Part shown: in pieces, positions 1 through 64,000 of the stretch
How the letters are laid out: the number at the start of each line of letters is the position of its first letter
Position numbering within the stretch: position 1 is the stretch's first letter
NCBI GenBank assembly: GCA_027484125.1
Contig: JAIXUI010000015.1
Span: 30,337-94,336, forward strand
DNA: 64,000 nt
DNA from: Bacteroidota bacterium
GTDB taxonomy: Bacteria; Bacteroidota; Bacteroidia; UBA7662; JAIXUI01
Direction: 5' to 3'
Notes under the pieces: generated by a model
Database searches by the model: none
The model's input: the letters and a program-made list of their open reading frames with translations, nothing else
What the model was told of the DNA's origin: nothing
Translations under genes and position numbers: made by a program

Positions 1-11
1 TCGAGGCTCCA

Positions 12-1310
12 TTACTTGCCCTGTCTCCCTGTTTGTCTTTCATGCCAAGCTCTTTCCAAATTTTCTCTATGATCAGGATGAGCTATGTTGATGAGCAATT
101 TAGCTCGCTGGTTGAGGGACTTTCCATATAAATTTACTGAACCATATTCGGTAACTACCCAATGGATATGTCCTCTTGTTGTAACCACGCCAGCTCCTTG
201 CTTAAGTAACGGGCTAATTCTCGAATGACCTTTAGAGCTGAGAGAAGGTAGTGCAATAATTGGTTTTCCTCTCTCTGCAAGTGACGCACCTCGAATGAAG
301 TCCATTTGACCGCCAATGCCTGAAAACTGATAGGTTCCAAGTGAATCAGCACATACTTGACCAGTTAAGTCAATCTCCAAGGCCGAGTTTATGCTAGTCA
401 TTTTCGGATATTGTCTGATTACTGAAGCGTCATTCACATAGCCAATATCTAAGGCGTTGATTGAAGGGTTGTCATCCACAAAATCATATACTTTTCTACT
501 TCCAAGGATAAATCCAGTGACAGTTTTTCCTGCATGCTTTTTCTTGGTACTGTTATCGATTACCCCTGATTCAAGTAGTGGAATCACGCCATCAGAAAAC
601 ATTTCGGTGTGAAGTCCTAAATGCTGGTGACCAGAGAGATGTTTTAGCACTAAATCTGGTATAATGCCGATTCCAAGTTGAAGAATAGCGCCGTTTTCTA
701 CTAATTCAGCCACGTTTCTGCCAATTTGTTCATAAACCTCATTCGATTTGGAAGTGTAAACCACTTCCGGAAGTGCTTGATTGGTCTCACATATGGCAGT
801 AAATCGGTTTATATGAATAAAGCCATCTCCATGTACTCTTGGCATTTGGGGATTTACCTGGGCCAGGAGAATTGGAGCCACTTCAGCAGCAGCCTTTGCA
901 ACATCCACTGAGCATCCTAAAGAGCAATACCCATGATGATCGGGAGGAGAAACATGAAGGAGTGCCGCATCGAGAGGAAGGATTTGCTGTCGAAACATAC
1001 GAGGAATCTCACTCATGAAAACAGGAGTATAATCGCCATAATCTTGATTTACCCAATCTCTAACATTTGCAGAAACAAATAAAGAATTGAGGTAAAGGTG
1101 TCCTTTGAGACTTTCTTTCGTAAAGGGTAATTCACCTAACGTACTAATGCTGACTAATTCCACATGGTTTAATCTTTCATATTGGTTTTGCAATTCATTT
1201 AAAAGAGATAATGGTGTAGCAGCACTGCCATGGACAAAAAGACGCATAGTTGAGCGTATGTGAGAAATTGCTTCTTCCGGAGTGCAAAAGGTGGGATGTT
1301 GTTTTAACAT
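12..1310 (-). CDS. Acetyl-CoA hydrolase/transferase (4-hydroxybutyrate CoA-transferase family)
   Basis: Motifs LQLGIG, HTEMFSDG, SGIGGQMDF and VVTEYG. Start trimmed to the ATG at 1310 (MLKQH); the ORF extends to 1340. Confidence 0.9.
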   Translation of the reverse strand: MLKQHPTFCTPEEAISHIRSTMRLFVHGSAATPLSLLNELQNQYERLNHVELVSISTLGELPFTKESLKGHLYLNSLFVSANVRDWVNQDYGDYTPVFMSEIPRMFRQQILPLDAALLHVSPPDHHGYCSLGCSVDVAKAAAEVAPILLAQVNPQMPRVHGDGFIHINRFTAICETNQALPEVVYTSKSNEVYEQIGRNVAELVENGAILQLGIGIIPDLVLKHLSGHQHLGLHTEMFSDGVIPLLESGVIDNSTKKKHAGKTVTGFILGSRKVYDFVDDNPSINALDIGYVNDASVIRQYPKMTSINSALEIDLTGQVCADSLGTYQFSGIGGQMDFIRGASLAERGKPIIALPSLSSKGHSRISPLLKQGAGVVTTRGHIHWVVTEYGSVNLYGKSLNQRAKLLINIAHPDHRENLERAWHERQTGRQGK

Positions 1311-1419
1311 AGGTTGCAAATAAAAGACAAAAACATCCAAAAAGCAAGCAAGCTTAATGGGCCATCACTGATGTAGAAATTTCAAAATATCGGCTATTTT
1401 TTTTACAAGCTAGTGCATG

Positions 1420-1448
1420 AAAAAAGCCGCTCATCACGAGCGGCTTTT
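1420..1448 (-). terminator. Intrinsic terminator
   Basis: Hairpin AAAAGCCGCTC-atcac-GAGCGGCTTTT with a U-tract on the minus strand, directly after the stop at 1450. Confidence 0.8.
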
Positions 1449-1449
1449 G

Positions 1450-2649
1450 TTAGCATCCATATTTTTGCTGGTATTTCCACCATTTATCTGGAAGTTCTTC
1501 TCTACAAGCAGTTTTATAATCCTCATAGGAACACGGTACCAAGATATTTTTCTCACTACTAGAGCCGGTTTCCGGAGGAAGTGTCACTTCGAGCCACCAT
1601 CGGTTCGACTTATTACTTTTGTAGAAAATCAATTCATAAGTACCCTCTTTAATGCTGGCGATGTATTTCGTAAAAGCATTCGATCTGTTTTTAGGAAAGT
1701 CTCTCATCCTATTCACAAAACCATCAAAGAAGTACCAAATCATTTGAGCGATAGAAGCTGCACCTGTTTGGTTTTCATTGTCAAGTGCGGGGTCATAATT
1801 GAAAATACCTAATAAGCTAAGTTTGTCACTCAATCCGCCAAATCGGGATAGAGCACAGATTTCGTGACCAAAGAAGCCATTAGGCGAGCTATAACGCTGT
1901 CCTGGAAGGTCAGAATGCCGTACGGCAGAAACATCAATAACCATCAAATCAGCTGAACGTATATAGGGTTCACAATCTTCAAGTTGCGCTCTTGCTTCTC
2001 CAACTGTTACCACATCGAAGTAAAGTTGATTCATGAGCTCAAATTGATCTCGTGGATTCAAATAGGCTTGAATACCGATTACAGAAAGATTGAAAAGAGT
2101 AGAAGGCCTTTGAGATAGTATATTGAGTAAGTAGTTGTTGTGGTTGTGGTGATCATTGACTTGTTCGTCAATTACCTCAAGCATTTCAGCGCCAATTTTA
2201 TCCAGATTGAATTTTGAATCCACCACGACCATGTCTATCAAGCTTTCTAATTGATCAAACGACCTGTAAAGTGCAAGTGACAAATCCTGACCGCTTCCAA
2301 AGACAACAGGTAACACTTTTTTCTTGAGCATGTATTCACAAATTTCTCTCAAGGCAAAAAGGGTATCGCTGTAATGCTCACCTGCCGCTAAATAACCCCA
2401 GTCTGTTAACTCAAAATAATCAGGAAAATGGTCATATAACGAGTAAAGTTGTTCCCTGATAAAAGTATCACCATGATGGCAATCGCCACCGGCCCCTCCT
2501 CGGAATTCTCTCACACTTATAAGTGCAATGGAGCCAGGATTGAGAGGTGGAAATTGGCTATCAGTATGTGGAATAATTCGATTACCCAATTGTTCGGCTG
2601 AAAAATTGGGTATGGTTTCTAACGGTTGTAAGTAAAGACCTAGTTCCAA
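1450..2649 (-). CDS. Arginase/formimidoylglutamase-family protein (Bacteroidota type)
   Basis: Ureohydrolase-like motifs GSGQDL, IDVSAV and SPNGF, plus the typical C-terminal extension (FYKS..SNRWW, VPCSYEDY). Confidence 0.75.
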   Translation of the reverse strand: MELGLYLQPLETIPNFSAEQLGNRIIPHTDSQFPPLNPGSIALISVREFRGGAGGDCHHGDTFIREQLYSLYDHFPDYFELTDWGYLAAGEHYSDTLFALREICEYMLKKKVLPVVFGSGQDLSLALYRSFDQLESLIDMVVVDSKFNLDKIGAEMLEVIDEQVNDHHNHNNYLLNILSQRPSTLFNLSVIGIQAYLNPRDQFELMNQLYFDVVTVGEARAQLEDCEPYIRSADLMVIDVSAVRHSDLPGQRYSSPNGFFGHEICALSRFGGLSDKLSLLGIFNYDPALDNENQTGAASIAQMIWYFFDGFVNRMRDFPKNRSNAFTKYIASIKEGTYELIFYKSNKSNRWWLEVTLPPETGSSSEKNILVPCSYEDYKTACREELPDKWWKYQQKYGC

Positions 2650-2656
2650 ACTGGAA

Positions 2657-3157
2657 TTATCTTTTGTTGAAAGTGATTTTCATGCTAACGTTGGTACTAT
2701 TCACTGAATCTACTTGATAAGGAACGACGGTAGCCCAACGCTGAACGGTTGCCTGGTTTGATTCTACATTCCAAACAAATGTTTGTTTAAGAATGGTATC
2801 TGTTACTGAAATCTGGTTTTGGCTATTGATGACGTAGTTTCCTTGGCCTTTAAAAACGATGGTATCAAGATCTACGGCGATTCCTGAAATACTAGGCTTA
2901 AACTTAATATCATAACTACAGCCTTTGGTTGCCTTATCGAAAGATATAGGGCCGCAATTGGTTGCGTCACCAGTTACAGGAACCGGAACCACTTGTCCGT
3001 TAATTGGATATGGTACCGTTGCTGAATACGTTAGGAAGGTTACATCCCAGTTGCCATTGATGGTGTTTTCTAAATCAGGGGCAGTAGGTTGTTCATCTTT
3101 TTTGCATGAACTTAAGAGTAAGGCGGTAATGCCGAGAAGGAACAGTGACTTTTTCAT
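2657..3157 (-). CDS. Hypothetical lipoprotein (lipocalin-like)
   Basis: Signal peptide with lipobox LSSC followed by KKDE, and a GNW motif. Confidence 0.7.
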   Translation of the reverse strand: MKKSLFLLGITALLLSSCKKDEQPTAPDLENTINGNWDVTFLTYSATVPYPINGQVVPVPVTGDATNCGPISFDKATKGCSYDIKFKPSISGIAVDLDTIVFKGQGNYVINSQNQISVTDTILKQTFVWNVESNQATVQRWATVVPYQVDSVNSTNVSMKITFNKR

Positions 3158-3225
3158 GAAATTGATTTTTCCGTTATAAAGATAATCGATGAGGTTGCTA
3201 ATTGGTGTAGTTGGATGTTAAAGGA

Positions 3226-4044
3226 TTACCAACTGCCTGATGCACCACCACCACCGGTTCTACCTCCTCCAAAACCACCGAAACCTCCACCACTAAATCC
3301 ACCACCGCCAAAGCTACCACCACCTCCAAAGAAAATAGGAGGGCGGTAATGATACCTTCCGCCGCTTCCGAAACCTGTGCCACCACCACCCGATCTTCCA
3401 CCGAATTTGAATATGAGGTATAAGATGACTATGATTAAAATGAGAAAAATGTTGGCAGGCAGCCTAAACTCCTTGCGCTTTTTCTCCGCTTTGTATTGCC
3501 CCAGGAGAACTTTTTTGATGCTTTCAACTCCATTGGATATACCAAGGGCGAAATTTCCCGACTTGAAATTGGGCTTAATGTCTCTTTCTATGATTCTCCT
3601 GCAAAGGGCGTCGGTAAGTTTGTCTTCAACCCCATAGCCGGTGGTAATGTTAATCTTTCGGTCATTTTTTGCGATTAGCAACAGAATTCCATTGTCTTTT
3701 CCTTTTTGACCAATTTTCCATTGCTCAAAAAGACGCGTTCCAAAATCCGATATTTCCATACCATCCAGGTCACAAACTACCACAACCGCAATCTGGGAGG
3801 AAGTACTATCGTTATAGGCCACCAAGTCGTTTTCGAGTTGATTGGTTTCAGCACTACTTAATAACTGGCAATAGTCATTGACCAGTTTAGGTGGTGATGG
3901 AGGAGGAGGTATTGCAGCGCTTCCAATTTGGACAAGATTCCAAAAAAGCACTAGCAAGAGGAGTATGTACCTTTTGAGAATTGAAGATACTCTTGACTGA
4001 AGTGGAGATAGATTAACCAATAGAAATCTCATCATCGAGTTCAT
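3226..4044 (-). CDS. TPM-domain (YgcG-like) membrane protein with Gly-rich tail
   Basis: Motifs VNDY, WKIGQKGKDNGILLL and TGYGVE; C-terminus FGGGRTGGGGASGSW. True start is probably somewhat downstream. Confidence 0.88.
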   Translation of the reverse strand: MNSMMRFLLVNLSPLQSRVSSILKRYILLLLVLFWNLVQIGSAAIPPPPSPPKLVNDYCQLLSSAETNQLENDLVAYNDSTSSQIAVVVVCDLDGMEISDFGTRLFEQWKIGQKGKDNGILLLIAKNDRKINITTGYGVEDKLTDALCRRIIERDIKPNFKSGNFALGISNGVESIKKVLLGQYKAEKKRKEFRLPANIFLILIIVILYLIFKFGGRSGGGGTGFGSGGRYHYRPPIFFGGGGSFGGGGFSGGGFGGFGGGRTGGGGASGSW

Positions 4045-4447
4045 TACGGTCGTTATTGAGTCTTGGGAAATGTTCGGTTAAAGCAGTACCGGCACGTCCG
4101 ATACCCAGACAGAGTCCCTCAAGAAATTTAGCTTGAGTGAATTTCTCCTGCATTTCCTTCACGATATTCTCCCAAAAATCTCTAGGAACACGTTGATAAA
4201 GTCCTTCATCGGCATATACGGCAAACTTTTTATCGACAAGTGCCAGGTAAAACAAAATGCCGTTGTGAAGTACAGTTTCATTCATTTTGAGCCTATGAAA
4301 AACAGAAGACGCAGCAACCACTGCGTCTCCTTTACATCGATCTTCTAAATGAACCCGAATTTCGCCAGATGTCAGCATTTCGGCTTTCCTGATGGCATCT
4401 AGCAGCTGTTTCTCGGCATGTTCGTCGAGAAAGTCTTTGGCTTTCAT
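4013..4447 (-). CDS. TPM-domain protein
   Basis: Motifs AEMLTSGEIRVH and NELDDEIS; lies in the lemA operon. Confidence 0.85.
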   Translation of the reverse strand: MKAKDFLDEHAEKQLLDAIRKAEMLTSGEIRVHLEDRCKGDAVVAASSVFHRLKMNETVLHNGILFYLALVDKKFAVYADEGLYQRVPRDFWENIVKEMQEKFTQAKFLEGLCLGIGRAGTALTEHFPRLNNDRNELDDEISIG

Positions 4448-5028
4448 TATAAATCCAAGTTTACTTCAGGCGCTTTTTCAGTACCGGCTTCTGCCTTAAA
4501 GTATGCCATTGCTTCAAAGCCAAAAAGGCCTTTGAACATAACATTTGGAAAGCTTTTGATGCTAGTATTGTAATCCTGCACCATTTCGTTGAAACGTCTT
4601 CTTTCGGTATTAATTCTATTTTCGGTTCCTTCGAGTTGGGATTGTAATTCCAAAAAGTTTTGATTGGCTTTGAGATCCGGATATCGCTCTGAAACCGCTA
4701 GTAGCCGGGCTAATGCGCCGGTAATTGCAGACTGGCTTTCTTGAAATTTCTTTATTGAAGCTTCGTCCAATTTGCTTGGGTCCACCGTGATGGAGGTGGC
4801 TTTAGAGCGTGCTTCCATCACTTTTTCTAAAGTTTCCTGTTCAAATTTGGCGTAACCTTTCACTGTTTTCACCAAGTTGGGAATCAAATCGGCTCTTCGC
4901 TGATAAGCTGCTTCTACATTAGCCCATTGGGCTTGAGCAGCCTCTCTTTTGCCGTTCATGGAATTGTAGCAGCCACTCAGAAAAAAGGGGAGGACTGCAA
5001 GCAGGAAGTATTTAAATATTGATTTCAT
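4447..5028 (-). CDS. lemA: LemA family protein
   Basis: Motifs YQRRADLIPNLV, ERYPDLKANQNFL and LEGTENRI. Confidence 0.93.
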   Translation of the reverse strand: MKSIFKYFLLAVLPFFLSGCYNSMNGKREAAQAQWANVEAAYQRRADLIPNLVKTVKGYAKFEQETLEKVMEARSKATSITVDPSKLDEASIKKFQESQSAITGALARLLAVSERYPDLKANQNFLELQSQLEGTENRINTERRRFNEMVQDYNTSIKSFPNVMFKGLFGFEAMAYFKAEAGTEKAPEVNLDL

Positions 5029-5032
5029 GGTT

Positions 5033-7228
5033 TTAGTTTCCTAGGTCAGCAATGAATTTAATGTGCATGAGTTTGAGGTCTTCGCGGCTGAATTCTTGTT
5101 CAAATTCTTCAACCGCTGCATCAAGATCACCACTTTCACTTCCTCGGAAGTACTCGATAATTTCGTGTTGAATTTCTTTATCAAACACTTCATTGACCTG
5201 GTAGGTGATGTTGATTTTAGTGCCGGAGTTTACTATGGACTCAATGTCATTTAACAAATCTTCATACTCCATATTGAGTGATTTAGCAATATCCCTGAAG
5301 GGGAGTTTTCGGTCTATATTTTTGATGATATAGATCTTGTTTTTGAGCGTTTCTTCGGTGGTTTTGATGACGCTGATGTCCATTGGACGCTCAACTTCAT
5401 TTTCTTCCACATAACGTTCAATCAACTCCAGGAAAGGCTTGCCGTATTTTGCTGCTTTGCCGGGCCCAACCCCGTTTATTTTAGTAAGCTCATCTTGGGT
5501 GATGGGATAAAGAGTGGCCATTTCTTCCAAGGATGGATCCTGAAAGATGATGTAAGGCGGCAGTTTTTTCTCTTTTGCAACTTTCTTTCTTAACTCTTTG
5601 AGCATTTCAAAGAGTTGTGGATCAGCACTTTCACCCTGAGAACCGAGCAGGTCATCTTCCCTCACGGTCTCATAATTATGGTCGAGTGGGAGGGTGATGA
5701 TAAAGGGAGATTTTAGGAATGTTTCTCCCTCTTCTGATAATCGAAGAAGGCCATAATTTTCGATGTCTTTCAACAGGAACCCTTGTAAAAGGGCGAACTT
5801 GATGAGTGACTTCCAAAAACGGTTATCCTGACTTTTTCCAATCCCAAATTCCGGAAGTTTGTCGTGTTGATAGAGCAATAAATCATGGGTTTCTTCGCCC
5901 ATGAGGATGTTCATAATATGTTGAGTATCAAACTTTTTTCCGATAGATTTTACCATCTCCAACAAAGTGCTCATTTCTTTGGTTGCTTGCACCTTTTCTT
6001 GAGGATATCGGCAAGCATCGCACATGTTGGTGCACTGGCTATCGTTGAAAAATTCACCGAAGTAATGGAGGATTTGCTTTCTTCTACAGACTGCTGATTC
6101 TGCGTAAGAAACCACTTCATTTAACAGCAGGTTGCTGATTTCTTTTTCTGCAATGTATTTATCCTTACTGAACTTCTGAAGTTTGATGATGTCATTCTCT
6201 GAATAGAAAGCCAAACAAATTCCTTCCATACCATCTCTACCCGCTCTACCGGTTTCCTGGTAGTAGTTCTCGATAGATTTGGGCATATCATAATGGATAA
6301 CAAATCGAACATCTGGCTTATCAATACCCATTCCGAAGGCAATTGTGGCAACAATCACATCAACTTCTTCCATCAAGAATTGGTCTTGATGTTTAGATCT
6401 CACATGAGCATCGAGACCAGCATGATAAGGAGCTGATTTAATGCCATTGGCCTGCAAAACCAGCGATAGCTCTTCGGCTTTTTTTCTGCTCAGACAATAG
6501 ATAATGCCCGATTTCCCTTGGTTGTCTTTAATGAATTTGATGATGTTCTTAACAGCCTCTACTTTGGGGCGAATCTCGTAATACAGATTTGGCCGATTGA
6601 AGGAAGACTTGAACAAGGTGGCATCACCCATTTGTAGGTTTTTGACAATGTCTAATTGAACCTTAGGCGTTGCAGTTGCTGTAAGCGCGATTACCGGAAT
6701 TTGCCCGATTTCGGCAATCATTTTACGGATATTTCGGTATTCAGGGCGAAAGTCATGTCCCCATTCGGAGATACAGTGAGCTTCGTCAACCGCTACGAAA
6801 GAAACCGGAACAGACTTGAGGAAGTCGATGTAATCTTGCTTTCCAAGAGATTCCGGGGCCATAAACACCATTTTAGTGGTGCCTTTTCGGATGTTGTCCA
6901 TGACTTCCTTCACCTCAGTTTTATTAAGAGAGGAGTTGAGGAATTCAGCAACTCCTTCCGAGCCGGTGTAGGCTCGTATGGAGTCCACCTGATTTTTCAT
7001 CAGCGCAATAAGCGGAGAGATGATTATGGCTGTACCTTCTAGTACTAGAGCTGGTAGTTGATAACACAAACTTTTGCCAGCGCCGGTAGGCATGATGACA
7101 AAGGTGTTTTTGTTTTGGCAGATATTGTTGATAATGTCTTCTTGTTGCCCTTTGAAACCTTCGAATCCGAAGTATTTCTTGAGAGCCTCATGAAGCTTGG
7201 TACTGTTCATCATAGGAGGATGCTGCAC
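5033..7228 (-). CDS. recQ: ATP-dependent DNA helicase RecQ
   Basis: Motifs MPTGAGKSLCYQ, VDEAHCISEWGHDFRPEY and QETGRAGRDG; Zn/RQC and HRDC domains. Confidence 0.96.
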   Translation of the reverse strand: MQHPPMMNSTKLHEALKKYFGFEGFKGQQEDIINNICQNKNTFVIMPTGAGKSLCYQLPALVLEGTAIIISPLIALMKNQVDSIRAYTGSEGVAEFLNSSLNKTEVKEVMDNIRKGTTKMVFMAPESLGKQDYIDFLKSVPVSFVAVDEAHCISEWGHDFRPEYRNIRKMIAEIGQIPVIALTATATPKVQLDIVKNLQMGDATLFKSSFNRPNLYYEIRPKVEAVKNIIKFIKDNQGKSGIIYCLSRKKAEELSLVLQANGIKSAPYHAGLDAHVRSKHQDQFLMEEVDVIVATIAFGMGIDKPDVRFVIHYDMPKSIENYYQETGRAGRDGMEGICLAFYSENDIIKLQKFSKDKYIAEKEISNLLLNEVVSYAESAVCRRKQILHYFGEFFNDSQCTNMCDACRYPQEKVQATKEMSTLLEMVKSIGKKFDTQHIMNILMGEETHDLLLYQHDKLPEFGIGKSQDNRFWKSLIKFALLQGFLLKDIENYGLLRLSEEGETFLKSPFIITLPLDHNYETVREDDLLGSQGESADPQLFEMLKELRKKVAKEKKLPPYIIFQDPSLEEMATLYPITQDELTKINGVGPGKAAKYGKPFLELIERYVEENEVERPMDISVIKTTEETLKNKIYIIKNIDRKLPFRDIAKSLNMEYEDLLNDIESIVNSGTKINITYQVNEVFDKEIQHEIIEYFRGSESGDLDAAVEEFEQEFSREDLKLMHIKFIADLGN

Positions 7229-7277
7229 GTCAGCGGTTTTGTTACTTTTGTTTTCAATCTACGAAATTAAGCCCAAT

Positions 7278-8252
7278 TTGAATAACAGTGCTGAAATTTT
7301 AGCCTTTGCTAGAAAGGCTTTGTACACCGAGGGTCAGGCAATCCTTGATTTAACGCAGTATTTGGACGAGGAGTTTTCCGGTGCTGTTATGTCAATGTTA
7401 AATTCTACTGGCAGAGTGGTTGTCACCGGTATTGGCAAAAGTGCCATCATTGGTCAGAAAATAGTAGCAACCTTCAACTCTACCGGCCAACCGGCTTTGT
7501 TTATGCACGCAGCAGACGCCATTCATGGCGACTTGGGCATGATACAGCCAGGTGATGTGGTCATTGCACTGTCTCAAAGTGGGAACACTCCTGAAATCAA
7601 GGTCCTCATTCCTTTGATTAAAGCCTATGGTTATCCGGTAATTGCTATAACCGGAAATAAGTCATCCTTCTTGGGATTGGAAGCGGATTTTGTTCTAAGC
7701 AGTACGATTTCTGAAGAAGCTTGCCCCTTGAATTTGGCGCCAACTACCAGCAGTACCGCCCAGTTGGCTTTAGGAGATGCATTGGCCATTTGTTTGATTC
7801 ATCTGCGTGGATTTTCAGATGCAGATTTTGCACGCTTTCACCCGGGCGGTGCTCTGGGTAAAAAATTGTATTTGCGTGTGGCTGATATTTCTCGTCATAA
7901 TGCTTCACCAAAGGTGTCGGAAAATGCTGATTTAAAAGCAGTTATTCTTTCTATTTCTGAAGGGTTACTGGGTTGTACGGCGGTGGTGAATGAGCATAAT
8001 AAACTGCTTGGAATTATTACTGATGGAGATATCCGAAGAACCATCAATCAAAATCTTCATCACCTTGTTCATGTTAAAGCGTCTGAAATGATGACTGTAA
8101 ATCCTCTTACGGTGCGTCCTGATACCATGGCCACTGAAGCTTTGGAACTCATGAAATCCAAGGACATTTCTCAGCTGGTTATAGAAGATGAAACAAGCCA
8201 ATTCGCCGGAATTGTACACCTTCATGATTTAATTCGGGAAGGCTTTATTTAG
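7278..8252 (+). CDS. kdsD: Arabinose-5-phosphate isomerase, KdsD/GutQ family (SIS + CBS)
   Basis: Motifs TGIGKS, AIHGDLG, APTTSST and FHPGGALG; CBS pair. Probable TTG start at 7278, which avoids overlap with recQ. Confidence 0.88.
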   Translation: MNNSAEILAFARKALYTEGQAILDLTQYLDEEFSGAVMSMLNSTGRVVVTGIGKSAIIGQKIVATFNSTGQPALFMHAADAIHGDLGMIQPGDVVIALSQSGNTPEIKVLIPLIKAYGYPVIAITGNKSSFLGLEADFVLSSTISEEACPLNLAPTTSSTAQLALGDALAICLIHLRGFSDADFARFHPGGALGKKLYLRVADISRHNASPKVSENADLKAVILSISEGLLGCTAVVNEHNKLLGIITDGDIRRTINQNLHHLVHVKASEMMTVNPLTVRPDTMATEALELMKSKDISQLVIEDETSQFAGIVHLHDLIREGFI

Positions 8253-8272
8253 TTGAGGTATATTTGCCGCTC

Positions 8273-9352
8273 ATGCAGCGAACGTATGTGGTGATTCTTG
8301 CCGGCGGGACAGGTTCCCGTCTTTGGCCTGCTAGCAAAGCTGCTAAGCCTAAGCAATTTCTCGACCTTCTCGGTTTGGGACAGTCTATGTTGCAACTCAC
8401 TTACCAACGTTTTGCCAAGTTTATTCCGGAAAAAAATATTCACATTGTTACCAATCGGCTTTACACCAAAATTGTAAAAGAGCAGCTTCCTTTTTTATCT
8501 GCAGAACAAATTATTACTGAACCAGTAAAGAAAAACACAGGGGCAGCGGTCGCCTACGCGATGTTTAAATTGAAACATCTTGATCCTGGATGTACTGTAA
8601 TTCTTTCGCCTGGTGATAACATGGTGTTCGACTTGGATAACTTTCAGGTGGCCATGGAACAGGCCATTGCTTTTGTAAGGAAGCAAGATGTATTGCTTAC
8701 GTTTGGGAAAAAGCCCCACCAGCCTGATACCACCACCGGTTACATCCAGTATGTAAATTCTGCTGAAGGTGTTGGGCATAAAGTGAAAACCTTTCTCGAT
8801 AAACCAACCGCAGAATTAGCCAACACCTTGTTTCGGTCAGGTGAATTCTTACAATACACCGGCACTTTCGTTTGGAAGCTGGAAGCTATTCTGAAAGCCT
8901 ACCGTGAGGTAATGCCCGATTTGTACGAGGCATTCTCTGAAAATGAATCAGCAATCGGAACTCCCGATGAAAGCAAGGTTATGGAAAAGGTCTTTTCATT
9001 CGTTGAAAATGTCTCTTTTCGAGCCGGTGTTGTATATAAACTGCCAGAAAAGGTGAGGGTGATGCAAGCCAATTACCAATGGACCGACCTGACTTATTGG
9101 GAAGAAGTTTGGAAAGCACATGAGAAAGATTACGTCGGAAACGCTGTTTCAGGTAGAGATGTGCTGATGTACGATTCTTCTAATTGTTTGGTTCAGGTGC
9201 CAAGAGAAAAGTTGGTAATTATCAAGGATTTGGAAGATTATATCGTGGTTGATTCAGGCGATGTTTTATTGATTTGCCCTATTGCTAAGGAGGGTGAAGT
9301 TAAAAGTATCCTCGCCGCCTCCAGAAAAATCAAGATTGAAAAGTACCTATGA
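8273..9352 (+). CDS. Mannose-1-phosphate guanylyltransferase-like sugar nucleotidyltransferase (divergent)
   Basis: N-terminal ILAGGTGSRLWP..PKQF and C-terminal beta-helix are present; several internal motifs are altered (see findings). Confidence 0.8.
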   Translation: MQRTYVVILAGGTGSRLWPASKAAKPKQFLDLLGLGQSMLQLTYQRFAKFIPEKNIHIVTNRLYTKIVKEQLPFLSAEQIITEPVKKNTGAAVAYAMFKLKHLDPGCTVILSPGDNMVFDLDNFQVAMEQAIAFVRKQDVLLTFGKKPHQPDTTTGYIQYVNSAEGVGHKVKTFLDKPTAELANTLFRSGEFLQYTGTFVWKLEAILKAYREVMPDLYEAFSENESAIGTPDESKVMEKVFSFVENVSFRAGVVYKLPEKVRVMQANYQWTDLTYWEEVWKAHEKDYVGNAVSGRDVLMYDSSNCLVQVPREKLVIIKDLEDYIVVDSGDVLLICPIAKEGEVKSILAASRKIKIEKYL

Positions 9353-10629
9353 AATTAGGGCTCTTTGCATTACTACTTCTTTCGGTCCAACTCACTTCCG
9401 GACAAAACTCCATCACTTATCGGTTTGGTAAAGAAAACAGGATGGTGCTAGACACCCTTCTTCCCGCCGGCACGGAGCGTTTTGTGCTCGAAATTCCAAC
9501 GAAGTCTTACGGTGGAAGCCCATTAGCTTGGTTAAATGGTAAGCCAGTTGCAACCCGCTTAGTGAAACGTCAGGTAAATACTTTGCGTCCACCAGCGAAC
9601 TGGAAGGAATTGTTGCTGTCGAATGTCGGGAAAACGGTTGAATTGGAGGTTGATGAAGGAAAATCGAATCTGGTGAGTTATTCCGGCACCATAATGCCCC
9701 TTGATAAAGAGGCCAGCATTGTGATGCTTAAAACGGATCACCAGTCTTATGAATTTATTGATATAAACAGAATAGTTCATTTTAACGGCCCAAACTTATT
9801 AACTGATTTCGTTCATGCTGAAAACCTTGGAGTAGTGGTAGAATTGCCTGAAATTATTCATGATACTCCATTGAAAATGAGCGTAGTATTATTGGAATCA
9901 GCAGCAAAATCCAATTTGGTATTGGATACCACACAAGAAAAACAATCACTCAGCTTACAAGCGAGTATTCGTTTGCCTTGGGTATTGCCTACACCTACAA
10001 CCAAATTTTTGGAATTGGCCCTGCCCTCAGGCATCCTTCAAGTATCTGCAGATTCTTTGAAATTGAAGGAAGGGGAACAAACGGTGGTACTTACAGATAA
10101 TTTTATTCGAGACACCACCGCCACACCATGGAAGTTAACCTTAAAAGGGCAAGATCCTTTTAAACCTAACCCCTCTACTGACAGTTATCCGGTTTGGAGT
10201 TTATCGTATCAATGTGATCACGCAGATCTTTTTGAAGACTTAACTGTTATCCCCAAATCTTACGATTGGGGAGTTTCAAGTTTAGAAAAAAATGTATTAG
10301 AACTTACCCGAACAAAACGGTCAGTTTATGCTACCGAGCCCGTTTTGACTTGCCAATCTTATAAGTCAAAGTTTAAATATCAGGGTAAAAAATACGAACT
10401 GTTTGAGGTAAGCGGCTACGTGCTGCTAAGGAACACGGAATCAGAACCATCAACATTACTTCTTGAAAAAAGAGCCATCTATGACAAGTCGATGTTGGCC
10501 ATAATGAAACCGGAAGAGGAAGCTGGAATGGTAGAATGGGCCATTCAGGAGTCCGTTACTATACCATCAAAAAGCACTGTTCAGGTTCCATTCCGTTATT
10601 ATTTGCTCAAGCCATTGGAAGTTCGGTAA
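9349..10629 (+). CDS. Hypothetical exported protein (distant DUF4139-like)
   Basis: N-terminal signal peptide; ATGA overlap with the upstream gene; C-terminal LRNTESEPSTLLLEK...VTIPSKSTVQVPFRY resembles DUF4139 ends. Confidence 0.6.
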   Translation: MKLGLFALLLLSVQLTSGQNSITYRFGKENRMVLDTLLPAGTERFVLEIPTKSYGGSPLAWLNGKPVATRLVKRQVNTLRPPANWKELLLSNVGKTVELEVDEGKSNLVSYSGTIMPLDKEASIVMLKTDHQSYEFIDINRIVHFNGPNLLTDFVHAENLGVVVELPEIIHDTPLKMSVVLLESAAKSNLVLDTTQEKQSLSLQASIRLPWVLPTPTTKFLELALPSGILQVSADSLKLKEGEQTVVLTDNFIRDTTATPWKLTLKGQDPFKPNPSTDSYPVWSLSYQCDHADLFEDLTVIPKSYDWGVSSLEKNVLELTRTKRSVYATEPVLTCQSYKSKFKYQGKKYELFEVSGYVLLRNTESEPSTLLLEKRAIYDKSMLAIMKPEEEAGMVEWAIQESVTIPSKSTVQVPFRYYLLKPLEVR

Positions 10630-12812
10630 GGCCTTAAAGCGTTTAATACCACACTTAATGAACTCATAGCCATAGCAGCTCCAGCCCACATGGGATTAAA
10701 TGATAAACCCCAGGGCACCAACACGCCTGCGGCTAGAGGAATAGCTAAAACATTATAACCGAAAGCCCAACCAAGGTTTTGCTTGATTCTGCTCATAACT
10801 GCTGAAGCATGATCGATGGCAATATCTAGCAACCTTAATTGATCGCCATTGATAACAATATCGGCACTTTCTTTAGCCAAATCTGCTCCTTTACCAATTG
10901 CAACGCTTACTTGTGCCAACGCCAGCGCTTCGGAATCGTTAATGCCATCACCAACCATCCCAACCACCTGCTTAGGATGTTTCTTTTGATAGGCTCGCAG
11001 GTGTTCTGCTTTTCCTGAAGGACTCACCTCTGCAATAATCGCTTCAGGTTCAATGCCTAATATCGCCGCGATGGGCTGGTTGTTGACGAGTTTATCTCCA
11101 CTGAGCAAATTAATTTCAATGTTTTTTGAACGAAGTCGCTGAATCACTTCTTTGGCGTCTTCCTTTAGCGTATCACGAAGTTTGATAAGCCCCACCACTT
11201 TCTTTTCTATACAAAACCAGACTTCCTGACTATCCTGCTGATGGATAAAGTTGGAAGGGAATTCTGCCTGCTGACTACTCATAAGAGACTGACTTCCCGC
11301 GAGTAGGAGCGAGTCTTGCCATCTTCCCCAAGTACCGGCTCCTGGTATACTCTCTGCATGTTCCGGTACGATTTCTTCTATTCCTTGCTGTTGCCAATGT
11401 TTAGCAATAGAAGCAGCCAAAGGATGATTGGATCGTGTTAAAAGCCCCAAAAACGCAGCCCTCAGTTTCTTTTTGTCCCAATTGTCTATTTCCCACCATT
11501 CTTCCTGAATCACGCTGGCATTTCCGGTGGTCAAGGTTCCGGTTTTATCGAGGAAGAGAAAATTGATTTTCGAAGCACGCTCTAATACTTCTGCATTTCG
11601 AATTAAAATGCCGAGTTCCGCAGCTTTTCCTAATCCAGTCATCAAGGCAGTTGGTGTGGCTAACCCGAGTGCGCATGGACAGGCCACAACGAGTATGGAA
11701 AGAAAGGCATTTAGCCCGTTACTCCATCCTGCTTCGCCACCAAAAAATCCCCATAATAAACCTGCAGAAACAGCAATCAGTACCACCATGGGTACAAACC
11801 AACGTGCGATTTTATCTGCAAGTTTTTGTACAGGAGCCTTAGAGTTTTGTGCTTCTTTTACCCGACGTATTAAATGAGCTAATCGAGTATTTTCGCCTGT
11901 TGCTGAGGCAATCATGGTGAAAGTAATCTTCCCATTTAAGGTTCCAGCCCAGAGCTGTTCACCTTTAAGTCGGGTTACAGGAATTGACTCTCCAGTTAAT
12001 AATTGTTCGTCAATGAGTGCTTCTTCCTCTATCAGCCAGCCATCGGCAGGTAGTTTGTCGCCAGCCTTTATTCTAACACGCATTCCAGCTTCCAGTTGGT
12101 AAGCAGGCATCAAACGCACTTTCCCTGCTTCATCAATTACTTCTACCTCTGCTTGTTGCAGTTGCATTAACTGCTGAATAGACTTAGAACTTGACAAGCG
12201 CGCCTTTTCTTCCAGCCATTTGCCGGTTAAAACGAAAGCCACAACAACACTGGCGCTCTCGAAATACAAATTTGGGTGGTGGACTGAGGAAAGCAGGGTG
12301 TAAAAGCTGTAAAGCCAGGAAATTCCTGCACTTAATGCTACCAATAAATCCATGCCCGGGTTTGCATGTTTCAACTGCTGCGTGGCATTTTTAAAAAAAT
12401 GTTTACCCAGTACACCAACCACTAAAAGGCTGGTAAAGGCAGAAATCCAAAATCCGGGTTCCCAGTGCATCCAAAACATGCCCAACAAAAAGGGAGGAAT
12501 GCTGATTGTCAAGGAAGCAATGGCTTTTCTTTTGGAATGAGCAAGTTCTTTCTCTCTGAAGTTTAACTCTTCCTGAAGTGTATTACCACCTTTTTGAGGC
12601 AGCAACATGCCGTAACCCAATTGTTGAATCGCCGCTTGAATTTTCTCAGGACTGATGGTTTCAGGAGCAAACTTAACCTGCAAAGCATGGTCGCTGAAAT
12701 TGACATGCGCTTCTGTGATTCCGAGTGTATTTTTCAGAAGAGATTCAATACTGCCGGCACAAGATACACAACTCATCCCGGTCAGCGGGTATCTGGCATT
12801 GACTTCTAGCAT
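10599..12812 (-). CDS. copA: Cu(I)-translocating P1B-type ATPase
   Basis: GMSCVSC metal-binding domain, TGES, CPC, DKTGTLT, HP, GDGIND, and YN/NP/MxxSS transmembrane motifs. Confidence 0.92.
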   Translation of the reverse strand: MLEVNARYPLTGMSCVSCAGSIESLLKNTLGITEAHVNFSDHALQVKFAPETISPEKIQAAIQQLGYGMLLPQKGGNTLQEELNFREKELAHSKRKAIASLTISIPPFLLGMFWMHWEPGFWISAFTSLLVVGVLGKHFFKNATQQLKHANPGMDLLVALSAGISWLYSFYTLLSSVHHPNLYFESASVVVAFVLTGKWLEEKARLSSSKSIQQLMQLQQAEVEVIDEAGKVRLMPAYQLEAGMRVRIKAGDKLPADGWLIEEEALIDEQLLTGESIPVTRLKGEQLWAGTLNGKITFTMIASATGENTRLAHLIRRVKEAQNSKAPVQKLADKIARWFVPMVVLIAVSAGLLWGFFGGEAGWSNGLNAFLSILVVACPCALGLATPTALMTGLGKAAELGILIRNAEVLERASKINFLFLDKTGTLTTGNASVIQEEWWEIDNWDKKKLRAAFLGLLTRSNHPLAASIAKHWQQQGIEEIVPEHAESIPGAGTWGRWQDSLLLAGSQSLMSSQQAEFPSNFIHQQDSQEVWFCIEKKVVGLIKLRDTLKEDAKEVIQRLRSKNIEINLLSGDKLVNNQPIAAILGIEPEAIIAEVSPSGKAEHLRAYQKKHPKQVVGMVGDGINDSEALALAQVSVAIGKGADLAKESADIVINGDQLRLLDIAIDHASAVMSRIKQNLGWAFGYNVLAIPLAAGVLVPWGLSFNPMWAGAAMAMSSLSVVLNALRPYRTSNGLSK

Positions 12813-12838
12813 ATAGGCAATACCTTAGTTAGGGGTAT

Positions 12839-13129
12839 TTAGTTTCTTTCTTCTTGAAAGAGATGTTTATCCGCGATAAAAGTTCCAAAAGGAAGGAGGG
12901 AAGCTATCATAGCAAGAAAGGCCCATTTGAACGATTTATGGCCTTTTAATAAGAAAAACAAGACCCACATGCTGTAACCAATAAACAACGCTCCATGAGC
13001 AGATCCAACAATGTAGTTAGGCTCTTTGATTCCGAGTTTGTACTTGATAGGCATGGTGATTGCAAACAGCAAATAACTCACCCCTTCTGCTAGGGCGAGT
13101 TTTCGGAAATAGGCCATCGAACGTTTCAT
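12839..13129 (-). CDS. DUF3817 membrane protein
   Basis: Motifs ALAEGVSYLL, GSAHGALF and SLLPFGTF. Confidence 0.82.
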   Translation of the reverse strand: MKRSMAYFRKLALAEGVSYLLFAITMPIKYKLGIKEPNYIVGSAHGALFIGYSMWVLFFLLKGHKSFKWAFLAMIASLLPFGTFIADKHLFQEERN

Positions 13130-13159
13130 TGTCGCAAAAATCCTATATTCGCTTCATAC

Positions 13160-13675
13160 ATGAAACTCTTTACCGGAATTGTACAGAAGCAAATAGTGTT
13201 CATCACCCTTGCTATGTTTCTTTGGGAAATGTTAGTGGTGCTTTTGGGTTGGGGAAACACAAGTGGTGGGGTATATGGTCCATTAATGAACAATGTATTC
13301 CTGGTCTTTGGGCTTATATTAGCCTTGATTAAAATTAAGAATTTTGAAAAGCGAGTAATTGTCAGCTTCAAACTAATGATTTTTAACGCATTGATAATTG
13401 TACTTTTAATCAGTGTTACTTATACTTTAGGTACAATAATGCTCTATCATTTAGCTATACCTGATTATGTACAAACATTGGTTCAAGAAAAGATGAATTT
13501 AATGCTTGCTGATTCTTCCGTTTCAGAAGAAAAAATTCAAACAGAAATAGCAGCAATTCATAAACGGTTCAGCGTAGAAGGCCTGTTTATTAGAAATTTC
13601 ATAGTAACCATCGGTACCGGACTCATTTCATCATTGGTACTTTGCGGTGTTTTTTCTCAGAAAAGTGTGGCTTAA
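13160..13675 (+). CDS. DUF4199-like membrane protein
   Basis: Four hydrophobic segments with a PDY helical loop; TATATTCG box at 13144. Confidence 0.6.
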   Translation: MKLFTGIVQKQIVFITLAMFLWEMLVVLLGWGNTSGGVYGPLMNNVFLVFGLILALIKIKNFEKRVIVSFKLMIFNALIIVLLISVTYTLGTIMLYHLAIPDYVQTLVQEKMNLMLADSSVSEEKIQTEIAAIHKRFSVEGLFIRNFIVTIGTGLISSLVLCGVFSQKSVA

Positions 13676-13684
13676 CTTCGCCTC

Positions 13685-14128
13685 ATGAACGACCCGGTAA
13701 CGCCTAGAACCGACGGACTCGCTAACCTCGGACAGCGTGTGGTAGCTTTTCTCATCGATGCGTTGATAGTTTCCTTAGTTTCCAGATTCATCATGGTGAA
13801 GCTCAATATCAAAGTGGACGACGCTGATGCTATTGAAAAGTTCTCAGAAGGCGGTTTGCTGAATTTATTGATTCATTGGCTGTATTTCGCAGGAATGGAA
13901 TCCAGCACATACCGTGCGACCCTAGGTAAATTATCGATGGGTATGTATGTAGGTACATTGAAGAATCATCCACTCACTTTCGCAAAAGCTACAGGACGAT
14001 ACTTTGGTAAAATTCTTTCTACCATCTTGTTCGGTTTAGGTTTTATTATGGCCGCTTTCAACGACCATGTTCAAACTTTACACGACAAACTATCAGGGAC
14101 TCTGGTGTTTGTAAAACAGCAGGATTAA
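13685..14128 (+). CDS. RDD family protein
   Basis: Motifs RVVAFLID, ATLGK and QTLHDKLSGT. Confidence 0.88.
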   Translation: MNDPVTPRTDGLANLGQRVVAFLIDALIVSLVSRFIMVKLNIKVDDADAIEKFSEGGLLNLLIHWLYFAGMESSTYRATLGKLSMGMYVGTLKNHPLTFAKATGRYFGKILSTILFGLGFIMAAFNDHVQTLHDKLSGTLVFVKQQD

Positions 14129-14191
14129 TCTTTCAATTTCGGCAAAACCCCACCTAAAAGGGGTTAGCTTTGCATCCCGTACAACAATCTC

Positions 14192-15820
14192 ATGTCAACT
14201 GTTAAACATGTTTTTGTGACGGGTGGAGTTACTTCGTCACTAGGAAAGGGCATCATCGCCGCATCTCTTGCCCGTTTGCTTCAAGCGAGAGGCTATTCGG
14301 TCACCATACAAAAATTTGACCCTTACTTAAACATTGATCCTGGAACGCTCAATCCGTATGAGCATGGAGAGTGTTTCGTAACAGATGACGGCGCAGAAAC
14401 CGATTTAGATCTTGGGCATTATGAGCGCTTTCTTGATGTGCCAACTTCACAAGCGAATAACGTAACCACCGGACGAGTTTATCTCAGCGTAATCGAAAAA
14501 GAGCGTCAAGGGAATTATCTCGGAAAGACAGTTCAGGTGGTTCCACATATCACCGATGAAATTAAGCAGCGATATCAAACGCTGGGAAAGTCAGGGCGTT
14601 ATGATATCATCATTACCGAGCTTGGTGGTACTGTAGGCGATATTGAGTCACTGCCATATATCGAATCATTGCGTCAGTTGAAATATGAGTTGGGTGATTC
14701 CAACTGTGTGGTTGTTCACTTAACCCTTATTCCTTATTTATCCGCAGCCGGTGAGCTGAAAACCAAACCTACCCAACATTCTGTAAAGGCGCTACTTGAG
14801 CTCGGCATTCAACCCGATATCTTGGTTTGTAGAACAGAGCATCCATTGCCCAAAGAAATGCGTAAGAAAATCGGATTGTTCTGCAATGTAAACCACAATG
14901 CGGTGATTGAAGCGCGTGATGCAGAATCTATCTATGACGTGCCGTTGTTGATGCAACAAGAACAACTTGACCGTATAGTTTTAGCTAAGTTGAAGCTCTC
15001 CACCAGGCAAGACCCAGATTTATCAACTTGGAAAGACTTTTTATTCAGACTGAAAAATCCGCAATCAGAAATCAACATTGGATTGGTAGGCAAGTATGTA
15101 GAATTGAAAGATGCCTACAAATCAATTGCTGAAGCTTTTGTTCATGCTGGTGCAGCTAATAATTTGAAAGTCAATATTAAATGGATACACTCTGAGCATT
15201 TAACCAGAAATAATGCTCAAGAGAAAATTAAAGGGTTGGATGGAATTTTGGTTGCGCCCGGCTTCGGACAGCGAGGATTAGAAGGTAAGCTTGAAGCCAT
15301 CCGTTATGTAAGAGAGAAAAACATTCCATTTTTAGGCATTTGCCTCGGTATGCAGTGTGCTGTTATCGAATATGCCCGCCATGTACTCCGTTGGAATGGA
15401 GCAAATTCTACTGAGATGGATCCGGAAACGCTTTATCCAGTCATCGATTTGATGGAAGGGCAGAAGAACATCACCAAAATGGGGGGAACCATGCGTTTAG
15501 GTGCGTACGATTGTCAGCTCAAACCGGAGAGTAAATTGGCTGAAATCTACCAGAGCTCAGAGATTACCGAGCGTCATCGCCACCGTTATGAGTTCAACAA
15601 CAAATACTTAAAAAGCTTCGAACAAGCCGGTCTGGTGTTTTCCGGTTTGAATCCATTAACGGGTTTGGTAGAAACCATTGAACTGCCCAATCACCCTTGG
15701 TTCGTAGGTGTGCAGTACCATCCAGAGTATAAAAGTACCGTTAGCAAACCGCATCCTTTGTTCGTAGGCTTTGTAAAAGCCTGTTTCGAGCATAAGGAGG
15801 CGGAAAAGAAACCCAATTAA
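14192..15820 (+). CDS. pyrG: CTP synthase
   Basis: Motifs [26 protein letters not shown] and QYHPE. Confidence 0.98.
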
Positions 15821-16281
15821 CGAATTAAGGCATCCAGCTGGGCCTCTGAATACCCCACTGACTTGAGTGTTTTATTGTCAGCACGACGGTAAACCAAATA
15901 GAGGCCTTCTTTTTCGAGGTAATATGCATCTACGCCTTGTTTTTGGTAGTGTGCCAAAGTGGCTTCTGCTTCTTCCAAAGATTTGCAAGCTTTACTCATG
16001 TTAGAGCGCTGAACCTCATTAAACAGCGCTTCAAACTTATTTCCTAAACCAAATTCTAAAACAGCTCCGGAAAGTACGTACTGCAAATCGCAAAGTGCAT
16101 CGGCAATACCTGTAAGGTCCTTTTCGGCAATGGCAACTTCGAGTTCTTTTAGCTCTTCTGACAAAAGCGCTACCCTGAGCTGGCAACGTTTATCGTCCGG
16201 AATGGCGGGATTTGCTACCACGGGGTGTCCAAAAAGACGGTGAAATGCGGCTACAGCCTCTAAAGTTTCTGGTGTTTTCAT
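15817..16281 (-). CDS. MazG-like/PRA-PH nucleoside triphosphate pyrophosphohydrolase
   Basis: Motifs [16 protein letters not shown] and EVQRSNMSK. Confidence 0.85.
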
Positions 16282-18881
16282 GAAGCGGATGGGCTAAGTA
16301 TTTTTTTGAGTTCGTAAAGGCGAAACAAAGCCTCAACAGGCGTGAGGTTGTCAATTTCAGTTTGGTCCAGAATTTCTTTTATCCGAAGCAGTTCCGGGTG
16401 ATCCATCTGGAAAAGGCTCATTTGCAATTTATCTTCCACCGGTCTCACCTTAGCTTGACTTCCTCTTTGGCTTTCCAGGTCTTTAAGAATCAGTCTCGCT
16501 TTGGCAACCACATGGTCCGGAACTCCTGCCATTCGAGCGACATGAATGCCGAAGCTGTGGTGACTTCCTCCTGGAATAAGTTTCCGTAGAAAAATGATTT
16601 TATCAGGAAGCTCTTTCACCGAAACGGTATAGTTGTGTATCCTAGGATACGACTTCTCCATTTCATTCAACTCGTGGTAGTGAGTAGCAAACAGCGTCCG
16701 TGCTTTCGCTTTAGGATTGTTGTGAAGAAATTCTGCCACAGCCCAAGCAATAGAAATTCCGTCGTAGGTGGCAGTTCCCCTGCCGATTTCATCTAGCAAA
16801 ACCAGACTTCTGGGTGAAAGGTTGTTGAGAATGGACGCAGTTTCATTCATTTCCACCATGAAAGTGGACTCACCACCCGATAAGTTGTCATTAGCACCGA
16901 CTCTGGTAAATACTTTGTCAACCAATCCAATTCGTGCTTTTTTGGCGGGAACATGACTTCCTATTTGAGCCAAAATCACAATCAAAGCAGTTTGTCTAAG
17001 AATCGCAGACTTACCGCTCATGTTAGGACCGGTAATCATGATGATTTGCTGCTGTGAGTCGTCTAGTTTGAGGCTGTTGGGTACGTAAGATTCTCCCTCT
17101 GGAAGCCGGGTTTCGAGAACTGGATGCCGTCCGTCCACGATGTCCAATTCCATAGAATCATCGATTTCCGGTTTGCAATAGCCTTTTTCTAACGCAAGAA
17201 TGGAGAGCCCACAAAGGCAATCGATTCTCGCTGTCAGGCGCGCATCGATTTGCAATACCGCGATATGTGCTGCCAATTCCTGCACGATTCCACGGAAGAA
17301 AGTCTCTTCCATTTGAACTATTTTCTCTTCAGCACCGAGAATTTTCTCTTCAAAATGCTTGAGTTCATCGGTGATATAGCGCTCTGCATTCACCAAGGTT
17401 TGCTTTCTTACCCATTCTGCCGGCACTTTGTCTTTGTGGACATGGGTTACTTCAAGGTAATAGCCAAATACGTTGTTGTAACTTACCTTCAAAGAAGTTA
17501 TGCCCGTTCTACTGGCTTCCCTTTGCTGGATTTGAAGAAGATAATCCTTTCCAGAATAAGCAATTTGGCGAAGTTCATCAAGGTCTGGAATCACGCCTTC
17601 TTTAAGGATTCCTCCTTTAGAAGTACTCAAGGGAGCTTCATCCTTCAAACAGCGTGTTAAATTGGCTTCTACTGTTTCTAAGGCGTCCAGAGTGTTACTC
17701 CAGGAGAGAAGCTCAGGCAATTCCTGCTCATTCAATAAGGACTTAAGCTGGCGCAGTATCCGAAGTGCTTCCCGAAACTGAACGGTTTCTCTTGGATTGA
17801 TTCTTCCAGTAGCAATTTTGGCTACCAATCGCTCTAAATCGGGCATGGGTTGGAGCAATTGCCTAAGTTGTTCTCGTAGCTTCTTTTTATCCTTGATAAA
17901 AGCCACCACATTTTGGCGGCCTTCAATTTCTTGTTGGTCTTTGAGTGGAAACAGCAACCAATTTCGAAGCATTCTGGCTCCCATGGGGGTTTGGGTACGG
18001 TCCACCACTTCCAAGAGAGAAACAGCGCCTTCGCTTTGTCCATCTACCAGTTCCAGGTTCCTTAACGTGAAGCGATCAAGCCAAACATAGCGGTCTGGTT
18101 CAATTCTCGATAACTGATTGATATGACTAAGGTCAGGATGCCTGGCTTCTTGTAAATAATGAAGTGCTACGCCTGCGGTGATGAGCGCTTCAGGTTGTTC
18201 TTCCAGTCCAAAACCTTTCATGCTGCTGGTTTTGAAATGTCGGGTAAGTACTGGATACACATAGTCGAGGCTGAAGAACCAGTCTTCCACAGGACTGAAT
18301 TTCAACCTGTTCCATTTGGCTTCCATCTCTTTTAATTTCGACTTCGGTACCAGCACTTCTGCCGGAGCATAAGTTTGCATTAACTTATCGAGGCGAGACA
18401 GTTTATCGGTTGTTGCCATGAACTCGCCTGTGGAAATGTCCACCAAGGCTAATCCACCCATGTCTTGTTGGGTATAAAGACAGGCAAGGAAGTTATTTGC
18501 TCTATGGTCAAGCAGTTTGTCATTCAAGGCAACCCCCGGCGATACAATTTCTGTCACGCCTCGTTTGACTATCGACTTGGTGAGTTTAGGGTCTTCTAAT
18601 TGATCGCAAACGGCCACCCGATAACCTGCTTTAACGAGTTTAGGAAGGTAGGCATCGAGCGAATGATGGGGAAAACCTGCGAGCTCAATCTCGCTTGCGG
18701 CTCCATTGGCACGTTTGGTAAGCACGATTCCCAGCACTTTACTGGCAACTATGGCGTCTTCGGAGAAGGTTTCGTAAAAGTCGCCAACCCGGAACAACAG
18801 AATAGTTCCTGGATATTGCGCTTTTACGCTGTTGTATTGTTGCATCAACGGTGTTTCCTTGCCGGTACCTGCTTTTCCCAC
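16278..18881 (-). CDS. mutS: DNA mismatch repair protein MutS
   Basis: Motifs TPLMQQY, GDFYETF, GPNMSGKS, DEIGRGT and FATHYHEL. Confidence 0.98.
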   Translation of the reverse strand: MGKAGTGKETPLMQQYNSVKAQYPGTILLFRVGDFYETFSEDAIVASKVLGIVLTKRANGAASEIELAGFPHHSLDAYLPKLVKAGYRVAVCDQLEDPKLTKSIVKRGVTEIVSPGVALNDKLLDHRANNFLACLYTQQDMGGLALVDISTGEFMATTDKLSRLDKLMQTYAPAEVLVPKSKLKEMEAKWNRLKFSPVEDWFFSLDYVYPVLTRHFKTSSMKGFGLEEQPEALITAGVALHYLQEARHPDLSHINQLSRIEPDRYVWLDRFTLRNLELVDGQSEGAVSLLEVVDRTQTPMGARMLRNWLLFPLKDQQEIEGRQNVVAFIKDKKKLREQLRQLLQPMPDLERLVAKIATGRINPRETVQFREALRILRQLKSLLNEQELPELLSWSNTLDALETVEANLTRCLKDEAPLSTSKGGILKEGVIPDLDELRQIAYSGKDYLLQIQQREASRTGITSLKVSYNNVFGYYLEVTHVHKDKVPAEWVRKQTLVNAERYITDELKHFEEKILGAEEKIVQMEETFFRGIVQELAAHIAVLQIDARLTARIDCLCGLSILALEKGYCKPEIDDSMELDIVDGRHPVLETRLPEGESYVPNSLKLDDSQQQIIMITGPNMSGKSAILRQTALIVILAQIGSHVPAKKARIGLVDKVFTRVGANDNLSGGESTFMVEMNETASILNNLSPRSLVLLDEIGRGTATYDGISIAWAVAEFLHNNPKAKARTLFATHYHELNEMEKSYPRIHNYTVSVKELPDKIIFLRKLIPGGSHHSFGIHVARMAGVPDHVVAKARLILKDLESQRGSQAKVRPVEDKLQMSLFQMDHPELLRIKEILDQTEIDNLTPVEALFRLYELKKILSPSAS

Positions 18882-18968
18882 AGTTTCTTAAGTTTGAATC
18901 CTGAAGTTGCGAAAATAGGGGAAAGGTTGGTGTTACTTCGTTATAACCACTTCAGAAAGCAAGGAATC

Positions 18969-19514
18969 ATGAGAAAGCTAAGGAGCGTAGAATTACCAAG
19001 GATAAGCAAGGAAGAATATCTCCATTTAGATAAACTGCCTGTAGTAGTGGTTTTAGATAATATTCGAAGCTTACTGAATGTTGGGAGCTTTTTCAGAACT
19101 TCAGATTCATTCCGCATTGAACGAATTGTTTTAGGAGGATTTACTGGTAGCCCACCGCATCCGGAAATTCATAAATCTGCCCTTGGGGCTGAAGAAGTGG
19201 TGCCGTGGGAACATCAAGAGGATATCTTAAAAGCCGTGATACAGCTTAAAGAATCTGGTTACACCCTCATCAGCATTGAGCACACCAGCAACAGTCTTCT
19301 TTTAAACCAATTTGTCCCAAAGTTGGACGAGAAGTATGCACTTATATTTGGAAACGAAGTGCGAGGCGTTCAACAAAGCATCATAGATGCAAGTCATTGC
19401 GCGATTGAAATTCCGATGTCAGGGACAAAACACTCCCTCAATGTGAGCACCTGTGGTGGGATTGTGCTCTGGCATTTTTATCAGCAATTACTGCTGGAAA
19501 ACAAGCCCGAGTGA
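18969..19514 (+). CDS. TrmH/SpoU-family RNA methyltransferase
   Basis: Motifs DNIRSLLNVGSFFRT, GNEVRG and EIPMSGTKHSLNVS. Start is the ATG at 18969; the upstream part of the ORF is antisense to mutS. Confidence 0.9.
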   Translation: MRKLRSVELPRISKEEYLHLDKLPVVVVLDNIRSLLNVGSFFRTSDSFRIERIVLGGFTGSPPHPEIHKSALGAEEVVPWEHQEDILKAVIQLKESGYTLISIEHTSNSLLLNQFVPKLDEKYALIFGNEVRGVQQSIIDASHCAIEIPMSGTKHSLNVSTCGGIVLWHFYQQLLLENKPE

Positions 19515-19566
19515 TTGTTCAGTTAAATGAATCACTCAAGCTTGAATCAATTTGGTTTTCGAAACC

Positions 19567-20178
19567 CTATTTCACTGCACAAGTGAGCAAGGATTGCTCT
19601 TCCAGAAATCCTTCCAGCAAATCGCCTTGGGCTATTTTTGAAACGCCTTCGGGGGTTCCGGTGAAGATATAATCGCCTACTTTGAGCGTGAAGAATTTAC
19701 TCACGTAGCAGATTACAGACTCGAAAGAGAAGATGAGATCGCGGGTATTGCCGCGTTGCACCCACTCCCCATTTTTCTTCAATCCAAAATTGATGTTGCG
19801 AAAATCTTTGAAATGGTCAACCTCTACAAAGTCACCTAATACGGCAGAATGGTCAAATCCTTTAGCTAATTCCCACGGCTGTCCTGCTTTTTTCAACTTA
19901 TCCTGAAGGTCGCGAGCCGTGAAATCGATTCCAAGCCCGATGTGGGTGATGTAGGAAGCCGCAAATTCCGGCTGTATGTGTCTGCCGTTTCTGCCGATTT
20001 TTAATACCAATTCGATTTCGTGGTGGATGTTGTCGGAGAAATCCGGGTGGTAAAAAGGCTTGCCATTGCGTAAGATGGCAGTATCGGGTTTCAGGAAGAT
20101 AAGCGGCTCAGTAGGCAAATCATTGTTGAGTTCTGCGGCATGTGCCGCATAGTTTCTTCCTACACAAATTATTTTCAT
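19567..20178 (-). CDS. Fumarylacetoacetate hydrolase family (FAHD1/YcgM-like)
   Basis: Motifs CVGRNYAAHAAEL, HHEIEL, DFTARDLQ and TGTPEGV. Confidence 0.9.
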   Translation of the reverse strand: MKIICVGRNYAAHAAELNNDLPTEPLIFLKPDTAILRNGKPFYHPDFSDNIHHEIELVLKIGRNGRHIQPEFAASYITHIGLGIDFTARDLQDKLKKAGQPWELAKGFDHSAVLGDFVEVDHFKDFRNINFGLKKNGEWVQRGNTRDLIFSFESVICYVSKFFTLKVGDYIFTGTPEGVSKIAQGDLLEGFLEEQSLLTCAVK

Positions 20179-20195
20179 AATGAATTGATAATGAG

Positions 20196-20768
20196 TTAAA
20201 AGCCCATTTTTTGTTCGATGCTCAAGATAAGTGAGTGAATCACTTTGATGTGTATTTCTTGTGCACGATCTGCAAATGTGGACTGAGGTGCTCGAATTTC
20301 AACATCGCAAAGGTCTTTCATGGCGCCCCCGGATTTACCGGTTAAGCCTATCACGCGCATGCCTTGCTTTTTAGCCGCTTCAATAGCGCGCAACACATTG
20401 GGAGAGTTGCCTGAAGTGCTGATTGCAAGCAAAACATCTCCTTTCTTTCCGAACGCTTCAATCATTCTGGAGAAGATGAACTCGTAGCCATAGTCGTTGG
20501 AAACGCAGCTCATATGTGAGGCATCCGATAAAGACAAAGCAGCTAGCGCGGGCCGGTTTTCTCTGTATCGTCCGGTAAGTTCTTCGGCAAAATGCATGGC
20601 GTCGCACATGGAACCACCGTTGCCGCAAGAGAGAATTTTCCCTCCGTACTTCAACGCATTCACCATGATATCGGCAGCGTAATCAATCTTCTTAAAGTTA
20701 TCGGGGGTAGAAAAAGCCGATAATACCGCCGCAGCTTCGTTGAACTGGGCTTCAATCAGGGTTGACAT
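20196..20768 (-). CDS. gmhA: D-sedoheptulose-7-phosphate isomerase
   Basis: Motifs [27 protein letters not shown] and QEIHI. Confidence 0.93.
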
Positions 20769-20866
20769 GGTGCGAATTTATAAGGAATGAGTGGAGGTAA
20801 ATGCATACGAAGAGCGGTTTAAGAGGAAGTTTCATGAAAAGAAAGCAAAAGGAAAGGGCAGAAAAT

Positions 20867-20896
20867 AAAAAAGCGCTACTCGAGGAGTAGCGCCTT
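20867..20896 (-). terminator. Intrinsic terminator
   Basis: Hairpin GCGCTACTC-gag-GAGTAGCGC with an A6 run (U-tract on minus), after the S9 peptidase. Confidence 0.75.
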
Positions 20897-20911
20897 TAAG
20901 CTTAATCAAGA

Positions 20912-22969
20912 TTACTTTTTCAATGTTTTATCTAACCAATCAAAGAACACGCGATTCCAAAGCACGGAGTTCTGAGGTTTTACCACCCAATGTCCTTCAT
21001 CCGGGAAATAAAGGAAGCGGCTTTTTAAGCCTTTAAGTTGGGCGGCGCTGAAAGCCTGAAGGCCTTCGGTTAAGGGTACGCGGAAGTCTTTGTCGTTGTG
21101 GATGACCAAAATTGGTGTATCCCAGTTTTGGATAAACTTGTGAGGGGAAAACTTGGTGTAGGCATTGGGCTCTTTCATGTTCCAATAAGGGCCTTTCATT
21201 TCGAAATCTGAGAAGAAAATCTCTTCAGTAGCGCCATACATGGCTTCCAGATTGAATACTCCGCAATGGGCAATGAACGATTTGAAACGTTTGTTGTGGT
21301 TGCCCATCAACCAATAAACGGTGTAGCCACCGAAGCTGGCACCTACTGCACCGAGTCGGTCTTTGTCCACATAGGTCTCTTTAGCAATATCGTCGATGGC
21401 GGAGAGCATGTCTTGCATGGCTTGGCCGCCCCAATCGCCGCTGATTTGTTCATTCCATGCTTGACCAAATCCTGGAAGGCCACGGCGGTTGGGTGCAATC
21501 ACAATGTATCCTTTAGCAGCCATCAACTGGAAGTTCCAGCGTAGTGAGAAGCTCTGTCCTACCATGCTTTGTGGTCCTCCTTGGCAGTATAAAAGTGTTG
21601 GGTATTTTTTATTAGGATCGAAGTCGGGTGGATAAATCACCCAGGCCAACATATTTTTACCATCGGTGGTTTTCACTTCACGGCTTTCTACCCGTCCAAT
21701 TTTTACACGGTCGTAAATAGCGTCGTTGATGGTAGAGATAGGTGTGATTTGGCCTGTTTTTGCATCAATTCGGTACACTTCGTTCGGGCGGTCCATGCTT
21801 TGGCGAAGCGCGTAAATCACTTCTCCTTTGCTGTCTTTGGATGCTTGGAGGTTAGAGTAGTTGTTTCTTCCCATCGTAACCTGACGGATAGGAGCTACCC
21901 CTTTTTTCGGGTTGAAAACATAAGAGAACACCTGAACACAGCCTTTGTAATCAACCTTGAAGAACACTTCTTTTCCATTTAAACTCCATTCAGCCCCGTA
22001 AGCATTGTAATCGAACCCTGCGGTGAGTTCGGTTTTTTTCATGGTGGCTAGATCCAGCAGCATTAAGCGGTTGCGATCTGCTTCGTAGCCATCGCGTTCC
22101 ATGGAGCTATACACGAGTTTACTTCCATCTCTGGAAAAGTGTGGATCGGTATCATAGCCTTTGTTTTCTTCCGTCAGATTTTTGGTAGTACCATCACTAA
22201 TCTGATACCAATACAAATCGGAATTGGTAGATGTAGCAGAAGCGGTTCCGTTTAGTTTCTTGCAAACATATACGATGGATTTACCATCAGGTGACCAGGT
22301 GATTTGGTCGATTCCTCCATGAGGTTTTAATGGAGAATCGAACTTTTCACCTTCCATGATGTCTTTACCTGCTTTCACCATATCGCCGTCTTTATATGGA
22401 GTGAAAAACACATGTTGGTAAGTGCCATCATGCCAAGCATTCCAGTGACGATACATCAAAGCATCGTAGATTTTTCCGGTTGCTTGATCGAGACCTGGGA
22501 ACAAATCCTGGGTTGAAGGGTCTAAACGAATGGCTTTATAATAAAGAATGTGCGTTTGAGCAGGGCTATATTCAAAACCATCAATGCCGCCTTCAATATC
22601 AGAGACGCGCTTTTTGTCGTTGCCGTCCGGATTCATTTCCCAAAGCTGCATAGTGCCGCTTTCAGCAGATAAATAGCCTATTTTCTTACCATCAGGGCGC
22701 CAGCGTGCCTGGCTTTCCGAAACGGTTGGGGTGTTGGTTACTTTATTGGTTAGATTGGTTTTGAAATCGAGCACGTACAATTCGTTCTGACCTTTGTTGA
22801 GTTTTAGGTCAGTAAATCGGACGCTATAAACCAGCTTACTCCCATCGGCAGAGAGTCGTGGGTCGGAAACCATTCCCATTTTCCAAAGGGTTTCTTCGGA
22901 TAAGGTGCCGGATTGAGCCAAAGCCAACGAGGGCCCGATACTCAAAAGCAGTAAAAATCTTTTTAGCAT
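20912..22969 (-). CDS. S9 family peptidase (dipeptidyl-peptidase 5-like)
   Basis: Signal peptide, beta-propeller, GGPQ, GASFGG nucleophile, DFRVP and DEGHW. Start at MLKRF (22969). Confidence 0.9.
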   Translation of the reverse strand: MLKRFLLLLSIGPSLALAQSGTLSEETLWKMGMVSDPRLSADGSKLVYSVRFTDLKLNKGQNELYVLDFKTNLTNKVTNTPTVSESQARWRPDGKKIGYLSAESGTMQLWEMNPDGNDKKRVSDIEGGIDGFEYSPAQTHILYYKAIRLDPSTQDLFPGLDQATGKIYDALMYRHWNAWHDGTYQHVFFTPYKDGDMVKAGKDIMEGEKFDSPLKPHGGIDQITWSPDGKSIVYVCKKLNGTASATSTNSDLYWYQISDGTTKNLTEENKGYDTDPHFSRDGSKLVYSSMERDGYEADRNRLMLLDLATMKKTELTAGFDYNAYGAEWSLNGKEVFFKVDYKGCVQVFSYVFNPKKGVAPIRQVTMGRNNYSNLQASKDSKGEVIYALRQSMDRPNEVYRIDAKTGQITPISTINDAIYDRVKIGRVESREVKTTDGKNMLAWVIYPPDFDPNKKYPTLLYCQGGPQSMVGQSFSLRWNFQLMAAKGYIVIAPNRRGLPGFGQAWNEQISGDWGGQAMQDMLSAIDDIAKETYVDKDRLGAVGASFGGYTVYWLMGNHNKRFKSFIAHCGVFNLEAMYGATEEIFFSDFEMKGPYWNMKEPNAYTKFSPHKFIQNWDTPILVIHNDKDFRVPLTEGLQAFSAAQLKGLKSRFLYFPDEGHWVVKPQNSVLWNRVFFDWLDKTLKK

Positions 22970-23055
22970 GTTGGATTGCGTGAGGCTTCGAAAATACGAA
23001 CCATTTTTTTTCAGAGGGTGCAACCTTGAAAGTCGCAAATTCGTCTTTACAACAA

Positions 23056-23628
23056 ATGAACCTCCTGTCCAACTCTGATGATGCCTTAGTCAAGCAATGC
23101 TTGAAAGGTGATCGTATGGCACAGAAGCGGCTTTACGACCGCTTTGCGGGCAGGATGTTCACTATTTGCAGGCGCTATTGTTCCGGATATGACGAGGCGA
23201 CTGAAGTGCTTCAACTTTCTTTCATTAAAATATTCGATAAACTCCCTGCTTGGTCAGGGGGGAGTTTGGAAGCTTGGGTGAAAACCATTGTGGTTCGTAC
23301 AGCTATCGATCAAGTAAGAGCAAGTCAAAAACTTTTACTGGTTGAAGAAACAACCGAAGAGCTAAACTGGTCAGTTCTGAATGAAGCGGTTCAAAAACTC
23401 GCAACCGAAGATTTACTTGAAATAACACGCCATCTATCAGAAGGATACCGAATGGTTTTTAACCTGGTAGATATCGAAGGATATTCTCACAAAGAAGTAG
23501 CCGAGCTCTTAGGCATTTCGGAAGGCACTTCTAAATCTCAGCTCTCCAGAGCCAGAAAGCAACTACAGAAAAAAATCGCTAATCACGCCATCCAATTTCC
23601 CCATGAAGGCCAACACCACACCATCTGA
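23056..23628 (+). CDS. ECF RNA polymerase sigma factor
   Basis: Region 2 (AQKRLY, WVKTIVVRTAID) and region 4 (EGYSHKEVAELLGISEGTSKSQLSRAR). Confidence 0.92.
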   Translation: MNLLSNSDDALVKQCLKGDRMAQKRLYDRFAGRMFTICRRYCSGYDEATEVLQLSFIKIFDKLPAWSGGSLEAWVKTIVVRTAIDQVRASQKLLLVEETTEELNWSVLNEAVQKLATEDLLEITRHLSEGYRMVFNLVDIEGYSHKEVAELLGISEGTSKSQLSRARKQLQKKIANHAIQFPHEGQHHTI

Positions 23629-24268
23629 ACAAGAATTCAGAAACCAACTACAGCGAAAGCTGAACGAGGCTGAATGTGCGCCTCCTCCTTTGGTTTGGGA
23701 GCGTCTGGAAAACCATTTGGATTCGAATCGCAAAAAGCGTCGTGGTCTTTACTGGTGGACCGGAATTGCTGCTAGCCTCTTCATTTTAAGCATTGGCGGA
23801 TGGTACTTTACCCATCAAGGAGAAAAAAATCTTCCTGAAAATGCCTCTTTGGCGCTTAATCCGGTTTGGTTACATCCTAAGCCAGTTGCAAAAAACAAGA
23901 AGGCTGCATCTCCGATAAAACGTCAAAAGCAAGACTCTGAGGCAGTAAAGCCGGAAAAAACGCCTGCTGCTTCCCAAAATCCCGTTTCAAAGCCGTTGCA
24001 GTTTCAACCTAAATTGAATACGCAGACTGCTTCAACACAAGAATTAAAACCAGAAATGGAGCATTCTTTGGTCACGCTTTCGCCGATGTCTTTCCCCAAT
24101 CTGCTTCACTATGAGGAGCCGAACATCGACACCAGTATGGCGGCTATAGCTCAATTACAATCCCTTGAACCTGAATACCAAAACCTTCCTCAGGAAAAAT
24201 CACGCAAGGTTTACGGAATTGGTATAGGGAAATACAAACTCAAAATTTCACTCGCTTCAAAAGAATAA
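23603..24268 (+). CDS. Putative anti-sigma factor (single TM)
   Basis: N-terminal PPPLVWERLENHL, basic stretch, one TM helix with IAAS; overlaps the end of the ECF gene. Confidence 0.65.
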   Translation: MKANTTPSEQEFRNQLQRKLNEAECAPPPLVWERLENHLDSNRKKRRGLYWWTGIAASLFILSIGGWYFTHQGEKNLPENASLALNPVWLHPKPVAKNKKAASPIKRQKQDSEAVKPEKTPAASQNPVSKPLQFQPKLNTQTASTQELKPEMEHSLVTLSPMSFPNLLHYEEPNIDTSMAAIAQLQSLEPEYQNLPQEKSRKVYGIGIGKYKLKISLASKE

Positions 24269-24272
24269 ACAC

Positions 24273-25181
24273 ATGAAAAAGTTGCTCGCGCTCCTCACTT
24301 TTCTCTTCACCGCTTCCTTCGCCTTTAGTCAGGAAGCTGGGAAAGACACTGCCAACACCGAGTATAAAATCAAGACTGGTAAAGGCAAAAACATGAGAGT
24401 CATCATTCAAAAAGAAGGGAAAAATGACACCCTCGACATTGATGGACCTGACTCTAGAAAAATCATGGTCATTTCTGGAAAAGACAAGGAAGATCAAGAT
24501 TCCATTTATTTTGAAATGCCTCGAAAGAGAACCTCCAAATCGAAGAAAAAGGTGGACCGCACTTCCTTCTTTTTTGATTTTGGTTGGAATGCCTTGATGA
24601 ATAAAGGCGAATTTTATGATTCCGGGCCACTGGAGCTCAACTATTTTAAATCTTCCGGAATTAATCTTGGCTTTCAGAGATCCTTTGGACTGATAGGAGA
24701 AAAGTTTCGCATTGCTGCTGGTTTAGGGCTAGAATCCAACAACTTCCGTTTCCGAAACAATACCAACATTTCAAGAACCGGTGATTTAACGAATTTCGAC
24801 ATTGACACTACCAGTGGAAGAGTCTTCGATAAAAACAAGCTCACTCTCACTTACCTCTATGTTCCTTTGATGCTAGAGTTTCGTTCTAATCCATGGAAAC
24901 CTTCTCAATCATTTAATATTTCAGCTGGTGCAGAAGTTGGCTACTTGCTTCAGGCTTATACCAAACAGGTATATGCTGAAGGAACCACCACCCAGTATCA
25001 TAAAGTTTTTGAACAACGCGACTTCAACCTTGCGCCATTCAAAGCAAGTTTAATTGCCAGAGTAGGTTATGGCAATTTCAGCATGTTTGTCCGTTATGGG
25101 CTAACGGAAATGTTTCGAAACACGCCTAACAATCCGCAGGCCCAGTCCTTCATGGCAGGCTTTACGGTTATTGGATTTTAA
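24273..25181 (+). CDS. Outer-membrane beta-barrel (PorT/porin-like) protein
   Basis: Signal peptide, amphipathic strands (YLYVPLMLEF, ARVGYG) and a C-terminal Phe. Confidence 0.78.
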   Translation: MKKLLALLTFLFTASFAFSQEAGKDTANTEYKIKTGKGKNMRVIIQKEGKNDTLDIDGPDSRKIMVISGKDKEDQDSIYFEMPRKRTSKSKKKVDRTSFFFDFGWNALMNKGEFYDSGPLELNYFKSSGINLGFQRSFGLIGEKFRIAAGLGLESNNFRFRNNTNISRTGDLTNFDIDTTSGRVFDKNKLTLTYLYVPLMLEFRSNPWKPSQSFNISAGAEVGYLLQAYTKQVYAEGTTTQYHKVFEQRDFNLAPFKASLIARVGYGNFSMFVRYGLTEMFRNTPNNPQAQSFMAGFTVIGF

Positions 25182-25219
25182 GGCATAAAAGGATGCGCCA
25201 TAGCTTTTAACTTTGGTGC

Positions 25220-27868
25220 ATGGAGGAAAACATACCACAGGACGACTCCGTCCATGCAGCTGTTACGGTTTCGGGGCTGTATGAAAACTGGTTCCTGGAC
25301 TACGCTTCTTACGTTATTTTAGAAAGGGCCGTCCCCGCTGTTGAAGACGGCCTTAAACCGGTTCAACGCCGGATCCTTCATGCAATGAAGGAAATGGACG
25401 ATGGACGTTTTCATAAGGTTGCCAACATCATCGGGCAAACCATGCAGTATCACCCTCATGGTGACGCGGCCATTGGTGATGCGCTGGTGAATCTCGGTCA
25501 GAAAGACTTGTTGATTGATTGTCAAGGTAACTGGGGTGATTATCGTACCGGAGACTCAGCAGCAGCGCCTCGCTACATCGAAGCCCGATTGTCTAAGTTT
25601 GCGCTGGAGGTGCTCTTCAATCCTAAAACTACCAAATGGCAACTCAGCTACGATGGTAGGAAAAAAGAGCCCATTACCTTACCGGTTAAATTTCCACTTC
25701 TTTTAGCACAAGGTGTTGAAGGCATTGCGGTAGGTTTAAGCACCAAAATTCTTCCTCACAATTTCATTGAGCTCATTCAAGCGTCTATCGCTTATTTAAA
25801 GAACAAGCCATTTGAGCTTTATCCTGATTTTTTAACCGGCGGCTATGTAGATGTAAGTCAATATCAAGACGGACAAAAAGGAGGGAAAGTAAGAGTTCGT
25901 GCAAAGATTGAAGAGGTTGATAAAAAAACATTGGTAATCAGAGATATACCCTTTGGAACTACCACCCAAGGGTTAATTGATTCTGTTCTGAAAGCATCTG
26001 ATTCCGGTAAAATCAAAATCAAGAAAATCATCGACAATACGGCGGCCGACGTAGAAATTCAGGTGCAGTTGGCTCCTGGAATTTCTCCGGATGTTACCAT
26101 CGATGCCTTGTACGCATTCACCGATTGCGAAATGAGTATTTCTCCTTCCGCTTGCGTAATTGTCGATAACAAACCCCGCTTTTGCTCAGTCTCTGACATC
26201 CTCAAGATTAACACCAACCAATCGCGAGATTTACTTAAGCAGGAGCTTGAAATTAAACTCAATGAGCTTCAGGAAGATTGGCATATGTCTTCCTTAGAAA
26301 AAATCTTCATTGAAAACAGAATCTATCGCGACATTGAAGAATGTGAAACCTGGGAGTCGGTTATTGAAACCATCGATCAAGGGTTGAACCCCTTCAAACC
26401 CTTGCTTAGAAGGACAGTTACCCGAGAAGACATTCTAAAACTGACCGAGATTAAGATTAAACGAATCTCTAAATACGACGCTTTCAAAGCGGATGAATAC
26501 TTGCGTGGTTTAGAAACTGAAATAGAAGAAACTAAGCATCATCTCGCCCATATCAACGATTTTACCATCCGTTATTACGAAAATTTACTCAAGAAGTACG
26601 GGAAAGGACGCGAGCGCAAAACTGAAATTCGGGTGTTTGATGTAATCAAGGCTAATCAGGTGGCGGTTGCCAACCAAAAGCTTTACATCAATCGTGCAGA
26701 AGGTTTTGCCGGATTTGGTTTGAAAAAAGACGAGTACGTTTGCGATTGTTCCGACCTTGACGACATCATCGTATTCAGAAAGGATGGCAAATTCCTGGTA
26801 ACCAAAATCAGTGAAAAAGCATTCGTAGGGAAAGACATTTTGCATGCTGGTGTATTCAGGAAATCTGACGACCGCATGGCTTACAACATGATGTACGTGG
26901 ACGGAAAATCGGCGTTTACCTATGCCAAGCGTTTTCAAGTTACCGGTATCACCCGCGACAAGGAATACGATTTAACGAAAGGGGAGAAGAACTCCAGAGT
27001 GGTTCACTTTTCAGCCAATCCCAATTCGGAATCTGAAATTGTAACGGTTTACCTTAATCAGCTGGCCAACGCCCGTAAAAAAGTATTCGATTACGATTTT
27101 GCAGAACTTGCCATCAAAGGCAGAAGTTCGCAGGGCAACAAAGTGACTCAATACTCTGTGAAACGAGTCTTGTTGAAGTCAAAAGGGAAATCTACCATAG
27201 GAAAGCGGGAGCTTTTCCTCGATGAATCTGTTGGAAGGTTAAACCATGATAGCAGAGGAAGAAGTTTAGGTTTATTCGATAGTGATGACCGATTGTTGGT
27301 GGTTTATAAAGATGGTCAGTATGAATTGGTCAATACCGATTTAACACAACGCTTCCCGCAAGAGCAAATCAGTACAATAGTTCAGTTTAAATCAGATTTG
27401 GTCATTACCACTGTACATTATATTCCATCGCAGAAGTTTTTCTATCTCAAGCGTTTTAAAATAGAAACGAGCACAGAAGGAAAGAAATTCTCCTTTGTAT
27501 CAGATGAGAAAGGCGCACAGATGCTTTTGGCTACTACAGCAGATGAATCATCTATTCAAGTAGTTTTAGGCAATAAAAAGTCTTCTCAATCCAAAACTTT
27601 TGTCTTACATGAGCTAACCGATGTGAAAGGGTGGAAGGCCCAAGGAACCCGGCTTATGCCTAATGAAGTGCTTAGTTGGGAGTGGTTGTACCAAAATTTC
27701 AATCATCAGCACTCCGATGCTAATGAAAACTTAGTTGAAGATGATGGTGGACATGGCACTATTTCCGATGATGATTTATTAGTTGAGCCTGGCCAGACCA
27801 TCGAGTTAACTTTACCAGAGCGTGGAACTGCTGAAGATCCAGGAGAACAAATGTCTCTTTTCGACTAA
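25220..27868 (+). CDS. parC: DNA topoisomerase IV subunit A (Bacteroidota type)
   Basis: Motifs DGLKPVQRR, YHPHGD and AAAPRYIE (catalytic Tyr). Confidence 0.9.
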   Translation: MEENIPQDDSVHAAVTVSGLYENWFLDYASYVILERAVPAVEDGLKPVQRRILHAMKEMDDGRFHKVANIIGQTMQYHPHGDAAIGDALVNLGQKDLLIDCQGNWGDYRTGDSAAAPRYIEARLSKFALEVLFNPKTTKWQLSYDGRKKEPITLPVKFPLLLAQGVEGIAVGLSTKILPHNFIELIQASIAYLKNKPFELYPDFLTGGYVDVSQYQDGQKGGKVRVRAKIEEVDKKTLVIRDIPFGTTTQGLIDSVLKASDSGKIKIKKIIDNTAADVEIQVQLAPGISPDVTIDALYAFTDCEMSISPSACVIVDNKPRFCSVSDILKINTNQSRDLLKQELEIKLNELQEDWHMSSLEKIFIENRIYRDIEECETWESVIETIDQGLNPFKPLLRRTVTREDILKLTEIKIKRISKYDAFKADEYLRGLETEIEETKHHLAHINDFTIRYYENLLKKYGKGRERKTEIRVFDVIKANQVAVANQKLYINRAEGFAGFGLKKDEYVCDCSDLDDIIVFRKDGKFLVTKISEKAFVGKDILHAGVFRKSDDRMAYNMMYVDGKSAFTYAKRFQVTGITRDKEYDLTKGEKNSRVVHFSANPNSESEIVTVYLNQLANARKKVFDYDFAELAIKGRSSQGNKVTQYSVKRVLLKSKGKSTIGKRELFLDESVGRLNHDSRGRSLGLFDSDDRLLVVYKDGQYELVNTDLTQRFPQEQISTIVQFKSDLVITTVHYIPSQKFFYLKRFKIETSTEGKKFSFVSDEKGAQMLLATTADESSIQVVLGNKKSSQSKTFVLHELTDVKGWKAQGTRLMPNEVLSWEWLYQNFNHQHSDANENLVEDDGGHGTISDDDLLVEPGQTIELTLPERGTAEDPGEQMSLFD

Positions 27869-27891
27869 ACGCTAAAACATCAAGAAAATGA

Positions 27892-27922
27892 AAACGCCGC
27901 ATTATCGAATAGTGCGGCGTTT
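27892..27922. terminator. Probable bidirectional terminator
   Basis: Hairpin AAACGCCGCATTAT-cga-ATAGTGCGGCGTTT between the convergent parC and DCC genes. Confidence 0.65.
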
Positions 27923-28333
27923 GTATTTGGGGGAAACTTCATCAAGAACACAAACTTGGGTTTTGCCAAACCATTGGTATCGGTTGGCTGCAACCCAGTC
28001 GTAAATCTTGTCTCTCCAGGGTAATGGAATGATTTTCAATATCAGGGCAAACTTTCCCCACCAGCTTAACTGAGAAATAATGTGTAAAACAGCGTTTGAT
28101 TTCTCTAAAAGATCGCCATTGTATCTCGCATAAACGGATAAAACAGGTGGCTTAATTTGGTTAGTTTTTACAAGAAAGCTGAAATAATTACTCGAAGGGT
28201 CAGTAAACATCAGCTTTTCTCGCCTATCAAACTTCATCAGAAAGCGCACAAACCTGCTACATAACACGCAGTCGGAGTCGAAAATGACCACAGTTTTGGA
28301 GTCGTGAACAGGAGGTGTATGAGATGAGTTCAT
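27902..28333 (-). CDS. DCC1/DUF393 thiol-disulfide oxidoreductase-like protein
   Basis: DxxCxxC motif (FDSDCVLC) and YDWVAANRYQWFG. Confidence 0.88.
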   Translation of the reverse strand: MNSSHTPPVHDSKTVVIFDSDCVLCSRFVRFLMKFDRREKLMFTDPSSNYFSFLVKTNQIKPPVLSVYARYNGDLLEKSNAVLHIISQLSWWGKFALILKIIPLPWRDKIYDWVAANRYQWFGKTQVCVLDEVSPKYKRRTIR

Positions 28334-28347
28334 ATAGTAGTTAACGC

Positions 28348-28377
28348 AAAAAAAAGGCTGCCGGTTAGGGCAGCCTT
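28348..28377 (-). terminator. Intrinsic terminator
   Basis: Hairpin AAGGCTGCC...GGCAGCCTT with a long A-run, after the DUF349 gene. Confidence 0.75.
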
Positions 28378-28382
28378 AACTT

Positions 28383-30380
28383 TTATTCCGTTGTTCTCAG
28401 CAACTTCATTTTATCATTGAGCATTTTAAGCTCTTCTTGAGCGGCAGATATTTTCTTTTCAATTTCCTTTTTCAGGATATCCGCATTTTTAGATGCTGAA
28501 AGAAACTCCATGTTGTTTTGCCAAAGTAGAATATCGTTTTTGAGACCATTGATTCGGTTCATTAAGGAACCTTGTTCTTTTCTCAACGCGTTAGCTCCGT
28601 CCTTCGATTGCTTGATGTTATGAATCTTAGACTGGTAGTTCAACTTAGTTTTTTCAGCGGCATTTAGTTTTAGTGCATCAAAACGGGAGTCGATAGCTTC
28701 CTTATAGCGTTTGTAAACAGCTTCTTTCTCTTTGATGGGGATAAAACCAATTTCTAACCACTGTCGTTGGAATTCTTTTAGCCTTTCGATATCAGATTTT
28801 GGATCTTCTGAGATCTCAAATGCTTCAATGGATGCGATCAGTTCGAGTTTCTTTTGAAGATTTTCTGCTTGATTTTGATCCTTTCCGGAGAAGAATTCGT
28901 TTTTACGGTTGAAAAACGTATCACAGGCTGCTCTGAAGCGGTTCCAAAGCTTATCAGAATGTTTCTTTGGCACTGCGCCAGAATCTTTCCAAGCTTTTTG
29001 AAGTTGAATGAAAGCTTCAGAGGTTTTCTTCCAGTCTTCGCTGTGCATTAATGCTTCAGCCTGAACACATAAATCATTTTTTACATTGAGGTTATGGTTC
29101 TGATCTTGGCGAATTTGCTTGTAGAAGTTATTCTTGGTATTGAAGAAATCGTCACAAGCTGATTTGAAGACTGCCCAAACTTCTTCATTAAGAGTTTTTG
29201 GAGCAAATCCGATTTTTTTCCATTCTGCTTGAACAGCCAGCACAGACTCAGACAGTTTAGCCCAGTCGTTATGGGTTTTAGCAGTTGAGTAATCAATGGC
29301 TTTTACTTTTTCAACCAGCTCAAGCTTAAGCGCATAGTTCTGTTTTTTAACATCGCTTAGTTGGTTGAAATGGCTTCGGCGTTTATCGTAAATTTTATCA
29401 GAAGCTGCTTTAAAGCGTTCCCAAACTGCGACACGGTGTTCTCTCGGTACAGGTCCGGTAGATTTCCATTGATCATGCATGTGATTGAGCAAATCGATGG
29501 CTTTTCTCACAGACTCTTCCAAAAGAAGCTCTTCTGCTTTTTCACATAGGCTGGTTTTGAACTCCAAATTGCGTTTGAAGTCCATTTCCATTAATTCCTT
29601 GTGAATTTTTACTTGGTCATAGAATTTGTCAACTAACGCTTTGTAAGACTGGTTAATGTCTTTGGCGTTGGCTGCTGGAACGGGACCTGTTTCCTTCCAT
29701 TTAGCTTGCAGATCGCGGAGCTTTTGGAAACTATTTTGATTTTCTTCAGAAGAAACGATGATGCGCAACTCATTGAGCAATTCCTCTTTCAGTTTCTGGT
29801 TTTGGAGATACTCCTTGTCCTTTTCTTCTCGCTCCTTGGTATCGCGGTAAGTAAGGTTATTCAGTGCTTCAAAAAAGCGGTTTTGAATAGCGTTTGGGAC
29901 AAATGTGAACGGCACATCCGCTTCATTTTCTTCGTGGAAGGTTTGCTTTTGAGCCAGTTTATCTTCCTCAATCTTTTGATGGATGGTAGCTTTTAGCTGA
30001 TTGATTTCGGCACGAACTTCAGACAACTTATCATGCAGTGCTAAGCCTTCAAAGCGCTCCACTAATTCATCGAAAGTAAGTGTACTTAAATCTATGGCAG
30101 CATGCTCTTCCTCTTCATGATGTTCAGCCTCTGCTGGTAATTCTTCATGATGTTCTTCTGCCACAACCTCCTTGCTAGCTAGTTCTTCCGTATCAGATAC
30201 CGGATTGACCACTTCCATACTTGAATCAGTCGCCTCCGGGGAGGTTGAAACTATAGAAGCTTCAATATTCTCATTATCAACACCTTCACCATTTACCTCG
30301 CCGGTAATCTCCGAATGAGAGTTTGGGATGTTGTTGTTTTCGTTTTCTTCAGACTGATTATGCCCCAGATTTTCTTGCAT
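28383..30380 (-). CDS. DUF349 repeat protein
   Basis: Repeated WK..GPVP....W.RF..A.D.F units and an acidic N-terminus. Confidence 0.9.
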   Translation of the reverse strand: MQENLGHNQSEENENNNIPNSHSEITGEVNGEGVDNENIEASIVSTSPEATDSSMEVVNPVSDTEELASKEVVAEEHHEELPAEAEHHEEEEHAAIDLSTLTFDELVERFEGLALHDKLSEVRAEINQLKATIHQKIEEDKLAQKQTFHEENEADVPFTFVPNAIQNRFFEALNNLTYRDTKEREEKDKEYLQNQKLKEELLNELRIIVSSEENQNSFQKLRDLQAKWKETGPVPAANAKDINQSYKALVDKFYDQVKIHKELMEMDFKRNLEFKTSLCEKAEELLLEESVRKAIDLLNHMHDQWKSTGPVPREHRVAVWERFKAASDKIYDKRRSHFNQLSDVKKQNYALKLELVEKVKAIDYSTAKTHNDWAKLSESVLAVQAEWKKIGFAPKTLNEEVWAVFKSACDDFFNTKNNFYKQIRQDQNHNLNVKNDLCVQAEALMHSEDWKKTSEAFIQLQKAWKDSGAVPKKHSDKLWNRFRAACDTFFNRKNEFFSGKDQNQAENLQKKLELIASIEAFEISEDPKSDIERLKEFQRQWLEIGFIPIKEKEAVYKRYKEAIDSRFDALKLNAAEKTKLNYQSKIHNIKQSKDGANALRKEQGSLMNRINGLKNDILLWQNNMEFLSASKNADILKKEIEKKISAAQEELKMLNDKMKLLRTTE

Positions 30381-30456
30381 TTGAAACTTGCCTTTTTGAC
30401 CTTTACAGACGCCTCGAAAATACGATTATTCACGCAAAAGGCAAATTTTAACAAAA

Positions 30457-31311
30457 ATGATAACCCTCACCGAATGCCCCCGTGATGCCATGCAAGGGCT
30501 TCACACCTTTATTCCGACACAAGAAAAAATTTCGTACCTCAATCAATTATTGAAAGTCGGCTTTCAAATACTTGATTTCGGGAGTTTTGTGTCTCCAAAA
30601 GCAATACCTCAGATGGCGGATACTTCCGAAGTATTAGAGGAGTTGGAGGATTCTTCTACTCAACTTTTGGCCATAATTGCCAACCAAAAAGGAGCTCTGC
30701 AAGCTTGTGAAGCTTCAAAAATTGATTGGTTAGGCTTTCCTTTTTCGGTTTCCGAGGAGTTCCAGCAACGCAATACCCGGCAATCCAGAGAGGAAGCGGT
30801 GCTTCAAGTCAGCGAAATACAGCGCATGTCGGTAGATGCAGGCAAACAACTCCGCGTGTACTTGTCGATGGGTTTTGGTAATCCTTACGGCGAAGCTTAT
30901 GATATCCCGCTGCTCAGGCACTGGATTGAACGGTTGCTTACACAAGGGGTGAATACTTTTTACTTTTCTGATACCATTGGAGTAGCCAATGAAGCACTTA
31001 TTCAAGAAATCTTTGAAACTCTTGTGCCAGCTTACACCTCTGCAACTTTCGGCATTCACTTGCATAGTAATCCTGCTTCGTCACTGAGTAAAATTGAAGC
31101 AGCCTGGAATTCAGGATGTAAAGCCTTCGATTCTGCCATGCTTGGTTTTGGAGGTTGTCCGATGGCGAAAGATGAGTTAACCGGGAATTTAGCTACTGAA
31201 ACATTGGTTGGATTTCTGCAACGTCAAGGTATAAAAGCTGGTATTGATCAAGGGGCTTTTGAAAATGCCAGATTAATGGCAACAGAACTTTTTAGCCGAT
31301 ACAGTAATTAA
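30457..31311 (+). CDS. Hydroxymethylglutaryl-CoA lyase
   Basis: Motifs ECPRDAMQ, SFVSPKAIPQMAD, DTIG, HLH and GGCPMA. Confidence 0.9.
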   Translation: MITLTECPRDAMQGLHTFIPTQEKISYLNQLLKVGFQILDFGSFVSPKAIPQMADTSEVLEELEDSSTQLLAIIANQKGALQACEASKIDWLGFPFSVSEEFQQRNTRQSREEAVLQVSEIQRMSVDAGKQLRVYLSMGFGNPYGEAYDIPLLRHWIERLLTQGVNTFYFSDTIGVANEALIQEIFETLVPAYTSATFGIHLHSNPASSLSKIEAAWNSGCKAFDSAMLGFGGCPMAKDELTGNLATETLVGFLQRQGIKAGIDQGAFENARLMATELFSRYSN

Positions 31312-31345
31312 AGGCAATTCATAGTTTTGCACGCAATCAAAAATT

Positions 31346-32059
31346 ATGGGAAGAGCGTTCGAATATCGAAAAGACCGAAAGTTTAAGCGCTGGGCGAAAA
31401 TGTCGCAGGCATTTACGCGCATAGGCAAGGAAATCGCTATGGCTGTAAAAGCCGGAGGCCCCAATCCAGAGGCAAATACACGACTAAAAACCGCGATACA
31501 GAATGCTAAAGGTGCTTCGATGCCCAAGGATAGGGTAGAAGCTGCCATAAAACGCGCTACCTCTAAGGATGAAAAGGATTACGAGGAAGTCGTATATGAA
31601 GGGTACGGACCCGGTGGTATTGCGGTAGTAGTTGAAACTGCTACCGACAATCCAACTCGCACGGTTGCCAATATCCGCATGTATTTCAACCGTAGCGGTG
31701 GCTCACTTGGTAAAACCGGCTCTCTCGATTTTCTCTTCGAACGCAAAGGCATTTTCCGTATTGCGGTAGAACAAGTAGAAGTAGAAGAGTTAGAGCTAGA
31801 ATTGATAGATTTTGGTGCCGAAGAGGTGGTTCAGGTAGAAGAAACTGAAGTAGTCATTCAAACGGCGTTCGAAGATTTCGGTTCGATGCAAAAAGCATTG
31901 GAGGAGAAAGGCTTTAATGTAGTATCTGCTCAATTACAACGCATCCCAACTACCCTAACTAAGTTGGGGCCCGACGAAGAAGAGAAGCTTTTGAATCTGA
32001 TTGAGAAGATTGAAGAGGATGAAGATGTTCAGGCTGTCTATCATAACATGGAGGAATAA
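31346..32059 (+). CDS. yebC: YebC/PmpR family protein
   Basis: Motifs YEGYGPGG, TDNPTRT and EDVQAVYHN. Confidence 0.95.
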   Translation: MGRAFEYRKDRKFKRWAKMSQAFTRIGKEIAMAVKAGGPNPEANTRLKTAIQNAKGASMPKDRVEAAIKRATSKDEKDYEEVVYEGYGPGGIAVVVETATDNPTRTVANIRMYFNRSGGSLGKTGSLDFLFERKGIFRIAVEQVEVEELELELIDFGAEEVVQVEETEVVIQTAFEDFGSMQKALEEKGFNVVSAQLQRIPTTLTKLGPDEEEKLLNLIEKIEEDEDVQAVYHNMEE

Positions 32060-32072
32060 CACAAAATCCCAC

Positions 32073-32107
32073 AAAAAAAGGCTGACTATCACTAGTCAGC
32101 CTTTTTT
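32073..32107. terminator. Bidirectional intrinsic terminator
   Basis: Hairpin A7-GGCTGACTA-tcac-TAGTCAGCC-T6 between convergent genes. Confidence 0.88.
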
Positions 32108-32132
32108 ATGAGTTACTGTTGCGCTAATGGAA

Positions 32133-32738
32133 TTAGTTTGCAGCAGTTAGGTTGAAATTGATAACGAAGTTGTCTTCAATCATTTTGTCTCCGAGGTTGT
32201 CGAAGAATTTGCCTGAACCATAACGCACATCGTACTCAGTACGGTCGATGGTGATTTTGCCATTGGCCATCAACATATCGCCTTTAGTCGTTATAGTAGC
32301 TGGGAATGATACTGGTTTGGTGGTGCCTTTGATAGTCAATGAGCCGGTAACAGTTGCATTCGCTTCACCTGCTTTAGCTTTATCGTTATAAGTCACTTTG
32401 GTTATTTTCAAAGTTGCAGTTGGGTTATTGGCTACGCTAAAGAAGTCATCAGAGAAAAGGTGACCAACAAACTTCTTGTTGTATTCTGCATCTTTAATGT
32501 CATCGCAAACGATGGATTTCATGTCGATAGCAACCTCACCACCTGTGAGCTTGTTGCCATTGAGGGTTACAAAACCAGAACTGATGTTGATAGTACCATT
32601 GTGAGCGCCGGTTACTTTTTTAGCTTCCCATTTTACGGAGCTTTTATCGGCTTTTACTTTAATGGTTTTGCCGTTTCCGGCAGCGATGGCCGCACCGCTT
32701 ATGGCGATTGCAAGTGCCAAGGAAAGGAGTTTTTTCAT
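32133..32738 (-). CDS. YceI family protein
   Basis: Signal peptide; motifs SSVKW, HNGTI, HLFSDDFF, LTIKG and IDRTEYDVRYGS. Start at MKKLL. Confidence 0.9.
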   Translation of the reverse strand: MKKLLSLALAIAISGAAIAAGNGKTIKVKADKSSVKWEAKKVTGAHNGTINISSGFVTLNGNKLTGGEVAIDMKSIVCDDIKDAEYNKKFVGHLFSDDFFSVANNPTATLKITKVTYNDKAKAGEANATVTGSLTIKGTTKPVSFPATITTKGDMLMANGKITIDRTEYDVRYGSGKFFDNLGDKMIEDNFVINFNLTAAN

Positions 32739-32808
32739 GTGTATATTTGTTTGAACAAATTTGTAACGCAAGGATAGGGGAAAGTGTTCAATTGCTGATC
32801 ATTTTTTT

Positions 32809-33330
32809 TCAAAAACGAAGAATTTCTTTCTTCATCCGCCTAATTCGAAAGTAATGGAACGCATCAAATGCGAGTAAGCAACTGCCCTGTACCAAGATGC
32901 CTCTACCGTGCCCCATCAAATGGTCTTGATTAGTTAAAATAAGCGCTGTTCCAGCTCCCACGTACAATACATCGAGCAGGCTATTGATTCCAAGAATGCG
33001 TTGCAGATAATTGGTTCTTTCTTGAATGTTTAGCTTGTCGTAATCTCTTTTGCTAATTCCTCTGATAGCCAAGGAAGCGATGGTGGTATTGATAGCTCCC
33101 CAAGTGAAATGTTGCAATCCTTGATCAAAATTTTGCCCGAAGCTTTCTTGCATCATCACCATACCTACCGCCATAGACGTGACACCGGTACCCAACAATT
33201 GGTTCATAGAGATGCGTTCCCATTGCTTAAGTTGTACCGCGGGCGGCATCATTTTATGGCCGGATTGGCTCCTTCCACAGAAGGAGACCATCCAGCAACA
33301 TAAGGCGATGAGTAAGAACTTACGGCTCAC
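32809..33330 (-). CDS. Hypothetical membrane protein
   Basis: Hydrophobic segments (WGAIN, NSLLDVLYVGAG, GRGILVQG); overlaps the upstream stop. Confidence 0.65.
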   Translation of the reverse strand: MSRKFLLIALCCWMVSFCGRSQSGHKMMPPAVQLKQWERISMNQLLGTGVTSMAVGMVMMQESFGQNFDQGLQHFTWGAINTTIASLAIRGISKRDYDKLNIQERTNYLQRILGINSLLDVLYVGAGTALILTNQDHLMGHGRGILVQGSCLLAFDAFHYFRIRRMKKEILRF

Positions 33331-34922
33331 AATCCCTGAATCATCTTATCCTTCGGAAAACGTATCAGGAACCTTGGATTGAATTTCTTACTTCCTGATG
33401 CAGACAAATTGAGCTTCCATTTGATGATTCCCGTTTCAACGTCAAGCTGACCATTGTCTAAATCTTCAGTTTCTACTTCAATTTCTTTGTTTCGGCTCAC
33501 AGGAATTTGATCTTCAATTTCGAGTTCAATGGCTTCTTTTCTATTGTTTTTCAGGACAATTAAGTTGGAATACGATTTTACTCTCTTTCCTGTAAGTTTT
33601 TTATCAGCCGTGAATGTTTTTACTTGTCTAAACTCAACGGAGACTTTGGGGTCAGTGCCCAATGGAAGGACAAGGGTGTCGTTGGTTACGTTATCGAGGA
33701 TGTTGGTAGTGCCAACGAAAGCATCGTCGAAGTAAATATTGGCAGTTCCGTTAAGGAAACCTAGGTCTTGGAAACCGGTGGTTTTTGCCATCATTTTTAC
33801 TTCTCTGCTGATTCTTGGAACGGCTGCGTAGCTAAATTGTGCATCAAGGGGCGTTTGTTGTAGGGCGATAACCTTATTCTCGCCATGCTTAAGGTCAAGT
33901 TCGAGGCCTAAGGCATACTCCATAGACATCGCCTGATCTGAAACTGTACTGAGTTGACTCATATCAGAGGCTACCGCCATGTCTTCTGTCATGGCTTTTG
34001 CCGAAGGTGCTGCCTGTGGAGCTCGTCCATTGCTTTGGTTGTATCGAACAGCAGGACGAGGGTAGTAAAGGTCCACATACCAAGGATTGATTACCGGTTT
34101 ACTGATATTAAAAGAAGGAGTTCCGGTAGAAACAGATAGTTTCAATGATTTAAAATCGAAGCCGGTATTCTGGCTGATGCGGGCTTTGGTTTTAATGTCG
34201 ATTTTATTGTTTTTTGAATCTACCTGAAGGTCATAAAGAGGAGCCCAAGAGACTAACTGGGTAAAGTAAGAAAGTTGAAACTGCGCATTCCCCGAAGATT
34301 TTACTTCCACTTCTGCGATCACTTGGCTGATGTAACTGCCTTCATTTCCTAATTGTCCGAGCTCTTGCTGGAGACGCTGTATTTCTTTGTTCAACTTAGC
34401 TTGTCTTTTTTGAACGCTTGTCAGCCGTTCATATACATCTGACAATCTTGAGCGATACAAGTCTGCTAATTTGATGAGTTCTAAGGTATTGAGACCGGTT
34501 TGTGTACCGGCTATTTCTTTGTTAGCGATGAAAAGTTGTTTCTCCTGCTCTAATACTTCTGCCTTATTCCCCAAGTCTTGCAAATTAGCTTGAAGAATTT
34601 CCAGGGAATCTTGTAACGTTTTGAACCTAGGGAGTTTTTCTTTATCGGTAATAAAATCCTTTCGATATTCTACACTAAGTATCGTCATTGAAGGACCCGA
34701 GCCTGACAAACGAACGCTTCCATCAAAGATTTCAGGGGGTAGATTTCGAAAGACCAATCGATGGGTGCCCGCTGATAGGTTGGTATTGGCCAGATGTTTC
34801 AATTCTGCCCCGGATGGGTAAACTTTAATGGCTATAGGCTTGGAAGCTACCTGGTATTCTTCAGCCATCAATAATTGGCCACACAGCAAGAAACCGACAA
34901 GCGGAAACAAAAATTTTTTCAT
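33327..34922 (-). CDS. DUF4139/DUF4140 (MuiA-like) exported protein
   Basis: Signal peptide, coiled coil, SWAPLYDL, QNTG and DQIPVS. Confidence 0.85.
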   Translation of the reverse strand: MKKFLFPLVGFLLCGQLLMAEEYQVASKPIAIKVYPSGAELKHLANTNLSAGTHRLVFRNLPPEIFDGSVRLSGSGPSMTILSVEYRKDFITDKEKLPRFKTLQDSLEILQANLQDLGNKAEVLEQEKQLFIANKEIAGTQTGLNTLELIKLADLYRSRLSDVYERLTSVQKRQAKLNKEIQRLQQELGQLGNEGSYISQVIAEVEVKSSGNAQFQLSYFTQLVSWAPLYDLQVDSKNNKIDIKTKARISQNTGFDFKSLKLSVSTGTPSFNISKPVINPWYVDLYYPRPAVRYNQSNGRAPQAAPSAKAMTEDMAVASDMSQLSTVSDQAMSMEYALGLELDLKHGENKVIALQQTPLDAQFSYAAVPRISREVKMMAKTTGFQDLGFLNGTANIYFDDAFVGTTNILDNVTNDTLVLPLGTDPKVSVEFRQVKTFTADKKLTGKRVKSYSNLIVLKNNRKEAIELEIEDQIPVSRNKEIEVETEDLDNGQLDVETGIIKWKLNLSASGSKKFNPRFLIRFPKDKMIQGL

Positions 34923-34962
34923 GTGCTCGGTTTTTCAAGAAACGAGCCAAAAAGCCCGGTAA

Positions 34963-35754
34963 TTATTTGAAGTTAGATTTAAAAGTACGGAAGTAGGAAA
35001 CTGCTTGCAGCATTCTGCTTCCATACCAGCTGAAATATTCTCCATCAACCAATCTTACTTTGGCTTTTGGTAGCCTGCTTTGATAAAACTGTAAGTGTTT
35101 TTCCTTGTAAGGAAAAGGCTCCGACGAAAGCAAGATATAATCAGGATTTAGCGTTTGTAGTGTTTCATCATCGATTTCCGGATACCGTCCTGAGATGATA
35201 TTCTCTAAACCGGCCATTTGCATCATCTGATGGATGAAAGTTTGGCTACCAGCAGCCATTCGTGGCTTTTCCCAAATTAGGTATAAGGCTCTCGGTTTTA
35301 AAGGAAGTTCAGATTCAAGCTGAAGCAAGGTGTAATCTTGACGTAAACGATGGCTGAGGTGTAAAGCTTCTGGCTTTTTATCAACCACTTCACCAAGGAT
35401 TTCAATCATTTCTATGGCATCCCGAATGGTTATTACATCGGTAGTGAATACCGGGTACAACGCTCTCAATTTTTCTACATCTTCTTGCTGATTTTCCTCT
35501 TTGTTAGCAATGATTAAATCAGGTTGAAGGATGTGAATTAATTCGTGATGGATTTTCTTCGTACCCCCAATTTTAGTCTTTGAGGAAAACCATTCTTGGG
35601 GGTGGACGCAAAATTTCGTGATTCCTACCACCCGATCGCCTAATCCCAAAGAGTATAACAATTCAGTGATGGAAGGAACCAGCGAAACTATTCGTTGAGG
35701 ACTCGATAAAACCTCTAGGGAATAGCCGGTTTGATCGATCCAATTGCGCATCAT
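34963..35754 (-). CDS. Helical-backbone metal receptor (BtuF-like)
   Basis: Motifs RIVSLVPSITELL, GGTK, ANKEEN, LSSEPFPY and FSWYGSR. Confidence 0.85.
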   Translation of the reverse strand: MMRNWIDQTGYSLEVLSSPQRIVSLVPSITELLYSLGLGDRVVGITKFCVHPQEWFSSKTKIGGTKKIHHELIHILQPDLIIANKEENQQEDVEKLRALYPVFTTDVITIRDAIEMIEILGEVVDKKPEALHLSHRLRQDYTLLQLESELPLKPRALYLIWEKPRMAAGSQTFIHQMMQMAGLENIISGRYPEIDDETLQTLNPDYILLSSEPFPYKEKHLQFYQSRLPKAKVRLVDGEYFSWYGSRMLQAVSYFRTFKSNFK

Positions 35755-37109
35755 GACATGGCGTTAATCAAGTCGTGATTGGTGATGATGTGTAAGTCGC
35801 CGGTAGGCAATTCAACCATAACGGCTGGATTGGCTTTGTTGATCAATTTGGCTACCTCTTCCATCAGTGCATCTGATTTAACTACAGGAAATGCTGGTTG
35901 CATGCAAGTGGCTACTTCAGCTTGTCTGCAATCAGGATTGTCCACAATGACGCTCAGTAATTGATGATCGTTAAGGCTCCCCACGAGTTGGCCATTTTCG
36001 ATCACTGGAATTTGTGAGATGCTATACTGGGTCATCAATCGAACTGCTTCGCCAATCGTACGTTTTGGATCTACGGTTACCAGTGGTAGGTGAAGACGGT
36101 GACGAATCAGGTCATAAGCTTTTTTCTTTTCTTGCTCGAGGAAGCCACGCTCACGCATCCATTCGTCGTTGAACATTTTTCCTAAGTATCGTGTGCCATG
36201 GTCATGGAAGATGACGACCACAACATCTTCCGGCTTGAGTTTATCCTTCATTTGAATCAGCCCTGCAATAGCAGCGCCTGCTGAGTTTCCGGCGAAGATT
36301 CCCTCTTTTCTAGGAATTTCCCTGGTGTAAATAGCGGCGTCTTTGTCGGTTACTTTCTCAAAATGGTCGATGATGGAAAAGTCCACATTTTCTGGAAGAA
36401 AATCTTCTCCAATGCCTTCTGTGATGTAAGGATAAATTTCGTTTTTGTCGAAGATGCCTGTTTCCTTGTATTTCTTGAATACCGACCCATAAGTGTCGAT
36501 GCCCCAGATTTGGATGTTTGGATTTTTCTCTTTGAGGTATTTTCCTGTACCACAAATGGTGCCTCCGGTTCCAACTCCTACCACCAAGTGGGTAATTTTT
36601 CCTTCAGTTTGTTCCCATATTTCAGGACCAGTGGTTTCATAATGAGCCTGAGCATTGGAGGGATTATCGTATTGATTGGGTTTCCATGCGTTAGGAGTTT
36701 CTCGTTCTAAACGGGATGAAACAGAATAATAAGAGCGGGGGTCTTCTGGCTCAACGTTGGTTGGGCAAACTATCACTTCTGCTCCGAAAGCGCGTAAAGC
36801 GTCAACTTTTTCTTTGGATTGCTTGTCAGTAGTGGTGAAAATACATTTATAGCCTTTAATAACAGCAGCTATGGCGAGGCCCATTCCTGTGTTTCCTGAA
36901 GTTCCTTCGATAATGGTACCACCTGGTTTAAGCAGACCTGAGCGTTCGGCATCTTCCACCATTTTTATGGCCATACGGTCTTTAATGGAGTTTCCGGGAT
37001 TGAATGTTTCAATCTTGGCTAGAACGGTAGCTGGAACTTTATCCACTACTTTATTGAGTTTTACGAGGGGTGTATTGCCAATGGTGGCGAGAATGTTCTC
37101 GAAGTACAT
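35751..37109 (-). CDS. Cystathionine beta-synthase-like PLP enzyme with CBS domains
   Basis: Motifs GNTPLV, NPGNSIKDR, TSGNTG and GVGTGGT; C-terminal CBS pair. Confidence 0.9.
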   Translation of the reverse strand: MYFENILATIGNTPLVKLNKVVDKVPATVLAKIETFNPGNSIKDRMAIKMVEDAERSGLLKPGGTIIEGTSGNTGMGLAIAAVIKGYKCIFTTTDKQSKEKVDALRAFGAEVIVCPTNVEPEDPRSYYSVSSRLERETPNAWKPNQYDNPSNAQAHYETTGPEIWEQTEGKITHLVVGVGTGGTICGTGKYLKEKNPNIQIWGIDTYGSVFKKYKETGIFDKNEIYPYITEGIGEDFLPENVDFSIIDHFEKVTDKDAAIYTREIPRKEGIFAGNSAGAAIAGLIQMKDKLKPEDVVVVIFHDHGTRYLGKMFNDEWMRERGFLEQEKKKAYDLIRHRLHLPLVTVDPKRTIGEAVRLMTQYSISQIPVIENGQLVGSLNDHQLLSVIVDNPDCRQAEVATCMQPAFPVVKSDALMEEVAKLINKANPAVMVELPTGDLHIITNHDLINAMS

Positions 37110-37173
37110 GTCACAAAGTTACCATCTTCCTTTGTTAACGCTGTTGATTGATTGAATTCTTTACCTTAGCAAC

Positions 37174-38757
37174 ATGCGGTCTATTCTCTCGCTCGTTTTT
37201 GTTTTATTTTTTATGATTGAATCAATAGCGCAGAGTGGCACTCGGTGTGGCCAGTTTCCGCTCGAGAGTCAATGGTGGAAAGTTAAAGGCCAAACTGATA
37301 TGGATGTTTGGAGAAAACAACGATTACAGTTTAATCCGAGTGCAAGAACCACCAGCGACACAGATACCATTTTTATCCCTGTCGTGGTTCATGTGATGCA
37401 CGTTCCCGGTCATAGCCTGAACCAGCAAAGCAATATTTCAGATGCGCAGATTCGTTCTCAGATTACGGTACTCAATGAAGATTTCAACCGCATTCAAGGA
37501 ACTCGAGGGTTTAATAACCATCCATCAGGAGCTGTTGGTAAGGTGGTGTTCTTTCTTGCCAGACTCGATCCGCAGGGTAATCCTACGAATGGCATCAACC
37601 GAGTTCCCTACGCTTCGAGTACCTTTTTTAATTACCTCTCACAAGATATTGAGCTGAAAGCACTCAGCATGTGGCCGCCCAAACGATATCTAAACATCTG
37701 GATTGTTAACTCCATGATCAGCGATGTGATAGGATATGCTTATTTACCTGAAACCTTAGCAGGTGATTCAACCTTTCGTGAACAGGCTGATGGGGTGGTG
37801 GTAGTGGCCAATTGCTTTGGTTCTATTGAAAAAAGATTGCCTTTTGACCCTCCCTTCAATATCAATGCGGTACTCCGTTACGGAAGAACCGCCACCCACG
37901 AGGTTGGCCATTACCTCAATTTGTACCATACGTGGGGCGATGCCTTTGATTGTTCAGGAACCGATTTTGTAGATGATACCCCTCCCTGCACAGGTCCTCA
38001 GTTTGGTTGCCCCTCAAGTCCGTTGATTCAATGCTCTAATCAACCGAGGATGATTGAAAACTACTTGGACTACACTGACGATGGTTGTATGAATGTGTTT
38101 ACAGTCAATCAAATAGGAAGAATGCGATCGGCTATCCGTACTTATCCTTTTCGCTCTGAGATGGTTAGCTTGCAAAATCTGACTAATACTGGTTTTTTTA
38201 TCAACAATCAAATTCCTAAAGATTTGGTCCTCGCTGCTTCTGATACTCAGCAACTACAGCTGGGGAAAAATGCAGATTCTCTTATCGTTCGCATCAGAAA
38301 CACCCAATTCGACGGGATATCAAACTGGCCTGTTCGTTTTACCCTGAAAGAGAAGCCTTCAGGATCAAAAACAAAATTAGATACGATTATTCTTACTCAA
38401 TCAGGAGGCTTTGCTCGTTACACTTCATTTAAACCTGATGTTCCGGGACTATATGAGATTTCAGCTTCATCCCAAGTTCCTGAGGGAAGCCCCAAGAGCA
38501 TTTTTATTAATGCATTCGGATTATCTAGCGTTTTTCCAAATCCATTTTCTGATAGAATTTTTCTAAAAACAGCCGCGATCAACGAAATTCAATTACTTAG
38601 GCTAATGGAGGTTAATGGCAAAGAGCTGGAACGTGTAAAACCTGTTTTATCAGGTGGTTATATTGAGATGGAGACAGGGAAAATTCCGGCAGGAGTTTAT
38701 CTGTTAGAAGTTATCGGTTCTGCTGGAACTGAAATCCATAAGATAGTGAAGCAGTAG
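37174..38757 (+). CDS. M43 (pappalysin-like) zinc metalloprotease with T9SS C-terminal domain
   Basis: HEVGHYLNLYHT zinc motif, N-terminal RCG cysteine switch, and CTD VFPNPF...GVYLL...KIVK. Confidence 0.88.
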   Translation: MRSILSLVFVLFFMIESIAQSGTRCGQFPLESQWWKVKGQTDMDVWRKQRLQFNPSARTTSDTDTIFIPVVVHVMHVPGHSLNQQSNISDAQIRSQITVLNEDFNRIQGTRGFNNHPSGAVGKVVFFLARLDPQGNPTNGINRVPYASSTFFNYLSQDIELKALSMWPPKRYLNIWIVNSMISDVIGYAYLPETLAGDSTFREQADGVVVVANCFGSIEKRLPFDPPFNINAVLRYGRTATHEVGHYLNLYHTWGDAFDCSGTDFVDDTPPCTGPQFGCPSSPLIQCSNQPRMIENYLDYTDDGCMNVFTVNQIGRMRSAIRTYPFRSEMVSLQNLTNTGFFINNQIPKDLVLAASDTQQLQLGKNADSLIVRIRNTQFDGISNWPVRFTLKEKPSGSKTKLDTIILTQSGGFARYTSFKPDVPGLYEISASSQVPEGSPKSIFINAFGLSSVFPNPFSDRIFLKTAAINEIQLLRLMEVNGKELERVKPVLSGGYIEMETGKIPAGVYLLEVIGSAGTEIHKIVKQ

Positions 38758-38760
38758 GGC

Positions 38761-39258
38761 ATGCGGGTATTGCTCATCAGTGATTCACACGGCTGGCTCG
38801 ATGAGGCCATTCGTGAGGAAATGAAACTGGCGGATGAAGTTTGGCATGCGGGAGATGTTGGGCCTGGGTTGATTCAGGACCTTATTACACATCCAGGATT
38901 TAGAGGGGTTTATGGAAACATTGATGGGAGAGAGGTTCGTACAAGCTTGCCTGAACACATTTTTTTTGAAGTAGCTGGGTTAAAAGTGTTCATGCAGCAT
39001 ATAGTTGGGACACCTGGCAAGTACCTTCCGGAAACGAGAAAATTGATCCAGCAATATCGTCCCAACTTGGTTGTTGCGGGTCACTCACATATTTTGAATG
39101 TGCGCTATTTCGAAGCTTTCCAAGTGCTACATATGAACCCTGGAGCTTGCGGTCACCACGGATTTCACGCGGTAAGAACAGCACTAAGATTTAAGATTAT
39201 CGGGGGAAAGCCCGCTGAAGCAGAGGTTATTGAATGGGGAAAACGCGGAAGAACTTAG
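38761..39258 (+). CDS. Metallophosphoesterase (YfcE/MJ0936 family)
   Basis: Motifs ISDSH, HAGD, GNID, GHSH and NPG. Confidence 0.9.
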   Translation: MRVLLISDSHGWLDEAIREEMKLADEVWHAGDVGPGLIQDLITHPGFRGVYGNIDGREVRTSLPEHIFFEVAGLKVFMQHIVGTPGKYLPETRKLIQQYRPNLVVAGHSHILNVRYFEAFQVLHMNPGACGHHGFHAVRTALRFKIIGGKPAEAEVIEWGKRGRT

Positions 39259-39322
39259 GATTGAATACATATAAGTCCGTGTTATAAGGAAGCGAGTTAT
39301 ATTTTTGCGCAAACTTTCTGCT

Positions 39323-40705
39323 TTGACACTCATTAAATCAATTTCCGGTTTCAGGGGCACCATCGGTGGCCGGCCGGGCGACAACCTTACACCCATAGAT
39401 GCCGTCCAATTTGCAGCTGCTTTTGGAACTTGGATTCTGAAAAAAGGATTACCTGCCAGAATGGTGCTCGGCAGAGACGCTCGTTTGTCTGGAACTATGA
39501 TTAGTCATTTGGTTGGGCAAACCTTGGTTGGACTCGGTTTTGAAGTAGTTGACCTTGGATTATCCACTACTCCAACCGTTGAGTTAGCGGTTGTGAATGA
39601 GAATGCTTCTGGAGGTATTATTCTTACCGCTTCTCATAATCCGGGTGAATGGAATGCACTTAAGTTATTGAATGCCAAAGGTGAGTTTATCAGTGCAGCT
39701 GATGGTCAGGAAGTACTTGAATTGGTGGACCAAGCAGACTTCACTTTTGCTCCTATAGATCAATTGGGAGCGGTTGTAGAAGCACATGATTACATACAGT
39801 GGCACATTGACCAGATTTTGAAGATGCCATTGGTGGATTTGGAAGCCATTAAAGCAGCCCAACTATCTGTTGCAGTGGATGCTGTTAACTCTTCAGGAGG
39901 CATCGCCGTTCCCGCTTTACTCAAAGCTTTGGGAGTGGCTACCGTTCATGAATTGTATTGTACGCCCGATGGTAGATTTCCTCACAATCCTGAGCCACTT
40001 GCGGAGCATCTTACAGAAATTGCTTCGGTTGTAGTTGAGAAAAAAGCGCATTTAGGCATCGTTGTTGACCCTGATGTGGACCGTTTAGCTTTAGTAAACG
40101 AAGATGGAACCATGTTTGGCGAGGAATACACCTTGGTAGCGGTTGCCGATTACGTCTTGTCAAGAACTCCTGGAAACACCGTTTCTAATTTATCTTCTAC
40201 CAGAGCACTTCGTGATGTTACCCGCCAGCATGGCATGAACTACACGGCTTCTGCAGTAGGCGAAGTAAACGTAGTGGTGGCCATGAAAGCAACCAATGCC
40301 GTTATTGGAGGGGAAGGAAATGGTGGAATCATTTATCCTGAATCGCATTACGGTAGGGATGCGCTCATTGGAATAGCTTTGTTCCTTTCTCACTATGCAA
40401 GAAAGAAAATGACCATGACTCAACTGAAAGCAAGTTATCCAGCTTATGCCATGAGTAAGAATAAAATTACTTTGAGCGAAGGCATGGATGTGGATGGATT
40501 GTTGAGCAAAGTTGCGAAAGCGTTTGAAAATGAGGAGATTAACTTGGTTGATGGTGTAAAAATTGATTTTGCACAAGGCTGGGTTCATCTTCGCAAATCG
40601 AATACTGAACCGATTATTCGTATTTATGCTGAGGCATCTGATGAGGGAGAAGCCAACGCGCTAGCCAAGTTGGTAATGGACAAAATTCATAGCTTCGTGT
40701 CATGA
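39323..40705 (+). CDS. glmM: Phosphoglucosamine mutase
   Basis: Motifs SISGFRG, TASHNP, DPDVDR and GGEGNGG. Probable TTG start at 39323, downstream of a TATTTTTG box at 39300. Confidence 0.88.
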   Translation: MTLIKSISGFRGTIGGRPGDNLTPIDAVQFAAAFGTWILKKGLPARMVLGRDARLSGTMISHLVGQTLVGLGFEVVDLGLSTTPTVELAVVNENASGGIILTASHNPGEWNALKLLNAKGEFISAADGQEVLELVDQADFTFAPIDQLGAVVEAHDYIQWHIDQILKMPLVDLEAIKAAQLSVAVDAVNSSGGIAVPALLKALGVATVHELYCTPDGRFPHNPEPLAEHLTEIASVVVEKKAHLGIVVDPDVDRLALVNEDGTMFGEEYTLVAVADYVLSRTPGNTVSNLSSTRALRDVTRQHGMNYTASAVGEVNVVVAMKATNAVIGGEGNGGIIYPESHYGRDALIGIALFLSHYARKKMTMTQLKASYPAYAMSKNKITLSEGMDVDGLLSKVAKAFENEEINLVDGVKIDFAQGWVHLRKSNTEPIIRIYAEASDEGEANALAKLVMDKIHSFVS

Positions 40706-41829
40706 CCCGCATTTACTTCGATAACGCTGCCACCACTCCACTTGATGAGGAAGTGTTAGAAGCCATGATTCCCATGATGAGAGAACATTTCGGGAATCCT
40801 TCATCCATTCATGCTCATGGCAGAAAGGTGCGTACTGAAATCGAAAAAGCGAGAAAAACCATTGCCCAGTTGTTAGGTGCTTCGCCTTCTGAGATTTTCT
40901 TCACATCCGGTGGTACCGAAGCCGATAATATGGCTATTCGTTGCACCATTCATGACCATCAGATCAAACGAGCTATCAGTTCTCCCATTGAACATCATGC
41001 AGTTTTGCATCCGTTGGAGGAGTTGGCCAAAGAAGGAATTATCAGCCTTGAGTTTGTTAGAATTCTTCCAAACGGCCACATTGACCTTAACCACTTGCGT
41101 GAATTGTTGGAGAAAGAAGGAAGAGCACTGGTTACTCTCATGCATGGAAATAATGAAATTGGAAACATGATTGACCTGCATGAAGTTGGTAATCTCTGTC
41201 AAGAGCACCGTGCCATCTTCCATTCGGATACCGTTCAAACCATGGGGCATTTTAGATTCAACTTATCTGAAACACCGGTTCACTTCATCAACGGAGCTGG
41301 TCATAAATTCAATGGCCCCAAAGGCGTTGGATTTATTTATATTTCCTCTGAGGTCGCAATTTCTCCGCTTATTCACGGCGGCTCACAGGAGAGAAATATG
41401 CGCGGTGGAACAGAGAATGTTTATGGTATTGTAGGACTGGCCAAAGCGCTTGAAATTGCCTACCGCGATTTAGACCATAAGCACCCTAAAGTTCAGGATG
41501 TTAAGTCGTATATGATTGAAAAGCTTAAGGCAAATTTTCCTGAAATTCAATTCAATGGAGATCCTGAAGGACCGAGCTTATATACGGTTTTGAACGTATC
41601 CTTTCCGCCAACAGACAAAGGTGAAATGTTGCTCTTCAATTTGGATATCAATGGAATCAGTGCATCTGGTGGAAGTGCTTGTACCTCAGGTTCTGACATT
41701 GGTAGCCACGTTTTGCGCGGCATTGGTGCTGCTGCTAATCGCCCGAGTGTTCGCTTTTCATTTGGCAAGCAAAATACCCGAGCTGAAGTAGATTATGTGA
41801 TTGAAAAGTTGAAGGAAATCCTTTTATAA
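40702..41829 (+). CDS. Cysteine desulfurase (IscS/NifS family)
   Basis: Motifs YFDNAATTP, GHKFNGPKG, RGGTEN and SGGSACTSG. Confidence 0.93.
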   Translation: MTRIYFDNAATTPLDEEVLEAMIPMMREHFGNPSSIHAHGRKVRTEIEKARKTIAQLLGASPSEIFFTSGGTEADNMAIRCTIHDHQIKRAISSPIEHHAVLHPLEELAKEGIISLEFVRILPNGHIDLNHLRELLEKEGRALVTLMHGNNEIGNMIDLHEVGNLCQEHRAIFHSDTVQTMGHFRFNLSETPVHFINGAGHKFNGPKGVGFIYISSEVAISPLIHGGSQERNMRGGTENVYGIVGLAKALEIAYRDLDHKHPKVQDVKSYMIEKLKANFPEIQFNGDPEGPSLYTVLNVSFPPTDKGEMLLFNLDINGISASGGSACTSGSDIGSHVLRGIGAAANRPSVRFSFGKQNTRAEVDYVIEKLKEILL

Positions 41830-41848
41830 CTCAGCACTCAGTTTTCAC

Positions 41849-41893
41849 CCCAATAAAAAAGCCTCTTTAATGTGAAGAGGCTTTTTTATTGGG
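41849..41893. terminator. Bidirectional intrinsic terminator
   Basis: Perfect 19-bp inverted repeat CCCAATAAAAAAGCCTCTT / AAGAGGCTTTTTTATTGGG. Confidence 0.9.
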
Positions 41894-41905
41894 ATTCAGC
41901 CATAC

Positions 41906-44485
41906 TTAGATTAGTATGGCTTTAAGCACTTCTTTTCTAAGTGGTTTGGAAAGAAATCCTTTGACCAATTCCATTGATTTTGACTTTTGCTGGTCAGATG
42001 GGTCGATTGAAGAAGTTAACATTTGTACCTCCAATTTGATCCCATGGCTTTTCATTCGCTCCAAGAAATCCCAGCCATTGATAATGGGCATGTTAATATC
42101 AAGAAGCAGAAGGTCGGGTTTGATTTTCCCATCCACCAAATCCCGTAAAGCATTTTCTGGCTCTACATAATCAATGATTTCGATAGTAGAATCGATGTCT
42201 TTGATGATGCGTTTGTTGATAAGATGTTGGATATGATCATCATCTACGAGACAGATACTTCTGATTTTGACCTTATCGAGCTCTTCTCCACCTAATTCTT
42301 CGAAATCTGCATTTTGCACCAAATCATTAAGCTCACGAACTACTGCATCCAAGCGATCGGAAGCCAAAACTAGGCTACTGAGTATGTCGGTATTGAAAGA
42401 ATTTGGTTCATCTTTCAGTAAGCTAACAATCGATAGAATGTTAGTAAGTGGAGAACGAAGGTCAGTAGAATTGATGTGTGCATAACGCCTCAACTGATTA
42501 TACTGCCTTAATAGCACATCGTTTAGGCGACTAATTTCACGGTCTGCCTCAACGGTATCAGTGATGTCGATTGCGACGCACGAGAGTCCAACAATTTCAC
42601 CTTTGGTGTTTTTAAGCGGAGATTTTGAAGAAAGGAAATGGGTTAGTTTTCCATTAAAGAATGCCGCTTCCTCGAAAACTTTTGCATGTCCGGAATGGAG
42701 AACTTCTAAATCGTTTTCCCTGATTTTTACCGTATAACTATCCGGCTCCAGAAGTTCATATTCAACTTTATCGATGACATTTCCCCCAAGAAGTTTATCT
42801 AATTTTTGGTTGGCTATTTGGATTTTTCCTTCTTTGTCTTTGCAGAAAATGTATGCGTTTTCGTGGTTGATTATCTCTTCGAGCAACAGTTTTCTTTCAG
42901 CAATTTCTTGTTCTGATTGCTTCAGTTTGGTAACGTCAGTCAGGGTTCCTGAAAAGCCTACCAATACTTGATTGTCATCAATCACCTTCATTCCTTTTTC
43001 AAGGATATAGATAACCTTTCCGTCTGAATGCAGGAACCGATATTCAGTCGATAATTCCGTCGCATTGCTTGTTGTAAAGGCAATCCGTTCTTCATTTACT
43101 CGATTCAAATCTTCTGGATGAAGGTTTGTTTTCCATCCATAGGCTTTGCATTCGGTGGGGGAGAGGCCGCAAATTCTGGCCAGCTCTTCATTGGCATAAG
43201 TTCTGAAACCATACGCATCATCCGTATATATTCCGGAAGTAGCGGTATTGATCAAGGCTTCATGTTGCAAATTAGAAAGGCGAAGTGCTTGGCTTAGGTC
43301 TTTAGTATGCGTCACATTTAAGTGAATGCCTACCAATCGGCCCATTAAACGAGCATCTGCTTTCCTAAATAGCTTGGTAAAGGATCTCAGCCATTGAACT
43401 TCACCATTAGTTTTAATAAACCTGAGTTCAGAAGAGACCATTTTATCAGGGAGCTCATTGAGATAATCAAAAGGAGCGTCCAACAATTCGCTCCATATTT
43501 CATGGAGCTTAGAAGCGTCTTCAGGGTGTACCCGCTGATGCAAGAGCGCTTCACTATGGTGCATGCTTGCACTTCCATCTCCTTCAAAGAGTTCTTGCAT
43601 TTCATCTGACCACCATAATTTGTTTTCATCCAAATCATACACCCAAAAGGCTGACATGGTGGCGTTTAGCGACATGCGCTGAATTTCATTATGAAGAACA
43701 AGACGCTCTTCCATGGCTACTTGCTCATCTACAGGTCGGGTGATCAGTAGCAACTGAGTTACCTTACCCTCAGAATCCTTTAAAGGCGAACCCACTGATT
43801 CGAACCAGCGGTATTTTCCTTCAGAAGTTTTAAACCGATAGCGGGAGAAGTGCTCTTCGTTTTCCCCTTTAAGCAAAGTTTTATGAAGCGGTCTTATAAC
43901 TTTGTCCGCATCTTCAGGGTGAATATGGTCGTAAATGTCGGTTCCATTTAGCTCTTCTGCTTTGTAGCCTGTGATTTTATAAATTGTTTGAGAGATTCGT
44001 AAATATCTTCCATCGATATCATGAAGGCTGAGTAGTTCAGGAGAATGTCTGATGACATTGAGGAAGTCATTTTCTAACATAACTCCTTTAGCATCATAGG
44101 GCCAACGAGTAAGCAAGACGTCTAAGCCAAGGAGGAGTTGTTGGTCGATAACTGGCGGCCAAGCATCGGCTAAGCCACTTTTGAATAAATTCGCGATTCG
44201 TCGAACAGGAGATGAGCTTTCAAGCAGTACAACCGGGATGTTTCGAGGTGCATCTTGAACATAACCAAGAATTTTCTCCGCCGAGAGCATGGGATGGTCT
44301 AAGCCGGTGATAATTAAAAGTATATCCGGAGAACGTATTTCTTGAATAAACTCTTCTTCTGTCTTTACCGGTACTAAAGTACATGCAGCCATGCTGCTGC
44401 CAATAAACGCAGTAGTGAATAAATGGAGCCCTAAATCCAGACTTGGAGCGATAAGGATGCTCCCTTTCCAAAGATTGTTTTCCAT
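41906..44485 (-). CDS. Multi-PAS signalling protein: pseudo-REC, 4 PAS, degenerate HisKA, C-terminal REC; no HATPase
   Basis: PAS motifs (HPED repeats), AHINSTDLRSPL, then directly VDDD/LLDINMP/TSS/SKP receiver motifs. Confidence 0.82.
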   Translation of the reverse strand: MENNLWKGSILIAPSLDLGLHLFTTAFIGSSMAACTLVPVKTEEEFIQEIRSPDILLIITGLDHPMLSAEKILGYVQDAPRNIPVVLLESSSPVRRIANLFKSGLADAWPPVIDQQLLLGLDVLLTRWPYDAKGVMLENDFLNVIRHSPELLSLHDIDGRYLRISQTIYKITGYKAEELNGTDIYDHIHPEDADKVIRPLHKTLLKGENEEHFSRYRFKTSEGKYRWFESVGSPLKDSEGKVTQLLLITRPVDEQVAMEERLVLHNEIQRMSLNATMSAFWVYDLDENKLWWSDEMQELFEGDGSASMHHSEALLHQRVHPEDASKLHEIWSELLDAPFDYLNELPDKMVSSELRFIKTNGEVQWLRSFTKLFRKADARLMGRLVGIHLNVTHTKDLSQALRLSNLQHEALINTATSGIYTDDAYGFRTYANEELARICGLSPTECKAYGWKTNLHPEDLNRVNEERIAFTTSNATELSTEYRFLHSDGKVIYILEKGMKVIDDNQVLVGFSGTLTDVTKLKQSEQEIAERKLLLEEIINHENAYIFCKDKEGKIQIANQKLDKLLGGNVIDKVEYELLEPDSYTVKIRENDLEVLHSGHAKVFEEAAFFNGKLTHFLSSKSPLKNTKGEIVGLSCVAIDITDTVEADREISRLNDVLLRQYNQLRRYAHINSTDLRSPLTNILSIVSLLKDEPNSFNTDILSSLVLASDRLDAVVRELNDLVQNADFEELGGEELDKVKIRSICLVDDDHIQHLINKRIIKDIDSTIEIIDYVEPENALRDLVDGKIKPDLLLLDINMPIINGWDFLERMKSHGIKLEVQMLTSSIDPSDQQKSKSMELVKGFLSKPLRKEVLKAILI

Positions 44486-44486
44486 G

Positions 44487-45209
44487 TTATTCTTGACGTT
44501 TTAAATAAGTGAGTCGAGAATTACTGCCCAGAATTGGATTTTGAATGGTATAAGTTAAAGCCAAGGTGTAATTCTGATTGGAGGAAAACAATTCTCCAGA
44601 GGAAAACTGCAAAGTATCGTTGGTGGCATTAAGCATTACCAAACGATCGGTGCTTGAAGGGAAGATGTTGAAAAAAGGGGTCATTTGGCCGTAGCCTATT
44701 TTGGTTAGAAGAACACCATTGTATCGAATGGTGACGCTGTCCTGATCAACCCAAGTGTGAAGGAAGCGAATATTTGCGGAAAAATCGCTTGGTTTATCGC
44801 TTCTCAAGGGAGCCAAAAGCATTTTCGGAGCCCTAAATCCGGCGCTTGCGGCATTTCCAAAACACCAGAGTGCGTATTTGCCTGTTTTAGCAGTAGGGGT
44901 AAGGCCCAGCGTATCTAAACGTTGCCAGTCTTGGTCATATAGGGCAAAAACACGGAAAATAGTATCTGGTTCTTTGATATTTAAAAACAAGTTGGGTCCA
45001 TCACCATTTCTAAATGAAAGCGAGTTTAGCCAGTTTCGTCCGTCCACAGTAACGCCAACATTAAAAGTTCTCGCTGGATTAATGCAGAGGTTGAATGCTT
45101 TAATTTCCTGAGCTACTAGTGTATCCGGTGTATCATCCTGAGGATTTTCCTTGGTACAACCGCCGAGAAAAAATGCTGAAACACAGAGTGCTGCCAGTAA
45201 ATATTTCAT
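44487..45209 (-). CDS. Lipoprotein, DUF4397-like
   Basis: Lipobox LGGC, IRFLH and GYGQMTPF; stop lies 1 nt before the start of the PAS gene. Confidence 0.65.
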   Translation of the reverse strand: MKYLLAALCVSAFFLGGCTKENPQDDTPDTLVAQEIKAFNLCINPARTFNVGVTVDGRNWLNSLSFRNGDGPNLFLNIKEPDTIFRVFALYDQDWQRLDTLGLTPTAKTGKYALWCFGNAASAGFRAPKMLLAPLRSDKPSDFSANIRFLHTWVDQDSVTIRYNGVLLTKIGYGQMTPFFNIFPSSTDRLVMLNATNDTLQFSSGELFSSNQNYTLALTYTIQNPILGSNSRLTYLKRQE

Positions 45210-45217
45210 ATTGCCGA

Positions 45218-45258
45218 AGATAAAAAAAGACCTGCTTGCGGCAGGTCTTTTTTTATCT
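45218..45258 (-). terminator. Intrinsic terminator
   Basis: Hairpin AGATAAAAAAAGACCTGC-ttgcg-GCAGGTCTTTTTTTATCT. Confidence 0.85.
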
Positions 45259-45276
45259 ACTTTCTGATGAAAGTGC

Positions 45277-45993
45277 TTATTTCTTGGAATTAATTTCTTT
45301 AATCAAGTTGGCTTCATCTATAAAGCCAATGTGCCTCATTACCAATTTACCTTCTTTATAAAGCAAAAGAGTTGGTAGCTCATCGATTTGCATCTTTTTC
45401 ACCATCACCGTGTTTTCATCAGCATTCAACGGAACAACCTTGAGGCTACCGGTCATTTTGGTTTCAAGTTGATCCATAAAAGGTTTCATCTTGCGGCATG
45501 GAGGGCACCACGGAGCATTAAAATCAATGAGCACTAGTCCTTTGGCTGTCAAGTGATTATAGTCTGTTTCTGAAATTCCTTCTTTATTCAAGGCTTTTCC
45601 GGGATTTTGGATGGGCAGGCCTTCTTCAGTCCACTTTTTATACCCTCCTTGCATATCAATGACTTGTGTAAATCCTTTTTGAACCATCAATTTAGCTGCC
45701 TGACCTGAACGACCTCCAACGAAACAATATACCATTACAGGCTTATCTTTTTGTAAGCCTTCCAGAGAAGCTTCAAATCCTTCACTGTTATAATCAAGGT
45801 TTTTTGCCCCTTTTAAATGCCCTTCGGAAAACTCTTCCGGAGTTCTAACGTCCACTAGTTGTACATCAGGGGTAGCCTTTAGTTTTTCTTGAAAGTTGGC
45901 TGGTGCTACTTTTTCCAAAGAACTGGATGGTTTTTGAGCGCACGAGTAAAGCAGCACCAGAAGTGCTGACGTTAAAAGGAACAGTCTCTTCAT
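45277..45993 (-). CDS. Rhodanese-thioredoxin fusion lipoprotein
   Basis: Lipobox LYSC; rhodanese motifs DVRTPEEF..GHL and YCFVGGRS; thioredoxin motif WCPPC. Confidence 0.85.
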   Translation of the reverse strand: MKRLFLLTSALLVLLYSCAQKPSSSLEKVAPANFQEKLKATPDVQLVDVRTPEEFSEGHLKGAKNLDYNSEGFEASLEGLQKDKPVMVYCFVGGRSGQAAKLMVQKGFTQVIDMQGGYKKWTEEGLPIQNPGKALNKEGISETDYNHLTAKGLVLIDFNAPWCPPCRKMKPFMDQLETKMTGSLKVVPLNADENTVMVKKMQIDELPTLLLYKEGKLVMRHIGFIDEANLIKEINSKK

Positions 45994-46682
45994 TTTCTAC
46001 GAGTTTTATTTCTTAAAGCCATGAACCACTGATAGAGTTCCGGATTCGCATAAGTTTCTGACCATGAATCATGGTCTTTATCTGGGTAAATGGTCAATTT
46101 AGCATTTAACCCACATGCTAACATCTTCTTTACAAGTGATTTGCTAGATTCAGCAGGAACAATTTGGTCTTTTTCACCATGGAACGCCCAAACCTCAACT
46201 CCTGCCAACTTACATACTTTATCCACTTGACCGCCTCCACAAATAGGAGCAATCGCCTTAATCATGTCAGGATATTGAATGGCCAAATCCCAAGCGGCAA
46301 ACCCGCCCATACTTAATCCGGTGAGGTAGATATTTCGCTTGTCGAGTTGGTGTTTTTGAACCACAACTTCAATAAACTGCTGTAATCTTGACGACGACCA
46401 CCACTCACCTCTAGGACAAAGCGGTGAAACTAGAACCATGTCCGTTTTGGCCATTAAACCGGGATGCTTGGCCGGGCCATGCGTGGTAACTGGTAGTAGT
46501 TCTTTGCCTCTTTCGCCTGAACCATGCAGAAAAATTAATACTGGACGACCCGTGGTTGGGCGGTTGTAATCGTCTATTAAATAATCGTAATAAATGCTTT
46601 GAAGCGAGTCCATAGACGATTGTGCTTGAATATTGCTCCACAGTCCTGATAGCAACAGAACGAAGACCCAACGAATTAACAT
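45990..46682 (-). CDS. Exported alpha/beta hydrolase (phospholipase/carboxylesterase-like)
   Basis: Motifs FLHGSGERG, GLSMGG, FHGEKD and HDSW. Confidence 0.85.
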   Translation of the reverse strand: MLIRWVFVLLLSGLWSNIQAQSSMDSLQSIYYDYLIDDYNRPTTGRPVLIFLHGSGERGKELLPVTTHGPAKHPGLMAKTDMVLVSPLCPRGEWWSSSRLQQFIEVVVQKHQLDKRNIYLTGLSMGGFAAWDLAIQYPDMIKAIAPICGGGQVDKVCKLAGVEVWAFHGEKDQIVPAESSKSLVKKMLACGLNAKLTIYPDKDHDSWSETYANPELYQWFMALRNKTRRK

Positions 46683-46730
46683 GGTTGCAAGATAAGATAC
46701 ACGCGCGATGGATGCATGTATCTTTGTGCG

Positions 46731-47915
46731 ATGTTAACCCCACGTGCTGAACAATATTTCGAGCGGGCCCTGCTGTTTTTACAAAGCAGAGTTTCCGGTC
46801 AACCAATTCCGGCTGCTTTGAAAAGCTTTTTCAAAAAATATCCAGAAATGGGTTCAGGCGATCGAAAAACAGTCTCAGATATCCTCTACGCCTGGATTCG
46901 TTGTCAAAGTCTCTGGCCGAAGGAAGCGGTAGCCATTCCTTTGTTGCATAAAAGCTGGATCATCGTTTACGGATCGGCTAAGATGGGGGCCGCACTCATA
47001 GCGCAATACATGCCAGGATATACCGCCTCTGAGGATAAACCTTCTTCTAGATATGCTCAGCTTACAGGCCAAGCCTTACCGCTTGATTTATTTCCGGAGT
47101 CCGAAATGGTATCCCCCTCAATCGATATTCATGAGTTAACAGAGGCATTCCTCTCACAAGCAAGGGTGTTTATTCGAGTTAAAAGCGGGATTGAAACTCC
47201 TCTCATGCAGTATATTCAGTCCTTGAACCTCCAAGTAAGGGTAGATGCCCCTAGAACATGGTCATTCCCGATTCAAACCTCCCTTCAGGCACTTCAAGAA
47301 AAAGCAGAAGGTTGGTTCGAAATTCAAGATTGGGCATCACAGGAGACCTTACAACTGATGGAACCTAAAGGTGGAGAACGTTGGTGGGACTGTTGTGCGG
47401 CTTCAGGTGGTAAAAGTTTAATGCTCTATGATGCTGAACCTCAGGTTAAACTATATGTTTCTGATAAGCGTGAAAGTATTCTTCAAAATTTGAGTAAGCG
47501 ATTTCAAAAAGCCGGACTTAGACAATACTCCAGGTTGTGCGTCGATCTCGATTTTCCTCTGCCACTGGCTGAAGCTGGTTCTTTTCCTTCTCAATTCGAT
47601 GCGGTATTGGTTGATGCACCTTGCAGCGGTTCCGGCACTTGGCGAAGGTCTCCGGAAATTGCTGGGATTTGGCCTGAGGGAGGAAAAGATGAACTTTTGG
47701 TACGTCAGTCAAACATCCTGAATCATGTTTGGCCTTATGTAAAATCGAATGGAAAACTGGTTTATTTAACCTGTTCAGTTTATGCTTCAGAGAATGAAGA
47801 ACAAATTGAAGCGTTTATAGAGCGAAGCGGTGCTAAACTCAAGGTTATGAAATATTTCAATCGTTTAAAAGAAGGTGGCGATGTGTTATTCGGAGCCGTT
47901 CTTGAAAAGGAATAA
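46731..47915 (+). CDS. RsmB/NOP-family SAM-dependent RNA m5C methyltransferase
   Basis: Motifs FEIQD, DCCAASGGKS, DAPCSGSG and YLTCS. Start at 46731, after a TATCTTTG box. Confidence 0.88.
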   Translation: MLTPRAEQYFERALLFLQSRVSGQPIPAALKSFFKKYPEMGSGDRKTVSDILYAWIRCQSLWPKEAVAIPLLHKSWIIVYGSAKMGAALIAQYMPGYTASEDKPSSRYAQLTGQALPLDLFPESEMVSPSIDIHELTEAFLSQARVFIRVKSGIETPLMQYIQSLNLQVRVDAPRTWSFPIQTSLQALQEKAEGWFEIQDWASQETLQLMEPKGGERWWDCCAASGGKSLMLYDAEPQVKLYVSDKRESILQNLSKRFQKAGLRQYSRLCVDLDFPLPLAEAGSFPSQFDAVLVDAPCSGSGTWRRSPEIAGIWPEGGKDELLVRQSNILNHVWPYVKSNGKLVYLTCSVYASENEEQIEAFIERSGAKLKVMKYFNRLKEGGDVLFGAVLEKE

Positions 47916-47927
47916 CTGAAGACTAGC

Positions 47928-49007
47928 TTGATTCACTTTCTAATCCACGGAGACAGCCTATCAGGAAATATGTTGTTGTTGGTATTCCGAAAACTTGGAA
48001 TACCCGCAACATTGGTATCTCCTGACAAAATGGACTGGCCCTCGATGATTTTTCTCCCTCCTAATGCCTTGAAGGTGTTGCGATGGCTTGGTTTAGAATC
48101 CATGGTGCATAATACATCCATTCAAATAGACAGGCATGATTATGTAAATAGACTGGGAATACCTTTAAGGGTTATGGGGCCGGGCTTCTACACCGACCCT
48201 TCCGGTCTCACCATTCGGGTAATGGATGGAAGAAGATTTCATAAAATCATTCAAACAGCAGTTGAGGACACCAATAGTTACTTAGTTACTGGTAACGCTG
48301 TAGAAAATCTTTACATCAACATTGAAACAAGGCCATGGATGGCTGAAGCACTGTTGAGCTCTACAGGAAACAGCTATACTGGATATTGGTTAACAGAAGG
48401 TGTAGTAGATTTTGACCTTCCTTTGACGATGGCTACCAGCGTAACAGATGTATGGACTGATGGTGGCCGATTACGAATATGCCCGATTGGAGAAGGACGC
48501 GTTTTTTGGCAAGGAAGAGTACCTCAACCGGGTGGATTACAACCACCCCAAGACATTTTAGGCTGGATTAAGTCTCAAATGTCAGGCACTTCCGGAGTAA
48601 TAAGTTCTTTTATTCAAAGAATAGATCATATACATCTATCAGTTGCTGAACGTGTTAAATGGATTGAAAACTCGATTCATCACAATAGAATTATCGTAGG
48701 AGAAGCTAAAGTTCAACTTACTGGAGAGTCTTTACAAGCGCAGGCCATCTACATGGAAGAAGCTTTTCAATTAGCTCATTACCTAGCGAAAAGCTCAGAT
48801 TGGTTGGGGGCTGTTGCGCAATACCAAGAGAAATGTTCACGCAAAAGTAAGCTGATTTTTAGCGATGATTTTTGGACAAGCCAATTTCACCGTAGTTCTT
48901 ATGGAAGATTCATATTAAACATGTTAATCCGCTTTCTCCCAGAAAAATCGCTAAAGCAACAGTTGAATAACCTATATAGCGTTAATGGGTTAGACAGTAG
49001 TTACTGA
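47928..49007 (+). CDS. Degenerate FAD-dependent monooxygenase-like protein
   Basis: Overall layout of a class A flavoprotein hydroxylase, but with altered GxGxxG, DG and GD motifs. Confidence 0.55.
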   Translation: MIHFLIHGDSLSGNMLLLVFRKLGIPATLVSPDKMDWPSMIFLPPNALKVLRWLGLESMVHNTSIQIDRHDYVNRLGIPLRVMGPGFYTDPSGLTIRVMDGRRFHKIIQTAVEDTNSYLVTGNAVENLYINIETRPWMAEALLSSTGNSYTGYWLTEGVVDFDLPLTMATSVTDVWTDGGRLRICPIGEGRVFWQGRVPQPGGLQPPQDILGWIKSQMSGTSGVISSFIQRIDHIHLSVAERVKWIENSIHHNRIIVGEAKVQLTGESLQAQAIYMEEAFQLAHYLAKSSDWLGAVAQYQEKCSRKSKLIFSDDFWTSQFHRSSYGRFILNMLIRFLPEKSLKQQLNNLYSVNGLDSSY

Positions 49008-49645
49008 CGAATCAATTTACTTTTGGGGAGAAATACCACAGCTTTAGTTTCGAAGAATGATTCTTCAAAGAAGGCATTAATCCAGTGAACTTCAGGCATG
49101 ATGCCAGTTTCAGCCAATTCTTCCATCAAATCCCCACCTTTGAGATAATAAAGTCCATCATGGGGGTTCTCCATCCCTTTTCGGTTCCACAAATGCTTGG
49201 TGAATTCGAGGAAAGGTTGCAAGCGGGTGACCGCTCGGCTTACCATCATGCTAGTGGTTATTTTCAGATCCTCTGCTCTACCATGAATGGCCACTACATT
49301 TTTTAAATCTAGTGCTTCTTTAACAGCGTTTACCACTTTTATCTTCTTTCCGATACTATCCACCAGAACAAATTCCGTTTCGGGGTATAAAATGGCTAAT
49401 GGCAAACCTGGGAAACCGCCTCCGGTGCCAATATCAATAACTCGCTGAGAAGTAGAAAAATCAACCGTTCGCGTGATAGCCAGCGAATGAAGCACATGGT
49501 GTAAGTAAAAATGCTCCATGTCTTTTCTTGAAATCACGTTTATCTGCGCATTCCAGTGAGCATACAAATCAAACAATGCCTCATAATGAGCCTTTTGTTG
49601 CTCGTTCCATTCCGGAAAGTACTTTTGAAGATGTTCTACTTGCAT
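49001..49645 (-). CDS. rsmG: 16S rRNA m7G527 methyltransferase
   Basis: Motifs WNAQINVISR, HVLHSL, DIGTGGGFPGLPL and SRAV. Confidence 0.95.
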   Translation of the reverse strand: MQVEHLQKYFPEWNEQQKAHYEALFDLYAHWNAQINVISRKDMEHFYLHHVLHSLAITRTVDFSTSQRVIDIGTGGGFPGLPLAILYPETEFVLVDSIGKKIKVVNAVKEALDLKNVVAIHGRAEDLKITTSMMVSRAVTRLQPFLEFTKHLWNRKGMENPHDGLYYLKGGDLMEELAETGIMPEVHWINAFFEESFFETKAVVFLPKSKLIRQ

Positions 49646-50814
49646 TAGCGTTGTCTGAAAGGAAATGGTTTTAATGCCCAGGAGATTCGAAGGATAGGGT
49701 AGATGATTTCAAAAAAAGGAAGAAGAAAAATTAACCTAGGCATTTTAAATTTTACGGCTGCTGCCCCCATCATGTACCATCGTAGTAGTACCATACTGGT
49801 AAAAGTGGGTATAAGCCACTGCAATACCTCCTGATTGTTGAGATGCAATTGAATGCTTAAGAGGAAAGCGAGGATGCATCCCCAAAAACTAAAACTTCCC
49901 CAGGCTAACCAAAACAAATCAGCCCAATGGTAAAACCTACCAGCAATGAGATGACGTTGTTTTTGTTTAAACCAGTTTATCCAAGTAGTTTCTGGTTCTG
50001 AATAAGTAAAAGAGTCTGGCTCCAAAGCCCAGTTGACGTTGGCTGAAGTTGCAGCTTTGTTCACAAATAAGTCGTCATCTCCACAAGGATGATGGATGAA
50101 TTCAGCAAACCCTTTACGTTCCATAAAAAGCGTTTTGAGGTAGGATAAATTTCTGCCAACCCCCATATAGGCTTGCCCAGCCATAGCAAAAGAAAAGCAG
50201 TTGAGGCCGGTTAATAAGGTATCATATTGAATGAACCAATTGAGCAAGCTATTTCGCTGTTTATATCCCCCGAACCCAAGGACAATGGCTGTTTGGTTCA
50301 GATACCGTCTGCTGATCAACCTTAACCATTGGTCAGAGGCTGGGCGGCAATCAGCATCGCTTAATATCAAGATGTTGTTTTTCGCTGCTTTAATTCCAAT
50401 GGTTAAAGCAAATTTTTTGTCTTTAGGATATTTATCCTGCCTTCTCGCATCGGTAACCCTGAGAATTTTGGGATATCGGGCTTGGAATTCAGCCAGTACA
50501 TCCTGCGTACCATCTCCTTCAATACTATCATGGTTAGCTGGCTCCACGTAGCTGTCATTTACTACAATTACTTCAAAATCAGGATAATCTTGAGTAAGGA
50601 AATGCTCCAGGTTCTTCTTAAGGTTTTCAGCCTCAAAACGAGCGCAAATAATTACAGAAACAGGCTCTGACCTTACCGCAAGATTCTTCTCCGAAGATTT
50701 ATAAACCGCTACCCGAATCCAAAATCTGAACAGGAAAAACAACTGGGCCAAAGCAAAAACAGCAAACACTGCGGTTGTCCAAGTGGCCTCCTGAGACCAA
50801 GTACTAAAAAACAT
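49645..50814 (-). CDS. GT2 family membrane glycosyltransferase
   Basis: Motifs VSVIICAR, DADC, GDDDLF and QKQRH; flanking TM helices. Confidence 0.88.
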   Translation of the reverse strand: MFFSTWSQEATWTTAVFAVFALAQLFFLFRFWIRVAVYKSSEKNLAVRSEPVSVIICARFEAENLKKNLEHFLTQDYPDFEVIVVNDSYVEPANHDSIEGDGTQDVLAEFQARYPKILRVTDARRQDKYPKDKKFALTIGIKAAKNNILILSDADCRPASDQWLRLISRRYLNQTAIVLGFGGYKQRNSLLNWFIQYDTLLTGLNCFSFAMAGQAYMGVGRNLSYLKTLFMERKGFAEFIHHPCGDDDLFVNKAATSANVNWALEPDSFTYSEPETTWINWFKQKQRHLIAGRFYHWADLFWLAWGSFSFWGCILAFLLSIQLHLNNQEVLQWLIPTFTSMVLLRWYMMGAAAVKFKMPRLIFLLPFFEIIYPILRISWALKPFPFRQR

Positions 50815-50827
50815 GTCTTTTTTGGAA

Positions 50828-50870
50828 TAGTTTTGCGGCCTGCTGTACCAGACCTAGGGCCGCAAAAATA
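50828..50870. promoter_or_regulatory. Face-to-face TAnnTTTG promoters for tgt (+) and the GT2-rsmG operon (-)
   Basis: TAGTTTTG at 50828-50835 on plus and TATTTTTG at 50870-50863 on minus. Confidence 0.6.
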
Positions 50871-50881
50871 GCCAATTCAAC

Positions 50882-52012
50882 ATGCATTTCTCACTTACCG
50901 CCTCTGATTCTCTATCGAACGCCCGTGCCGGAGCATTTACCACGGACCATGGCACCATTCAAACGCCTATTTTTATGCCTGTAGGCACTGCTGGGACAGT
51001 AAAAGCGGTTAGTCAACAGCAACTTAAGGATAAAATCAAGGCACAAATTATCCTGGGCAATACTTACCATTTGTACCTCCGTCCAGGTCTTGAAATTCTT
51101 CACCAAGCGGGTGGTTTACACCGATTTAACGGGTGGGACAAGCCTATTTTAACCGATAGCGGTGGCTACCAAGTATTCTCATTGGCCGACAGAAGAAAGA
51201 TAACGGAAGAAGGCGCTACTTTTTCTTCTCATATCGATGGTTCTCGCCATTTGTTCTCTCCTGAAAGAGTTATGGATATCGAACGGATGATTGGTGCTGA
51301 CATCATCATGGCTTTTGATGAATGTACACCTTATCCATGCGATAAATCCTATGCCATGCAATCAATGGCACTCACCCATCGCTGGCTAGATCGTTGCATC
51401 AAGCGCCTTGATGAAACTGAGCCTCATTATGGCTACCGTCAGTTTTTATTTCCTATTGTTCAAGGTTCTGTTTACAGCGATTTAAGAAAACAATCAGCTG
51501 AGTACATAGCCTCCAAAGGCTGCGTAGGCAATGCCATTGGTGGTCTTTCTGTGGGAGAGCCTGCAGAGATGATGTATGAAATGACAGAGTTGGTATGCGG
51601 CATTCTACCCAAAGACAGACCACGATACCTAATGGGAGTGGGTACACCTGTTAACATATTGGAAAACATTGCATTAGGAGTTGATATGTTTGATTGTGTA
51701 ATGCCAACCAGAAACGCACGTAATGGAATGTTGTTTACTTCTGAAGGAATTATCAACCTCAGAAACGAGAAATGGCGTAAGGATTTTAGCGCGCTCGACC
51801 CCAACTCAGATTTGGAAGAAGATCAGTTTTATACCAAAGCATATCTCAGTCATTTGTTTAGAGCAGGGGAGATGCTAGGGCCTATATTGGCCAGCCTTCA
51901 TAACCTTCGCTTTTATCTATGGTTGGTTGAGGAAGCGCGCAAACACATCATCGCGGGAGATTTCTCCAGTTGGAAAGCCATGATGGTGCCTAAACTCGGT
52001 AACCGCTTATAA
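50882..52012 (+). CDS. tgt: tRNA-guanine(34) transglycosylase
   Basis: Motifs FMPVGT, NTYHL, TDSGGYQ, GGLSVGE and FDCVMPTRNARNG. Confidence 0.97.
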   Translation: MHFSLTASDSLSNARAGAFTTDHGTIQTPIFMPVGTAGTVKAVSQQQLKDKIKAQIILGNTYHLYLRPGLEILHQAGGLHRFNGWDKPILTDSGGYQVFSLADRRKITEEGATFSSHIDGSRHLFSPERVMDIERMIGADIIMAFDECTPYPCDKSYAMQSMALTHRWLDRCIKRLDETEPHYGYRQFLFPIVQGSVYSDLRKQSAEYIASKGCVGNAIGGLSVGEPAEMMYEMTELVCGILPKDRPRYLMGVGTPVNILENIALGVDMFDCVMPTRNARNGMLFTSEGIINLRNEKWRKDFSALDPNSDLEEDQFYTKAYLSHLFRAGEMLGPILASLHNLRFYLWLVEEARKHIIAGDFSSWKAMMVPKLGNRL

Positions 52013-52053
52013 ATCGGTTTTCGAGGAGAGCAAACGGATATTAACTTCGCACT

Positions 52054-53061
52054 ATGAAGTTGGTTTCTTTTTGGGCGGATGAATTGCCCCGCCTCGGCCT
52101 TTGGCTCAATGGCAAAATCTACGACCTCAACCAATGCAATCCGGATATTCCGGACAATATGTCGGAGTTTCTGTTTGATGGCGAACCTGCGATGGCCCTG
52201 GCAAAAGCAGTGGAAGCGGCCATCCTTGCAGGCAAACTAGAGGTACAGCCAGCAGCCGAAGGAGCAGATTTGCTTGCTGCTCCCGTACCGCATCCTACCT
52301 CATGCCGCGATGGTTATGCTTTTCGCCAACATGTAGAAGCAGCTCGTCGTAATCGTGGGGTGCCTATGATTCCGGAATTCGACCAGTATCCTATCTTTTA
52401 CTTCACCAATCATAACGCCATTCAAGGGCCTGGCCCCATAAGTTGTATGCCAGACCATTTTGAAAAACTCGATTTTGAGCTTGAAATAGCGGTAGTCATC
52501 GGTAAGCATGGTAGAAATATCCGTGCTGCTGAAGCTGATGATTACATCGCCGGCTTTATGATTATGAATGATATGAGTGCCAGAACGCTCCAAATGGAAG
52601 AAATGCTCCTCAACCTTGGCCCTGCAAAAGGTAAAGACTTCTCTACCGTGATTGGACCTTGGTTGGTTACACCAGATGAATTAGAACAGTTTGTGGTAGC
52701 CCCTAAAGAGGGTCATGTGGGTAAAAACTACAACTTGAAAATGGTTTGTAAGGTCAATAACAAGGTTGTATCGGAAGGTAATGTGGCAGATATGGACTGG
52801 ACCTTTGCGGAAATCATTGAACGTTGTGCCTATGGGGTTGATATTCTACCTGGTGATGTTATTGGTAGCGGAACAGTAGGCACCGGTTGCTTCCTGGAAT
52901 TGAACGGTACCGGCCTTCGCCTTGATCCGGAAAACTTTAAACCTCAATGGTTACAAGCTGGTGATACGGTTGAAATGGAGATTACCGGATTAGGAACTTT
53001 GGTTAATACCATTGAAAAAGAAGAGGATGACTTCTCTATCCTAAAGTTAAAAAAGAAGTAA
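52054..53061 (+). CDS. Fumarylacetoacetate hydrolase family protein
   Basis: Motifs RDGYAFRQH, LDFELE, NDMSAR, KGKDF and GSGTVGTGC. Confidence 0.88.
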   Translation: MKLVSFWADELPRLGLWLNGKIYDLNQCNPDIPDNMSEFLFDGEPAMALAKAVEAAILAGKLEVQPAAEGADLLAAPVPHPTSCRDGYAFRQHVEAARRNRGVPMIPEFDQYPIFYFTNHNAIQGPGPISCMPDHFEKLDFELEIAVVIGKHGRNIRAAEADDYIAGFMIMNDMSARTLQMEEMLLNLGPAKGKDFSTVIGPWLVTPDELEQFVVAPKEGHVGKNYNLKMVCKVNNKVVSEGNVADMDWTFAEIIERCAYGVDILPGDVIGSGTVGTGCFLELNGTGLRLDPENFKPQWLQAGDTVEMEITGLGTLVNTIEKEEDDFSILKLKKK

Positions 53062-53085
53062 TTATCCGCTAAATAATACAGCAGG

Positions 53086-53107
53086 GGCTCACTACGGTGA
53101 GCCTTTA
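53086..53107 (+). terminator. Probable intrinsic terminator
   Basis: Hairpin GGCTCAC-TACG-GTGAGCC (cUACGg loop) followed by TTTA, between convergent genes. Confidence 0.6.
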
Positions 53108-54310
53108 TTGTTTAATCCAAATCGATCGAAATTCTTGATAGCGGCCTGAATACTTAAGCAAATAACTGCCGGCAGCTAAGTCAGAAACCACCCAAACTCG
53201 GCTGGTTTGAGATGGATACTGTTTCACCAATTGACCCTGTAGGTTATAAACTGATAGTACCAAGGGTGTTTCTTCCGGAAGTCCGGAAGTCTGTATAATG
53301 GTGGTGCCAGGGTTGGGGAAAACCTGAATATGGAGAGGTTTCAATAAAGAACTAGCAACAAGGCTTCCATTCATCCAATAAGTGCCACTATCGCCCAAAA
53401 TCATCACCCTCCCATCTTGAAGCAGATGAATTCGATTACAATTGACGGTGGGGTTGAAAGTGCTATCAACCTGAAACGTTAAGCCTCGGTCGTAGCTTAT
53501 ACTCAGGGGAAACTGCCCCTGGCTTGCAAGTGCGAGCACCACACTGTCATTGATTATTTCTACCTCATCAATGGGATAGTCCAATCGGGTATTGCCCATC
53601 GTCCAGGTATTTCCCCGGTTGGTAGTATGAAAATTGACCCCACTTCGATATACAAGAATTCCCAAACTGTCATTAAAAAATTGAATGGCAGTGGTTTCCT
53701 GAATCATTCCGGTGGCAAGCATATTCACCATTTGCCAACTTTGGCCTTGGTCAGTGGTTTTGAACAAAGCACCATCATGATCGCCCACAAACCCAGTTAA
53801 GGTGTCCAGAAAGCAAGTTCGCCTCATAACACCTTGCCAAGAGGGAAGTCCAAGTGGGGCAAAAGAAAGGCCTCTATCACGACTCAACCATAATTGACTT
53901 AAAGTTGTATTTGAACCAACGGCGAAAAGATAGGGCGTACCCGAGACTGCTGAAATATCCTTGATACCAGGTGAACCAGGCCCGTTAACAGCAGTTACCC
54001 AAGTACGACCACTATCTATGCTTTTATACCAAAATTGTGGGCCTGTTTGGTTACCTGCCCAAATGGTAGTTCCCTGTCCTTGCACTAGCGCGGTTGTTTT
54101 TGCGGGAGCATTCGAGAAACCAGTCCAATTCAAGGTTGCATCTAAACTCAGCCAGGAATGGATAGAATCACTCAAAAGAATAGTTCCATTTCCAACCGCC
54201 AGTGCTTGGGTGAGTGAGGCTTGAACACCCAAGCGGTGTACCGTCCACTGCCCCCATACTGAAGTTGAGGATAGAAGAATAATCCAACATATAACAAGGC
54301 GAAATTTCAT
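53105..54310 (-). CDS. YCF48/BNR-repeat beta-propeller protein with T9SS C-terminal domain
   Basis: Asp-box repeats (SIDSGRTW, SRDRGLSF, TTDQGQSW, TTNRGNTW, SYDRGLTF); CTD VFPNP...YNLQGQLV...GSYLL. Confidence 0.82.
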   Translation of the reverse strand: MKFRLVICWIILLSSTSVWGQWTVHRLGVQASLTQALAVGNGTILLSDSIHSWLSLDATLNWTGFSNAPAKTTALVQGQGTTIWAGNQTGPQFWYKSIDSGRTWVTAVNGPGSPGIKDISAVSGTPYLFAVGSNTTLSQLWLSRDRGLSFAPLGLPSWQGVMRRTCFLDTLTGFVGDHDGALFKTTDQGQSWQMVNMLATGMIQETTAIQFFNDSLGILVYRSGVNFHTTNRGNTWTMGNTRLDYPIDEVEIINDSVVLALASQGQFPLSISYDRGLTFQVDSTFNPTVNCNRIHLLQDGRVMILGDSGTYWMNGSLVASSLLKPLHIQVFPNPGTTIIQTSGLPEETPLVLSVYNLQGQLVKQYPSQTSRVWVVSDLAAGSYLLKYSGRYQEFRSIWIKQ

Positions 54311-54379
54311 CCCTCAATTTAATGGCACCTCAACGAAGTAACCTAGTAGTTTGAAATTTAGCCTTAACGCATCAACGCA

Positions 54380-57300
54380 TCACTTCCAGCCTCCACCAAG
54401 TGCTCTGTAAAGATTTACCCTGTTTTGCATCAACCGATTATGGAGATTTACCCATTGAAGTTCAGCTTCCAAAACACTTTTTTGTGCAGTGATAATTTCC
54501 AAGTAGTTGGCGTATCCGGCCATATAAAGTTCTCTGCTGGTGCTAACGGCTTTAATCAATTCGTTGGTTTCCTTGAGTTTGAATTGTCTTGCTTCAAGAA
54601 GATTCAACTCATTTTTTAATCCTGCATTCACCTCACCAACCGCCACAAAAAGCGATTGTTGATAGTCAAGTAAGCTTTCCTGCGCCCGAACTATGGCCAT
54701 ACGCTTTTGGGCTTTTAACCTACCTTGTTGAAAGATGGGTGCCATAAAACCACCCAAAGTTCCGGCAGCTAGAGAAGCAGGATTCCACAATAAGGCAGGG
54801 TTGAAAGCATTAAAAGCCAGGTTTCCGTTTAAAGTTAAAGAAGGGTAAAAAAATCTTCTGGCTGCTTCAACATCAGCATTCGCTGCTGCTAATTGTGCTT
54901 CTGCTTGACGCAAATCTGGTCTTCTGCTTAGCAATTGTAATGGAATTCCAGCACGAATGTCGATAGCTGGGACTTCTAAAGGTTTTTGAGTCGGAATGTT
55001 GATGGTACCAGGAAACTGTCCGGTAATTTGGTAAAAAACTCTCTCAGCTTCTGCAATTTCAGTTTTTACCTGATAAAAGAGTGACTGGGTATTTAGCAAT
55101 TGAGCTTTAAACTGCTGTACCGCGAGTTCAGTTGCTTTTCCGGATTCTTTCATAGAAACCACCACTTCGAGCTCTTGTTCCTGAAGTTCGCGGTTTTTAT
55201 TCACTACTTCGAGTTCATAATACAGAGCCTGAAGTCCGTAATAGCGTTGAGCAACCTCTGCTACTAATCGCGTTTTCAACGCTTTAAGACCTTCTTCAGA
55301 AGCTAGCAAGCGAGCTTGTGAAGCTTTTTTAAGCTTCTTAAACTTCCCCCAAAGATCTGCTTCCCATTGGGTTCTAATTCCTAAAAACAGCTCCGTGTAA
55401 GGATCTGGAATACGTTGATTCGGAGTGATATCAGGTGATAAATTGGTATCAAAGTTTCCAACGCCATTCATGGTATATCTTCCGAATCGGTCTATGCTTC
55501 CGGTGGCATATCCTTGAAGAGCAGGAAGACGAGCATTTCTTGCAAGTAGCAACTCAGCCTGTGCCAGTAAAACCCGCTGGTTGGCTTTTTTATAGTCAAT
55601 GTTTCGGGTTAATGCTGAATCAATGAGGCTAATCAGGATGGAATCTTTGAAAAATACCTTCCAAGAAAGATCTCCCATCAATTGAGTAGTGTCAACAGAA
55701 GCCTTCGCCTGATATTGAGATGGAAGTGGAATGGTGTTTTTTAAATCTACATTATTGCCTGATTTACAGGCGCTAAGGCCAGATAAAACAACAAGAATAA
55801 CTAAACCCTTAACCGCATGTTGAATATCTGAATGCTTAGTTTTCTTTTTCCCTAAACCGGAAAAAATCACGTACAGTCCTGGAACCAGCAACAATCCGAT
55901 GATCGTCCCCATTAACATTCCCCCAGCTGCCGCTGTACCAATTGATCGATTTCCCATAGCACCGGCACCATCGGCAACAACCAATGGAATAAGTCCGGCA
56001 ATGAAGGCAAAGGAAGTCATGAGGATAGGCCGTAAACGACTGGTAGCACCTTCTTTCGCAGCTTCCAAAGCCGACAAGCCTTCTTTCTCTCGCTGAATAG
56101 CGAACTCTACAATCAGAATCGCATTCTTCGCCAAGAGTCCAATCAGCATGACGAAGGAAACCTGTGCAAAAATGTTGTTATCAAGTCCTGTTACTTTCAA
56201 CAAGAAGAATGCTCCGAATAATCCTGCCGGCATGGCCAGAAGAACGGGGAAGGGGAGCAAGAAACTCTCATATTGAGCCGACAGTAAAAGGTAAACAAAG
56301 AGCAGACATAGCAAGAAGATGCCGATGGCTTGGTTGCCGTTTAAAACCTGTTCGCGGGTCATGCCACTCCATTCATAATCAAAACCTTTTCCTAAAGTTT
56401 CATCTGCTACCTCCCGGATTGCATCCAGCGCTTCGCCACTGCTATAGCCAGGATTAACGTCGCCTGTCACAAATGCCGAAGTGTACATGTTGTAACGGGT
56501 AAGCTGCTCAGGGCCATAAACTCTTTCTAGCCTCAAAAAGGTTGAAAAGGGCACCATTTCTCCCACATTATTTCTAACATACAGGGATAAGATGTCTTCC
56601 GGTTTGGTGCGATACTGTGGTGCTGCCTGTACCATCACTTTGTACATCTGGCCAAAGCGGATGAAGTTGGTGGCGTAATAGCTTCCGAGTAGGGTTTGCA
56701 GGGTTTCCATGGCCTGATCTACTGTGACGCCTTTTTTCATGGCCATATCCTGATCTACATGAAGCAGATACTGAGGAAAAGTAGGGTCGAAGCTGGTAAA
56801 TGCCTCCCTGATTTCAGGTCTTTTTTTAAGCTTTTCAAGAAATTGTTGGGTGGTTTGCGCCATTTGATCCAGTTGGCCATTTCTGTTTTTATCCAGCAAC
56901 CTGAGCTCGAATCCTGAAGCATTACCAAAACCGGGAACGGTTGGTGGTGGAAAGTACTCTATATCAGCATCCTGAATGACTTCGCTTAAGCTATCTAACC
57001 GAAGAATTAACGCCTGTACGTTGTGTTCCCGTTCCTCCCAGCGCTTGAGGTTAATCATTCCCATGCCATAGGAAGCACCGGCAACCTCATTCACCAAGCT
57101 GTAACCAGCCAGAGAGGTGTAATTGTCTGCTTCAGGCAATTGCTTTACTACTGACCCAATCGCTTCCATCACTTGCTGGGTTCGCTCAACGGTTGCACCA
57201 GGAGGGGTAGTGACGTTGACATAAATCATACTTTGGTCTTCAGTCGGAATAAATCCTGCCGGCAACCAAGATCCCATCAAGCCGGCAGCAGCTGAGAATA

Positions 57301-58948
57301 CCACAAGCATGCCTACAATCAGCATCCTTCTTCCCGCAGTTCGTGCTACCAAACCACCATAACGCTGTTCGGTTTGGTCGTATCGCTTATTGAAACCACG
57401 GAAAAATCGTGTAAGCAATCCGGGCTTTTGTGAAGGAACTGCATGGTGCGATTTCATGATCAAGGCACATAGTGCAGGAGTAAGGGTCAGCGCGTTGATA
57501 CCTGAAATTCCGATAGAAACAGCAAGCGTAAGGGAGAACTGTCGATAAAATACCCCTACTGGGCCATCAAGAAAAGCAACTGGAATAAACACCGCCGACA
57601 TAACCAAAGTGATGGCCACAATAGCTGCTGAAATTTCTTTCATGGCCGCGACGGTAGCTTCCAATGGCTTCATGTGCTGTTCCGTCATTTTCACGTGAAC
57701 CGCCTCTACTACTACAATGGCGTCATCCACTACAATACCAATAGCTAATACTAAAGCGAATAGCGTCAATAAGTTGATAGAGAAGCCCATAGCCAACATA
57801 AAGGCTAAAGTTCCAATCAATGCAACCGGAACTGCTAATGCAGGAATCAGGGTAGAGCGCCAGTCTTGTAGGAAAAGGAAAATAACAATGAATACGAGGA
57901 TAAAAGCTTCTATCAAGGTTGCGATAACCTTGCTGATGGAAGCATCAAGAAAGCGGCTCACATCATAAGCGTAGTTGTAAGTCATGCCAGGAGGGAACTG
58001 CTCTTTTTTCAGTTCTTCCATCTTGGCTTTGATATTCTTGATCACGTCACGTGCGTTAGAACCCGGACGTTGTTTAATCATGATAGAGGCTGAAGGCTTG
58101 CCGTCGGTTTGCGATACCATGCCATAGCTCATGGTTCCAAACTCGATATCAGCCACGTCTTTCAGTTTGAGCAAAGACCCATCCGGTTGAGCACGAAGTA
58201 CGACTTCCTGATATTGGCCGGGAAGGTTCATCTTACCGGTGTAGCGCAAAACATATTGCAAATCTTGGCTCATTCGGCCACTGCTTTCGCCGGTTTTTCC
58301 TGGAGCTGCTTCTACGTTTTGTTTTCTTAAAGCCTCCAGAATTTCATCGGTACCTATTTTGTACGCGAGCATTCGGTCAGGCTTCAGCCAAACTCGCATG
58401 CTGTACTCTCGCTGGCCCATGATTTCCGCGAAGCCTACACCTTCAATACGCTTGAGTTCCTGAAGTACGTTGATGTCGGCAAAGTTGTAGATAAACTCTT
58501 CGTCCGCCTGGTCATCTTCACTGAACAGATTGAGGAACAACAGCATACTGTTTACCTCTTTTTCTGTTGTTACCCCTGCCTTGATTACCTCCTGCGGAAG
58601 TTCGTCAATCACCGTCATAACCCGGTTTTGAACGTTTACCGCCGCCACATCTGGGTCGGTACCAACTTTGAAATAAACTTGTATGAGGGTAATTCCATTG
58701 TTGGATGAAACACTGCTCATAGAAGTCATGCCAGGAACGCCATTGATGGCACGTTCTAAAGGTGTAGCAACCGCTTTGGTACAAACTTCAGCATTGGCAC
58801 CATTGTACTTGGCAGTTACTACCACCGAAGGTGGGACAATGTCAGGAAACTGGGTGATTGGAAGTTGGAACAACGCCAATACTCCCAGTAAAAGGATGAT
58901 TAAGGAGATTACCAGCGATAAAACCGGCCTTCTTACAAAAACTTCCAT
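54380..58948 (-). CDS. HAE1-family RND efflux permease fused to a NodT/TolC outer-membrane factor
   Basis: Residues ~1-1035 are AcrB-like (GIVVDDAIVVVE, LAKNAILIVE, RLRPILMTS). An internal lipobox LSA-C1061 follows, then an OMF (WEADLWGK, RRPDL, LYRALGGGW). Confidence 0.88.
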   Translation of the reverse strand: MEVFVRRPVLSLVISLIILLLGVLALFQLPITQFPDIVPPSVVVTAKYNGANAEVCTKAVATPLERAINGVPGMTSMSSVSSNNGITLIQVYFKVGTDPDVAAVNVQNRVMTVIDELPQEVIKAGVTTEKEVNSMLLFLNLFSEDDQADEEFIYNFADINVLQELKRIEGVGFAEIMGQREYSMRVWLKPDRMLAYKIGTDEILEALRKQNVEAAPGKTGESSGRMSQDLQYVLRYTGKMNLPGQYQEVVLRAQPDGSLLKLKDVADIEFGTMSYGMVSQTDGKPSASIMIKQRPGSNARDVIKNIKAKMEELKKEQFPPGMTYNYAYDVSRFLDASISKVIATLIEAFILVFIVIFLFLQDWRSTLIPALAVPVALIGTLAFMLAMGFSINLLTLFALVLAIGIVVDDAIVVVEAVHVKMTEQHMKPLEATVAAMKEISAAIVAITLVMSAVFIPVAFLDGPVGVFYRQFSLTLAVSIGISGINALTLTPALCALIMKSHHAVPSQKPGLLTRFFRGFNKRYDQTEQRYGGLVARTAGRRMLIVGMLVVFSAAAGLMGSWLPAGFIPTEDQSMIYVNVTTPPGATVERTQQVMEAIGSVVKQLPEADNYTSLAGYSLVNEVAGASYGMGMINLKRWEEREHNVQALILRLDSLSEVIQDADIEYFPPPTVPGFGNASGFELRLLDKNRNGQLDQMAQTTQQFLEKLKKRPEIREAFTSFDPTFPQYLLHVDQDMAMKKGVTVDQAMETLQTLLGSYYATNFIRFGQMYKVMVQAAPQYRTKPEDILSLYVRNNVGEMVPFSTFLRLERVYGPEQLTRYNMYTSAFVTGDVNPGYSSGEALDAIREVADETLGKGFDYEWSGMTREQVLNGNQAIGIFLLCLLFVYLLLSAQYESFLLPFPVLLAMPAGLFGAFFLLKVTGLDNNIFAQVSFVMLIGLLAKNAILIVEFAIQREKEGLSALEAAKEGATSRLRPILMTSFAFIAGLIPLVVADGAGAMGNRSIGTAAAGGMLMGTIIGLLLVPGLYVIFSGLGKKKTKHSDIQHAVKGLVILVVLSGLSACKSGNNVDLKNTIPLPSQYQAKASVDTTQLMGDLSWKVFFKDSILISLIDSALTRNIDYKKANQRVLLAQAELLLARNARLPALQGYATGSIDRFGRYTMNGVGNFDTNLSPDITPNQRIPDPYTELFLGIRTQWEADLWGKFKKLKKASQARLLASEEGLKALKTRLVAEVAQRYYGLQALYYELEVVNKNRELQEQELEVVVSMKESGKATELAVQQFKAQLLNTQSLFYQVKTEIAEAERVFYQITGQFPGTINIPTQKPLEVPAIDIRAGIPLQLLSRRPDLRQAEAQLAAANADVEAARRFFYPSLTLNGNLAFNAFNPALLWNPASLAAGTLGGFMAPIFQQGRLKAQKRMAIVRAQESLLDYQQSLFVAVGEVNAGLKNELNLLEARQFKLKETNELIKAVSTSRELYMAGYANYLEIITAQKSVLEAELQWVNLHNRLMQNRVNLYRALGGGWK

Positions 58949-58951
58949 GAA

Positions 58952-60088
58952 TTATCGCTTGAAAGAGTTTGAAAAAGCTACAGCACGACTTTTTACAACT
59001 GGAGAAATGCGCTGGCCTTCTTTCAAATTTTGAGTTCCCTCAATTACGATGGTTTCACCGGTATTCAATCCACTTTCAACCACGTAAAGCCCACCGAGGC
59101 GCATCAGTGGGCTAAATGCGCGCAGTTGAAGGCTGCTATCCTTTTGAACTACGAACACAAAGTTCTTGTCCTGAACTTCGAATACTGCTTTTTGAGGAAT
59201 CATGAGCGCTTTTTTCAACGTTCTACTGAGCCTGACTTTGCCACTGCTACCATGTTTGAGGAGTTTTTCCGGATTCTTAAATCTGGCTCGGAAGGCTATC
59301 GAACCGGTATTTCGGTCGATTTCTCCCTCCATGGTTTCAATTCTACCATCGTAAGGATAGGTATGTCCATCAGCAGTGTTGAGCTTAACTTTGCTTTTAC
59401 TTTCTGCAGGGTCTCCGCTATCGTTTCTACCCCAAGCCAAGTAGTCGTTTTCTGATACCGGAAAATAAGCAAACACCTCTTCAACATCTGATAAGGAGGT
59501 CAGTAGGGTTCCCGATTCAACTAAGCTGCCGAGTCGTAAGGGCAATCGGTCGATGGTGCCGGAAAAAGGAGACGTAATTTTGCAAAACTTCAACATCAGT
59601 CGTGCTTCATCAAGCGAAGCCATAGCTTCCATAGACCGTGCCTGCTGAACTTGCACTTTCGCCTCTGCCAAATGCACTTCAGTAGGACTCACAATGTTCT
59701 TGGCTAAGAGGCTTTTTAATCGATCAACCTCCACTTGGGCAGCTTTTACTTCTGCTAGAGCTGAGCGATAGGATGCTTCGGCTTTCTCTAAGGCTAACCT
59801 AAAGGGTGCTTCGTTAAGCTGAAACAGGACTTGACCCTCTTTTACAAACTGGCCTTCGTCCACTAAAACACGCTCCAGATAACCAGATACTCTTGATCGT
59901 ATCTCCACGTTTCTGCGTGCTTCTATGTGCGCTACGAAAGCACGCTCCACCAACGTATCAATGCTGGTAATGGTGTAAACAGGATATTGATCCGGATTCT
60001 CACCGGTATTTTCTGCAGAATTGTTGCAGGATGTTAAAAAAAGAAATGAAAGGGCAAAAACCCAAAGAGAAATTTGCTGTAAAAACAT
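58952..60088 (-). CDS. RND periplasmic adaptor (MFP) lipoprotein
   Basis: Lipobox LTSC; motifs IRSRVSGYL, VKEGQVLF, ITSPFSG and IPQKAV. Start at MFLQQ (60088). Confidence 0.92.
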   Translation of the reverse strand: MFLQQISLWVFALSFLFLTSCNNSAENTGENPDQYPVYTITSIDTLVERAFVAHIEARRNVEIRSRVSGYLERVLVDEGQFVKEGQVLFQLNEAPFRLALEKAEASYRSALAEVKAAQVEVDRLKSLLAKNIVSPTEVHLAEAKVQVQQARSMEAMASLDEARLMLKFCKITSPFSGTIDRLPLRLGSLVESGTLLTSLSDVEEVFAYFPVSENDYLAWGRNDSGDPAESKSKVKLNTADGHTYPYDGRIETMEGEIDRNTGSIAFRARFKNPEKLLKHGSSGKVRLSRTLKKALMIPQKAVFEVQDKNFVFVVQKDSSLQLRAFSPLMRLGGLYVVESGLNTGETIVIEGTQNLKEGQRISPVVKSRAVAFSNSFKR

Positions 60089-60120
60089 GAAGAATTTTGA
60101 GGTTAAAGGACAACAACGAA

Positions 60121-60462
60121 TTAGCAAAATGCCATCGTCCGTGGAGGTGGAGATTCTGTTCCACCATAACCCCAATTCAAATACTGTAAATAGTCCCGAT
60201 TGGTTTGCTGAAAGATAAAATTGAAGGCTAGCAATGGCAAATTGTCAGAGAAAAAATCAGTTAATAGTTGAAATTCTTGCTCTTCTATATGATCACTTTC
60301 TTCTTGCTCTTCCATGATGTCTGCTACTTCAATAACCTCGAAAGAAAAGGTGTTTTCAGGAAGTGAACTCAATATAACAAATCCAGTAATAGCCATTAAC
60401 CAGGCTAGTACGAATAAGCTTGACAGGGAATATTTGAGCTTTTTGAAGTTTACAACGTGCAT
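60121..60462 (-). CDS. Small membrane protein / putative leader ORF of the efflux operon
   Basis: N-terminal TM helix, acidic tract and C-terminal SPPPR; ends 32 nt before the MFP start. Confidence 0.6.
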   Translation of the reverse strand: MHVVNFKKLKYSLSSLFVLAWLMAITGFVILSSLPENTFSFEVIEVADIMEEQEESDHIEEQEFQLLTDFFSDNLPLLAFNFIFQQTNRDYLQYLNWGYGGTESPPPRTMAFC

Positions 60463-60607
60463 GAACTCTTACAAAACAGAAATCTTGGCTGAGTGTTTAA
60501 AGGTCTGCAATAAATTATTAATCTTTTTCTAATTTCTGTCACAAATGCGGCAATAGGCAAGGAAAATAGAACGGTTAAGGGTTAATAAATCCGCTTAATT
60601 TTGACCC

Positions 60608-61756
60608 ATGCAAAACTTTACTGCTTACAACCCTGTAAAACTTCACTTTGGAGAAGGCTGTTTAAAAAACCTCAAGGAAGAAGCCGGAAAATGGATGACG
60701 AAAGCGCTCATCATCATCGGGAAGGGAAGCGTGAAGCGCAACGGGGTTCTGACTCAAGTAACCAACAACCTCGATCATGCAGGCATTCCTTACACCGTAT
60801 TTGAGGGTGTAAAGTCGAACCCTGAATACCAAGCTGCCGATGCAGCCGTAAAGCAAGGGAAAGATTTCGGTGCCGATGGCGTGATTGCTGTCGGTGGCGG
60901 ATCAGTCATCGATACCGCTAAAGCAGTAGCATTAGGTTTAAAATACGATGGCAGCGTTTGGGATTTTTATGGCCCTCGCAAACAGTTTCCTCAGCATGCT
61001 GCTCCTCTGCTCGCTGTGCTTACGCTGGCTGCCACAGGAACAGAAATGAACTGTTTCTCCGTATTGCAGGATACCCAATCAGGGCAAAAGTTCGGAACAG
61101 GCCATCCCAATATGTATCCTAAGGCCTCTTTCCTCGATCCTGCTTTTACCCTTAGCGTAAACGCTCCATATACGGCGGCAGGAATCGCAGATTTAATTGC
61201 TCATACGCTTGAACAGTATTTCGACCCTTCCTTCGCGCCGTTTACCGATGCTATCTCCGCAGAGCTTATTCGCCAAGCTTTTCATTGGGGACTCATTTTG
61301 ATGAGAGATTTGCAAAATCTGGAAGCTAGAACGCAAGTGATGTGGTTGGCAACGGTAGCGCTTAATGGAACTTTAGCTGCTGGAAAAAAAGGGGGCGACT
61401 GGGGCGTACATGCCGTAGAGCACGTGTTAAGCGTTCGTTTTGATGTGCCCCATGGCGACGGATTGTCGGTGGTGTATCCGGCTTGGATGAAACTCAAGTA
61501 TGGCCAGATTCAGGATAAGCTGCAAATGTTGACCGATCGTTGTACACATTCGGAGCTCACCGCACCCGATTTTATCCAGCGTCTTGAGCAGTTCTTCCGA
61601 ATGATTGGAAGCCCGATTAGAATGGCAGACCTAGGGATTGCTCCTGAAGAAGATGCCGGAATTGTGGCTTTGTGTCAAGCCAATCATGCCAGAGGCGTAT
61701 TCTTCGACCTCAGCGAGGCCGATCACCGTCAACTATTGGAGTTGGCCAGGGCATAA
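60608..61756 (+). CDS. Iron-containing alcohol dehydrogenase (YqhD/BdhA-like)
   Basis: Motifs VGGGSVID, TLAATGTE, DLIAH, HAVEH and PHGDGL. Confidence 0.9.
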   Translation: MQNFTAYNPVKLHFGEGCLKNLKEEAGKWMTKALIIIGKGSVKRNGVLTQVTNNLDHAGIPYTVFEGVKSNPEYQAADAAVKQGKDFGADGVIAVGGGSVIDTAKAVALGLKYDGSVWDFYGPRKQFPQHAAPLLAVLTLAATGTEMNCFSVLQDTQSGQKFGTGHPNMYPKASFLDPAFTLSVNAPYTAAGIADLIAHTLEQYFDPSFAPFTDAISAELIRQAFHWGLILMRDLQNLEARTQVMWLATVALNGTLAAGKKGGDWGVHAVEHVLSVRFDVPHGDGLSVVYPAWMKLKYGQIQDKLQMLTDRCTHSELTAPDFIQRLEQFFRMIGSPIRMADLGIAPEEDAGIVALCQANHARGVFFDLSEADHRQLLELARA

Positions 61757-61784
61757 GCTTGGATATACGGCCGTCACTTTCAGA

Positions 61785-62234
61785 TTATATCGTCTGCCGG
61801 CGGTAGATGATGTAATCTGAAGGTTGTGGAATAATGCCCGATTCTCTCATCTTCATCACAATCTGCGCCCTATGATGGGTGCTGTGGTTGTTGATGTGAA
61901 ATAAGATGTCCCTGACGCTGTTCTTGAAAGATTTCCCCTGGGTATTTTGGTAATGAATAACCATATCTAGCGGGATATTATCCAAAATTCTGAGCGTATT
62001 GAGGTGATGGGCTTCGTTGTGGTGATAGTAAGATTCGGGTGCAAACAATGAAAAAACCTCTCCGGGTTCTTCTCCTAAAATTCGTGCATTCCAGATTTGT
62101 TGCGCATTAAGCAAATGGCAGAATAGCCCCTGACATGTTTGCGGTAGGCTGGCTTCATGCGTGGTAAGGGGCTCAATCAAAGCGTGGTTTGCCTGATGGT
62201 GAAAGTGGAAGATTTCTTTGAAAAAGGAAGTCAT
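61785..62234 (-). CDS. DinB/YfiT-like four-helix metalloprotein
   Basis: His triad in HLLNAQQIW and HINNHSTHHRAQI. Confidence 0.85.
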   Translation of the reverse strand: MTSFFKEIFHFHHQANHALIEPLTTHEASLPQTCQGLFCHLLNAQQIWNARILGEEPGEVFSLFAPESYYHHNEAHHLNTLRILDNIPLDMVIHYQNTQGKSFKNSVRDILFHINNHSTHHRAQIVMKMRESGIIPQPSDYIIYRRQTI

Positions 62235-62332
62235 AATGCAGTGTCCTAAAAGTACAGGTCACTTCCTTTCATTTAATAGTAAACAGATTAAGATTACATG
62301 AGAATAGGATAAAGGGATGAAAAGTGGTTTTT

Positions 62333-63046
62333 TCAGGCTTGCGCACTAAGCACCAGCTTGAATACCCAGATTTCGAGAATCTCACTCACAGGCAAATCGT
62401 AGGGAGCAAATTCCGGATTCTGGGAAACCATGAGCAGGTGGAGCGGGTCTTGTGGCTTTCGATATACCAGCTTAAATACAATCCCTTCCGAGCGTGTGAG
62501 TACCACGCAACGTGTTCCGTCTTTCAGGCGATTCCAGTCGTCTAGGTATTCAGAAATGACCCATGCCCCGGAGGGAATGGGCAGCATAGAATCGCCACTG
62601 AGTTGAAAACTGCGATACTTTCGTTGCTTGCTCAAGAAAGGCAGTTGAAACCGGGGTAAGTCGCCAATAAACTCCGGATCGGAATAGCCGCTGGCGTAAC
62701 CCGCTCGTGCTTTTTCACTCACTACTTCAATGTATTCCTGCTCTTCTGCGTCAACGGTAGTGGCGAGCACCCTGAGCTGGCTGCCGCTCATGTGGCGGAC
62801 AGGGTCGAACGTGAGCTCCTGTAGCTTTTTCTCCGATAAGCCTTGCAGAGCAGTCCGCAGCAAATGGTCCGCGCTGATGGAAAAAAAGTCAGACAACTTC
62901 ACCAAGGCCTCTAAGGTAGGCTTGATGGTGCCTTCGTAACCCGCTAGCTGGGAACGGCTGAACCCCATTCTGGCCGCGGCTTCCGCTTGTGTGAGCTTCA
63001 GTCGCTGGCGCAAAAAGCGAATATTGGCATGAATTACTTGACTCAT
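62333..63046 (-). CDS. XRE HTH - S24 peptidase repressor (non-canonical LexA/CI-like)
   Basis: HTH NIRFLRQ..LTQAEAA, Ala-Gly site ARAGY, catalytic GDSM and VFK; TATATTTG box at 63072-63065. Confidence 0.87.
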   Translation of the reverse strand: MSQVIHANIRFLRQRLKLTQAEAAARMGFSRSQLAGYEGTIKPTLEALVKLSDFFSISADHLLRTALQGLSEKKLQELTFDPVRHMSGSQLRVLATTVDAEEQEYIEVVSEKARAGYASGYSDPEFIGDLPRFQLPFLSKQRKYRSFQLSGDSMLPIPSGAWVISEYLDDWNRLKDGTRCVVLTRSEGIVFKLVYRKPQDPLHLLMVSQNPEFAPYDLPVSEILEIWVFKLVLSAQA

Positions 63047-63201
63047 GGCTGTTTGTTTGATTATCAAATATAAGACTATTTAATTAACAACTCTCTGTAT
63101 AACCTTTTTTAATTCACTTAAATGTGGATAAGTTTTGAAATGATGAAAATTCATAATGTCTATATTGTATGAATAATAATGTCAATATAACAAACAATCA
63201 G

Positions 63202-64000
63202 ATGGAGGCATTATGCAGACAAGTGGTACACATGGACCTCGACAGTTTTTTTGTTTCGGTAGAGCGGCTCAAAGACAGCAGGCTGGAGGGGAGGCCGCTG
63301 CTGATAGGGGGCACAGGGGAGCGAGCGGTGGTGGCGGCGTGCAGCTACGAAACACGCGCCTGCGGGGTCCACTCGGCCATGCCCATGAAGCTGGCCCGCC
63401 GCCTTTGCCCGGAGGCTATCGTCATGAATGGCGATCACGAGCGATACTCCCACTACTCCCGAGAGGTCAGCAGCCTGATCCGGGAGGCTGTCCCCGTATT
63501 TGAACAAGCGTCTATCGACGAGTTCTACCTCGACATGACCGGCATGGAGCGTTTCTTCGGTACGTTTACCTTAGCCTCCGAACTTCGTCAGCGTGTTGCA
63601 AAAGAAATAGGCCTGCCGCTATCGTTTGGCCTCTCTACCAGCAAAACAGTTTCAAAAGTGGCAACAGGTGAGGCCAAACCCAATGGGCAACTCCGTGTAG
63701 AGGCCGGCACCGAAAAGCCTTTTCTTGCGCCTCTTCCGGTGGGCCGCCTCCCTATGGTGGGCGAAAAAACCGCTTCTATGCTCCAGGGAATGGGCGTCAA
63801 CCGCATTCAAACCCTTCAGCAAATGCCCGTACGCCTCCTCGAACGCGCCCTTGGCCAAAATGGACGCAGCATCTGGGAACGCGCCAACGGCATCGACCTG
63901 ACTCCCGTTGAACCTTATCAGGAACAGAAATCGGTCTCCTCGGAAGAAACTTTTACTCACGACACTGCCGATATCGCCTTTCTGCGTGCCCGCCTCATCG
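63202..64000 (+). CDS. dinB: DNA polymerase IV (Y-family), truncated by the window end
   Basis: Manual translation from the ATG at 63202: MEALCRQVVHMDLDSFFVSVERL...VAACSYETR..GVHSAMP...ASIDEFYLD. Absent from the ORF track, which is consistent with no stop before the window ends. Confidence 0.92.
   Translation, partial: MEALCRQVVHMDLDSFFVSVERLKDSRLEGRPLLIGGTGERAVVAACSYETRACGVHSAMPMKLARRLCPEAIVMNGDHERYSHYSREVSSLIREAVPVFEQASIDEFYLDMTGMERFFGTFTLASELRQRVAKEIGLPLSFGLSTSKTVSKVATGEAKPNGQLRVEAGTEKPFLAPLPVGRLPMVGEKTASMLQGMGVNRIQTLQQMPVRLLERALGQNGRSIWERANGIDLTPVEPYQEQKSVSSEETFTHDTADIAFLRARLI

Follow-up and report, generated by a model that had tools for sequence, protein, structure and literature searches.

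An HAE1-type RND permease fused in frame to a NodT/OprM-type outer-membrane factor, with a candidate internal lipoprotein signal peptide at the junction

We analyzed a 64,000-nucleotide stretch of DNA (the window) from a freshwater Bacteroidota bacterium, whose ORF listing contains a single ORF of 1522 aa, with an ATG start, at 54380..58948 on the minus strand. The ORF joins an RND efflux permease to an outer-membrane factor (OMF) and follows an adaptor gene in a two-gene operon. The features of the locus, all on the minus strand, are:

58952..60088, minus strand: periplasmic adaptor (MFP), first gene of the two-gene operon (TIGR01730 RND_mfp, 266.9 bits; Pfam HlyD_D23)
54380..58948, minus strand: fused RND permease-OMF ORF, 1522 aa plus stop, the frame equally open in a genome of the same genus (G001, 1524 aa)
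55850..58948, minus strand: HAE1 RND permease part, residues 1-1033, with TM12 (about 1006-1033) at its end (TIGR00915, ACR_tran, proton-relay alignment, hydropathy)
55808..55849, minus strand: basic cytoplasmic loop, residues 1034-1047 (GKKKTKHSDIQHAV-K), an RND tail that would double as the n-region of an internal signal peptide
55769..55807, minus strand: h-region and lipobox, residues 1048-1060 (GLVILVVLSG-LSA), the proposed 13th membrane-spanning segment (translation, hydropathy)
55766..55768, minus strand: Cys1061 codon (TGT), for the residue proposed to accept diacylglycerol and to begin the mature OMF (alignment)
55667..55765, minus strand: N-terminal OMF tether, residues 1062-1094 (KSGNNVDLKN...MGDLS), without an acidic surface-export signal
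54383..55666, minus strand: OMF core, residues 1095-1522, with two OEP repeats and the C-terminus ...LYRALGGGWK (TIGR01845 and PDB matches)

The adaptor stop lies 3 nt ahead of the fused ORF. As listed, the adaptor ORF has a TTG start at 60175; its translation points to a start at the ATG of 60088, with a signal peptide and a lipobox behind it, and the adaptor product is itself a probable lipoprotein (MFLQQISLWVFALSFLFLTSC...).

Both the permease and the OMF domain are complete in the fused ORF. The permease part matches Pfam ACR_tran at residues 2-1029 (1016 bits) and, as a full-length permease match, NCBIfam TIGR00915 (HAE1) at residues 2-1042 (1062.2 bits, cut-off 940.35), and its C-terminal part aligns with MexB chains at 7e-37. 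The proton-relay stretch VVDDAIVVVE matches 6ows_A and 9j3d_J (titled 'Efflux pump membrane transporter') residue for residue, and LLAKNAILIVEFA and RLRPILMTS align identically with the MexB-type chains 22xk_B (MexBYB) and 3w9i_A (MexB). We take the relay residues to be the Asp-Asp pair of TM4, the Lys of TM10, and the Arg and Thr of TM11. The hydropathy segments of the ORF fall at the positions of the RND family helices, with one additional segment at 1044-1063. From residue 1058 to 1520, the ORF matches TIGR01845 (outer_NodT) over profile positions 7-460 of 460 with 235.4 bits (cut-off 210.05), the only match to this profile above cut-off in the genome. The OMF part aligns over nearly the full chain with each of the solved structures of SilC (9rmm, 4.7e-44), CusC (3pik, 1.2e-42), and OprM (1wp1, 2.7e-37). 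An earlier note on this DNA had claimed that one ORF holds a complete AcrB-type (HAE1) permease with intact proton-relay motifs and a complete NodT/OprM-type OMF, and these profile and structure matches bear out both halves of that claim.

A long frame of this kind could be produced if a stop codon had been lost by sequencing error or recent mutation, leaving a useless product, and split pairs that are one stop codon short of fusion are common. We find this extremely improbable at this locus, where the explanation is contradicted by the frame of G001, by contigs from other studies, and by variants that are mostly synonymous. The 1524-aa ORF of G001 is 93% identical in the RND part and 80% in the OMF core, and P0003 is 88% identical across residues 900-1300. 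DNA contigs from three other studies cover 55500-56100 and cross the junction without an indel or stop, and four independent assemblies agree. The seven substitutions among those DNA contigs comprise five synonymous changes, I1104V, and V991I, none within the linker; an eighth, synonymous, occurs in the RNA contig only. In the low-depth (3x) RNA-library contig, one T is inserted behind 55736, at codon 1071; this is probably an error, though an unexplained one. Large clades that are entirely fused also occur in named Chitinophaga and Sphingobacterium genomes. The linker indel or stop that the earlier note had named among the refuting observations is absent from G001 and from the contigs of the three studies, which keep the frame open, and the fused junction is not an assembly artefact.

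The linker reads ...GLGKKKTKHSDIQHAVKGLVILVVLSGLSA-C-KSGNN..., with the pattern GKKKTK...K-GLVILVVLSG-LSA-C1061. A positively charged n-region (KKKTK...K), an h-region (GLVILVVLSG), and a lipobox (L-S-A-C) follow one another as in a lipoprotein signal peptide; they lie past residue 1033, i.e. the signal peptide is not N-terminal in the precursor. The lipobox matches the consensus [LV][ASTVI][GAS]C as given in a passage of PMC8048626. The succession of a K-rich loop after TM12, a 13-residue uncharged run, and L-S-A-C fits the topology of the proposed internal signal peptide. The Cys codon, read at 55768-55766 in the earlier note, is indeed the TGT at those positions on the minus strand. The fused ORF has four Cys in total and one strict lipobox match (LSAC), located exactly at the domain boundary. 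In 109 fused proteins (Cys content 0.36%), the strict pattern [LVI][ASTVI][GAS]C has 50 occurrences, every one of them at the junction; a junction lipobox at this frequency, and as the sole strict match at the boundary here, is therefore not due to chance. The strict consensus fits only those 50 of the 109, the others being relaxed at -3 or -2 and two having Q or N at -1. The net charge of the 15 aa preceding the h-region has a median of +5 in the 109 fused proteins.

Translation of the OMF could also begin independently at a linker start codon, the long frame being incidental, and in about 13 of 109 homologs a Met is in fact placed to begin the signal peptide, probably as a relic of the old OMF start. 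Such a Met is missing in most homologs, however, and the codons from TM12 to Cys1061 of the window's linker include no in-frame ATG, so that the absence of Met remarked on earlier stands and extends to GTG and TTG. G001 has GTG or TTG solely inside the hydrophobic run, and the next Met in the window, M1091, is downstream of the signal peptide. We consider an internal start very unlikely.

The full-length homologs of about 1500 aa and the conserved lipobox Cys, for which the earlier note proposed to look, are both found, and its sequence-level predictions are all borne out. Among the best 120 database matches, all 120 contain both domains and 110 have at least 1450 aa. No full-length homolog lacks the linker Cys (108 of 108, with [GSA]-C in 106), and it is likewise present in all six junction-spanning representatives of a library clustered at 50%. 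Identity within the genus is 31-48% in the linker versus 93-97% in the RND part; as judged from these comparisons, linker conservation tracks features, not sequence. Cys1061 shows no variation across the 42 aligned sequences (6 fused and 36 split) and aligns with the lipobox Cys of the 36 free-standing orthologs, every one of which has a Met, K/R, a hydrophobic run, and a lipobox at the aligned place. The uncharged run, 13 residues in the window, has a median of 14 both in the 36 split signal peptides and in 6 fused loci. Between the Cys and the first conserved helix, the tether measures a median of 49 residues in fused forms (n=40) and 48 in split forms (n=36), and is not lengthened by fusion.

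These features suggest that the operon encodes a lipoprotein adaptor and an HAE1 permease that is naturally fused, by read-through, to the NodT/OprM-type OMF that is its cognate partner. In the fusion, the basic C-terminal tail of the permease would lead directly into the lipoprotein signal peptide native to the OMF, which has lost its start codon. We propose, with a probability of roughly 0.7, a polyprotein that Lgt/LspA divide, yielding a pump of 13 helices and an ordinary lipidated channel. The chain would be inserted co-translationally, with the K-rich loop past TM12 remaining cytoplasmic and the 13-residue hydrophobic run inserting N-in/C-out as a 13th segment. The 462-residue OMF part would be translocated to the periplasm, like the two large periplasmic loops of the permease. 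Lgt would then add diacylglycerol to Cys1061, and LspA would cut between Ala1060 and Cys1061, so that the permease (about 1060 aa) retains the signal peptide, covalently attached, as its 13th helix. The Lol pathway would take over the lipidated 462-aa OMF for outer-membrane assembly facing the periplasm, and an ordinary split operon would give the same end products. The genes lgt, lspA, and lolA are all in the genome. In surface lipoproteins of Bacteroidota, the export signal is described in part of PMC5080379 as an acidic motif straight after the Cys, such as K-(D/E)2, Q-A-(D/E)2, or an S-D-D-D-D-like sequence. No such signal lies behind the junction Cys in the window (C-K-S-G-N-N), and 106 of 109 fused proteins lack D/E at +2 to +5; the OMF is therefore expected to be a periplasm-facing outer-membrane lipoprotein, as for OMFs.

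To our knowledge, all Lgt/LspA substrates carry N-terminal signal peptides. They are also described in this way in the sections of PMC8048626 that treat them. It is fairly likely, nevertheless, that a lipobox situated over 1000 residues into a polytopic protein serves as a substrate for Lgt and LspA here, the two halves of the protein ending in different membranes. A literature search found no description of this fusion, of internal lipobox processing, or of such a route to the outer membrane.

That missing precedent for internal lipobox processing leaves some room for a chain that stays uncut, with the run acting as a 13th TM anchor and the OMF reaching the outer membrane still joined in one envelope-spanning chain. 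The reading frame is continuous and conserved, and a tether of about 49 residues, if fully extended, could bridge a long distance. A plain anchor, though, needs neither a Cys nor small residues, yet the Cys is found in 108 of 108 homologs and [GSA]-C in 106; the hydrophobic run has the length of a signal peptide, unlike a typical membrane helix; and a tether no longer than in split forms weakens the reading further. Repeated switching between split and fused states would also have to swap two very different architectures. We regard permanent joining as unlikely.

Such switching is indicated by the trees. The fused/split label requires 9 changes on the FastTree OMF tree (at least 6 forced), 7 on the IQ-TREE OMF tree (at least 5 forced), and 7 on the RND tree (at least 4 forced), which places the number of switches on the OMF and RND trees at 4-6 at the least. 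Switching this easy would be expected only where fused and split genes yield identical products, as under the proposed cleavage. Ten split pairs lie in one frame with a single stop between the two ORFs, and fusion looks more like something that arises and reverts through near-neutral loss and gain of one stop codon. Fusion is the minority state, present in 6 of 401 sampled genomes and in 6 of the 150 best representatives. The suggestion that a fixed 1:1 stoichiometry drives the fusion is unsupported, given this repeated interconversion on the trees and the rarity of fused forms.

The CzcA-OMF fusions that the earlier note mentioned for Bacteroidota are represented in the same genome by a second fusion, a CzcA-type RND-OEP protein of 1434 aa (G000:C78). 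Fusions of this type are widespread, with at least 1380 aa in 113 of the 120 best matches. Like the HAE1 fusion, they join a permease to an outer-membrane factor via a basic loop and a hydrophobic run; they differ in the RND family (TIGR00914), in a non-lipoprotein OMF, and in having an SPI-type site with Gln at +1 and no lipobox. The internal SPase-I-type signal of the 1434-aa protein ends A-x-A/Q, and in this fusion and its relatives an [AGS]-Q end occurs in 85 of 85 distinct linkers versus 46% of control windows. Gln at +1 is given in part of PMC5837995 as a Bacteroidetes mark of cleaved SPI substrates. On its sequence features, the CzcA-OEP fusion is an independent parallel to the HAE1-OMF fusion.

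Since the CzcA-type fusions appear to use an SPI-type site, the HAE1 fusion might likewise be cut by signal peptidase I or another envelope protease, its Cys being conserved for a different reason. Cys1061 is preceded by L-S-A. With Leu at -3, this sequence fits a lipobox and is a poor site for signal peptidase I, an enzyme that favors small residues at both -3 and -1. In free NodT-family precursors, moreover, the lipidated Cys falls at the same alignment position, and TIGR01845 is a lipoprotein OMF family. A non-lipoprotein cut is, in our estimation, quite unlikely.

The processing by Lgt/LspA that we favor can be compared with several known systems. MexAB-OprM of Pseudomonas aeruginosa, a split HAE1 system, has the adaptor, permease, and OMF in the same order, and the same end products are expected; there the genes are separate, whereas here one frame contains an OMF signal peptide without a start codon after residue 1033. 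The closest solved OMFs, CusC and SilC, are both NodT-family lipoprotein OMFs; they are made as free precursors and partner metal (HME) pumps, whereas the partner here is HAE1-type (TIGR00915). In the cytochrome b-c1 polyprotein FbcH of Bradyrhizobium, a polytopic inner-membrane protein and an exported partner share one chain, and the internal signal peptide of the partner is cleaved once insertion has taken place. FbcH is cut by signal peptidase I and both of its products remain at the inner membrane; here, LspA would make the proposed cut once the Cys is lipidated, and the OMF would move on to the outer membrane.

The pump itself is ordinary, and the interest of the system is in its biogenesis. 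NCBI names the proteins of about 1500 aa only 'efflux RND transporter permease subunit', so efflux inventories of Chitinophaga, Sphingobacterium, and their relatives overlook the outer-membrane channel. If the proposed cut is true, the substrate rule of Lgt/LspA, an antibiotic target, would be widened from N-terminal to internal signals. The fusion would then be a bacterial polyprotein with halves in different membranes, and an N-terminal signal would be dispensable for the lipoprotein pathway. It would also provide a simple polyprotein route by which the inner- and outer-membrane subunits of one machine are made from a single chain.

We find that a complete RND permease and a complete outer-membrane factor (OMF) are encoded in the window by one continuous reading frame, which follows a periplasmic adaptor gene on the same strand. 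The features of this neighbourhood are as follows.

58952-60175 as listed, minus strand: periplasmic adaptor gene (TIGR01730) with a TTG start at 60175, upstream of the fused ORF
54380..58948, minus strand: fused RND permease-OMF ORF of 1522 aa with an ATG start, from the ORF listing
55766-55768, minus strand: codon of Cys1061, from the translation of the fused ORF
53105-54310, minus strand: 401-aa BNR/Asp-box repeat protein whose C-terminus is a T9SS sorting domain, directly downstream of the fused ORF

Every detail that the earlier note had seen in this ORF, namely a complete permease, a junction cysteine at 55768-55766 and a complete OMF in one frame, was confirmed. The translation runs without a stop across ...PGLYVIFSGLGKKKTKHSDIQHAVKGLVILVVLSGLSA-C1061-KSGNNVDLKN..., and a Pfam search places ACR_tran at residues 2-1029, together with two OEP stretches. 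In NCBIfam, residues 2-1042 belong to the HAE1 subfamily (TIGR00915, 1062 bits against a cut-off of 940) and residues 1058-1520 to the NodT lipoprotein OMF subfamily (TIGR01845, 235.4 bits, cut-off 210.05), the latter match spanning profile positions 7-460 of 460. The Asp-Asp stretch of the proton relay is identical in alignment to the solved chains 6ows_A and 9j3d_J, and the Lys and Arg/Thr stretches are identical in alignment to solved MexB-type chains. The OMF part matches SilC, CusC, OprM, OprJ, OprN, MtrE and CmeC, each nearly over its full length. The adaptor gene ends 3 nt before the fused ORF; its true start is probably the ATG at 60088, followed by MFLQQISLWVFALSFLFLTSC, a putative lipoprotein signal peptide. 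A scan of the operon for sigma-70 promoters and terminators did no better than shuffles, and the base composition of the operon is like that of its surroundings. The T9SS-sorted BNR protein downstream of the pump gene assigns the organism to Bacteroidota. The window also encodes a 244-aa protein (62333-63067, minus strand) with HTH_3 and a weak Peptidase_S24 match, the architecture of a LexA/CI-like repressor.

A fused frame of this kind could be a dead gene or an assembly artefact, an explanation whose probability we regard as negligible given that the same open junction is found in a second genome and in DNA contigs from three studies. The sole other genome of the genus carries a 1524-aa open frame (permease 93% and OMF core 80% identical), and P0003, a third assembly, shares 88% identity across residues 900-1300. 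Additionally, the stretch 55500-56100 is contained in freshwater metagenomes from nine studies and is spanned unbroken by DNA contigs from three studies; the earlier note had named an indel or stop in the linker as fatal to the idea, and these contigs show neither. They differ by seven substitutions, five synonymous plus I1104V and V991I, and an eighth, also synonymous, occurs in an RNA contig only; none of the eight falls in the linker. This 332-nt contig, from an RNA library (metatranscriptome run X17), bridges the junction but has an extra T behind 55736 (codon 1071, depth 3), which is absent from three DNA assemblies and is probably an error.

RND permeases have their C-terminus in the cytoplasm, so that the basic loop after the permease would stay inside, the hydrophobic run would cross the membrane N-in/C-out, and the OMF part would be exported. 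Lgt would then lipidate Cys1061 and LspA would cut before it, leaving the permease with a 13th helix, and the lipidated OMF would travel to the outer membrane through Lol. We put at roughly 70% the probability that the polyprotein is cut by Lgt and LspA into a 13-helix permease and a lipidated OMF, a reading that draws on anatomy, conservation, machinery genes and evolutionary pattern. LspA, Lgt and LolA are all encoded in the genome (3.33 Mb, 99.7% complete). Production of the OMF from an internal translation start is very unlikely; the codons of the window's fused ORF include no in-frame ATG, GTG or TTG in the linker.

Cleavage by the lipoprotein pathway predicts a junction that behaves as a signal peptide in related proteins. 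The fused protein has four cysteines and a single strict lipobox match, LSAC, which lies at the domain boundary (signal-peptide and membrane-segment assignments are hydropathy and pattern counts). The full-length homologs of about 1500 aa that the earlier note had proposed looking for do exist: using residues 900-1300 as the query, both Pfam domains are present in all of the best 120 matches, 110 of which reach at least 1450 aa, with identities among the matches listed of 44-100% and named Chitinophaga, Flavitalea, Puia and Sphingobacterium genomes among the sources. The internal lipobox is likewise conserved. Among the 108 full-length matches, with the window's own entry left out, every linker has a Cys that comes after a stretch rich in K/R and then a hydrophobic run; the residue before this Cys is G, S or A in 106 and Q or N in the remaining two. 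Cys accounts for 0.36% of residues in fused homologs. Of 109 fused proteins, 50 have the strict consensus [LVI][ASTVI][GAS]C at their junction; outside the junction it appears in none of the 109. Among the best 150 matches in a 50%-clustered library, six span the junction, all with the lipobox, and the remaining 144 consist of OMFs on their own or of fragments. Within the genus, linker identity is only 31-48%, against 93-97% for the permease; judged from the alignments, the linker drifts in sequence and keeps its features, which is the signal-peptide mode of evolution. Cleavage by a peptidase outside the lipoprotein pathway is improbable.

The same segment is found at the start of free OMFs. 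Each of the 36 distinct split orthologs that were extracted opens with a Met, followed by K/R, then by a hydrophobic run and finally by a lipobox Cys; this Cys aligns with Cys1061 and is invariant in 42/42 sequences. Among 41 relatives, only the window's genome and its congener are fused; genomes of the same order have a permease of ~1052-1071 aa and then a separate OMF, and in one genome (G019) both genes lie in one frame, reading ...KPYHYE-stop-A-MLNKTSQGAVILLLLLIASC... In a 401-genome sample of the class, reading of the DNA identified at least six true fusions in three families, a lower bound with 57 weaker matches beyond those listed, and nine further pairs whose genes share a frame and are kept apart by one stop codon. 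Open-frame lengths had suggested 12 fusions; the DNA of G201, G372, G074, G168, G082 and G369 shows split pairs. No fusion was seen outside Bacteroidota in a scan of genome contigs, where five loci matched and only the same-genus locus was fused. In two fused ORFs (L058 in G303, 1569 aa; L059 in G064, 1552 aa), an acidic stretch of ~60 residues precedes the basic/hydrophobic/lipobox segment. The separate permease of their split sister L060 ends in the same long acidic tail, which shows that the L058/L059 linker is a permease tail plus an OMF signal peptide; fused and split genes of this lineage are sisters on the RND tree (support 97). The window's own genome also holds a split pair on another contig.

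C123:227-4632, minus strand, outside the window: split paralog pair, permease ending ...GKFRKERRQS

Its NodT-like OMF lies in another frame, overlapping the permease end, and has its own signal peptide, MIRLACFFLLVLGFAAC.

The chain could also stay uncut as a permanent tether, which we consider unlikely, since the fused OMFs bear no mark of having to stretch up from the inner membrane. By an alignment-based count, the tether, measured between the Cys and a conserved Ala in the first helix of the OMF, has a median of 48 residues in split (n=36) and 49 in fused proteins (n=40; Mann-Whitney p=0.10). The stretch of uncharged residues that precedes the Cys is as long as in a signal peptide: its median length is 14 in six fused loci and likewise in the 36 split precursors, and 16 in 106 homologs from the database. 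Fused and split forms clearly interleave on the trees. The label requires 9 changes on the FastTree OMF tree, of which starred branches force at least 6, as well as 7 on the IQ-TREE OMF tree (at least 5 forced) and 7 on the 52-row RND tree (at least 4 forced). These counts are rough, since the fused sequences were collected by a protein search restricted by length and the split ones from sampled genomes. Switching this often makes ready sense only if the same two mature proteins result from either state. As defined in PMC5080379, an acidic surface-export signal after the Cys is lacking in 106 of 109 fused proteins; the OMF product is therefore expected on the periplasmic side, like OMFs in general.

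Of the six full RND permeases in the genome, two are joined to an OMF, the second of these being of another subfamily.

C78:5992-10323 (locus L018:523-4824), plus strand, outside the window: second RND-OMF fusion, 1434 aa, TIGR00914 CusA/CzcA plus C-terminal OEP

Its linker, ...RGRSSKPTMKTVLPVVLLLMFSSPLMA-QTPLSLEQ, holds an internal signal of the signal-peptidase-I type that ends ...PLMA-QTP, with Gln at +1, a residue that in Bacteroidetes marks substrates of signal peptidase I (PMC5837995); passages of that paper make no mention of fusions. Proteins of at least 1380 aa make up 113 of its best 120 matches. An anchor pattern caught 85 distinct linkers of this type, from relatives in Pedobacter, Chryseobacterium, Epilithonimonas and others; the hydrophobic run is followed by [AGS]-Q in all 85, and small-x-small-Q is matched by 60, compared with 46% and 16% of 1700 random 52-residue control windows. 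Each kind of fused OMF keeps the predicted kind of cleavable signal found on its free relatives, which lends independent support to cleavage.

In a literature search, with most subscription journals and TCDB outside its coverage, neither an RND-OMF fusion nor an internal lipobox was found described. The cytochrome b-c1 polyprotein FbcH of Bradyrhizobium is a precedent for an internal signal peptide that is cut after membrane insertion, there by signal peptidase I. In function the window's pump is of the same type as MexAB-OprM. It differs in its proposed biogenesis, in which the lipoprotein signal peptide would be internal, devoid of a start codon and embedded in a polytopic protein.
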